From Nostoc punctiforme PCC 73102 (GTDB taxonomy: Bacteria; Cyanobacteriota; Cyanobacteriia; Cyanobacteriales; Nostocaceae): a stretch of 32,000 nucleotides of DNA. Made by a program: the position numbers and the translations under genes. This document shows, piece by piece, positions 1 through 32,000 of this stretch (positions within the stretch are counted from its first letter, which is position 1; every line of letters begins with the position of its first letter). The notes under the pieces are model-generated. The model searched no databases and was not told the origin of the DNA. It was given only the letters and a program-made list of their open reading frames with translations. Location: the NCBI RefSeq assembly GCF_000020025.1, contig NC_010628.1:6270001-6302000 (forward strand), written 5' to 3'.

Positions 1-834
1 AATAATTACAATTTTAGAATTATTCGATTGAGCTAGCTTTTCTGTGGCTTCAATCGCTCGTAATTGTAGCACTTGGTTGCTAAGTCCACCGGAGATAATT
101 TTTTGAGAATCAGCTATGCCTTGAGCTTCAATACGCTTTCGTTCTGCCTCTTGACGCTCTTTCTCTAAAACAAATTTCATTTGCTGGTTTTCTTGCTCTG
201 TCTTGAGTTTGTTTTGAATTGCCACTTGGAGAATATCAGGCATTTTGACGTTTCGTAAAAGAGCTTCCTCAACAATGAAACCCAAAGCCGGTATTTCTTC
301 GGTGAGTTGTTGGTCAATTTTTTGGGCGATTTCTTGACGTTTGGTAGAGTAAATAGCACTGGCTGGGTAGTTTGCGGTGATAGCGCGAACAGTAGAGCGG
401 AATCTGGAAATTACCAGTTGTGTTTCATCAGTTCCAATGGTTTTATATACTGTAGCTGCTTTCTGGGGATCGAGCTTGTACTGAAGACTGACATCAAGAT
501 TTAGACTCAAACCTTCTTGGGTTGTCACATCTATGTTTTCCTTCACATCCTTAATGCGAGTGGAAAAATTCAGCACTTTGTTAAAGGGGCTCAACAAGTG
601 GACACCAGGATTAAGAGTGCTTTCGGAAACCTCACCAAATAAGTTGACGACACCAATATTGCCTGGTGGGACAATCACCAAAAGCCTAGAAATAGAATTC
701 AGTATTGCAATACTGCTAATCAATATCGTAATTGTGCGTATTGCTAAACGTGACTTTTCGCCAGAGATCCTACCTGTATTGAGATAAACGAGGATTCCAA
801 TCAGGCTAGTTAGAAGAGAGATTATAAAGCCCAT
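1..834 (-). CDS. SPFH/band-7 (prohibitin/HflC-like) membrane protein; the 3' end runs off the window start
   Basis: Missing from the ORF track because there is no stop inside the window. The reverse complement from ATG at 834-832 is open for 278 codons: MGFIISLLTSLIGILVYLNTG...VIVPPGNIGVVNLFGEV...GLSLNLDVSLQYKLDPQKAATVYKTIG...EKERQEAERKRIEAQGIADSQKII. An N-terminal TM helix, an SPFH core and a charged coiled-coil tail are typical of the family. Confidence 0.8.
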   Translation of the reverse strand, partial: MGFIISLLTSLIGILVYLNTGRISGEKSRLAIRTITILISSIAILNSISRLLVIVPPGNIGVVNLFGEVSESTLNPGVHLLSPFNKVLNFSTRIKDVKENIDVTTQEGLSLNLDVSLQYKLDPQKAATVYKTIGTDETQLVISRFRSTVRAITANYPASAIYSTKRQEIAQKIDQQLTEEIPALGFIVEEALLRNVKMPDILQVAIQNKLKTEQENQQMKFVLEKERQEAERKRIEAQGIADSQKIISGGLSNQVLQLRAIEATEKLAQSNNSKIVII

Positions 835-1058
835 GAGTTTTTCTGTGTGGTTAAGATGGATAGACTTAATCACATAATTCCCAGATGCTTTTATAAAACT
901 TTCCCTCAAGGGCAGCAAGCTATAATTTTGCTTTGCCCTGTTTATTGTGGGCGGAACTCTTTTGTCATTGAGAAGGTTGATACCCCTTTTAACTCATTAC
1001 TCTTCATGGCAGCCAAGATTGTTAGGATAAACAGTAAGAATATTGTTTTGCCAAGCTT

Positions 1059-1319
1059 ATGCCTTCACCGTTTCCAGGGATGAACCCTTACCTAGAAAAT
1101 CCCGAATTCTGGGCTGAAGTTCACAGTCGGTTGATAATTGCGATCGCAGATGTAATTGCTCCTCAACTACGACCCAAATATCGAGTAGCGGTTGAAAAAC
1201 GAGTATATCAGATGACAGATGAAAATTCTATTCTAGTTGGTATTCCTGATGTGGTTGTTGCACGTTCTTTAACAAACACAGAAAAGAACCGTCTAAGGCA
1301 GCACTTCCGGCTGCTATGA
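1059..1319 (+). pseudogene. DUF4058-family protein; only about the first 77 N-terminal residues are retained
   Basis: MPSPFPGMNPYLENPEFWAEVHSRLIIAIADVIAPQLRPKYRVAVEKRVY matches the conserved DUF4058 N-terminus. As I recall, family members are about 250 aa. Here the frame ends after 86 codons, and an opposite-strand transposase remnant begins at that point. Confidence 0.6.
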
Positions 1320-1532
1320 GGTACAGTAACAGCAATTAGCAAACCAGTTTCTTAAATGTTGAGGATTTATTAAATCAAGCGCAATTGAAATTATTTGATC
1401 TACCCTTTTTGTGGTAGTCGGTGAAAACATTCGTAAGATCATCCTGCAGATAAGAGTAAAGTCTTTGATTGTGCGATTAACTTCCCTCCCAATGGAAAAG
1501 CAATAAGATTGGAAAACATACAAGCATTCCAA
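1314..1532 (-). mobile_element. IS630-family transposase C-terminal remnant (degenerate, no catalytic domain)
   Basis: The ORF ends ...DQIISIALDLINPQHLRNWFANCCYCTS. The NWFxHC(C/G)Y tail is what I recall for cyanobacterial IS630-family transposases. The upstream region has stops and frame changes, and no DDE region is present. Confidence 0.45.
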
Positions 1533-1605
1533 GAACGGTGGAGTACAGAAGGATTAGCGTTTCAACAGCACCTTCAAAGCGTATTAAATATTCATTAATA
1601 AAAAT

Positions 1606-1627
1606 CCCCGCATATTTAAATGCAGGG
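1606..1627 (-). terminator. Rho-independent terminator downstream of the EF-G-like gene
   Basis: On the minus strand, CCCTGCAT-TTAAAT-ATGCGGGG forms an 8-bp stem with one G-U pair. It is followed by ATTTTTATT and lies 25 nt after the stop at 1652. Confidence 0.5.
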
Positions 1628-1651
1628 CTTTGATTTCAGATAAATCCAAAA

Positions 1652-3700
1652 TTACTTGCCATTGCCGTTACTACCATTGCCATTGCTGTGAATGACACGT
1701 TCAGCGAGTTTTTCCGGCACTTCCTGGAGATGGTCATATTCCCAATGGAAGGAACCAACGCCCAAGGTGAGCGATCGCAGCTCTACAATAAAGTTTTGCA
1801 TCTCTGCTTGTGGCAAGTATGCAGAGACATTATCCCAGCCTTGCCAATCGTTTCTGCCCTCATAGCCTAAAATTTGCCCTCGTCTACCACTCAACAGTTG
1901 CAGCACTTTCGAGGTAAATTCGCTCGGTGTAGTCACTTCCACGCGCAGAATTGGTTCTAACAGGGTAGGTTCTGCTTGGGGTATCCCCGTTTGCATTGCC
2001 AATCGGGCAGCTTGCTTAAAGGCTTGTTCGGAACTGTCAACGTTGTGATAGGAACCATTAGTCAGAGTTACCGCTAAATCCACTAATGGGAAGCCCAAAG
2101 GCCCATGTGTCAGAAATTCCCGCACGCCCATTTCCACCCCAGGAATGTACTGTTTGGGAACCACGCCACCAACAATAGTTTCATTAAAGTTGAAACCTGT
2201 GCCGCGTGGTAGGGGTTTGATGTCGAGAAAAACGTCACCAAACTGTCCGTGACCACCGCTTTGGTGCTTGTAGCGTCCATGAACTGAAGCCACCGTTTTG
2301 CGGATGGTTTCTTTGTAAGGCACTTGCGGTAAGTGGGTTGTCATTGGCAAGTTATATTTGCGGCGCAGTCTGTCTAGGGCGACTTGTAAATGAATCTCGC
2401 CTTGACCCCACAAGATAACTTCGTGAGTATCGCCGTGTTGTTCCCAAGCAAGTGAACAGTCTTCCTCCAATAACTTGGTGATGGCACCGCTGAGTTTAAC
2501 TTCATCGTTGCGCTTTTCTGGTGTAATGGCGAGAGCATACACTGGTTCCAACTCTACAGCTTTGGGTAATTTTATTGCCGACTGCTGTTCTGTGGAGATT
2601 GTATCGCCTGTCTTGATTCCTTCTAAACGGCTCAATGCAACAATTTCACCAGCACTAACTTGGTTAACTGACTGCTGTTGCTGTCCCATGAGGCGGTAAA
2701 TTCCACCAGTGCGAATGCCATTGAGGACAATACCATCAGTTAATTTACCTCGCCAAACACGCACGAGAGAGAGTTTGCCACCTTGGGGAGTGTAGTAAGT
2801 TTTTAATACCTGTGCTAAAGGCGTATCACCTTTTAAGTTTTTTAAGCGACGTTCTGCTGTAGTTTCTGGTTCGGGTGCTTCCCGTAACAAGGCTTCTAAT
2901 AGAGGTCTAACACCATAATCTTGTTCTGCCACACCAAAGAAAACGGGGACTACTAAATCTGCCCCTAATTCCATTTTTAAATCTTTAAGGATTTCCTCTT
3001 GGGGTGGTTCGATGTCTTCTAAAAGTTCTTCGAGTAAATGGTCGTCAAAATTTGCTAGAGCTTCGAGCATTTCTGCTCGTGCTATATGTTCTTCTTCTTT
3101 TAAGCTTTCAGGGAAGGGAATGGGGTCAGCCGGTGCGCCTGGATGATATTGATATGCCTGTTCGCTCACCATATCAATAAAGCCGGTGAGTTGTTCCCCG
3201 TTCATGATGGGATATTGATGCGCTACCAGGGGACGGCTAGATACTGCTTTCAGGGCGTGTAACGTTTCTAGAACGTGAATATTTGCCCGATCCATTTTGT
3301 TGACGAAGACGAGATGGGGAATTTCCCAATCGTCGAGGAATTTAAATAGAGGGGCGAGGGTGAGGACGCGATCGCGGATGGGTTCGCAAACTACAATTGC
3401 CGCATCAACTCCCATTAAAGCATTGTACGTTTCTTGAGCAAATTCTACACTTCCCGGACAGTCAATAAAAGTAAAGCGAATGCCGTTATACTCAGTGCTA
3501 GCGGCGCTGACTTCTACACTCATGTGGCGATCGCGCGACTCGGCAGCACTATCTCCCACTGTATTGCTGTCCTTAACACTCCCTTTGCGAGAAATTGCCC
3601 CTGTGACAAATAACAAGCTTTCTAGTAAAGTGGTTTTTCCACTTAAATAAGGCCCGACAATTGCAACATTCCGCGAACCCGATTTTACTTTTTCGTTCAT
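1652..3700 (-). CDS. Elongation factor G-like translational GTPase (EF-G paralog)
   Basis: 682 aa. G1 motif VGPYLSGKTTLLE, DCPG switch II and NKMD G4 are present, followed by EF-G domains II-V. GGAGG lies 5 nt upstream of the ATG. The C-terminal tail SNGNGSNGNGK is unusual. Confidence 0.9.
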   Translation of the reverse strand: MNEKVKSGSRNVAIVGPYLSGKTTLLESLLFVTGAISRKGSVKDSNTVGDSAAESRDRHMSVEVSAASTEYNGIRFTFIDCPGSVEFAQETYNALMGVDAAIVVCEPIRDRVLTLAPLFKFLDDWEIPHLVFVNKMDRANIHVLETLHALKAVSSRPLVAHQYPIMNGEQLTGFIDMVSEQAYQYHPGAPADPIPFPESLKEEEHIARAEMLEALANFDDHLLEELLEDIEPPQEEILKDLKMELGADLVVPVFFGVAEQDYGVRPLLEALLREAPEPETTAERRLKNLKGDTPLAQVLKTYYTPQGGKLSLVRVWRGKLTDGIVLNGIRTGGIYRLMGQQQQSVNQVSAGEIVALSRLEGIKTGDTISTEQQSAIKLPKAVELEPVYALAITPEKRNDEVKLSGAITKLLEEDCSLAWEQHGDTHEVILWGQGEIHLQVALDRLRRKYNLPMTTHLPQVPYKETIRKTVASVHGRYKHQSGGHGQFGDVFLDIKPLPRGTGFNFNETIVGGVVPKQYIPGVEMGVREFLTHGPLGFPLVDLAVTLTNGSYHNVDSSEQAFKQAARLAMQTGIPQAEPTLLEPILRVEVTTPSEFTSKVLQLLSGRRGQILGYEGRNDWQGWDNVSAYLPQAEMQNFIVELRSLTLGVGSFHWEYDHLQEVPEKLAERVIHSNGNGSNGNGK

Positions 3701-3759
3701 AAAATCCTCCTTGCGGTAAGTCTTTTATAACCGCATGATTCCGTATATATCAAGGGTTG

Positions 3760-3970
3760 AAGAAGAATCCAGCTATTCTGAATGAGCTAAACGCCCCGCT
3801 AGCGCTAACAGGATTCGGAATCAAGACATTAGCGAGTCCGCGAGCGTCTTAAACCGATTTATTCATCCACCAGCGATGCACTGAGTTTCGGCTACGCTCA
3901 ACTACCGCAGGTCGTTGTGTCGTACAGAATTCATTCTGAATTCTGGCTCCTGACTCCTGAATTCTATTTG
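3760..3970. repeat. Cluster of small dispersed repeats in the EF-G-like/TPR divergent intergenic region
   Basis: acagaattcattct (3924-3937) recurs at 9941-9954. cctgaattct (3956-3965) recurs at 9994-10003. cgagcgtct (3841-3849) recurs in other repeat blocks. Confidence 0.5.
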
Positions 3971-4159
3971 ATCAAAAAATGGTTCTCTGGAGTCAAAATT
4001 ACCCCTTCTTTAATTTGTTATTATCCTTCTTTTAATCGAAAGTTAAAAAAATTGTAGCCTGTCGTAAGATTTAGCTTAATAAAAGTTAATTTTAGTAAAG
4101 ATTAATAGCGAATCTAAAATTTTTGTAAATAACTTTTTATGAAGTAAATTTAACTGAAA

Positions 4160-5104
4160 GTGTTGCGAATCAGAAAATCAATGAGATTATCATTTTCTAA
4201 ATATCCCATAGCAGGGTTAGTCAGTTTGACTTTGTTGGTTGTTAGTATTCCCTCCCCTTCTCTTTCTCTCTCTGAGTATGTCCCTTCAGAGCTGGCAAAA
4301 TCTAATGGGAAAACAGCCATAGACTGGCTAAACCAAGGTTTACAGGCAATTCAGGCGGGCAAAGTAAAAGATGCGATCGCAGCCTTTAAACAAGCAGCCA
4401 AGTTAGATCCAACATTAGCACCAGCGTACTATAATTTAGGGCTAGCGTACCGACAAACAGGACAATTACAACCCTCTGCGGACGCATTTTATCGAGCGAC
4501 GCAAGCCGATCCTAAGTTTGCTCCAGCTTTTGCTAATTTAGGTGGTGCGCTATTAGAAGGCAATAATTTACAGTTAGCTAATGATTATTTGCAACGAGCG
4601 TTAGAACTCGATCCAAAATTGGGATTTGCCCACTATAATTTTGGGTTAGTAAGAGAGCAGCAAGGAGATTGTGAGAAAGCGATCGCATCTTTTAAACAAG
4701 CCATAGAATATAGCAAAAATGCACCAGAACCTCCTTACCATATAGGGATGTGTTATCTCCAACAAGGGAAACTCGATCGAGCAAGAGATGCCTTTAATCA
4801 AGCAGTAAAAATTAATCCGAAATATCCAGAAGCTTACTACAATCTTGGTTCGATTTGGTTTCAGCAAAACAAGTTACAAGAAGCATTAGAGGCTTTTAGA
4901 AAATCAGCCGAAGCTAACTCTAACTATCCCAACGCTTATTATGGTGCAGGGTTAGTTTTTATGCAGTTAAAGCAATATGGAGATGCAGTACAAGTATTCA
5001 AATTTGCTAGAGATTTATATAATGCTCAGAAGAATCCTCAGTGGGCGAAAAATGCCGAGCAATTGTTGCAACAAGCACAAAATTTAAATTACCAACCTCG
5101 CTGA
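4160..5104 (+). CDS. Secreted tetratricopeptide-repeat (TPR) protein
   Basis: The protein has a hydrophobic signal-like N-terminus followed by about six TPR units (AxAYYNLGLAY..G....A...Y..A...DP). The true start is more likely the ATG at 4181 (MRLSFSKYPIAG...) than the GTG at 4160. Confidence 0.85.
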   Translation: MLRIRKSMRLSFSKYPIAGLVSLTLLVVSIPSPSLSLSEYVPSELAKSNGKTAIDWLNQGLQAIQAGKVKDAIAAFKQAAKLDPTLAPAYYNLGLAYRQTGQLQPSADAFYRATQADPKFAPAFANLGGALLEGNNLQLANDYLQRALELDPKLGFAHYNFGLVREQQGDCEKAIASFKQAIEYSKNAPEPPYHIGMCYLQQGKLDRARDAFNQAVKINPKYPEAYYNLGSIWFQQNKLQEALEAFRKSAEANSNYPNAYYGAGLVFMQLKQYGDAVQVFKFARDLYNAQKNPQWAKNAEQLLQQAQNLNYQPR

Positions 5105-5155
5105 GGCGCAAACGCTTAATATTGCATAACATAAAACTATTGGGCTGACTCGCTG

Positions 5156-5740
5156 GTGTTGTCTGAACTTGTCCCGATTGGAAAAATGTACATGCAAAAG
5201 CGCCAGAAAAGTCGATTTTTATTTAGCGATCGCTGGCTTGATCGGCACTCAATTGTTCGCAACATGGAAGCCTTTCAAGACTTAATTGTGATTGTCTTGT
5301 GTTTAGGTTTATTCGCCGTCATGCTGATCCAATTGTGGGGAATAGCTATCGCCCTCACGCAGCCACTAGACTATAAACACGTGACTGCAAAAATACTATT
5401 TGTGTTAATTTTAGTCGAGTTATTTCGGCTATTAATGGTCTACTTACAAGAACATAGTATCTCTGTGGGAGTAGCAGTTGAGGTAACAATTGTATCCCTA
5501 CTACGAGAAATAGTAGTTCACGGAGCGCTGGAAATTTCTTGGGTTAATACGCTTGCAATTTGTGGTTTGTTATTTGTTCTGGGTGGACTACTCGTAGTCT
5601 GTGCTAAAACTCCACACATGGATTGTATGAGCGCTAACACTAAGTTTTGTCCGGTTATGTATAGAGGAGGTAGGGAACGGCAAAATGATTTGGAATTCCA
5701 GTATTCACGTCAATGTGATGAAAATAAACCGCTTGGCTAA
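5156..5740 (+). CDS. PsiE-like (phosphate-starvation-inducible E family) integral membrane protein
   Basis: Four predicted TM helices and the segment ILFVLILVELFRLLMVYLQEHSISVGVAVEVTIVSLLREIVV resemble the PsiE family. The start is uncertain, with ATG candidates at 5186 and 5192. Confidence 0.55.
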   Translation: MLSELVPIGKMYMQKRQKSRFLFSDRWLDRHSIVRNMEAFQDLIVIVLCLGLFAVMLIQLWGIAIALTQPLDYKHVTAKILFVLILVELFRLLMVYLQEHSISVGVAVEVTIVSLLREIVVHGALEISWVNTLAICGLLFVLGGLLVVCAKTPHMDCMSANTKFCPVMYRGGRERQNDLEFQYSRQCDENKPLG

Positions 5741-5763
5741 ATTCTAATGAAAATAAGGAGTAG

Positions 5764-5787
5764 GGAGATGAGGTAGAATTTTCTCCC
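5764..5787 (+). terminator. Possible weak terminator after the PsiE-like gene
   Basis: GGGAGA-N12-TCTCCC hairpin followed by TTGTCTGT. The stem is short and the U-tract is poor. Confidence 0.3.
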
Positions 5788-6032
5788 TTGTCTGTCCTAT
5801 CTCCTGATTTATCTGTTGACTAATAAAATATCCTCTTAGATGTGTAGAGTCAGTAAAACTCCAACTTGCTGCTTACGACTTGCTTATTTCTTAGTTTCAA
5901 ATCTAATTCTTTAGCAATATAGCAATCCTATTTGATTGGTGAGAATTGGAACCCGCAGATCCCCGACTTATCTTATTTTTTACGCATCAGTAATGGAAAA
6001 ATGAGATTGGATAAGGCTGAGGTAATTGGAAA

Positions 6033-6150
6033 GCGATGTCTACGACGGTCACTGAGCCTTGTCGTACCACTTCGTGGAAGCAAGCTACGCGGAGCGTCTG
6101 TCTGCGACACGCTGCGCGAACGTAGAGAAGTGCGGGCTACGCCTACGCAC
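6033..6150 (+). repeat. Composite nested small dispersed repeat (the 30-nt outer element interrupted by other repeat blocks)
   Basis: It starts with gcgatgtctacgacgg and ends with gggctacgcctacgca, which are the two halves of the intact 30-mer at 6762-6791. They are separated by about 86 nt, including tcgtaccacttcgtggaagcaagctacgcggagcgtct. Confidence 0.8.
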
Positions 6151-6274
6151 TGAATACTATAAACTACACTCGCAAGGTACTTCCGACGTATTGAAATATA
6201 CTCTTTTTGGAAGATGAATCGCTTTTTAAGGGTGAGTATAAAGTTAATTAGAAATTCTAAAAGAGGATCGAGCA

Positions 6275-6520
6275 ATGGCTACAAATACAGGTAACGAACA
6301 GTCTCAAACAGCTATTAGCGACTTGGAGTATGATTTTGTCACCGTTTTGCACAACAAAGCTGAAGCCGTTAAAGCCTACGATGCCTACATCAAAGATGCA
6401 GAGCAAGTAGGTTCTCAGCCTTGTGTAGAGTTGTTCCAAAAATTGCGCCAATCTGATATTGAACACGCACAAGAGATTCGCCAGCATCTACAGCAAGTGC
6501 TGCAACACGGTAAGATGTAA
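6275..6520 (+). CDS. Small all-helical hypothetical protein (81 aa)
   Basis: GAGGA lies 8 nt upstream of the ATG. The sequence is helical and charged (LEYDFVTVLHNKAEAVKAYDAYIKDAEQ...IEHAQEIRQHLQQVL). I do not recognise the family with confidence. Confidence 0.55.
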   Translation: MATNTGNEQSQTAISDLEYDFVTVLHNKAEAVKAYDAYIKDAEQVGSQPCVELFQKLRQSDIEHAQEIRQHLQQVLQHGKM

Positions 6521-6534
6521 CCCAGGTTTTTAAC

Positions 6535-6633
6535 TGCGTAGGCGTAGCCCTTCTCCTGTCGGAGACGCTGCGCGTAGCTTGCTTCCACGAAGTGGTACGG
6601 CTGCGCTCAGGAACCACCCCTCGTAGACATCGC
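6535..6633 (-). repeat. Second composite nested repeat, inverted relative to 6033-6150
   Basis: Its reverse complement reads gcgatgtctacga...ccgtaccacttcgtggaagcaagctacgcgcagcgtct...gggctacgcctacgca. The 38-nt inner block matches 6062-6099 at 36 of 38 positions. Confidence 0.8.
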
Positions 6634-6679
6634 TTCTACTTTAGTGAACCTAAATAGGACTTACGCAAAATTATATGCG

Positions 6680-6707
6680 GTAGGGGCAATTCATTAATTG
6701 CCCCTAC
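6680..6707. repeat. Perfect hairpin repeat gtaggggcaatt-catt-aattgcccctac
   Basis: A 12-bp perfect stem with a 4-nt loop, preceded by ggacttacgcaaaa (cttacgcaaaa recurs at 9769-9779). No U-tract follows on either strand, so it is more likely a repeat element than a terminator. Confidence 0.6.
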
Positions 6708-6761
6708 CAGAAAATCAAGTTTGGGCTATTTTTTGGGTAAACCCTGCTAAATAAAAAAGAG

Positions 6762-6791
6762 GCGATGTCTACGACGGGCTACGCCTACGCA
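6762..6791 (+). repeat. Uninterrupted copy of the 30-nt small dispersed repeat
   Basis: gcgatgtctacgacgggctacgcctacgca. The same ends flank the composite elements at 6033-6150 and 6535-6633. A 27/30 match lies in the kinase CDS at 31841-31870. Confidence 0.8.
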
Positions 6792-6897
6792 CTTTACGTA
6801 AAAACTTTATTAACCGATATCTTGCACACTTTGTTTAAGAAATATATAGTACAGTGTTTCCAGAGATAAAGCGCAATACTCAGACAATCGCCCACTA

Positions 6898-7550
6898 TCA
6901 GCCAGACTGATTCTGGGCTACTTGCTGTACTTGCGCCACCGTTAAATCGAGAGCCACCGCCACTTGTTCCACACTCAACCCCAATGCCAATAACCGGGGA
7001 ATAGCTTCTAACTTAGCTTCCTGTTTACCTTCCTGTCTGCCTTCCTGTCTACCTTCCTCCAAGCCATCTTGCTTGATAGATTGATACATCCTTGTTTTTT
7101 TGAATTCGTCGTCTATACCCAACATTTCTGCTAACTCCTCTCGGCTTAACCGGGTAAATTTGTACAACAGGATAGTCTCTATCAATTCTACAATTTGCTT
7201 CCTGGTTGCTTCATCCGCTAGTTGTTGCCTTGCTTGTAAAATCAATTCTCTACTTTTGTCAACGGCTGTCTCTTCTCTTTCGATGATTAATTTAACGATC
7301 GCAACTTGAAGTGAGTTCTCCGCCGTATCTAATTCATCTAGATAAATACGTTGCACTCAACAAAGTAGAGTGGTTGATTTGTGGTTTCAGTTGTGGGCAT
7401 GAATACCCCATCAATCCTAAAAGCCGTTTCTTTTAGTTCGACTGAAACAAATTGATATGCGTTGACGTTGACAGTATTATCGCCAATTATTGCAAAAAAT
7501 ATGCTAGGAAAAGATTGAAATAAACTATAAAATATTTTGTCAGTTTGCAC
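6898..7550 (-). pseudogene. Rpn-family (DUF2887/DUF4351-type) putative nuclease, with an internal deletion and frameshift
   Basis: The N-terminal ORF (7550-7338) reads MQTDKIFYSLFQSFPSIFF...FRIDGVFMP...PLYFVE and then CNVFI-stop. The C-terminal ORF (7356-6898) starts VQRIYLDEL... and ends with the DUF4351-like tail GRQEGRQEGKQEAKLEAIPRLLALGLSVEQVA. The two frames overlap by 19 nt. The roughly 60 residues that family members carry between YFVEVQ and R[IV]YLDEL are missing. Confidence 0.7.
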
Positions 7551-7628
7551 TTGGATTTAGTCAAGCGGGAATTGGATATTCAAAGTTTATCAAAAATCGT
7601 GTATACACGTCTGATTACGCATTAAAAA

Positions 7629-7654
7629 AAGCAGATAGTAACCATCATCTGCTT
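7629..7654 (-). terminator. Rho-independent terminator after metF
   Basis: On the minus strand, AAGCAGAT-N10-ATCTGCTT forms an 8-bp stem followed by TTTTTTTAAT. It lies 25 nt downstream of the metF stop. Confidence 0.65.
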
Positions 7655-7678
7655 GAATTTAAAAAAACATTATTTCAT

Positions 7679-8599
7679 TTACTTAGATACCAACTGATTA
7701 ACTGGAGCAATCCCAGCCAAATCTAAAATTGGTGCGATCGCATCTTCCCGCTTGACTGCCATCAGATGGACACCTTGACACAATTGCCGTGCTATCTGCA
7801 CTTGTTCGGCTGCAATTTTTATCCCTTCCTCAAAAGGCTCTTTGGCTTTTGCCAATCTATCAATAATATGTTGGGGAATATTGACACCCGGAACACATCT
7901 ATTAATAAACTGAGCATTTTTTGCCGATTTCAACAGAAAAATTCCTGCCAAAATTGGTTTTTTATAGCCAGAGGCAATGGTATCCATAAACTTTTCTAGA
8001 CGTTCAAAATCGGTAATTAACTGACTTTGAAAAAATTGCGCTCCGGCTTCGATTTTGCGTTCAAATCGACTTTGTAAACCCGACCAACTTTTACATTGCG
8101 GATCTACTGCTGCACCAACAAATAAATCTAACGCTCCATCAGTCAAGGGTTTTTCGTTGCAATCAACGCCTTGATTCATCTTCCGAATTAGTTGCAGCAG
8201 TCGCACCGCTTCTAAGTCAAACACTGCTTTGGCATCTGGATGATCGCCTGCTTTTACTGGGTCTCCAGTCAAAGCTAAAATATTACGAATACCTAAAGCA
8301 TGAGCGCCCATCAAATCAGCTTGTAAACCAATGCGGTTGCGATCGCGGCAAGCAACTTGACAGATCGGCTCTATACCATTTTGTGACAAAATCACCGACG
8401 CGAGTAACGAAGACATCCGTAACACTGCGCGGCTACCATCAGTAACATTGACAGCATGAACCCTTCCCTTAAGAGTCGCCGCCATTTGAATCATGTGCGC
8501 TGGATTTCCCCCTTTCGGGGGTGCTACCTCGGCGGTAACTAGAAATTCACCTGCTTGTACAGCTCTACGGAAGGCTGTGGGGCTATGGGTGTGATACAT
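7679..8599 (-). CDS. metF: Methylenetetrahydrofolate reductase
   Basis: 306 aa. FLVTAEVAPPKG...HAVNVTDGSRAVLRMSSL...ACRDRNRIGLQADLMGAHALGIRNILALTGDP is typical of the short bacterial MTHFR family. Confidence 0.85.
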   Translation of the reverse strand: MYHTHSPTAFRRAVQAGEFLVTAEVAPPKGGNPAHMIQMAATLKGRVHAVNVTDGSRAVLRMSSLLASVILSQNGIEPICQVACRDRNRIGLQADLMGAHALGIRNILALTGDPVKAGDHPDAKAVFDLEAVRLLQLIRKMNQGVDCNEKPLTDGALDLFVGAAVDPQCKSWSGLQSRFERKIEAGAQFFQSQLITDFERLEKFMDTIASGYKKPILAGIFLLKSAKNAQFINRCVPGVNIPQHIIDRLAKAKEPFEEGIKIAAEQVQIARQLCQGVHLMAVKREDAIAPILDLAGIAPVNQLVSK

Positions 8600-8657
8600 A
8601 AAATTAAGAATTTCAATTTCTTAAATGGTATAGCAAATCACACCTAAAAGCGAAAAC

Positions 8658-9677
8658 TTAGAGAGGAAGCGAGTAGCCTAAAGCAGCTTTTACTTGTGAT
8701 AAAGTTTGATTTGCGATCGCTCTAGCTTTTTCCCCTCCATCGCGCAATACAGACTCCAAATAGCTTTTATCTGCCGTTACCGCTTGATATTTTTCTTGGA
8801 TTGGTTTCAAGGACTCAATAATTGTGTCTGTCAACAATGGTTTGAATTGTCCCCAGCCCATATCCTGGCACTCAACTGCTACATCTTCCTTTCTCTTCCC
8901 GGAAAGCAATGTATACAGCGTTAACAAGTTATTACACTCTGGACGCGCAGGATCGTCGAAAGTCAGCCCACGAATCGGATCGGTTTTACAACGCTTAATT
9001 TTGTATTGAATCTGTTCGGGTGAATCTAGCAAGCTGATTCGGCTTAACTCTGAAGGATCGGACTTCGACATTTTGCGTGTACCATCCGCTAAACTCATCA
9101 CCCTTGCCCCTTCCTTACGAATCAAAGGGTCTGGTAACTTTAGAACTGGTTGGTCTGGTTTACCAAATTGGTGATTTAACCGAGCTGCAATATCCCTTGT
9201 CAATTCCAAGTGTTGCTTTTGGTCTTCACCCACTGGTACTTTATCCGCTTGGTAAAGCAAAATATCAGCCGCCATCAAGACTGGGTAATCCAACAAACCT
9301 GCACTCACATTTTCTCCCTGTTTAACAGCTTTTTCCTTAAACTGAATCATGTCTTGCAGCCAGTTTAGAGGTGTAATGCAGTTGAGCAACCAGGTGAGTT
9401 CACTGTGGGCTGAAACGTGAGATTGTACAAAGATGGTGGAGTGATTTAAATCTAGACCACAAGCTAGATAGAGAGCAGCAAGAGTGTAGGTATCAGCTGC
9501 CAACTGTTTCGGGTCGTGTGGCACTGTAATCGCGTGCAAATCAGCCACAAAGAGGTAATTTTCGTATTCACTCTGACCTTCTACCCAGTTGCGAATGGCT
9601 CCTAAGTAGTTACCTAGATGGTAATTGCCCGTTGGTTGAACTCCAGAAAGAACACGTTGCTTGCCCATAAATTTCAA
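8658..9677 (-). CDS. trpS: Tryptophan--tRNA ligase
   Basis: Class I signatures are present: a HIGH-type motif (GVQPTGNYHLGNYLG) and KMSKS. The length is 339 aa. The start may be the second ATG at 9668 (MGKQRVLSG...). Confidence 0.95.
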   Translation of the reverse strand: MKFMGKQRVLSGVQPTGNYHLGNYLGAIRNWVEGQSEYENYLFVADLHAITVPHDPKQLAADTYTLAALYLACGLDLNHSTIFVQSHVSAHSELTWLLNCITPLNWLQDMIQFKEKAVKQGENVSAGLLDYPVLMAADILLYQADKVPVGEDQKQHLELTRDIAARLNHQFGKPDQPVLKLPDPLIRKEGARVMSLADGTRKMSKSDPSELSRISLLDSPEQIQYKIKRCKTDPIRGLTFDDPARPECNNLLTLYTLLSGKRKEDVAVECQDMGWGQFKPLLTDTIIESLKPIQEKYQAVTADKSYLESVLRDGGEKARAIANQTLSQVKAALGYSLPL

Positions 9678-9699
9678 CTAAGTTATCTCAAATCTGCGC

Positions 9700-10010
9700 T
9701 AATAAAGTGGCGATATCTGGTGAAAAATTGCTTCTCTTCTGTGCGAGAAGCTGTACCAACGCCAATGCGCTTACGCAAAACTCATTTAATTTTGACATTT
9801 TCCAGCGCAACTCGCCGTTGAAATATGGCAGTGGGAACAATGCAATTTTGTGAGATCGCCATAAAGACAGCAGGGGAGCAGGCTTGCCGTGAGCGTAGCC
9901 GAACGGGAGCAAGGGGAATGGAAAAAGAACCAATTATCGGACAGAATTCATTCTATAGCTTGCTTCCCTGAAAGGATATTCTGATTCCACATTCCTGAAT
10001 TCTGTTTTGA
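9700..10010. repeat. Intergenic block of small dispersed repeats
   Basis: It shares acagaattcattct and cctgaattct with 3924-3965 and cttacgcaaaa with 6659-6669. It contains the gcttctc-N8-gagaagc hairpin at 9730-9751 and a tagcttgcttcc motif related to 6575-6586. Confidence 0.55.
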
Positions 10011-10021
10011 TAAAGTCGAGC

Positions 10022-11122
10022 TTACTTAATTTTGTAATTCTCGATGATAGCGCAAGGAACAGACTTTTCTCCCGACCAATCGGTAAAAGTATCTTCATTT
10101 TTATAATGCCTTGGTGTTTGCATAAGCAAGTTCCAAGCATCTTTGGCATCCAATAAATTTAAACGTTCAGGATAGTGTATCTTTAATAATTTTTGCACTA
10201 GGGGATAATAGTCAGAGTTGATTCCTGGAAAAATATGGTGTTCTGTATGATAAGAAAAATTTAAATGCAATTTGTCAACTATTTTAGGAACACGCAGAGA
10301 AATACTATTAATCAGTGGATCGTTGACACTTGTCATCTTGCAAAGCATGTGGTTTGTATAGATGTAAAATATTGCTCCAGCATAACCAATACCAATCGGC
10401 AAAAAGTAACTCAACGCGATTTTTAGGAAATTAAATTGTAAATACGTCAAGATACTCAAATGAATCATGACAATTACAAAAAGTTCACCTGCAATTAACC
10501 AACGTTCTTTAGTTTTAACTGTAAAAGCAGCAGGAACAAAACTCACAGATTCACGATTAAACAATAGCACAGATGTCAGATTCCGAAGATTATGTGTTCC
10601 CCATGCGGTTGCCATTCCGACTATTAAACTGATAGGATTAACTTCCGCAGAGGGTACGCATACATCTTGAATCCATTTACCCCAAGTTTTCGGCTGCTGG
10701 TATAAGTAATTGCGATCGGGATCTGCCAATGAATTAGTTTTATTATGATGTTTTCGATTATGTACTGCTTTCCACAATGTGGGTGGCATCCACAACATCG
10801 CTAGCCCTAGTAAGCTCATAATTTTGGCTATAGGGGAGTTTTTGATGACGCTACCGTGCATCAGATCGTGGGAGCTAAATAGCAAGACGATGACACTATT
10901 ACCCATTACTATAGCTAAAGGTAAATAAAGCCATAAAAAATATAAATTCCAACGATCTAGATAAGATGCGATCGCCCAGCCTAGAATCAGAATTGCCCAA
11001 TTAATTGATAGAATGACCAATTTACTAGCATCAGGGATAAATGCTTCGGCAGGAAGTAAGGGACGCAATTTTTTTGCATACTCTGCTTGACGGATTAACT
11101 TTTGTGCGTTACTAACTTCCAT
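10022..11122 (-). CDS. Membrane fatty-acid desaturase family protein (three histidine boxes)
   Basis: His boxes HDLMHG, HNRKHH and HTEHHIFP occur with TM segments in the expected topology. The third box resembles the front-end-desaturase (Q/H)xEHHLFP motif. There is no cytochrome b5 domain. Regiospecificity cannot be called. Confidence 0.8.
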   Translation of the reverse strand: MEVSNAQKLIRQAEYAKKLRPLLPAEAFIPDASKLVILSINWAILILGWAIASYLDRWNLYFLWLYLPLAIVMGNSVIVLLFSSHDLMHGSVIKNSPIAKIMSLLGLAMLWMPPTLWKAVHNRKHHNKTNSLADPDRNYLYQQPKTWGKWIQDVCVPSAEVNPISLIVGMATAWGTHNLRNLTSVLLFNRESVSFVPAAFTVKTKERWLIAGELFVIVMIHLSILTYLQFNFLKIALSYFLPIGIGYAGAIFYIYTNHMLCKMTSVNDPLINSISLRVPKIVDKLHLNFSYHTEHHIFPGINSDYYPLVQKLLKIHYPERLNLLDAKDAWNLLMQTPRHYKNEDTFTDWSGEKSVPCAIIENYKIK

Positions 11123-11206
11123 AAATAATTATTGTTTTTTCTTTCTCTAATTTATTTTACAATTAAAAGTTTCAAAACTTAACATGAGTTATGGTACAAA
11201 ATTTAT

Positions 11207-11268
11207 TAGACCTCTTGCAATAATTTTGAAGGTATAAATAGAAGGTCTTGGTTTGTGCAAGAGGTCTA
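11207..11268. promoter_or_regulatory. 13-bp perfect inverted repeat in the 768-bp divergent desaturase/devB-like intergenic region
   Basis: tagacctcttgca (11207-11219) and tgcaagaggtcta (11256-11268) are separated by 36 nt, about 85 nt upstream of the desaturase start. Confidence 0.3.
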
Positions 11269-11890
11269 TTGTAAAAAAGTAATCAACAATTAAAATTTCT
11301 AAATCAACACACTTATGAAAGACTCCACAAATCCGGTTTTTAATAAACCAGTTTCTTTAGAAAATACAGCATTTTTCTTTGGTATGAAGTACAAAGCTAC
11401 GGTTTTTGAGATAAAACGCAGGATATAGAAACTCTTCATATCTGATTTTGCGTCCTACACTTTGTACCTCATTAAAAAGCAAACTGCTGTCAGTCTGCTG
11501 GTGAAGTTTTAACTAACAATGTGGCAATACCCTGCGGTTACTCCTTTGAAAACTCGTATAGTAGCCGCTTCTCTACCATAAGCTTTACTTAGCTTGCTTC
11601 TACGTAGGAGTATGCGTCTACATGAATGTCTCCACAGTCTTTAACTTTGTATAAGCCTATAAGCGCATCTTCAAACAGAAATGGTATAAAGTCACCCATT
11701 CAGGTGAAGGCATACAGAGATGTAACGGCTACCATGAAGTAATATTAAGCAACTATAAAGCTAATTATGCGTCTAGTTGTTAGCTTATTAATAAAGATTT
11801 AATCGAAAAATTTTAACAATTCCTCATTCCTGTACTCGCCCTTTAACTACGGGCTACTCCCATAAAGCAAGATTAATTAGGCTTTTAGAT

Positions 11891-13357
11891 ATGGCTACGC
11901 ACATAGAAATTCCTGTTATTGGCAAAGTTAAGTATCCATTTCGCTGGCTGATGGGGCTGATAACAGGAGGTGTCTTGGTTGTTGGTACTATCACAACCTA
12001 CACCCTGATGAATCAAGGGACAAAAGAAGATATTGCTCAATTAACTGTGCCAGTGGCGGCGAAAAATGTCACATTGAGAATTACAGCTAGCGGTAAAGTC
12101 GTACCAGTTCAGAGCGTAAATATTAGTCCGAAGAACCCCGGAGTGCTATCGCAATTATATGTACAACAAGGCGATCGCATTCAACAAGGGCAAATCCTTG
12201 CCCGCATGGATAGTGCAAGCATTGAGGCCCAAAGAAGCCAGTACCGTGCTAACTTAGCCCAAAGTCAAGCGCAATTAGCCGAAGCCCTTGCTGGTAGTCG
12301 TCCTCAAGAAATTGCTCAAGCTAAGGCGCGGTTAGCACAAGCTCAAGCCCAGCTAGCCCAAGCTAGGGCTGGTAATCGTCCCCAAGAGATTGCTCAATCT
12401 CAATCCCAAGTAGATGCGGCTCAAGCAAAGGTGAATTACACCAGCGAACAGGTAAAGCGTTATCAATACTTATATAAAGAGGGAGCAGAGAAAAAACAAT
12501 TACTCGATCAAGCCATCAGCGAAGACAAGAGTGCTAGAGCCAGTTTAGAAGAAGCTAAAAAACGATTGTCGTTAGTCCAAAGTGGGACTCGGAGTGAGGA
12601 AATCGACCAACGTCAAGCAGCTGTTAATGAAGCACGGGCAGCATTGGTACTGTTAGAAGATGGTACTCGTTCTGAGGAAATTGCCCAGCGCCAAGCGGCT
12701 GTAGCCAGTGCTGAAGCTCAATTGAAGGGTGTGCAAGTGCAGTTGGAAGATACAATTATTCGCGCTCCACTTTCGGGAATTGTGACGCAAAAATATGCAG
12801 AACCGGGTGCTTTTGTGACACCCACCACTTCTGCTTCTACTAGCGCGTCGGCAACTTCTAGTTCAATTGTTGCCGTAGCACGTGGGTTAGAAATATTAGC
12901 TCAAGTTCCTGAAGCCGATATTGGCAGAATTAAACCGGGACAGCAGGTGGAAATTGTCGCTGATGCTTATCCCGATCAAGTTTTTAAAGGTCATGTGCGC
13001 CTAATTGCTCCAGAAGCAGTGGTGGAACAAGGCGTGACATCCTTCCAGGTGCGGGTTGCTCTTGATACTGGTACAGATAAACTGCGTTCTGGCTTAAATG
13101 TGGATCTGACTTTTTTAGGCGATCGCGTCAATAATGCCTTGGTGTTACCAACGGTGTCAATCGTCACCGAAAAGGGTCAAACTGGTGTACTTGTACCTGA
13201 TGCAAAGAATAAACCCCAGTTCCGCGAAGTTACAATTGGGGCGCAAATCCAAAACCAAACTCAGATTTTAGATGGAGTTAAAGAAGGGGATCGCGTTTTT
13301 GTTAATCCACCCAAAGACTACAAAATTGAGAAGGCGAAAGAACAGAATAAATCGTAA
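11891..13357 (+). CDS. DevB-like membrane fusion protein (HlyD family periplasmic adaptor)
   Basis: The protein has an N-terminal TM anchor and a lipoyl-like segment (GDRIQQGQILARMD). A long coiled-coil hairpin carries four G(S/N/T)R(P/S)(Q/E)EI motifs, followed by a beta-barrel domain. This is the DevB/MacA-type architecture. Confidence 0.85.
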   Translation: MATHIEIPVIGKVKYPFRWLMGLITGGVLVVGTITTYTLMNQGTKEDIAQLTVPVAAKNVTLRITASGKVVPVQSVNISPKNPGVLSQLYVQQGDRIQQGQILARMDSASIEAQRSQYRANLAQSQAQLAEALAGSRPQEIAQAKARLAQAQAQLAQARAGNRPQEIAQSQSQVDAAQAKVNYTSEQVKRYQYLYKEGAEKKQLLDQAISEDKSARASLEEAKKRLSLVQSGTRSEEIDQRQAAVNEARAALVLLEDGTRSEEIAQRQAAVASAEAQLKGVQVQLEDTIIRAPLSGIVTQKYAEPGAFVTPTTSASTSASATSSSIVAVARGLEILAQVPEADIGRIKPGQQVEIVADAYPDQVFKGHVRLIAPEAVVEQGVTSFQVRVALDTGTDKLRSGLNVDLTFLGDRVNNALVLPTVSIVTEKGQTGVLVPDAKNKPQFREVTIGAQIQNQTQILDGVKEGDRVFVNPPKDYKIEKAKEQNKS

Positions 13358-13374
13358 TTCGTAATTTTTAAGAT

Positions 13375-14592
13375 ATGAATTTTTTAGAAAGTATTCAAAT
13401 GGCGGGGAAAACCCTGCTGTCGAATAAGCTGCGTAGCGCTCTTACGATGCTAGGTATAGTTATTGGTAACGCCTCAGTGATTGCCATGATTGGGATTGGC
13501 GAAGGTGGGCAAAAATACGTTAATAAACAACTGGAGTCATTAGGGCCAAATGTGCTTTTTATACTGCCAGGTAATCGAGAAACTCAGCGTATATCCTTTG
13601 AAGTACCAAAAAATTTAGTGTTACAAGATGCTGAAGCGATCGCTTCTCAAGTACCAACAGTAGTAGGAGTTGCGCCAGAGTTAAACAGAAGACAGGTAGT
13701 TACATATAGCAACCGAAACACTGATGTCAATATCATTGGTACAACTCCCAGCTTCTTATCAGTGCGGGATTTTGAAACTGCTAAAGGCAGATTTTTTAGC
13801 GAGGTAGATATCAAGCGAAGTAACCAAGTCGTTGTATTAGGTGGAGACTTGGCAGAAAAACTATTCGGTAATAGTAACGCTATTGGTAAGCAATTGCGAA
13901 TTGGAAATACCAGCTTTCAAGTGATAGGCACATTAACAGCCAAAGGTTCTAGCGTCGGAGCAGATTATGATGATGCTGCGCTCATACCAATCACAACCTC
14001 AGCAAACCGACTTGTGGGAAAGAATTCTCCTTATGGTATTGCTTTAGATTATCTTGTTGCTGCCGCTCGTGATTCAGAGAGTGTGGATGCAGCAGAATTT
14101 CAAATTGCTAATTTGCTGCGTCTACGGCACAAAATTAATGGTGAAGATGACTTTACTATCCGCTCTCAAAAGGATGCTTTGCAGACTGTTGGTCAAATCA
14201 CAGGTGCATTGACAATTATGCTAGCAGCGATCGCTGGCATATCTTTGTTTGTCGGCGGCATTGGCATTATGAATATTATGCTTGTCTCCGTCACCGAACG
14301 CACTCAAGAGATCGGATTGAGGAAAGCGATCGGGGCAACTGAGCAAGATATTTTGCTACAGTTCATCATTGAGGCAGTAATAGTTTCCGCAGCTGGTGGT
14401 TTAGTTGGGACTGCGGTTGGCATCAGTGGCATTCTATTAGTGGGAGCCTTAACTCCCTTAGAAGCGGCACTTTCTCCTGTAGCAATTACTATGGCAGTTG
14501 GTGTCTCTGGTGGTATTGGTTTGTTCTTTGGTGTTGTTCCTGCACGCCGTGCTGCTAAACTCGACCCAATTGTGGCTTTGAGAAGTGCTTAA
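13375..14592 (+). CDS. DevC-like ABC exporter permease (MacB/FtsX family)
   Basis: 405 aa. A MacB-type periplasmic domain sits between TM1 and TM2. The FtsX C-terminal domain includes ERTQEIGLRKAIGA and PARRAAKLDPIVALRS. Confidence 0.85.
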   Translation: MNFLESIQMAGKTLLSNKLRSALTMLGIVIGNASVIAMIGIGEGGQKYVNKQLESLGPNVLFILPGNRETQRISFEVPKNLVLQDAEAIASQVPTVVGVAPELNRRQVVTYSNRNTDVNIIGTTPSFLSVRDFETAKGRFFSEVDIKRSNQVVVLGGDLAEKLFGNSNAIGKQLRIGNTSFQVIGTLTAKGSSVGADYDDAALIPITTSANRLVGKNSPYGIALDYLVAAARDSESVDAAEFQIANLLRLRHKINGEDDFTIRSQKDALQTVGQITGALTIMLAAIAGISLFVGGIGIMNIMLVSVTERTQEIGLRKAIGATEQDILLQFIIEAVIVSAAGGLVGTAVGISGILLVGALTPLEAALSPVAITMAVGVSGGIGLFFGVVPARRAAKLDPIVALRSA

Positions 14593-14604
14593 TAGAAACC
14601 ATAT

Positions 14605-14636
14605 TATTAGCCTTGTAATTGATTACAAGGCTAATA
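14605..14636. terminator. Bidirectional hairpin between convergent genes
   Basis: tattagccttgtaat-tg-attacaaggctaata has perfect 15-nt arms and is A/T-flanked. It lies between the devC-like stop (14592) and the stop of the minus-strand gene at 14656. Confidence 0.6.
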
Positions 14637-14655
14637 TATAGAAGTTTTAGTTATT

Positions 14656-15288
14656 TCACTTTTTCAAAACTATATGGAAGGAATTTAAATACCCAGTAAT
14701 AGTTTTAGCTAATGTCTTCTGCTGTTTTTTTGTAGTTATTGCCATTACTTGATATAACCTTCCTTCGGCAACATACATTCTACTTTTAGTGATTTTTCCT
14801 CCAGAATTGATGTACTCAATTTCTTTGCCAGGATGATTATTGGAACTACGAATACTTCGTTGACTGATTAAATTACTTTTCGTAGTCTTTAAAGCCATAT
14901 CCCGTGCATTATTAAGTACAGCTTGAGGGTCAGTTATTTTACCATAACTATAAGGAAAATCATTGTAAGCAACTACATAAGCTACTTGCTGTTTTGGTGG
15001 TTGAGCGACAAATATTTCTAAAGAAATTTCCCCCATATAAGTTTTTTGTAATTCGGTATTTCTGTTGGGTCTTCCCGGCATCAAAATAGTAAAGCGACCA
15101 TCTGGAGCGGTGTATACCTTCCATTGTGGCTGCACAATTTTAGAGACGGTTGGTTTGACAACAACCGCCGGAGGTTTAGGTTGACGCGCTTCCACGAGAA
15201 TAGAACCACCACAGATAAAGGTGGCGGCGATTAATGGCAACAGACTTTTAACTGTCATAAGTTTTACCTTTTGAGATGCCGATCTCAC
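14656..15288 (-). CDS. Secreted hypothetical protein
   Basis: It has a signal-like N-terminus (MTVKSLLPLIAATFICGGSILVEA, probable start at 15258) and no recognisable motifs. Confidence 0.55.
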   Translation of the reverse strand: MRSASQKVKLMTVKSLLPLIAATFICGGSILVEARQPKPPAVVVKPTVSKIVQPQWKVYTAPDGRFTILMPGRPNRNTELQKTYMGEISLEIFVAQPPKQQVAYVVAYNDFPYSYGKITDPQAVLNNARDMALKTTKSNLISQRSIRSSNNHPGKEIEYINSGGKITKSRMYVAEGRLYQVMAITTKKQQKTLAKTITGYLNSFHIVLKK

Positions 15289-15303
15289 TGATGATGCTAG
15301 CTG

Positions 15304-16329
15304 TTATAACCTAGCAGCACATAAAGCAGCACCTATTAGCCCCACTTGTGGGTTGAGGATAATATACACAGGTATCTCTTCCAGGAGGGGGCGCATCCTG
15401 CCTTTTTGGGTGAAGTTTAATAAGAAACCGCTATTTTGGATTAAGGGGAGAATTTTAGGCGCAATTCCACCAGCAATGTATAAGCCACCATAAGGTAGGA
15501 GTTTAAGGGCGAGATTGCCGGCTTCTGCACCATAAGCTTCTATAAATAATTGCAAGGTTTGTTCGGAAAGGCGATCGCGTTTTTCTAGTGCAGCTGTACC
15601 AATAGCAGCACCGGGATCGACACTTTTCTCTTCCTGTCCGGCTTCTTGTTCCCAAGTTCTGACGATTTGGGCGATATCTGGTGATTCGGCGGCAAATTTG
15701 CGATCGCGCAAAAATTGGTAAATCGCCACAATTCCCATTCCAGAAACTACCCGTTCTACAGAAATGCGCTGGATATCATGTTTATCCAGCAGGTATTTCA
15801 ACAATTGAAACTCTATCTCGTTCCGAGGCGCGAAGTCAGCGTGTCCACCTTCTGAAGGAAAAACTTGATAGTTGTTTCCCTGCTTAATTAAAAATCCTTG
15901 CCCTAAGCCAGTACCAGCACCAATAATTCCAATCGGGGTTTCGGGTTGAGGTTTCCCAACTTGCAACGGGTGCAAGTCTTGTTTTTGTAAACCTGAAATG
16001 CCATAGCCAACGGCGGCGAAGTCGTTAATCAAATAAATATGTGGGATACCCAATTCTTGTTGTAGACGTTCGGTATCTAGGAACCAGGCTAAATTGGTCA
16101 GTTTGGCAGTATTTTTGACAATGGGCCCTGCGATCGCAAAACAAGCCTTTTCTGGTATTGGTGTATTAGCTTTGATTAAAAACTGCTGCACTATAGGTAC
16201 TAAATCGGGAAAATCAGCACTGTGGTAACTTTCCTGATAAATAGTATGTAAACCTTGTGAATCTGATGTTTCAACCAATTGCAAAATAGTTTTCGTACCG
16301 CCGATGTCTCCTGCTAGTAATAAAGTCAT
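15304..16329 (-). CDS. glk: Glucokinase
   Basis: 341 aa. The N-terminal ATP motif LLAGDIGGTKT, GAGTGLG and the overall similarity are as I recall for cyanobacterial Glk. Confidence 0.9.
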   Translation of the reverse strand: MTLLLAGDIGGTKTILQLVETSDSQGLHTIYQESYHSADFPDLVPIVQQFLIKANTPIPEKACFAIAGPIVKNTAKLTNLAWFLDTERLQQELGIPHIYLINDFAAVGYGISGLQKQDLHPLQVGKPQPETPIGIIGAGTGLGQGFLIKQGNNYQVFPSEGGHADFAPRNEIEFQLLKYLLDKHDIQRISVERVVSGMGIVAIYQFLRDRKFAAESPDIAQIVRTWEQEAGQEEKSVDPGAAIGTAALEKRDRLSEQTLQLFIEAYGAEAGNLALKLLPYGGLYIAGGIAPKILPLIQNSGFLLNFTQKGRMRPLLEEIPVYIILNPQVGLIGAALCAARL

Positions 16330-16413
16330 AGAACTTATTCGCGAATTAATTACTTTTTTTGTAGGATATACCCAACCTAGCAGAAGTCATGAACACAAAT
16401 AACTATCAGAGGT

Positions 16414-17061
16414 TTAAGCAAATCGAATAACTTCTTCTATGTGGGTTAAATGGGAAGTATCTCCCGTTAGTTCTAAGAACCATTCTGGATCTTCGCGTAC
16501 CACTTTTACCAACGAACATAAAGAAGCCTTGACTTCTGTTTTGGCAATTTCCCCCACTAGCCCCATTGCTCCCCCCAACACAGATGCCCCATGTGCTACT
16601 AGCAGGATATCCTCTGGGAAGAACTCAGTAGCTAAACATCTCGCAGTTTGCCCAGAACGTTCTCGCACTTTTTCGTGAGTTTCAGGATATTTAGCGGCGA
16701 TGCGCGAAGTATAGCTGGTGTCAATTCTGGGGAATAATTTTGCTAATGCTGGAGTTGAGAGTCTTTCAGGTTCTTCTGTCATCCAAGCTGGATTTAGCCA
16801 TTCACTCAAACCTGTTTCCAATTTAATTGGCAAGTTGAGCAATTCTGCAACTGCGTTTGCCGTTTGTACGGTTCGCAGGAAAGGGGAAGCAAAAATATGA
16901 CCAATGTTTTCTTTTTTCAATCGTCTAGCTAACTGTTGTGCCTGCACCATACCATCATCAGACAAAGGTGGATCGTAGCGCCGTTCGGCGGTAAGAAACC
17001 AATCGGGGTTTACGAAATCGAGGCGGTTAGCGTGTCTTGCTATCCAGACTATTTGACTCAT
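16414..17061 (-). CDS. Histidine phosphatase family protein (phosphoglycerate mutase-like)
   Basis: An RH motif near the N-terminus (IARHANR), SPFLRTVQTA, and a second catalytic His in LLVAHGAS. Confidence 0.85.
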   Translation of the reverse strand: MSQIVWIARHANRLDFVNPDWFLTAERRYDPPLSDDGMVQAQQLARRLKKENIGHIFASPFLRTVQTANAVAELLNLPIKLETGLSEWLNPAWMTEEPERLSTPALAKLFPRIDTSYTSRIAAKYPETHEKVRERSGQTARCLATEFFPEDILLVAHGASVLGGAMGLVGEIAKTEVKASLCSLVKVVREDPEWFLELTGDTSHLTHIEEVIRFA

Positions 17062-17262
17062 GGGTTTAATGATTCCGATGAATAGAATTCGCCGCTAAAC
17101 AAATATAGATATCTGCAAGGAGGGCTGCAAATATTAATATAAGACAAAAATCGTAATAATTATTAATAATATAAATTATTTGGAAAAGTTATAAGTGGCG
17201 TTAGTGTAGTTTTATTCATCACAATTGGTATAGCAATCCTGAATCAAACGCGCAGAAACAAA

Positions 17263-17291
17263 ATCCCCGACTTCTTTAAGAAGTTGGGGAT
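17263..17291 (-). terminator. Rho-independent terminator closing the livF-like/Uma2 transcription unit
   Basis: On the minus strand, ATCCCCAACTTCTT...AAGAAGTCGGGGAT forms a stem of about 13 bp with one wobble pair, followed by TTTTGTTTCT. It lies 63 nt after the Uma2 stop. Confidence 0.65.
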
Positions 17292-17353
17292 CTCTGGGTT
17301 GCAATTCTCACAAATCCAATAAGATTAAGATAAATATGAATTTCTACAATTGC

Positions 17354-17947
17354 TTATAACTTTAACCATCCAAATAATTGCCCTACAGTTAATTGAAAGC
17401 CGTTAACTAAATCTGGAACTGGTAATATTTCTTGTTCTTCTTGTAAAAGTTCTGGTTGCTGCTTTGGTGGATAAACTAAAACAGAATGCTCATCTGGATC
17501 AATTAGCCAACCGAAGCGACTACCATGTTTTAAACAATGTAGAATATTTCCAGTTACTTTAGTCTGGCTTTGATCGGGTGAAAGAATCTCAATCGTCCAG
17601 TCTGGAGATGTCTTAAAGACATTTGCCACTTCTCCACGCTCGTCTAATAAAATCCGTTCCCAAGCAAACACAGCTATATCAGGGACAATTGAACGTCCGC
17701 CATAGACGCTCGAAGAGCGGCTTCCCGCAGGGTAAGTACATCGCAATTCTGGAAATGCAAGGGCAATTTTTTGAGGTTTGGTTACAGAATTGATATTACT
17801 GACTAGTTCACCCTGGAGAATACTATGTTTCCCCTGTGGCATTGGCTTTTGAATAATTTGACCGTTGATGTATTCTGAGCTAGGCTTTGTTTCTGGAAGC
17901 TTTAAAAATTCTTCTAAAATAAAGCTTTTAGTTAGTGATTTTATCAT
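17354..17947 (-). CDS. Uma2-family (DUF820) putative endonuclease
   Basis: LEEFLKLPETKPSSEYINGQIIQKPMPQGKHS...PDIAVFAWERI...PDWTIEILSPDQSQTKVTGNILHCLKHG matches the cyanobacterial Uma2 consensus as I recall it. GGAGA lies 10 nt upstream of the ATG. Confidence 0.85.
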   Translation of the reverse strand: MIKSLTKSFILEEFLKLPETKPSSEYINGQIIQKPMPQGKHSILQGELVSNINSVTKPQKIALAFPELRCTYPAGSRSSSVYGGRSIVPDIAVFAWERILLDERGEVANVFKTSPDWTIEILSPDQSQTKVTGNILHCLKHGSRFGWLIDPDEHSVLVYPPKQQPELLQEEQEILPVPDLVNGFQLTVGQLFGWLKL

Positions 17948-17980
17948 CTTTTTATATCTCCAAAAGTTTCATTTAATTAA

Positions 17981-18712
17981 TTACCCTAAATAAGCTTTTT
18001 TAACTCGCTCATCACTAATTAATTCTGATGCTACGCCTGTTAATGTGATAGAACCCGCTTCCAAAACATAACCGCGATCGGCAATTTGTAATGCCAAATT
18101 CGCGTTTTGTTCAACTAACAAAATAGTCACGCCTGTAGCACGGAGATTTTCAATAATCGAGAAGATTTCCCGGACGATCGCAGGTGCTAAACCTAAGCTA
18201 GGCTCGTCTAAAAGTAAGAGTTGTGGTTTACTCATGACAGCGCGAGCGATCGCTAACATTTGTTGTTCGCCACCACTGAGAGTTCCTGCTAGTTGATTGC
18301 GTCTTTGTGACAAACGTGGAAATAGCTCAAACTGACGCTGAATATCTGCTTTTATCTCTGCTTGATTGGAGCGAATATAAGCACCTAAAAGTAAATTGTC
18401 AAATACTGTTTGCCGCGCTAATACTCTACGTCCTTCAGGACAATGGGCAATACCAAGTTGTACAACTTCGTGAGTTTGGCGGCGAGTAATATTATGTCCA
18501 TTATATAAAATTACGCCACTCTTAGAATTAACTACTTTAGATATGGCACGGAGTGTAGTAGTTTTACCAGCACCATTAGCACCAATTAGAGTAACTACCT
18601 CGCCTTTTTGAATAATTAAATTAATCTTTTTCAGAGCTTGAATACCGCCATAATTAACATCAAGTTCTTGAACTTCTAAAATTGTGTAGTTTGGTCTACT
18701 ATCGGCTTTCAT
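17981..18712 (-). CDS. LivF-type ABC ATPase (HAAT family)
   Basis: Walker A GANGAGKTT, signature LSGGEQQML, Walker B LLLLDEPS and the LivF-type C-terminus DERVKKAYLG. Confidence 0.9.
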   Translation of the reverse strand: MKADSRPNYTILEVQELDVNYGGIQALKKINLIIQKGEVVTLIGANGAGKTTTLRAISKVVNSKSGVILYNGHNITRRQTHEVVQLGIAHCPEGRRVLARQTVFDNLLLGAYIRSNQAEIKADIQRQFELFPRLSQRRNQLAGTLSGGEQQMLAIARAVMSKPQLLLLDEPSLGLAPAIVREIFSIIENLRATGVTILLVEQNANLALQIADRGYVLEAGSITLTGVASELISDERVKKAYLG

Positions 18713-18889
18713 CGGCGGTTTACATCCAGAAATGTTGATTCAAAACCTAACATACATCAATCATACATTTCTTAAAAGAGTGCATCAATGTACCCTATCG
18801 TAGACATTGCTTCAACTTAAAAACCAACGCCAGAATACTGCAATCTTTATAATGTACGATTAATTACTGATAAATATATTAAGCGTCCT

Positions 18890-19729
18890 GTGGCAAAAGC
18901 AGCAGATATTGGTAGCAAGCGACTAATTAATTTAGCTCCCGATGCATGGGTACAGTGGGTGACACAGCGTCCTGAAGTTGTGGCGAAAGAAATTCTCGGT
19001 TCTGAATTTCACTGGATTAGCCGAGAGACAGATGTTTTAGTGAAGGCATATAGTGCCACTCACGGGGATTTTCTGGTATTAAATGAACTACAACTGCGTT
19101 ATACAGCACAGATGCCTCTACGCATGAGAGCCTATGCTGCCCTAGCACAAGAACGCTACCGATTGCCAACTTACCCAGTACTGATCAATATTTTACCGCC
19201 TCCATCTACTTTAACTATTGTCAATAGTTACGAACAGGAATTTTTGGGATTACGTGCCATCCAAGATTATCGCGTGATTAATTTGTGGGAAATCGATGCT
19301 GAAATAGTGTTTGAGCAACCACTACCATCGTTACTACCCTTTGTGCCAATCCTGCGAGGAGGAGGAGAGGTATCAGTTGTGCAACGCGCATTACAGGCGC
19401 TACGAGCAGATGCACAGTTGAACGAATTAGAATCATTGTTGGCATTTTTTGCTAGCTTTGTTTTGGAAATGCCTTTAGTGCAACAAATGATGAGGTGGGA
19501 TATGGCAATATTGCGAGAATCGCCTTGGTATCACGAGATTGAGCAAAGAGGTATTCAAGAGGGTGCGCGACGGCAGTTAATCCGAGTATTGGAACAACGC
19601 TTTGGCGAAATTCCCCATGAGGTAGAAGTAAGGCTTGAGGGCAAAAATGTAGAACAATTAGAAATTTTAATGGATAGTGCGATCGCAGTGAATTCTTTAG
19701 ACGAATTTCTCACAATTATATCTGCGTGA
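18890..19729 (+). CDS. Rpn-family recombination-promoting nuclease/putative transposase with a DUF4351-like C-terminus
   Basis: 279 aa from a GTG start. DIGSKRLINLAPDAWVQWVT...EFHWISRETDVLVKA...FLVLNELQLRY...MRAYAALAQERYRLPTYPVLINILPP, then MRWDMAILRESPWYHEIEQRG and a C-terminal helical domain. Confidence 0.8.
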   Translation: MAKAADIGSKRLINLAPDAWVQWVTQRPEVVAKEILGSEFHWISRETDVLVKAYSATHGDFLVLNELQLRYTAQMPLRMRAYAALAQERYRLPTYPVLINILPPPSTLTIVNSYEQEFLGLRAIQDYRVINLWEIDAEIVFEQPLPSLLPFVPILRGGGEVSVVQRALQALRADAQLNELESLLAFFASFVLEMPLVQQMMRWDMAILRESPWYHEIEQRGIQEGARRQLIRVLEQRFGEIPHEVEVRLEGKNVEQLEILMDSAIAVNSLDEFLTIISA

Positions 19730-19841
19730 CACACTCTACACACTCCTATCGACGGTGAGTGTGGGCTTCTGTGCGACTCCTCTACGAGGAAAATACAGTA
19801 GCGCTGAAAACCACGTTTAAGAGTGCGTAAGCCCTTTGCGG

Positions 19842-20025
19842 CTACCCGAATTCAATCAACGACTGCCCGAATTCAATCAACGACTGCCCGAATTCAATCA
19901 ACGGCTGCCCGAATTCAATCAACGGCTGCCCAAATTAAATCAACGACTGCCCAACTTCAATCAACGATTGCCCGAATTCAATCAACAACTGCCCGAATTC
20001 AATCAACGACTGCCCAACTTCAATA
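19842..20025 (+). repeat. Tandem array of a 21-bp unit (ctgcccgaattcaatcaacga), 8 full copies plus 1 partial
   Basis: Unit boundaries are at 19842, 19863, 19884, 19905, 19926, 19947, 19968, 19989 and 20010. Each unit carries 0-3 substitutions. Five units carry an EcoRI site. Confidence 0.95.
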
Positions 20026-20078
20026 TAAAAACTTAGCAAATTTGCTTTTATTAAACACGAAAGCGATGGCTTTGCTAA

Positions 20079-20435
20079 CGCCAAGGGCGAACGCAACAAC
20101 TGGAAACAGTTCTAGCTTTTTTTGCTACGTTTGTTTTAGAGAATACGCTCGTTCAAGAAATCATGAGGTGGGATATGTCTGTATTACGTGAGCCACCTTG
20201 GTATCAGGAAATTTTGCGCGAAGGGGAAGTACGTGGAGAAGAACGCGGGAAAGCAAGCGGAGAACTACGAGGAATACTTTCTGCGATTGAAATTAATTTA
20301 GAGTTGAAATTTAGCGATCGCGGCTTACAATTAATGCCACAGATTAATCAGATTCAGGATTTGGAGCGTTTGAAGACAATTTTACGAAATGTTGTTACTG
20401 CAAATACTGTTGAGGAATTGCAACAGATTTTGTAA
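20079..20435 (+). pseudogene. 5'-truncated paralog of the Rpn/DUF4351 gene (C-terminal ~118 codons only)
   Basis: In frame with the 20163 ORF, upstream to the stop at 20076, it reads ..QQLETVLAFFATFVLENTLVQEIMRWDMSVLREPPWYQEILREG. This aligns with LNELESLLAFFASFVLEMPLVQQMMRWDMAILRESPWYHEIEQRG of the intact gene. No nuclease domain lies upstream, only the tandem array. Confidence 0.7.
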
Positions 20436-20450
20436 TTCTCAAGTTAGCGA

Positions 20451-21221
20451 TCATTCATTACCCAAATAAGCTTCAATTACAGCTGGGTCGTTTCTAACGA
20501 TAGATGGTTCACCCAAAGCAATCAACTGTCCAAAATCTAACACGGCAATGCGATCGCACAAACCCATAACCAAGGGTACATGGTGTTCAATCAGGACAAT
20601 TGTCAAATTAAACTGTTCTCGCAGACTGCGGATAAATTCACTCAGTTGCTGCTTTTCGTTGGGGTTCATCCCCGCCGCAGGTTCGTCGAGGAGTAAGATT
20701 TGCGGTTCTAAGGCTAAAGCGCGGGCAATTTCCAGGCGACGCTGATCGCCGTAGGCGAAGTTTTTGGCTTTTTCGTCAGCGCGATCGCTCAATCCCACCA
20801 TCTCTAATAATTGTAAAGCTTTTCGCCTGCTTTTTTTCTCTTCCCGACGGGCTGGTGGTAATCCCAAAACTCCTGTTAATAGATTACTTTTATTATCTAA
20901 ATGTCGAGCAATTATTACATTTTCTAGCGCTGACAATTCACCAAATAAACGAATATTTTGAAAAGTTCTAGCAATACCTAAACCTGCAATTTGATGGGGG
21001 CGTAGTTGGGAAATATTAGTACCTTGATAGCGCAACTCTCCACTAGAAAGGGGAATAAAAGCTGTAATCAAATTAAACAGTGTTGTTTTCCCAGCGCCGT
21101 TAGGGCCAATTAATCCAAAAATCTCATGTTGATTGACTGTAAAAGATACATTATTCACCGCCACTAAACCCCCAAAACGGCGAGTTAGTGATTTGGCTTC
21201 TAAAACAATGTTATTTGTCAT
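20451..21221 (-). CDS. LivG-type ABC ATPase (HAAT family)
   Basis: Walker A GPNGAGKTT, a signature-like YGDQRRLEIARAL, Walker B ILLLDEPAAG and the LivG-type insertion. Its start codon overlaps the GMC gene stop by 1 nt (TAATG). Confidence 0.9.
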   Translation of the reverse strand: MTNNIVLEAKSLTRRFGGLVAVNNVSFTVNQHEIFGLIGPNGAGKTTLFNLITAFIPLSSGELRYQGTNISQLRPHQIAGLGIARTFQNIRLFGELSALENVIIARHLDNKSNLLTGVLGLPPARREEKKSRRKALQLLEMVGLSDRADEKAKNFAYGDQRRLEIARALALEPQILLLDEPAAGMNPNEKQQLSEFIRSLREQFNLTIVLIEHHVPLVMGLCDRIAVLDFGQLIALGEPSIVRNDPAVIEAYLGNE

Positions 21222-22744
21222 TATGCTGCGGCTTTAATCAAATCGGCTGCTTTTTCACCAATCATAATTGTGGGTGCATTTGTGTTTCCCGTGGTAATAG
21301 TTGGCATAATTGATGCATCAACTACACGTAATCCAGCAACACCATGAACTCGTAGTTCGGGGTTTACTACTGAATCAGCGTCAGTTCCCATTTTACAAGT
21401 GCCGACTGGGTGGTATACACTGTCGCAGGTTTCCCGGATGTAAGCTAGGAGTGTTTCATCACTCTTATTATCAGCACCGGGGGCTGCTTCCTCTCCTCGC
21501 AACTCATCAAATACACTTGAGTGGAATATCTGCCGAATAATTTTGACCCCTGCCAGCAGCTTTTGCAAATCAGATTCACTTTGGAGATAATTCATCCGAA
21601 TTATAGCTGGGTCTTTGGAAAAAGCAGAACTCAGACTGACACTACCACGACTTTCGGGATTAGTCACACAAACTGTAGCCGTGAATCCTGGCGCAGAACG
21701 TGCATAAGCAGGATGTGTCCACAAAACAGGGCCAGAGAAAAACTGTAAATCGGGCACAGCATCTAAACGACCTTCAGTATGTAGGAACAATCCAACTTCT
21801 GCAATATTGCTGGTTAAATCGGGTTGCAAATCCTGGGTTGCTTCGTGTGCTACGCCGACTAAAATATGATCTTGGAGGTTCTGACCGACACCAGGTAAAT
21901 CAACGACTACAGGAATGTCGAAATTCTGTAGATGTTCTGCATTGCCAATCCCAGAGAGCATCAACAGCTTGGGCGAATCGATCGCACCAGCACTTAGAAT
22001 CACTTCCTGTTCTACCCGAACTTGGTGTATCGTTCCTTGATGGATATATTCTACGCCTACAGTTTGCGTTCCCTCAAACAATAATCTAGTAACTAACGCG
22101 CCAGTGGTGACGGTTAAGTTGGGACGCTCCAAAATCGGTAGTAGAAACGCAGTCGCCGTACTATGGCGCTTACCATCTTTAATTGTCAACTGATAAAATC
22201 CGGCTCCGTGCTGTTGTGTGCCATTAAAATCAGGATTGCGCTCATAGCCAAGTCCAATAGCGGCTTCCAGAAATTTTTGTGAGATGACGCTGGGAGCTAA
22301 GGGATCTGTCACACTCAACAATCCATCAACTCCATGAAATTCAGATGCTCCTCGTTGCTGATTTTCAGATTTCTGGAAATAGGGCAACACATCTTCATAA
22401 CTCCAACCAACATTGCCTAATTTCTCCCAATGGTCATAATCAAGCCGACTGCCTCGAATATAGATCATGGCATTGATCGCACTAGTGCCACCTAAGACTT
22501 TCCCGCGCGGACAATAAATTTTCCGGTTATTGATATATGGTTCTTCTTCTGTAAAATATGCCCAGTCCGCCTCTGTACCCCAAAGTTTTGTCCAGGCTAA
22601 AGGAATTTCGTGTTCTGGTAAGTTAGGCGGATTGCCTGCCTCTAGCAACAATACAGTCGTTTCGGCATCTTCTGTCAACCGATTTGCGACGACACAACCA
22701 GCCGAACCTGCACCAATTACAATATAATCATATTTATCCTTCAT
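21221..22744 (-). CDS. GMC-family FAD oxidoreductase (choline dehydrogenase-like)
   Basis: The N-terminus is YDYIVIGAGSAGCVVANRLTE (GxGxxG), with LLLEAG, GKVLGGTSAINAMIY and C-terminal HPVGTCKMG / VVDASIMP motifs. I place the start at 22744 (MKDKYDY...). The track's 22750 start lies inside a 19-bp duplication. Confidence 0.9.
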   Translation of the reverse strand: MKDKYDYIVIGAGSAGCVVANRLTEDAETTVLLLEAGNPPNLPEHEIPLAWTKLWGTEADWAYFTEEEPYINNRKIYCPRGKVLGGTSAINAMIYIRGSRLDYDHWEKLGNVGWSYEDVLPYFQKSENQQRGASEFHGVDGLLSVTDPLAPSVISQKFLEAAIGLGYERNPDFNGTQQHGAGFYQLTIKDGKRHSTATAFLLPILERPNLTVTTGALVTRLLFEGTQTVGVEYIHQGTIHQVRVEQEVILSAGAIDSPKLLMLSGIGNAEHLQNFDIPVVVDLPGVGQNLQDHILVGVAHEATQDLQPDLTSNIAEVGLFLHTEGRLDAVPDLQFFSGPVLWTHPAYARSAPGFTATVCVTNPESRGSVSLSSAFSKDPAIIRMNYLQSESDLQKLLAGVKIIRQIFHSSVFDELRGEEAAPGADNKSDETLLAYIRETCDSVYHPVGTCKMGTDADSVVNPELRVHGVAGLRVVDASIMPTITTGNTNAPTIMIGEKAADLIKAAA

Positions 22745-22763
22745 AATCATATTTATCCTTCAT
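22726..22763. repeat. Perfect 19-bp tandem duplication spanning the GMC start codon
   Basis: aatcatatttatccttcat occurs at 22726-22744 and again at 22745-22763. On the coding strand, ATGAAGGATAAATATGATT is present twice. Confidence 0.95.
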
Positions 22764-22794
22764 AATATTATCTATCTTCTATTTATTAAATTGT

Positions 22795-23748
22795 CTATTT
22801 TGATGTTTTGAAAATTAGCTTTATCAACTGCTTTTTACACTTTTTCAAAATATCTGGAGTTACAAATCCTTGGGGAAAAAATATAGTTCCTAAGACTATT
22901 AATATACCATAAATAATTAATCTACCATCTCGCAAAAATTGGGCTAACCAATTGGGTAATCCTGCTATATCGGCGATTCTTCGTAAAATAATTTCTAGTA
23001 AAACTTTTAATACAATCGCACCGACCACCGAACCTAAAAAAGTTCTAGAACCACCAATTAACACAATCGTCAAATAAGTGATGCCAGCATCAAAAGTACC
23101 TTGTCGAGCATTCCAGGTATTGAGAAAATGAGCGCTGATGACACCTACAATTGCGGCAAGCACTGCTCCGAGAGTAAAGGCTAAAACTTTGTAGTAGGTG
23201 GGGTTTATTCCCATTGCACTGGCAGCTAATTCATCTTCACGGATAGCAATGAAGGCCCTACCTGTGCGAATGCGTTCTAAACGGTAAAATAATACCATAC
23301 TAACTAACAGTAATGGTACAGCAATCCACAAATATTCGATTTGGCTTTGGAAAGGTTGAGGAATACCAAAAATTCCTACAGCACCGCCTGTAATATCTAA
23401 ATTTAAGGATACAACTCGCAATACTTCTACAAAAGCAATAGTTGCGATCGCTAAATAAATTCCCCGTAACCTTAATGCCGGAATTCCTACTATTACAGCT
23501 AATATACCGGAGATTAAACCAGCAATCAACATTTCTAATAAAAGTAATGGAATGGGAAATAAATTATTACTAGATGGAAAAAGTTTTGTAGATAAAATCG
23601 CTGCAATATATCCACCTAAAGCATAAAATCCAGGACTAGCCAAAGATAATTGTCCAGCCATTAGGGGTAAATAAAGCGATAATCCTAATAAAGCCTCCAA
23701 TACCATGTAGACTATTGGTGATTCATAAGTAGAGAAAAATTCAGCCAT
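22795..23748 (-). CDS. LivM-type ABC permease (HAAT family)
   Basis: 317 aa and multi-TM. GQLSLASPGFYALGGYIAAIL and the FIAIREDELAASAMGINP loop are typical of LivM. Confidence 0.85.
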   Translation of the reverse strand: MAEFFSTYESPIVYMVLEALLGLSLYLPLMAGQLSLASPGFYALGGYIAAILSTKLFPSSNNLFPIPLLLLEMLIAGLISGILAVIVGIPALRLRGIYLAIATIAFVEVLRVVSLNLDITGGAVGIFGIPQPFQSQIEYLWIAVPLLLVSMVLFYRLERIRTGRAFIAIREDELAASAMGINPTYYKVLAFTLGAVLAAIVGVISAHFLNTWNARQGTFDAGITYLTIVLIGGSRTFLGSVVGAIVLKVLLEIILRRIADIAGLPNWLAQFLRDGRLIIYGILIVLGTIFFPQGFVTPDILKKCKKQLIKLIFKTSK

Positions 23749-23763
23749 TGTAAAATATTTTGA

Positions 23764-24366
23764 TTAAGCTGTTAATATTTGCTCTGCTGTTAACGCCAGT
23801 TCAGGAAAGGTTCGTGACACAATTCGTTCGGAACCTTTAAAATATGTGCGTTGATATTTACCCTCGGCATCTAATAGAAAAACAAACACAGTCGGAACTT
23901 TGGGATTTCCCAAATACTCTCTAGAACCAATTGCTAAATAATCTACAATCCAATATTCTGTAATACCTAACCGTTGATATTCATCCAATTTATCAATGTA
24001 GTCATCTTCCCAATTAGCTGATGTTACCTCGACAGCTAGCTGGATGGGTTCTTCAAGTGCAGAATAAGCAGAACGATTTGAGCGCCAGACATCTTTATCT
24101 ATGACACTTACATCAGGCTTACGTCCTTGTTCGATTCCATTGGCAGTTATGGTTTTTAAAACTGCTGTGTTTTTTACTACGTAATTCAGATTTAGACGTT
24201 TAATTTCATCATTGAAACTCAACAATATAAAATCAGCGACATCATCATGATTTCTCGTTGCACGCACTTCTACAATTTCTCCATCCACAAGTTCATATAA
24301 ACCTTCTTCTGGACACTCTTCCAAAAAATCATCAAAAGTTAATTTTTGTTTGGTGTATGTTTTCAT
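23764..24366 (-). CDS. Uma2-family (DUF820) putative endonuclease, divergent from the 17354-17947 copy
   Basis: LTFDDFLEECPEEGLYELVDGEIVEV...KPDVSVIDKDVW...IQLAVEVTSANWEDDYIDKLDEYQRLGITEYWIVD shows the D...E-V-x-S restriction-endonuclease-like core and the YxxxG(I/V)xEYW(I/L)VD tail of Uma2 proteins. Confidence 0.8.
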   Translation of the reverse strand: MKTYTKQKLTFDDFLEECPEEGLYELVDGEIVEVRATRNHDDVADFILLSFNDEIKRLNLNYVVKNTAVLKTITANGIEQGRKPDVSVIDKDVWRSNRSAYSALEEPIQLAVEVTSANWEDDYIDKLDEYQRLGITEYWIVDYLAIGSREYLGNPKVPTVFVFLLDAEGKYQRTYFKGSERIVSRTFPELALTAEQILTA

Positions 24367-24380
24367 TGTGCTGCGTCTCT

Positions 24381-25331
24381 TTAAACTTTTTGAATAAACC
24401 GACGACCTAGCAAGCCTTGGGGTCTAACTAACAACATGATAAATAATATTCCGTAGGCTACAGCTTCTTTGTAACCGGAATATTCTGTCGGTACAAAAGC
24501 TTCAACTAATCCAATAAGTAACCCTCCTAAAACTGCGCCGGGAATACTACCTAAACCGCCTAAGACAATTACCGCTAAACCCCGCAACCCAAAAGCGATG
24601 CCAAAATATGGACCAGCAATACTAACACTAGAGGCGACTAAGGTTCCTGCTAATCCTGCTAAGAAGCTGCTGATGAAGAATGTGAGAATGATAAAGCGAT
24701 CGCTATTAATGCCTAACAAACTAGCTGTAGTCGGATCTTCTGCGATCGCCTGCATTGCTTTACCATACTTAGTCCGATTGATAAAATAGGTAATAATTGC
24801 CACAATCGCAACTGATACAGCAAAAATTATGATCTGAACGGTGCGAATAGGAATTTCCTTTTCTGGAGTACCAAAATTAATCGAAGGTGGTAAATTCCCA
24901 TAAGTATCAGCGGGGTATGTGTAACTTTCTGCGCCTACCAAATACTGGATTAAGTTCACAATTACTACTGCTACCCCCAAGCTGGAAACAACAGTTAGTA
25001 AGGGATCAGATCCTTGACGGCGCAAAGGTTGAAAAGCAACCCGTTCCATTACTACCCCAATCAATCCCGCCAAGGTACTTCCTAAAATTAAGGCTATAGC
25101 AAATGGCAATTTTATTGGCAAGGCTGCATTCGCTAGCAAGCCGTTAAATCCAAAGTTACCACCCATAAGGGCATAAGTGAAATATGCACCCAAGGTAAAA
25201 ATCGCGCCATGAGCTAAATTAATGATGCCCAAAATTGAATAAACTAAGGTATATCCCAATGCAAAAATTGCATAGATACTACCAATAGATAATCCGTTCA
25301 AAAATTGTTGCAGAAATAGAGTTATATCCAT
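24381..25331 (-). CDS. LivH-type ABC permease (HAAT family)
   Basis: FLQQFLNGLSIGSIYAIFALGYTLVYSILGIINLAHGAIFTLGAY is a classic LivH N-terminus. 316 aa and multi-TM. Confidence 0.9.
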   Translation of the reverse strand: MDITLFLQQFLNGLSIGSIYAIFALGYTLVYSILGIINLAHGAIFTLGAYFTYALMGGNFGFNGLLANAALPIKLPFAIALILGSTLAGLIGVVMERVAFQPLRRQGSDPLLTVVSSLGVAVVIVNLIQYLVGAESYTYPADTYGNLPPSINFGTPEKEIPIRTVQIIIFAVSVAIVAIITYFINRTKYGKAMQAIAEDPTTASLLGINSDRFIILTFFISSFLAGLAGTLVASSVSIAGPYFGIAFGLRGLAVIVLGGLGSIPGAVLGGLLIGLVEAFVPTEYSGYKEAVAYGILFIMLLVRPQGLLGRRFIQKV

Positions 25332-25338
25332 GTTGCAA

Positions 25339-26583
25339 CTATTTTATAAATACAAATTTTCCAGTATTCCCATCTTTATCCATCTTGATTTGGGCGACAT
25401 AAAATTCTTTCTGGATCACATCGCCTACTGGTGTAAAAGCAATCTCACCTAAAGGAGTATTATACTTTCCAGCTAGTATTTGCTTGTTCAATTCTGTCCG
25501 CAGTTTATCAAGAGGTAATGTGCTGATTTTGGTTTTTTTATCCAACTCTTTCAGCGCTTCAACATACACCTGCACCGCCGCAAAAGATTGACCGGTAAAT
25601 TGGGCTGGTTCTTTCTTATATTGATCAATATAGGTTTGGCGAAATACCTTATTAATCTCACCAGGATATTCAGGACTGTAAGCTTGAGCAATCAGCACAC
25701 CATCGCAAAGGGCTTTACATACTGATAAAACATTGGGTGTATTCAGACCATTACCACCAATAATTATGCCTTTATAACCCAGTTCTCGCAGTTGCCGAAC
25801 TAAGTTACCACCATCAGCAGCTAGTCCCGAAATAATTACTAAATCTGGTTTTAAGTTAATTGCATTGGTAGCTTGGGCTTGAAAGTCTGTATCAGTAGTT
25901 TGGAACTTTTGAACTGTTACTAATTCTAGCCCTTGTTCTTTGACTGCTTTTTGAAAAATCTCTGTTTCTGATTTGTTAAATGCGTCATTTTGGGCGTAAA
26001 AAACTGCAACTTTTTTAATTTGAGGATTCTGTTTTAGTGCAGCTTTCACTGAATTAGGGGCAACTATAGAGACGGGAGAAGATACACGAGCTACATAATC
26101 ACCGATTTCGGGAATTCCGTTTGCGGTATTTGATGCTCCAATAACTGGAACTTTTGCACGTTCGGCAATGGGGTCAGCACTAAACGCTTGTTGTGACAAA
26201 GTAGGGCCAACAATACCGACAACTTTATCCTTGTTAATTAAAGTTTGAAAAGCGTTAATTGCTCCAGCTTCATCACCGCTAGTATCTTGGGGTACCAATT
26301 TAATCGGAGTGCCATTAATACCACCTTTACTATTGAAATACTTCTCAGCAATTCTGGCTCCCACAAATCCCTCTTGACCGAGTAATGCTACATTACTAGT
26401 TTGTGCTAAGGCAATACCGATGGGAATCGCACCCGATGTAGTCGTTGTCTGGGCGGTGTTAGTTGTAGTGTTATTTGGAGTACTATTTGGAGGATTTGTC
26501 ACAGAGCCACCGCCACCACAGCCTGTTAGTAGCAAAGCGCAAGTTGATAATAATGCTGTTGTCTGAGCGATCGCGTTGTTCAT
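25339..26583 (-). CDS. LivJ/K-type periplasmic substrate-binding lipoprotein (type I PBP)
   Basis: Lipobox LLLTGC, a Thr/Asn/Pro-rich linker, then IPIGIALAQTSNVALLGQE...GGINGTPIKLVPQDTSGD...VVGIVGPTLS, typical of branched-chain amino acid/amide binding proteins. Confidence 0.9.
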   Translation of the reverse strand: MNNAIAQTTALLSTCALLLTGCGGGGSVTNPPNSTPNNTTTNTAQTTTTSGAIPIGIALAQTSNVALLGQEGFVGARIAEKYFNSKGGINGTPIKLVPQDTSGDEAGAINAFQTLINKDKVVGIVGPTLSQQAFSADPIAERAKVPVIGASNTANGIPEIGDYVARVSSPVSIVAPNSVKAALKQNPQIKKVAVFYAQNDAFNKSETEIFQKAVKEQGLELVTVQKFQTTDTDFQAQATNAINLKPDLVIISGLAADGGNLVRQLRELGYKGIIIGGNGLNTPNVLSVCKALCDGVLIAQAYSPEYPGEINKVFRQTYIDQYKKEPAQFTGQSFAAVQVYVEALKELDKKTKISTLPLDKLRTELNKQILAGKYNTPLGEIAFTPVGDVIQKEFYVAQIKMDKDGNTGKFVFIK

Positions 26584-26739
26584 CGTTAAATAATCATGTA
26601 GTTATTAGATATTCGGCAAAAGCTCATAGTAATCTTTATAATCTGCAAACCAAATGACGCAGATTTATACTTTTGCACGAATTCTATTAAATCATTCTTA
26701 TTTCACCATGCAAAGACAAATATTCAAAGTGCTTCTAAA

Positions 26740-26760
26740 TACAAATTATTATAATTTGTA
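26740..26760. promoter_or_regulatory. Perfect palindrome TACAAATTA-TTA-TAATTTGTA upstream of the ABC operon
   Basis: The 9-bp arms lie about 160 nt upstream of the binding-protein start (26583) and 50 nt downstream of the preceding gene's stop (26810). Confidence 0.3.
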
Positions 26761-26809
26761 ATGATTTTATCATTCCGCATCAGTTTATTTGAATCCTAAG
26801 TAAGTACTT

Positions 26810-27136
26810 TTAAACCCCTTTTTCGCTACCAGGTAATCCTTTGGGTTCGTAGTGACGGCAACCGTTACAGGGGCCATCGGGATTGACAGCACAACGCATA
26901 TAGCCAGATCGGGCATTAAATTTGCAGCTGATATCGCCAATTAAATAACCTACCCCTTCTAAATAATAGCGATCGCTTTCAATCGGTCTAAGGTTTTGCC
27001 GTCCCTGCACTACTGAAAAATTCATGGCTGCTTGCCTCATCCGTAGGCGCGATCGCGCATGGGTTTTGCGGATCGCCCACAGAGAAATCAGGGACGGTAA
27101 AAAACCAACGGCAATTACTAAAAGTGTCTTTAACAC
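26810..27136 (-). CDS. Small membrane-anchored Cys-rich protein (conserved cyanobacterial hypothetical)
   Basis: It has an N-terminal TM helix (LLVIAVGFLPSLISLWAI) and the C-terminal segment GDISCKFNARSGYMRCAVNPDGPCNGCRHYEP, with four Cys arranged C-x10-C-x8-C-x2-C. Confidence 0.6.
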   Translation of the reverse strand: MLKTLLVIAVGFLPSLISLWAIRKTHARSRLRMRQAAMNFSVVQGRQNLRPIESDRYYLEGVGYLIGDISCKFNARSGYMRCAVNPDGPCNGCRHYEPKGLPGSEKGV

Positions 27137-27360
27137 CTTTTTTTACCTCTTCTGTGCGCTGATTGATTGTCCCTGATGTTGCACTCTGGTTTACGGAAGT
27201 GCAAATATTAGGGCAGTTTTGCCTAATTGCAACCATAGTTGGTGGCAATTAGCAATGGCAGTGTAGTATTTAGCAATTTTAACGAAGAAGTTCCTTCTGC
27301 CACTTCAATCAGCATAACTTTTACAACCCAGGCGTGAACTGCCGTTGAATGTTGATAATT

Positions 27361-27867
27361 TTAAGATTTGTTGACTAATGCCTTTTTGCAAAAGTGTCTT
27401 GTGTCAGTCTCCGCCCCATTCTTGTTTTTTCTGTGTCGCTGCGATGCTAATCTTTTTTTGGTTTGCTGACGAAGTTGCTGTGCTAGCAGTGCGGCTTCCC
27501 TTTCGGCTCGGAATAAATCAACTTTTCGCGTTGTCAAAATAAATGATTCGTCGGGTTTTCGTTTCACCCAAGGGACACTAATTGCGAAATACTGACAAAT
27601 CTGTTTACCTAGTTCCTTCTTCAAAAGTGGGTAACGTTTTTGACTATTCAGTGTGTTAGCGATCGCTTTCAACTCCAATATCGCGGCTTCCAACTCTCCT
27701 GCCATCTGATTGATGCGCTCGACTTGTGTTATCAAACGCTCCCGTTCACTGATGATTTTTTCTTGTTGGGGTTGTAGTGGCACTATTGCAGTAGTTACAG
27801 GTGTAGGCTGTAACAGCGAGACTTTCAGCAAAATGGGCTTTTTGTCCGTGTCTAAGATTTTTTTCAT
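27361..27867 (-). CDS. Hypothetical protein with a central coiled coil and a very basic C-terminus
   Basis: 168-aa ORF. I recognise no family. The C-terminal tail is Lys/Arg-rich (QQTKKRLASQRHRKNKN). Confidence 0.45.
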   Translation of the reverse strand: MKKILDTDKKPILLKVSLLQPTPVTTAIVPLQPQQEKIISERERLITQVERINQMAGELEAAILELKAIANTLNSQKRYPLLKKELGKQICQYFAISVPWVKRKPDESFILTTRKVDLFRAEREAALLAQQLRQQTKKRLASQRHRKNKNGAETDTRHFCKKALVNKS

Positions 27868-27975
27868 ACTACCTCAAGTAAGGCTAGCTGACTTTTAAGG
27901 CATTTTAGCAGTAAATTAGTATATTTGTACTATAAGTTTTTTATACGAGATTTAATCTGAGGAATTTTTGCTATT

Positions 27976-28038
27976 TTGTGGGATGGGCAACATGAGCATC
28001 CCTTGTATTTCCGGGCGGGCAGGATGCCCACCCCACAA
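27976..28038. repeat. MITE-like hairpin repeat with ttgtggg(a/g)tgggca termini
   Basis: ttgtgggatgggca (27976-27989) against tgcccaccccacaa (28025-28038) gives 13 of 14 complementary positions. The gcgggcaggatgcccaccccacaag motif is a common Nostocales dispersed repeat as I recall. Confidence 0.6.
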
Positions 28039-28148
28039 GAATCATCTTTTAATTCAGCAACGCTCAACTTTCCAAACATTCTCTAAAGGCAAAATATTTG
28101 CCAGCGCTGATAATATTTCTATAGAATTCATATTTGATTTTTGGAAAA

Positions 28149-28610
28149 ATGAGATTAAGAATATATCAAATATCTGATACCGAAGAAATTATGAAGTTGT
28201 TCTACGACACTATCCATGAAGTGAACATTCATAATTACACACAAGAACAAGTAGATGCTTGGGCACCAGCAAATATGGATATTGACCTTTGGATTAAAGG
28301 TTTAGCAAGTAAGTTTACTTATGTAGCAGAGGAGAATGGTAAAATTATCGGTTTTGGGGAATTAGAGGCTAATGGGCATATTGACCGTTTTTACTGTCAT
28401 AAAGACTTTCAAAGAAAAGGGATTGGGAAAAAAATCTTAGAACAGCTTGAATTCAAAGCAAAAACTTTAGGGATTCAAAGGTTATTTACAGAAGCTAGTA
28501 TTACAGCTAAACCGTTTTTTGAAAGCCAGAATTTTATTGTTGTGAAACAGCAAGAAGTAGAACGTAGAGGGCAAAAGCTGATAAATTTTATTATGGAAAA
28601 ATCAATTTAA
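28149..28610 (+). CDS. GNAT-family N-acetyltransferase
   Basis: Motif A HKDFQRKGIGKKILEQLE is present in a typical fold of about 150 aa. I prefer the ATG at 28149 (MRLRIYQ...) to the TTG at 28134. The gene looks more A/T-rich than its neighbours. Confidence 0.85.
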   Translation: MRLRIYQISDTEEIMKLFYDTIHEVNIHNYTQEQVDAWAPANMDIDLWIKGLASKFTYVAEENGKIIGFGELEANGHIDRFYCHKDFQRKGIGKKILEQLEFKAKTLGIQRLFTEASITAKPFFESQNFIVVKQQEVERRGQKLINFIMEKSI

Positions 28611-28746
28611 TAATTAAATAAATTTTTTCTAAAAGATTGACTTAAATCCCCTGATAGTATTAAATTTCTTTCAATAACTGAGAATAAAGCTTTTGTAGTA
28701 GTGTTTTATGTAGCGGTGCTTAGGCTAAAACCATAACACACCCTAC

Positions 28747-29787
28747 TTAAGATTTGCTTCCTCGATCAATAGTCTCTGAATTAATTTTAAATTGCAGTTT
28801 TTCTCGTAATTGTTGTGCTTGCTGATAAGCTTCTGTCCGCCCTTTGTTTGAATTGTGTAATTCTGCTGGTTCCAAAGGCTGAATATAGTAACGCAAGCGA
28901 GTTCTCATTGCCCAAATTCCCATTGAAGGAAACAGAATTAAGGCAAACATCAAAGGCGATACAGGTAAAAATGGTAATTTGACTAGTCGTTGCAATTTCT
29001 GGAAATTAACAGCCCAAGGATGTAAAAATTCACTCCCGATGCAAACTACTGGGAGAATGGGAATATGGTAGCGATCGCTCAACTTAACAAAACTCACATC
29101 AAACTTTTCTAGTTGATAGCGTCTTTTCCAGCCTTTCAGAGGGCCGCGGATACCTTCGGGTGCATATAAGATAATTTTATTTTGGACCATAGCTGCCTCA
29201 AAATCATCTAATTGGGCTCGCACACCACCCAAAACCTGCGACCATTTAGGTGGTAGCCACCAAATAACCCAAGGATGATCGAATAATGCTGGACTTGCTA
29301 CGGGTTGTACCACCCATCCTCTAGCTTCGCTTAATAAATAACCCAAAGTCAAAAAGTCCCAAGGAAAACTCATCCCTGCGTGATTCATTGCCACAATCAA
29401 TGGCCCTGTTTGCGGCAAGTTTTCGACTTGTTTTAATTCTCCCCGAAAATAGTATTTGACGATGGGGCCGAGAACTTCTTGGCGAAAAGCTTGTTGATAT
29501 TTGGGATCAAATTCACCAAGTTCTTTTCGGGGTGAACGGAAACCAAGACGCAACCAGCGAATCAGCATCGCTAGATAAAATCCGCCAGGAATTAAAAATA
29601 GTCCATATTCTAGCCAATTCCAACCGTCTGTATCGGTATGATAGTGCTGCCAATGGCGGTTAAATAAAATTAGCCAGCCTGGAGGATACCAAAGACAAAA
29701 CCAATCAAACCAGCTAAATATATAGCCTTCACCTGGTGCATTTTCCAGTTGAGTATCGAGGAGGTTTTGGGAGTGTTGATTAATCAA
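28747..29787 (-). CDS. Putative membrane acyltransferase (PlsC/LPLAT-like)
   Basis: VAMNHAGMSFPWD and LYAPEGIRGP resemble acyltransferase motifs I and III, but motif I is not a strict HX4D. The N-terminus has TM segments and the start is TTG. Confidence 0.5.
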   Translation of the reverse strand: MINQHSQNLLDTQLENAPGEGYIFSWFDWFCLWYPPGWLILFNRHWQHYHTDTDGWNWLEYGLFLIPGGFYLAMLIRWLRLGFRSPRKELGEFDPKYQQAFRQEVLGPIVKYYFRGELKQVENLPQTGPLIVAMNHAGMSFPWDFLTLGYLLSEARGWVVQPVASPALFDHPWVIWWLPPKWSQVLGGVRAQLDDFEAAMVQNKIILYAPEGIRGPLKGWKRRYQLEKFDVSFVKLSDRYHIPILPVVCIGSEFLHPWAVNFQKLQRLVKLPFLPVSPLMFALILFPSMGIWAMRTRLRYYIQPLEPAELHNSNKGRTEAYQQAQQLREKLQFKINSETIDRGSKS

Positions 29788-29940
29788 AACGGTTAAAGTT
29801 CAGGCAAACATTTGATTAAAAGTGCATTATAGCTTTATAGTTTTGCCATTGGTATCTGACTCAGGGTAAGGGCATCTCAAACACTACTGACAAGAAGGTT
29901 TAGAGAAATTATCCTGTTGGAATAAGCAAACAGTGATTAC

Positions 29941-29961
29941 GTTGGGAGCATCCCAACTTTT
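29941..29961 (+). terminator. Orphan terminator-like hairpin in the 656-bp intergenic region
   Basis: GTTGGGA-GCA-TCCCAAC followed by TTTT. There is no plus-strand ORF upstream. Confidence 0.3.
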
Positions 29962-30443
29962 CAAAAATTCACGGAACTAAGGCACAAACCCTTTATAACT
30001 GTCTTCCCTTTGCGTTCTTCTCTGCAAGACGTTGTGCTAATGCGGTTCGTTTCTTTATTCTCTTATTGCGCTCAAAAGAATATTTACAATGTAAAAAACT
30101 AAGTTGTGTATGAAGCATAGCAATTTAATGTTCGATAAATTTGCAGGAATGCTTAATGCTTGAAAATCATCAACTTGGTTGAAAATTATACTATTTTGGT
30201 ATCACAAAGCAAGAAAATTTAATATTTATTTTATAGTTAGCTTTTTAGGTCGCACAACCTTACAACAGTGAGTATTCATCAGAACTGTGGCAGAGGAGTT
30301 AAATCAGTGAATAACAAGCAATTAAGACTAATAAATGATATTGCTGTTTCGCCAAAAGATGAAATTGATAATAACTAATGATTATTTAAATTCTTCCTCA
30401 AGTTGGAGCCAGATGGCAAGACACTTGTCCTAATCTTCCTATT

Positions 30444-30698
30444 ATGGAACTAAAAAAGCCACTAAAAATTTCAGATTTAATCCGTGAACTTCGGCAGCAA
30501 CTGGATCTTTCTCAGGAAAAATTTGCAGCCAAGTTGGGAGTTTCCCTACGAACAGTCAATCGTTGGGAGAACGGATCTACAGTGCCTTCACAGATGGCAC
30601 TAAAGCTGATTGAAGAAATGTTACAAAAGATGGGCGAACCAGGCAAAAGACTACTGAACGAGTATCTCCTAAAAGCGGAGCAACAGGAGGACTCCTAA
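30444..30698 (+). CDS. XRE-family helix-turn-helix transcriptional regulator
   Basis: LIRELRQQLDLSQEKFAAKLGVSLRTVNRWENG is a canonical HTH_3/Cro-C1 motif. 84 aa. Confidence 0.85.
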   Translation: MELKKPLKISDLIRELRQQLDLSQEKFAAKLGVSLRTVNRWENGSTVPSQMALKLIEEMLQKMGEPGKRLLNEYLLKAEQQEDS

Positions 30699-30699
30699 G

Positions 30700-32000
30700 A
30701 TGATGCTGAAAGCACCCGAAAAATTTTTGATGATGCGCTCTTGGTTACTAACTTATGGTGTGATGATTCTGGCAGTCATAGCGGCGCTGCTGTTGACGCA
30801 ACTATTGCTACCAGTTTTTGATCCGAGCGTATTTACATTATTTTATGCTGCTGTAGCAGTCAGCGCCTGGTACGGCGGCATGAGACTTGGAGTATTAGCG
30901 ATCGCTTTTTCTGTTACAACTGCGCTCTATTTTTTGCTGGAGCCAGTCTACTCGTTCGATTTTCTCAGCCTAAACGTTTTAGTACAATTAACCACATTTT
31001 CACTAGTATCCTTCTTAATTACCGCCCTCTCTTCAGAGTTGCGAACTGCCAGACGTAAGGCCGAGACAAGCCTGAAATTGTTGCAAAATAGCGAAATGCG
31101 GTTTAGTCGCCTCGCAGAATCCAACATCATTGGAGTCATTGTTACTGATATTAAGAACGGCTCCATCATGGAAGCCAATGATGCTTTTCTGAAAATGGTC
31201 GGCTATACGCGAGAAGATTTGTCTGCTAACCAAATAAAGTGGCGTGAAATTACCCCACCTGAGTATCTTCTATTGAGTGAGCGTTCAGTACAGGAAGTAA
31301 AAACAACCGGAGTATGTAAACCCTTTGAGAAGGAATATATCTGCAAAGATGGCACAAGAGTGCCCGTTTTGCTCGGTTCTGTCCTTGTGCAAGAAACAGA
31401 AGAAACTGTCATTGGCTTTGTTGTTGACTTGAGCGAACGCAAACAAACCGAGCAAATCTTGCGAGAGAAGGAAGAACGTCTGAGGTTAGCTAACGAGCGT
31501 TTTCAGTTAGCAGCATCTGCGGTTAACTGTCTCATTTATGACTGGAATGTAGAACAGGATACTGTTGAAAGAACCGATGGGTTAACCCGAATTTTGGGTT
31601 ATTCTCTCGATATTGCAGAACCAACAGGTAATTGGTGGCGAGAACTTGTGCATCCAGAGGATTTGCAACGTGTAGAAGAAGAGTCGGCCATCGCTTTGGC
31701 AAATAGCGATCGCTATACTGCTGAGTATCGCATTCGCAACCAAGATAACCAGTACGTCTATGTACTCGACCAAGGAATAGTGGTGCTACGGGATGCTGAT
31801 GGAAAAGCAGTACGCATTGTTGGCAGCACTACAGATATTAGCGATGTCTACGACGAGCTCCGCTTACGCAAGCAAGCAGAGAAAGCAGTCCAAGAAAGTG
31901 AAGAACGACTCAGGAGTTTTGTCAAAGCAAATATAGTTGGCATTATCTTTGGCGATGTGAATGGTAGTATCACTGAAGCCAACGACGAATTCTTGAGAAT
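30700..32000 (+). CDS. Multi-PAS sensor protein (probable histidine kinase) with a DUF4118-like membrane N-terminus; the 3' end runs off the window
   Basis: Missing from the ORF track because there is no stop in the window. From ATG 30700 it is open for 433 codons: MMLKAPEKFLMMRSWLLTYGVMILAV...YGGMRLGVLAIAFSV. At least three PAS-like modules follow (NIIGVIVTD..EANDAFLKMVGYTREDL; CLIYDWNVEQD...WRELVHPEDL; NIVGIIFGD..EANDEFLR), joined by ERKQ(T/A)E-type linkers. AGGAGG lies at 30685-30690. Confidence 0.85.
   Translation, partial: MMLKAPEKFLMMRSWLLTYGVMILAVIAALLLTQLLLPVFDPSVFTLFYAAVAVSAWYGGMRLGVLAIAFSVTTALYFLLEPVYSFDFLSLNVLVQLTTFSLVSFLITALSSELRTARRKAETSLKLLQNSEMRFSRLAESNIIGVIVTDIKNGSIMEANDAFLKMVGYTREDLSANQIKWREITPPEYLLLSERSVQEVKTTGVCKPFEKEYICKDGTRVPVLLGSVLVQETEETVIGFVVDLSERKQTEQILREKEERLRLANERFQLAASAVNCLIYDWNVEQDTVERTDGLTRILGYSLDIAEPTGNWWRELVHPEDLQRVEEESAIALANSDRYTAEYRIRNQDNQYVYVLDQGIVVLRDADGKAVRIVGSTTDISDVYDELRLRKQAEKAVQESEERLRSFVKANIVGIIFGDVNGSITEANDEFLR
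31841..31870 (+). repeat. Copy of the 30-nt small dispersed repeat embedded in frame in the sensor-kinase CDS
   Basis: gcgatgtctacgacgagctccgcttacgca matches gcgatgtctacgacgggctacgcctacgca (6762-6791) at 27 of 30 positions. It is translated as (S)DVYDELRLR(K). Confidence 0.7.

Follow-up and report, generated by a model that had tools for sequence, protein, structure and literature searches.

A HAAT/Liv-type ABC transporter operon of Nostoc punctiforme PCC 73102 houses, between its two permease genes, a gene of the Uma2 family (Uma2/DUF820/COG4636), which raises the question of how a gene for a nuclease-fold protein came to occupy such a place and on whose behalf it is kept there. COG4636 was defined as a group of PD-(D/E)XK nucleases in which the lysine is relocated, and a homing-like, selfish proliferation was proposed for the family in the same study, in which N. 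punctiforme is among the six genomes richest in COG4636 and the family makes up >2% of the genes of Gloeobacter (Feder & Bujnicki 2005, PMC551604). Uma2/COG4636 was later classed as a likely solo toxin (Makarova et al. 2009, PMC2701414), and the cyanobacterial context of the family was described as well conserved (Steczkiewicz et al. 2012). It is among the largest uncharacterised cyanobacterial protein families, with no function assigned in twenty years, and in the literature we found no activity or phenotype reported for any Uma2 protein.

Genes of this family have been seen inside operons before. The DUF820 gene sll1222 lies within hoxEFUYH of Synechocystis 6803 and 6714, DUF820 genes are found near hox genes in seven further strains, and a stabilising effect on the hox operon, where a toxin-antitoxin (TA) pair accompanies the DUF820 gene, has been raised (Kopfmann et al. 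2016, PMC4963859); in Lyngbya, the DUF820 ORF17 adjoins hoxW (PMC2674450). A sequence-only reading of the window (i.e. the whole 32 000-nt stretch of DNA analysed here) had seen in the position either selfish spread or a link to the operon that had not been described. The latter wording is too strong, given that both the intra-operon DUF820 gene of hoxEFUYH (PMC4963859) and the selfish hypothesis of 2005 (PMC551604) are in print. The junction studied here, with its Uma2 gene termed Uma2a, is a further well-documented case of a family habit already published for the hox operon.

Operon layout, edges and expression of Uma2a

The order livH, 14 nt, Uma2a, 15 nt, livM was confirmed from the open reading frame listing and the sequence, every coordinate and spacer length of the sequence-only reading being exact (Table 1), and the stop codon of the livH-like gene occupies 24381-24383. 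Within 23749-24380, no ORF of ≥60 aa other than Uma2a is present on either strand. The assignment to the Uma2 family was borne out by an HMM check, in which the protein matched PF05685 with 104.6 bits (cutoff 27) and an E-value of 5.2e-30 over profile positions 2-171 of 172. Comparison of junctions between genomes defines the inserted unit as the 14-nt leader plus the ORF ending in TAA, set directly behind the TAA of livH, in agreement with the sharp-edged, gene-sized module that had been described. The base composition of Uma2a (GC 0.36, GC3 0.24) is like that of livM (0.36 and 0.25, respectively).

Table 1. Features of the Liv-type operon in the window, in order of transcription
Feature	Position	Strand	Basis and remarks
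Substrate-binding protein, HAAT/Liv-type ABC transporter	25339-26583	minus	First operon gene; Pfam Peripla_BP_6, E 1.9e-54
livH-like permease, 316 aa	24381-25331	minus	Pfam BPD_transp_2 PF02653, E 1.8e-43; top NCBIfam match LivH, below cutoff
Leader of Uma2a module, 14 nt, AGAGACGCAGCACA	24367-24380	minus	ORF listing and sequence
Uma2a, 200-aa Uma2/COG4636 PD-(D/E)XK-fold protein	23764-24366	minus	Pfam PF05685; ACC83418.1 / WP_012411372.1 (exact-sequence look-up)
Spacer, Uma2a stop to livM start, 15 nt, TCAAAATATTTTACA	23749-23763	minus	ORF listing and sequence
livM-like permease, 317 aa	22795-23748	minus	Pfam BPD_transp_2, E 6.1e-35; top NCBIfam match LivM, below cutoff
GMC-family oxidoreductase, between livM and livG	21221-22750	minus	Pfam GMC_oxred_N and GMC_oxred_C
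livG-like ATPase	20451-21221	minus	Pfam ABC_tran and BCA_ABC_TP_C; top NCBIfam match LivG
livF-like ATPase	17981-18712	minus	Pfam ABC_tran; top NCBIfam match LivF
Uma2b, second Uma2 gene, very divergent	17354-17947	minus	33 nt downstream of livF; Pfam PF05685, E 2e-31

The host operon fits the HAAT/Liv-type set, with a Peripla_BP_6 protein, two BPD_transp_2 permeases and two ABC ATPases, one of which has a BCA_ABC_TP_C tail, and the livH-like permease is 100% identical to the N. punctiforme protein P0121. As all transporter components score below the NCBIfam equivalog cutoffs, no substrate can be assigned to the transporter, and an Rfam scan of the whole window gave no match and hence no riboswitch clue to the substrate.

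A consensus scan found nothing terminator-like in either spacer around Uma2a and no obvious promoter, both as had been claimed. The sole promoter-like match nearby, at 23775-23747, was rejected as unusable: its -10 hexamer overlaps the ATG of livM, so that it could not yield a livM mRNA, and its sequence is not kept in loci whose spacers are longer. Without a terminator or a usable promoter of its own, co-transcription of Uma2a with the operon is therefore the simplest reading, and its expression most probably depends on transcription that runs on from the promoter of the operon. No usable transcription-start data for N. punctiforme were found in the literature.

Presence, loss and remnants at the livH-livM junction

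With livH as bait and one genome per species, the best 80 of 177 relatives (livH identity 88-100%) were fetched, spanning Nostoc, Desmonostoc, Komarekiella, Amazonocrinis, Calothrix and Tolypothrix; individual loci are designated by L numbers. An intact Uma2a ortholog (79-96% identity) occupies the livH-livM junction in 64 of 80 evaluable junctions, including that of the window, among these best 80 of 177 relatives. The same livH-Uma2a-livM order recurs in Fortiea contorta, in Nostoc UHCC 0870, on a 554-kb replicon of Nostoc carneum NIES-2107 and on several metagenome contigs. Junction alignment thus confirms a presence/absence polymorphism among related genomes, intact Uma2a being missing at 16 of the 80 junctions, and in the loci that lost it both permeases, livH and livM, are full length.

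What is left behind at these junctions is informative. Long stretches of the ORF persist in L001 (Nostoc sp. LEGE 12450, the sister of the window strain), where an internal deletion leaves codons 1-74 and 178-200, as well as in L007 (codons 1-97), L067 (codons 1-95) and L044 (codons 1-41, with the 14-nt leader still in place), and L031 carries a premature stop. In L053, L054 and L056, the 14-nt leader and the downstream spacer are retained and flank unrelated filler, whereas in L073, whose nearest relatives (L072 and L075) carry an intact gene, only the final ∼12 nt of the ORF are left. The leader is conserved across orthologous loci and persists even where the ORF was deleted or replaced (L044, L053, L054 and L056). 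At L050, the livH TAA is fused exactly to the post-ORF spacer (empty-junction sequence CAGAAAGTTTAATAGTTGAT). Three loci (L025, L033 and L061) share a common 106-nt spacer with heptamer repeats and no Uma2a remnant; spacers of 8-26 nt with no clear remnant are found in L066 (empty-junction sequence GTCTAATCAATATG), L069 and L074, and no clear remnant is seen either in L169, whose livH protein is found in Mojavia pulchra, or in L170, with the livH protein of Calothrix NIES-2098.

Read base by base, the absences are shown to be secondary losses, arising by at least 10 independent deletions, truncations or replacements, many with remnants of the ORF; the polymorphism thus reflects repeated deletion and decay and not gains. 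The clade of L066, L069 and L074 together with L169 and L170 may never have held the gene at this junction, in which case the insertion would be somewhat more recent. Whole-database protein searches for outgroup operons, with livH of the window and of L079, gave only matches of ≥89% identity, and the history reconstructed here is accordingly that of the sampled clade.

Other gaps of the Liv operon also house foreign genes, namely a GMC oxidoreductase, a Cupin_2 gene, a 170-aa ORF and a DUF4351 block. The GMC oxidoreductase is the second foreign gene in the operon of the window, with a stop codon that overlaps the start codon of livG; it is full length in 7 of the 80 fetched loci (best 80 of 177 relatives), or 8 with the window, and remnants of it are present in L006 and L016. 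The 170-aa ORF lies between livM and livG in L170, and in Nostoc the DUF4351 block, on the opposite strand, splits livF from livG, the two being contiguous in L072, L073, L075 and L083. The spacer between Uma2a and livM is enlarged in other loci by 50-400 nt of repeat or MITE-like DNA, or by the Cupin_2 gene that follows Uma2a in L085/L086.

Descent, selection and relatives of Uma2a

In a neighbour-joining tree of livH and livG (midpoint root), carriers of Uma2a stand on both sides of the deepest split and the absences are scattered at the tips. The tree of Uma2a itself recovers the deep clades A, B, C, F, D+E and G of the transporter genes and is mixed only within closely related Nostoc, in which the flanking genes form a mosaic too. 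Synonymous distances of Uma2a and livH are correlated with a Pearson coefficient of 0.85, the transporter genes among themselves giving 0.68-0.90, and none of ∼1800 locus pairs is discordant in the sense of combining <3% divergence in Uma2a with >8% in both flanks, or the reverse. The flanks of Uma2a display no marked dip in diversity that would point to co-conversion. Synonymous divergence of Uma2a is below that of the flanks (0.76x livH, 0.61x livM), and this could be a hint of some exchange. Taken together, these trends show that Uma2a was already part of the operon before these genera split and has moved along with it ever since, and a recent or ongoing insertion is largely refuted. The selfish spread previously considered is at odds with an old resident that is found at 64 of 80 junctions in several Nostocaceae genera with a tree congruent at deep clades. 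It had also been stated that occupancy of this junction in all orthologous operons, with a phylogeny congruent with livH and livM, would speak against an insertion; within the sampled clade this pattern is largely what is observed, the congruence holding and the occupancy falling short of all junctions. Synonymous diversity within Uma2a drops at codons 116-140, probably because two-fold degenerate codons (D, E, Y, K and N) follow one another there and the alignment has gap columns.

Coding constraint on the gene is evident from Nei-Gojobori estimates over all pairs (2016 pairs for Uma2a), which give a dN/dS of 0.16 for Uma2a, 0.15 for Uma2b and 0.06-0.12 for five transporter genes. The ORF is exactly 603 nt long in 61 of the 64 intact orthologs, and 70 of its 200 residues are invariant. 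Predicted catalytic residues are kept in the intact orthologs (D85 in 64/64, E113 in 63/64 and K126 in 64/64) and match the PD-EXX-K variant with relocated Lys (PMC551604), a correspondence that is by motif position and not by structural superposition. The AF2 model of Uma2a, built on a shallow ortholog alignment, is poor (mean pLDDT 59.7, pTM 0.56) and serves for a coarse Foldseek check only; in that check of the low-pLDDT model, all seven PDB matches with E ≤1e-3 were Uma2 structures (6okh, 9y1l, 3ot2 and 1wdj; TM 0.43-0.61), and a profile search of PDB sequences returned little beyond 9y1l and 6okh. Uma2a is thus under purifying selection and looks catalytically competent, as predicted from its conserved residues; with such selection and a retained predicted active site, the protein does something that promotes its own persistence. 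With the family (PF05685; uncharacterised structures 1WDJ TT1808, 3OT2 Ava_3926, 6OKH and 9Y1L), it shares the full-length HMM match, the PD-EXX-K residues, a length of ∼200 aa and the lack of a partner gene, and nothing essential sets it apart from the family other than its being one orthologous lineage with a long-lived, defined place between two permease genes. The giant proteins P0332 and P0334 returned by the representative search were dropped, P0332 being an insect allergen-repeat protein and a spurious match.

A second Uma2 gene in the same operon, Uma2b, stands at the same position in 36 of 46 evaluable loci. BLASTP of Uma2a against Uma2b gave no significant similarity, and the losses of the two genes are independent (counts 30/9/6/1, Fisher p = 1), on which grounds a partnership between them was rejected. 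That two divergent Uma2 genes have long been kept in one operon is an unexplained coincidence if their function is unrelated to the operon.

Relatives of Uma2a were traced in metagenomes with the ortholog alignment, and those at ≥79-82% identity all lie in the Liv operon. Those at 59-80% identity, on about 70 contigs, never do; they occupy at least 25 other contexts that are individually recurrent. [quoted passage not shown] A Uma2 gene stands between ureA and ureB-ureC in L146, L153 and L158 (Pfam-confirmed), with two Uma2 genes in tandem in one contig. Around the Uma2a-like genes in 28 contexts, a search for mobility signatures found no flanking motif in common, no inverted repeat and no target duplication, and DNA similarity between the Uma2a locus and the out-of-context copy L081 ends at the ends of the ORF. 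The functional link to the operon that had been offered as the other option finds no support here, as the permeases survive the loss of Uma2a undamaged and its close relatives are spread over many unrelated contexts. The simplest reading is that junctions of the Liv operon tolerate insertions and that the role of Uma2a is autonomous.

Explanations for the embedded gene

We put at roughly two in three the probability that Uma2a is an old embedding with vertical inheritance, expressed by read-through, with an autonomous, putatively nucleic-acid-directed role and dispensable to the transporter. The comparison of loci shows that a bare module of leader and ORF became embedded between the permease genes in an ancestor of the Nostoc/Komarekiella/Calothrix/Tolypothrix lineage, and that it was then inherited vertically together with the operon, its transcription presumably being provided by read-through of the operon promoter. 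Purifying selection holds the protein, with its predicted catalytic Asp, Glu and relocated Lys kept, and the transporter does not need it, as indicated by at least 10 losses with livH and livM intact. Its role is most likely of a defence type, or that of a 'solo toxin' or selfish nuclease exploiting a housekeeping operon for expression, and it would be neither a transport accessory nor a homing endonuclease that is still spreading.

The comparative data disfavour, in our reading, both active homing and a transporter-linked role, and the repeated losses with intact permeases argue against ongoing homing as well as against transport needing Uma2a. An active homing-type endonuclease would cut empty livH-livM junctions and be copied into them by repair, the present pattern being a snapshot of invasion, fixation, decay, loss and re-invasion. 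Such a history would suit the sharp edges with TAA on both sides, the one exact empty junction at L050, the coexistence of intact, decayed and absent states, the homing-like proliferation proposed for the family (PMC551604), the close relatives that are bare ORFs at many other sites with no common flanks, and a synonymous divergence slightly below that of the flanks; free-standing homing endonuclease genes (e.g. those of T4-like phages) are likewise gene-sized nuclease-fold ORFs between conserved genes and occur in the same three states. Unlike these, Uma2a resides on a bacterial chromosome, has a phylogeny that agrees with the host genes at deep nodes, and displays no sign of re-gain, each clear absence being nested among carriers and most with ORF remnants. 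Pairs with similar Uma2a and divergent flanks, which re-invasion would leave, are absent from the ∼1800 examined, as is a signature of flank co-conversion, and a dN/dS of 0.16 is maintained at a near-fixed site where pure homing predicts relaxed selection once fixed. We therefore hold active homing to be very unlikely. Recruitment of Uma2a, perhaps together with Uma2b, to regulate or assist the ABC system is rated as very unlikely too: the gene holds the same junction in several genera and is under purifying selection, the operon end keeps a second Uma2 gene and the tight spacing implies co-expression, but an accessory is hard to reconcile with at least 10 independent losses that leave livH and livM full length, with uncorrelated losses of Uma2a and Uma2b, with relatives of 59-80% identity that occupy at least 25 contexts outside transport, urease among them, with a predicted nuclease-type active site that is kept, or with the unrelated genes (GMC oxidoreductase, Cupin_2 and the 170-aa ORF) that also lodge in gaps of this operon.

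An addiction element of the 'solo toxin' type, by which losing the locus, or upsetting the balance of its expression, would carry a penalty such that the gene persists and the operon is incidentally protected from deletion, is compatible with long persistence, with the classification of Uma2/COG4636 as a likely solo toxin (PMC2701414) and with the operon stabilisation raised for the DUF820-carrying hox operon (PMC4963859). The resemblance to that operon is close, since sll1222 is similarly oriented with its neighbours, wedged in a conserved multi-subunit operon and part of a longer transcription unit; the differences are that Uma2a has an ABC transporter and not a hydrogenase as host, that no TA pair is adjacent to it, and that its age, selection and loss history have been measured. 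No type II toxin-antitoxin partner or antitoxin gene stands beside Uma2a, both neighbours being permeases of 316-317 aa, and the gene goes missing cleanly and often (about 20% of junctions) while the operon stays, the reverse of strong addiction, so that we consider this explanation unlikely. Decay might also be the lot of a functionless passenger that is intact in PCC 73102 by chance, as the loss or decay at 16 of 80 junctions could suggest; it is scarcely credible in the face of a dN/dS of 0.16 over 2016 pairs, of 61 of 64 intact ORFs with exactly 603 nt and of 70 of 200 residues that are invariant, the active-site ones included. What these data favour remains the old, vertically inherited embedding with an autonomous role.

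Uma2a also matches a defence candidate, namely the PADLOC PDC-S03 model PDLC04835 (E 1.5e-74, residues 1-199 on profile positions 1-201 of 207). PADLOC PDCs were nominated as candidates because BREX, DISARM or type I RM systems enclose them (Payne et al. 2024, bioRxiv 10.1101/2024.01.29.577857), and from the general description in that work we infer that the PDC-S03 model stems from such an embedding screen; the name 'PDC-S03' was found neither in the literature nor in the supplements of Payne et al. Both Uma2a and the candidate are embedded, co-oriented single genes. [quoted passage not shown] The embedding of Uma2 genes in housekeeping operons (Liv, ureA/ureB) calls for caution, as embedding within defence systems may be unsafe evidence of a defence role for this family.

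A wider proposal, which we advance tentatively and with the odds against it, is that embedding in operon gaps is the way of life of the Uma2 family, with promoter-less ORFs colonising steadily transcribed operons (Liv, ureA/ureB, hox, RM/BREX) and persisting there over very long times under selection for an autonomous nuclease function. If this is true, 'guilt by embedding' would be no evidence of a defence role for PDC-S03, and the Nostoc locus, for which sister strains supply natural deletion alleles and whose host is genetically tractable, would serve as a ready model for Uma2 function and for the relocation of bare ORFs. The locus provides a clean, dated example of one apparently ancient embedding with long vertical inheritance under purifying selection, and natural knock-outs are at hand in close relatives, e.g. 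Nostoc sp. LEGE 12450 as compared with LEGE 12447 and PCC 73102.

Allelic mosaicism and the second Uma2 gene

The Liv-type operon is a mosaic across Nostoc strains, as observed among the best 80 of 177 relatives. The genes for the substrate-binding protein (SBP) and livM each fall into two allelic classes, one with ∼95% and the other with ∼80% identity to the window, and these classes do not follow livH or livF. In one such locus (L007), identity to the window is 96% for SBP, 97% for livH, 82% for livM, 87% for livG and 98% for livF. Because the SBP and livM classes are out of step with livH and livF, the sequence comparison indicates that homologous exchange inside the operon is frequent. The Uma2 gene that follows livF (Uma2b) is kept at this position in 36 of the 46 evaluable loci with a dN/dS of 0.15, and its losses are independent of those of Uma2a, the Uma2 gene between livH and livM. 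Two unrelated Uma2 lineages have long been retained within one operon.

Coordinates of features in the window and in related loci (L numbers)
Feature	Position	Strand	Remarks
Uma2b (ACC83412.1)	17354-17947	-	Very divergent second Uma2 gene; 33 nt after livF
Block separating livG from livF	18890-20435	+	
Tandem repeat in this block	19845-20024		21 nt x 8.6 copies
GMC-family oxidoreductase	21221-22750	-	Between livM and livG; stop codon overlaps livG start
19-nt tandem repeat	22724-22776		ATAATCATATTTATCCTTC on + strand; 2.3-2.8 copies
152-aa ORF	6898-7356	-	DUF2887, C-terminal 80 positions only
Cupin_2 gene, 153 aa	L085:5843-6304; L086:4126-4587		Between Uma2a and livM
Uma2a homolog	L081/L082:7001-7603		Cyanobacteria bacterium UBA8543; 80-81% identity
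Urease-operon region with a Uma2 gene	L146:1-1322; L153:~700-4447; L158		Metagenome contigs; Uma2 gene with 63-64% identity to Uma2a

Other occupants of the operon gaps

A complete gene for the GMC oxidoreductase is present only in the window and in 7 of the 80 loci (L002, L012, L013, L015, L017, L020 and L024; best 80 of 177 relatives), whereas L006 and L016 hold N- or C-terminal leftovers of it; unlike that of Uma2a, its distribution is truly patchy. The top NCBIfam model for the product is choline dehydrogenase, with a score below the cutoff, and the enzyme could offer a clue to the transporter substrate in the strains that bear it. The beginning of this ORF belongs to a local duplication: the 19-nt repeat extends over its start codon and over the spacer that separates it from livM.

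The spacers on either side of Uma2a are insertion hot spots for short repeats or MITE-like elements (L067, L054/L056, L025/L033/L061, L169 and L170). These include a palindromic element of ∼180 nt upstream of a truncated Uma2a (L067), arrays of a CTCATAA heptamer (L025/L033/L061) and the hairpin GTAGGGTGGGCATTGCCCACCCTAC (L169). On two metagenome contigs (L085/L086) the livH-livM junction houses two foreign genes, Uma2a and Cupin_2, and in L170 a 170-aa ORF with no Pfam match lies between livM and livG. In Nostoc, livG and livF are kept apart by the opposite-strand block, which comprises a 279-aa DUF4351 protein gene, the tandem array and a 90-aa ORF; Tolypothrix/Calothrix-type loci have no such split. 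In related loci, one or two genes for DUF4351 proteins stand at this position. DUF4351 is a further family expanded in cyanobacteria, as is DUF2887, of which the 152-aa ORF is probably a gene fragment.

Uma2a relatives outside the operon

In UBA8543 the Uma2a homolog is solitary, with divergently oriented neighbours (DUF5691 and an unknown gene/PHO4 cluster), and DNA similarity to the window ends at the ORF boundaries. As its identity to Uma2a equals that of some in-operon orthologs, either the ORF was relocated alone or the source lineage is represented here. The urease-operon Uma2 gene has ureA (gamma) on one side and ureB (beta)/ureC on the other, with spacers of 20 nt upstream and 51–114 nt downstream, and in L153 a tandem pair of Uma2 genes occupies the ureA/ureB gap.

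Follow-up and report, generated by a model that had tools for sequence, protein, structure and literature searches.

Judged by its sequence, the 21-nt segment at positions 31846-31866 of the window (the whole 32,000-nt stretch of Nostoc punctiforme PCC 73102 DNA that was analysed) is an in-frame copy of a dispersed element, adding seven residues to the linker between the second and third PAS domains of a sensor histidine kinase. It is likely (roughly 80%) that a Glu-type copy of the repeat SDR5 was inserted into a HIP1-like site of this linker and tolerated as one helical heptad. The kinase locus is one of many such insertions. The element itself is already known, but its linker-associated Glu-type subfamily may be new. 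The features concerned are as follows:

30700-32000, plus strand: 5' part of the sensor histidine kinase gene, with a DUF4118 membrane domain, PAS, PAS_3 and the beginning of a third PAS; the gene extends past the window end
31426-31452, plus strand: linker 1, DLSERKQTE by translation, unoccupied, core AGCGAACGC
31841-31845, plus strand: left HIP1 half-site GCGAT, codons aGC GAT (Ser-Asp)
31846-31866, plus strand: SDR5-type element, Glu-type, 21 nt, GTCTACGACGAGCTCCGCTTA, coding for V383-L389 (VYDELRL) of the kinase
31867-31869, plus strand: right HIP1 half-site CGC, codon of Arg390
6767-6787, plus strand: intergenic Gly-type SDR5, GTCTACGACGGGCTACGCCTA, inside HIP1 (GCGAT 6762-6766, CGC 6788-6790), identical to the majority variant
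6033-6148, plus strand: Gly-type SDR5 in HIP1, interrupted by a nested insert of 89 nt
6536-6633, minus strand: Gly-type SDR5 in HIP1, interrupted by a related nested insert of 71 nt, inverted relative to the 6033 copy
18782-18810, minus strand: degenerate SDR5-like copy GCAATGTCTACGATAGGGTACATTGATGC, 71% identity

Direct comparison showed that the 30 nt at 31841-31870 (GCGATGTCTACGACGAGCTCCGCTTACGCA) agree with those at 6762-6791 (GCGATGTCTACGACGGGCTACGCCTACGCA) at 27 positions. These two sites are the sole matches in the window at up to three mismatches, and a match of this quality did not occur in 100 dinucleotide-preserving shuffles (0 expected by chance). In the frame of the kinase, the differences from the intergenic copy comprise GGG>GAG (Gly>Glu) and two synonymous changes, CTA>CTC and CTA>TTA. 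Linker 2 encodes DISD-VYDELRL-RKQAE. The sequence-only reading had reported the match, the nature of the three differences and the wording of both linkers, and all of these were borne out by the comparison, the shuffles and the translation. Its statement that removal of 21 nt restores a canonical linker holds as well: excision of 31845-31865 gives AGCGA/ACGCAAG (SERK), exactly as in two orthologues, and excision of 31846-31866 instead gives AGCGAT/CGC, the HIP1 octamer.

The Pfam domains of the kinase translation are DUF4118 (residues 19-122), PAS (134-246) and PAS_3 (293-375). In the syntenic full-length relative L121, the downstream domains are GAF, HisKA, HATPase_c and Response_reg. The window was also scanned against Rfam and for tRNA genes, with no match. 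TRF detected no tandem array at either 31841-31870 or 6762-6791, which separates the kinase and 6762 copies from the STRRs of heterocystous cyanobacteria, made of tandem 7-nt units.

Family identity and the HIP1 target

The sequence-only reading depended on the existence of the 30-mer beyond the window, and a genome scan located it at at least 120 loci, nearly all in Nostocales. The taxa among the matches listed include Nostoc, Calothrix, Tolypothrix/Scytonema UTEX 2349, Aulosira, Desmonostoc, Komarekiella, Cronbergia and Trichormus. Matches in plasmids likewise belong to Nostocales, and no copy was found in the viral contigs scanned. In the window, the core 13-mer occurs five times against 0.02 expected; these five include two split copies and a degenerate one that were not originally listed. 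The majority Gly-type variant makes up 99 of 125 copies among the matches listed. In-frame SDR5 copies are present in many genes, for example those for NRPS, TPS-domain proteins, RluA and an FGGY kinase, so the kinase locus has lost the special status of a clean example that was first ascribed to it.

Among the fetched loci, 130 of 136 copies have the flank GCGATG. The flank TACGC is nearly universal, and the sequence further out is random. Read on the minus strand, the 6762 site consists of GCG, TAGGCGTAGCCCGTCGTAGAC and ATCGC, that is, an insertion between nucleotides 3 and 4 of HIP1. HIP1 (GCGATCGC) is represented by 33 sites in the window (1.03 per kb). It supplies the target, since a DISDRK linker with the Ser-Asp-Arg codons AGC GAT CGC contains a HIP1 site, but differs from the element in being non-mobile and spreading by substitution. 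Several Glu-type copies lie in CCGAT…CGC (DIT-D-RK), which contains the inner CGATCG-type core only. Some Glu-type copies were encountered on contigs unlike those of Nostocaceae.

Passages in PMC4390886, PMC5861425 and bioRxiv 10.64898/2026.06.24.733823 describe SDR5 of Nostocaceae as a 21-nt repeat inserted between nucleotides 3 and 4 of HIP1. The element was assigned to SDR5 by its length, target site and taxon, not by comparison with the published sequence. The two share a precise position inside HIP1, many dispersed copies in Nostocaceae and small hairpins with compensatory changes. The kinase copy differs in being a Glu-type variant, with three diagnostic changes and an occurrence almost confined to helical sensor-kinase linkers. 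A full-text literature search for the DNA or the peptides of the element gave no match. The source description of SDR5, from Nostoc punctiforme and its relatives, is reportedly that of Elhai and colleagues in 2008, who are also said to have found the small secondary structure of SDRs conserved, with support from compensatory changes.

The hairpin model of the element comprises two 3-bp stems with 3-nt loops, and 94% of its cells are paired. Compensatory double changes, representing few independent events, were found at three of the six pairs (UA/CG, GC/AU and GC/CG). The covariation score of 0.27 was reached by none of 500 shuffles, and slid controls did not exceed 0.16. The diagnostic G>A and C>T of the Glu-type form a compensatory pair in the second 3-bp mini-hairpin, and the third change is in the loop. 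The single-strand folding energy of the 29-mers was no better than that of shuffles. The MFE fold of the Gly-type had been considered as a shared structure and was dropped in favour of the two mini-hairpins, because it is not preserved in the Glu-type.

The Glu-type subfamily in sensor-kinase linkers

The Glu-type copies were gathered by a fully degenerate, peptide-level DNA scan. Their consensus is GTCTACGACGAGCTTCGCTTA, with the signature GAG CTT CGC TTA and three diagnostic changes relative to the Gly-type, and all copies from the scan use GAT GTC TAC GAC GAR CTN CGC YTA CGC. Of 23 unrelated sites, 20 lie in helical sensor-kinase linkers. Across all 23, identity is 97% over the 27 nt and only 13-16% over the flanking 50 amino acids; the codons GTC, TAC, GAC and CGC are present at every site, and the flank codons vary. 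The window copy is identical to the consensus at 20 of 21 positions, its sole private base being that of CTC, where the consensus has CTT, and to the Gly-type copy at 6767-6787 at 18 of 21. The nearest relatives of the kinase copy are thus the Glu-type copies and not the intergenic 30-mer at 6762. The three differences are common to Glu-type copies in unrelated kinases and therefore older than the insertion in the window, so the earlier suggestion that the synonymous bias reflects selection after insertion had to be abandoned.

A context-free scan placed, among the matches listed, four of four diagnostic Glu-type copies and none of 120 Gly-type copies in linkers. At the protein level, position 5 is E throughout approximately 45 linker heptads, with one K. 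Among about 130 intergenic copies no Glu-type was found, and about 4% would be expected if ordinary donors hit random HIP1 sites. This indicates that a model of copying from copy to copy plus a selection filter is incomplete.

This confinement of the Glu-type to linkers, despite an at least 24-fold excess of Gly-type donors, would also be accounted for by a history in two steps, where a Gly-type SDR5 first entered the HIP1 site of a linker and then became Glu-type by short-patch gene conversion, with another linker copy as donor, or by selected point mutations. Such a course of events seems unlikely, albeit the least so among the alternatives. Its intermediates exist, GAG CTG CGC CTA being one step from the minor Gly-type variant GGG CTG CGC CTA; DAYGELRL, which belongs to a different SDR5 subfamily and likewise has E at heptad position 5, represents an independent Gly>Glu change; and the flanks are not co-converted, as expected of a patch that does not extend beyond the element. 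However, no Gly-type copy is known from a PAS linker, either among the 120 Gly-type copies listed or among the approximately 45 linker heptads. The same two silent substitutions recur at at least 17 sites, which argues against independent point mutation, and to the right of the diagnostic bases there are only about 6 nt of homology.

According to the AF2 model, which is a monomer with PAS3 incomplete at the window end, a strand at residues 370-379, overlapping the end of PAS_3 (375), precedes a helix at residues 381-417, with pLDDT of 85-87 across residues 381-400, which cover the insert. The linker with the insert is thus predicted to be a continuous helix. Of the original view of a 21-nt element in a flexible coding linker, the insertion is supported by the clean gap in two orthologues (L122 and L143, see below), but the flexibility is not.

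The spacer between D[ILMV][ST] and RK..E measures 1 aa (203 cases), 8 aa (18) or 15 aa (3) in 237 proteins, and 1 aa (573), 8 aa (40) or 15 aa (2) in 146 representatives. One residue is therefore the norm (203/256 and 573/657), and the length variants of PAS linkers exceed this norm by +0, +7 or +14 residues. The linker heptad motif is present in 26 of the 146 representatives, the search having ranked the proteins by summed generic linker matches and the motif having been picked afterwards by regular expression. Linker 1 may also be extended: in L143 it has 21 additional nt (EQQAALR), and in L144/L145 and P0132 it contains EQQAxLR together with a Glu-type SDR5. In about 1 Mb of sequence searched, linkers were the only place where the CAGCAAGCTGCGCTACGCGAA insert, which encodes EQQAALR, was found. 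The identical-protein look-up for P0081 and P0132 returned no record.

Filled and empty orthologous alleles

Two orthologues, L122 (Nostoc sp. CHAB 5715) and L143 (an ENA contig), have a clean 21-nt gap at the insert site and encode DISERKQAE. They are otherwise 88-90% identical to the window and collinear with it on both sides of the gap. The sister contig L121 possesses the insert, with CTT, at 20 of 21 positions identical to that of the window, against an overall divergence of about 5%. The heptad motif is missing in L122, L143, P0004, P0005 and P0121, and other orthologous linkers before the same third PAS (DISQRK, DISDRK and DLSERK) have no insert. VYDELRL is thus not shared by all orthologues, in agreement with the sequence-only reading. 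The empty alleles, however, read GCGAACGC, one base off HIP1, and an intact HIP1 target in the ancestor is therefore no more than presumed. The orthologous copies of L032 and L146 differ by D>N. By such comparisons, orthologous copies drift at the local rate and are under no special nucleotide constraint after insertion.

Linkers of this type evidently recombine, since the number of PAS domains among the orthologues varies (2, 3 or 4) and hybrid linkers exist, e.g. in P0010. The Glu-type copy is in linker 1 of some orthologues and in linker 2 of others. The heptad might therefore have been acquired in a longer tract, by homologous recombination or domain shuffling with an occupied PAS linker. 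This appears improbable: the gap relative to the empty alleles is exactly 21 nt, with the collinear identity of 88-90% continuing on both sides of it, and the flanks of filled linkers are no closer to each other than those of empty linkers. Gene conversion including the flanks was rejected on the latter ground.

Diverged protein variants (DVYNELRL, DLYKELRL, DVYSELRL and others) are widespread, and some occur in contigs with a GC content of 47-50% and the label Oculatellaceae or Cyanophyceae, groups from which SDR5 is unreported. They could suggest that DVYDELRL is an old protein motif of PAS linkers, the resemblance to the repeat being coincidental or the repeat being derived from the coding motif. 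We consider this very unlikely in view of the identical codons at 23 of 23 sites despite the degenerate search, the occurrence of both filled and empty alleles among orthologues with 88-95% identity, and the 27/30 match, for which 0 are expected, to a repeat with at least 120 copies; nothing positive favours the derivation of the repeat from the motif. Slightly less credible still is an ancestral origin of the seven residues with their precise deletion in relatives: two filled and two empty close orthologues amount, unrooted, to one event in either polarity, but the segment belongs to a dispersed repeat family and no heptad precedes this PAS3 in the more remote orthologues. The polarity rests on these two facts, and the one-residue spacer is also overwhelmingly usual.

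Proposed history and related systems

In the favoured reading, insertion of a Glu-type SDR5, the target would have been a HIP1-like stretch coding for the Ser-Asp/Glu-Arg of DIS(D/E)RK at the end of the second PAS. The insertion may be dated after the split from strains like Nostoc sp. CHAB 5715 (about 10% nucleotide divergence) and before the split from the L121 strain (about 5%). The donor would have belonged to the Glu-type lineage rather than being a mutated common intergenic Gly-type copy, and Glu-type copies presumably derive from one another via the HIP1-targeted process that spreads SDR5. With seven codons and no stop in frame, the insert would have lengthened the linker helix by exactly one heptad (VYDELRL) and hence been tolerated. 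The helix may not accept Gly at heptad position 5, which would explain why the Glu-type persists in kinase linkers. The effect of the extra heptad on signalling is probably small, since a step of seven residues keeps the helical register.

More tentatively, the Glu-type could be a lineage of SDR5 that has become adapted to life in coding sequence, a 'mobile heptad'. The compensatory change would keep the hairpins needed for mobility, and VYDELRL would be compatible with a helix. Such a lineage would actively spread from one HIP1-type site to another within the signalling helices of cyanobacterial sensor kinases, also outside Nostocaceae, yielding the +7/+14 variants and homology for the shuffling of PAS domains. 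This broader scenario is doubtful at present.

REP/REPIN sequences and MITEs (e.g. Nezha in cyanobacteria) are likewise short, non-autonomous and dispersed, with hairpin potential. However, the element is 5 to 10 times shorter, and no RAYT or IS transposase was identified. Unlike a MITE, the 21-mer lacks terminal inverted repeats, and its excision restores a contiguous octamer with no duplicated bases. Rickettsia palindromic elements (RPE), reportedly found in frame within protein-coding genes by Ogata and colleagues in 2000, are comparable as selfish in-frame repeats that proteins retain as additional peptide stretches while remaining functional. Those elements are about 100-150 bp long, not site-specific, and situated in surface loops or helices of many unrelated proteins, whereas the element here has 21 nt, targets HIP1 and has one subfamily tied to a single structural context. 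Heptad-periodic signalling (S-helix) linkers have the same predicted continuous helix and natural lengths in 7-residue steps, but the extra heptad here comes from a mobile DNA repeat, not from linker duplication or slippage.

Linker length sets signalling behaviour in engineered sensors; linker-length studies on PAS-kinase sensors are said to include those with YF1-type chimeras. The present data suggest that, in cyanobacterial PAS proteins and kinases, the natural variation of linker length by heptad steps stems in large part from a repeat element. SDRs may be the smallest mobile elements known. A subfamily tied to a single protein context offers a way into their mechanism, with useful properties such as preserved hairpin covariation, presence or absence among orthologues 88-95% identical, and clear donor and target sites. 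In the Glu-type system selection can be separated from targeting. For annotation, the peptides DVYD(G/E)LRLR, AMSTTGYAYA and VGVARRRHR flag SDR5 insertions within genes.

Copies of the repeat in the window and their relation to SDR5

The 30-mer at 31841-31870 in the sensor kinase gene matches the intergenic 30-mer at 6762-6791 at 27 of 30 positions, as the sequence-only reading had proposed, and a search of the window allowing three mismatches revealed no site beyond these two (none in 100 dinucleotide-preserving shuffles). A 13-nt core occurs five times in the window against 0.02 expected, and the copies are more numerous than that reading had listed.

Copies of the repeat in the window
6762-6791, intergenic 30-mer
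31846-31866, + strand, 21 nt encoding VYDELRL in linker 2 of the kinase
6033-6148, + strand, 30-mer split by an 89-nt insert, break between …ACGA(C/G)G and GGGCTACGCC…
6536-6633, - strand, 30-mer split by a 71-nt insert, same break
18782-18810, - strand, degenerate copy

Both split copies are of the Gly-type, the majority variant with a GGG codon, and their inserts are related to each other. The inserts have a common 53-nt core, 87% complementary between the loci; a comparison with about 1 Mb of Nostocales DNA revealed no such composite. A further short dispersed motif, TAGCTTGCTTCC…, lies at 6575-6597, 9956-9978, 11590-11612 and 893-924 and is also part of the nested inserts. The window also contains a 46-nt dispersed inverted repeat (5924-5969 and 17281-17326, 85% complementary) and a 21-nt tandem repeat at 19845-20024 (8.6 copies of CCCGAATTCAATCAACGACTG, 91% matches), the latter encoding ARIQSTT-like heptapeptide repeats within the ORF 19823-20191.

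Without its central 21 nt the 30-mer reads GCGAT/CGC. This is the HIP1 octamer, of which the window has 33 copies. As summarised in later papers (PMC4390886, PMC5861425, bioRxiv 10.64898/2026.06.24.733823), SDR5 (small dispersed repeat 5; Elhai et al. 2008) is a 21-nt repeat inserted exactly between nucleotides 3 and 4 of HIP1 and restricted to Nostocaceae. The minus strand of the present element reads GCG/TAGGCGTAGCCCGTCGTAGAC/ATCGC, and the element agrees with SDR5 in its 21-nt length, its position at HIP1 nt 3/4 and its distribution in Nostocaceae. A scan with GCGATGTCTACGACGRGCTNCGCYTACGC, one genome per species, yielded at least 120 loci, and nearly all of the matches listed belong to Nostoc or other Nostocales. 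The element is also present on plasmids of Nostoc, Trichormus, Calothrix and Tolypothrix, no copy was found in the viral contigs scanned, and the flanks of copies are random outside the HIP1 halves. We infer from the published description that the element is SDR5. SDR5 itself is already known, and the window locus is ordinary for it. Copies of SDR5 or of the linker heptad were also seen on an Acetobacteraceae MAG (L083), an Actinomycetota MAG (P0383) and a 60% GC contig (L127), which are probably mis-binned or chimeric.

Among the matches listed, about a quarter of the scanned copies lie in reading frames that stay open for 200 codons or more. In-frame Gly-type copies occur in an NRPS adenylation domain, TPS-domain proteins, PAS kinases, an RluA-type synthase and an FGGY kinase, encoding DVYDGLRLR, AMSTTGYAYA or VGVARRRHR by frame and strand. 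The kinase locus, once considered a clean example within a coding gene, is one of many in-frame cases; its unusual feature is a linker-specific subfamily and not the in-frame copy as such.

Gain of the heptad by the kinase gene

The kinase ORF starts at 30700, downstream of a small HTH gene in the window as in relatives, and encodes DUF4118, PAS, PAS_3 and the beginning of a third PAS. Translation gave DLSERKQTE for linker 1 (31426-31452) and DISD-VYDELRL-RKQAE for linker 2, as described earlier. In the syntenic locus L121 (95.1% identity to the window kinase) linker 2 is filled, with CTT, by an insert identical to the window copy at 20 of 21 positions. The expected absence of VYDELRL from orthologues was found as an exact, clean 21-nt gap in Nostoc sp. 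CHAB 5715 (L122, 90% identity), reading GATATCAGCGA and then ACGCAAG (DISERK), and in the ENA contig L143 (88%), and remoter orthologues entering the same third PAS have DISQRK, DISDRK or DLSERK with no insert. The insert is therefore derived. It was gained between the ~10% and ~5% divergence points and has changed since then at the neutral rate of its surroundings. With GCGAACGC, the empty alleles are a single base off HIP1, and the ancestral target site presumably carried a GAT codon. The gene gained exactly 21 nt, at a site of the HIP1 type.

The orthologous gene is interrupted in several relatives: by a frameshift in L121 at ~5000 (P0003 ends …ESADRFGK), by CAA>TAA directly after linker 2 in L143 at ~1783, and by breakage into ORFs of 132, 256 and 84 aa in L144 (3613-4988), which could be decay or assembly error.

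In an AlphaFold2 model of a 433-residue fragment (mean pLDDT 77), residues 370-379 form the last PAS strand and residues 381-417 an unbroken helix. pLDDT is 85-87 across the insert (D382-L389), which places the insert in a predicted helical context. Spacers between D[ILMV][ST] and RK..E in retrieved PAS proteins measured 1, 8 and 15 aa, one-heptad steps, in 203, 18 and 3 cases for 237 proteins and in 573, 40 and 2 cases for 146 representatives.

The Glu-type subfamily

Among the matches listed in the one-genome-per-species scan, 120 of 125 copies have GGG and five have GAG. Four of the latter are part of long ORFs and follow PAS domains at D/N-[IVM]-S^RK sites, and the fifth, an intergenic copy, is the majority type with one G>A change and no other. 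A distribution with all four copies that have the diagnostic bases in linkers, and none of the other 121 there, would arise by chance about once in 10^7 (1/C(125,4)).

A metagenome scan with fully degenerate back-translation of DVYDELRLRK returned the same codons in every match. In 23 distinct Glu-type sites pooled from all loci, GAT GTC TAC GAC is invariant, as are the CGC after the first Leu codon and the final CGC; the Glu codon is GAG in 21 and GAA in 2, the following Leu codon CTT in 17, CTG in 4 and CTA in 2, and the second Leu codon TTA in 20 and CTA in 3. These 27 nt are 97% identical pairwise, whereas the flanking 50 residues are just 13-16% identical, and adjoining conserved residues have mixed codons (GAT/GAC 10:6, ATT/ATC 10:6, AAA/AAG 17:5, GAA/GAG 14:6). 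Twenty of the sites are sensor-kinase linkers (between two PAS domains, or between PAS/coil and HisKA), one lies in the periplasmic sensor domain of a kinase and one in a short ORF.

The window kinase copy, one nucleotide from the Glu-type consensus GTCTACGACGAGCTTCGCTTA, is a member of this subfamily. Its three differences from the intergenic 30-mer are indeed one Gly>Glu and two synonymous Leu changes. They are the diagnostic bases of the Glu-type, and the argument for selection after insertion once drawn from the synonymous bias falls. The observation made in the sequence-only reading is confirmed and the core of its interpretation supported; what that reading inferred beyond this needed correction.

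The element can be read as two units with a 3-bp stem and a 3-nt loop (GTC-TAC-GAC, G, GGC-TAC-GCC). Over 34 distinct variants, three of six hairpin pairs show double changes.

Hairpin pairs with double changes
Pair 7/13: majority UA 28; CG 5, UG 1
Pair 16/24: majority GC 21; AU 10, GU 1, unpaired 2
Pair 6/14: majority GC 28; CG 1, GU 2, unpaired 3

A covariation score as high was reached in none of 500 shuffles and slid controls scored far lower, although few independent events underlie it and folding energies are unremarkable. AU at pair 16/24 is the Glu-type, so the G>A and C>T of the kinase copy form a compensatory pair; its third difference lies in a hairpin loop. Plausibly, the Glu-type subfamily, with its compensated hairpin and its association with linkers, is a new variant, and it merits genome-wide attention.

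Probable spread among linkers

Linker 2 is Glu-type-filled in the window and L121, and linker 1 in L144/L145 (P0010) and P0132, where the heptad follows another +7 segment to give a +14 linker; orthologues have 2, 3 or 4 PAS domains. A longer conversion tract as the moving unit was rejected, since filled linkers resemble one another in their flanks no more than empty ones do, HIP1 half-site codons excepted; the 21-mer itself is thus the unit that moves.

Glu-type copies may have spread copy-from-copy by the same process as SDR5, with selection against Gly in the linker helix. As ordinary donors they should account for a few percent of the intergenic copies; among the matches listed in genome and plasmid scans, none was seen in ~130. 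That absence would be explained by a two-step route, a Gly-type insertion followed by a short conversion patch or by mutation favoured by selection in linkers only, but no Gly-type copy was found in a linker.

The 8-residue spacers are mostly D-x-Y-x-E-L-R-L variants (DVYNELRL, DLYKELRL, DAYGELRL, DVYSELRL), present in 26 of the 146 representatives, and position 5 is Glu throughout (Lys once), never Gly. DAYGELRL is descended from a GCC/GGC SDR5 subfamily, so Gly>Glu occurred at least twice. Some diverged heptads lie on 47-50% GC contigs labelled Oculatellaceae or Cyanophyceae, and MAG labels and GC content would place heptads beyond Nostocaceae.

Two Glu-type heptads occur at different linkers of one kinase gene in L101 (5133 and 6309) and L148 (609 and 1935), and one of the two may be diverged (e.g. 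DVSEELRL). A second 21-nt, 7-residue insert, CAGCAAGCTGCGCTACGCGAA (EQQAALR-E), lies in linker 1 of the orthologue in L143 (1346-1366) and also in L037 and L144/L145; in the sequence compared it was found in PAS linkers only, with no intergenic copy, and many PAS proteins have EQQAALRE-type heptads. The 8-residue spacer DAYRQA(T/A)Q recurs in L150 (P0119), P0291, P0344 and P0370, and its DNA, GAT GCC TAT CGG CAA GCT ACG CAA CGC, looks like a frame-shifted derivative of the GCC/GGC SDR5 variant that has undergone a +1 and a -1 indel.
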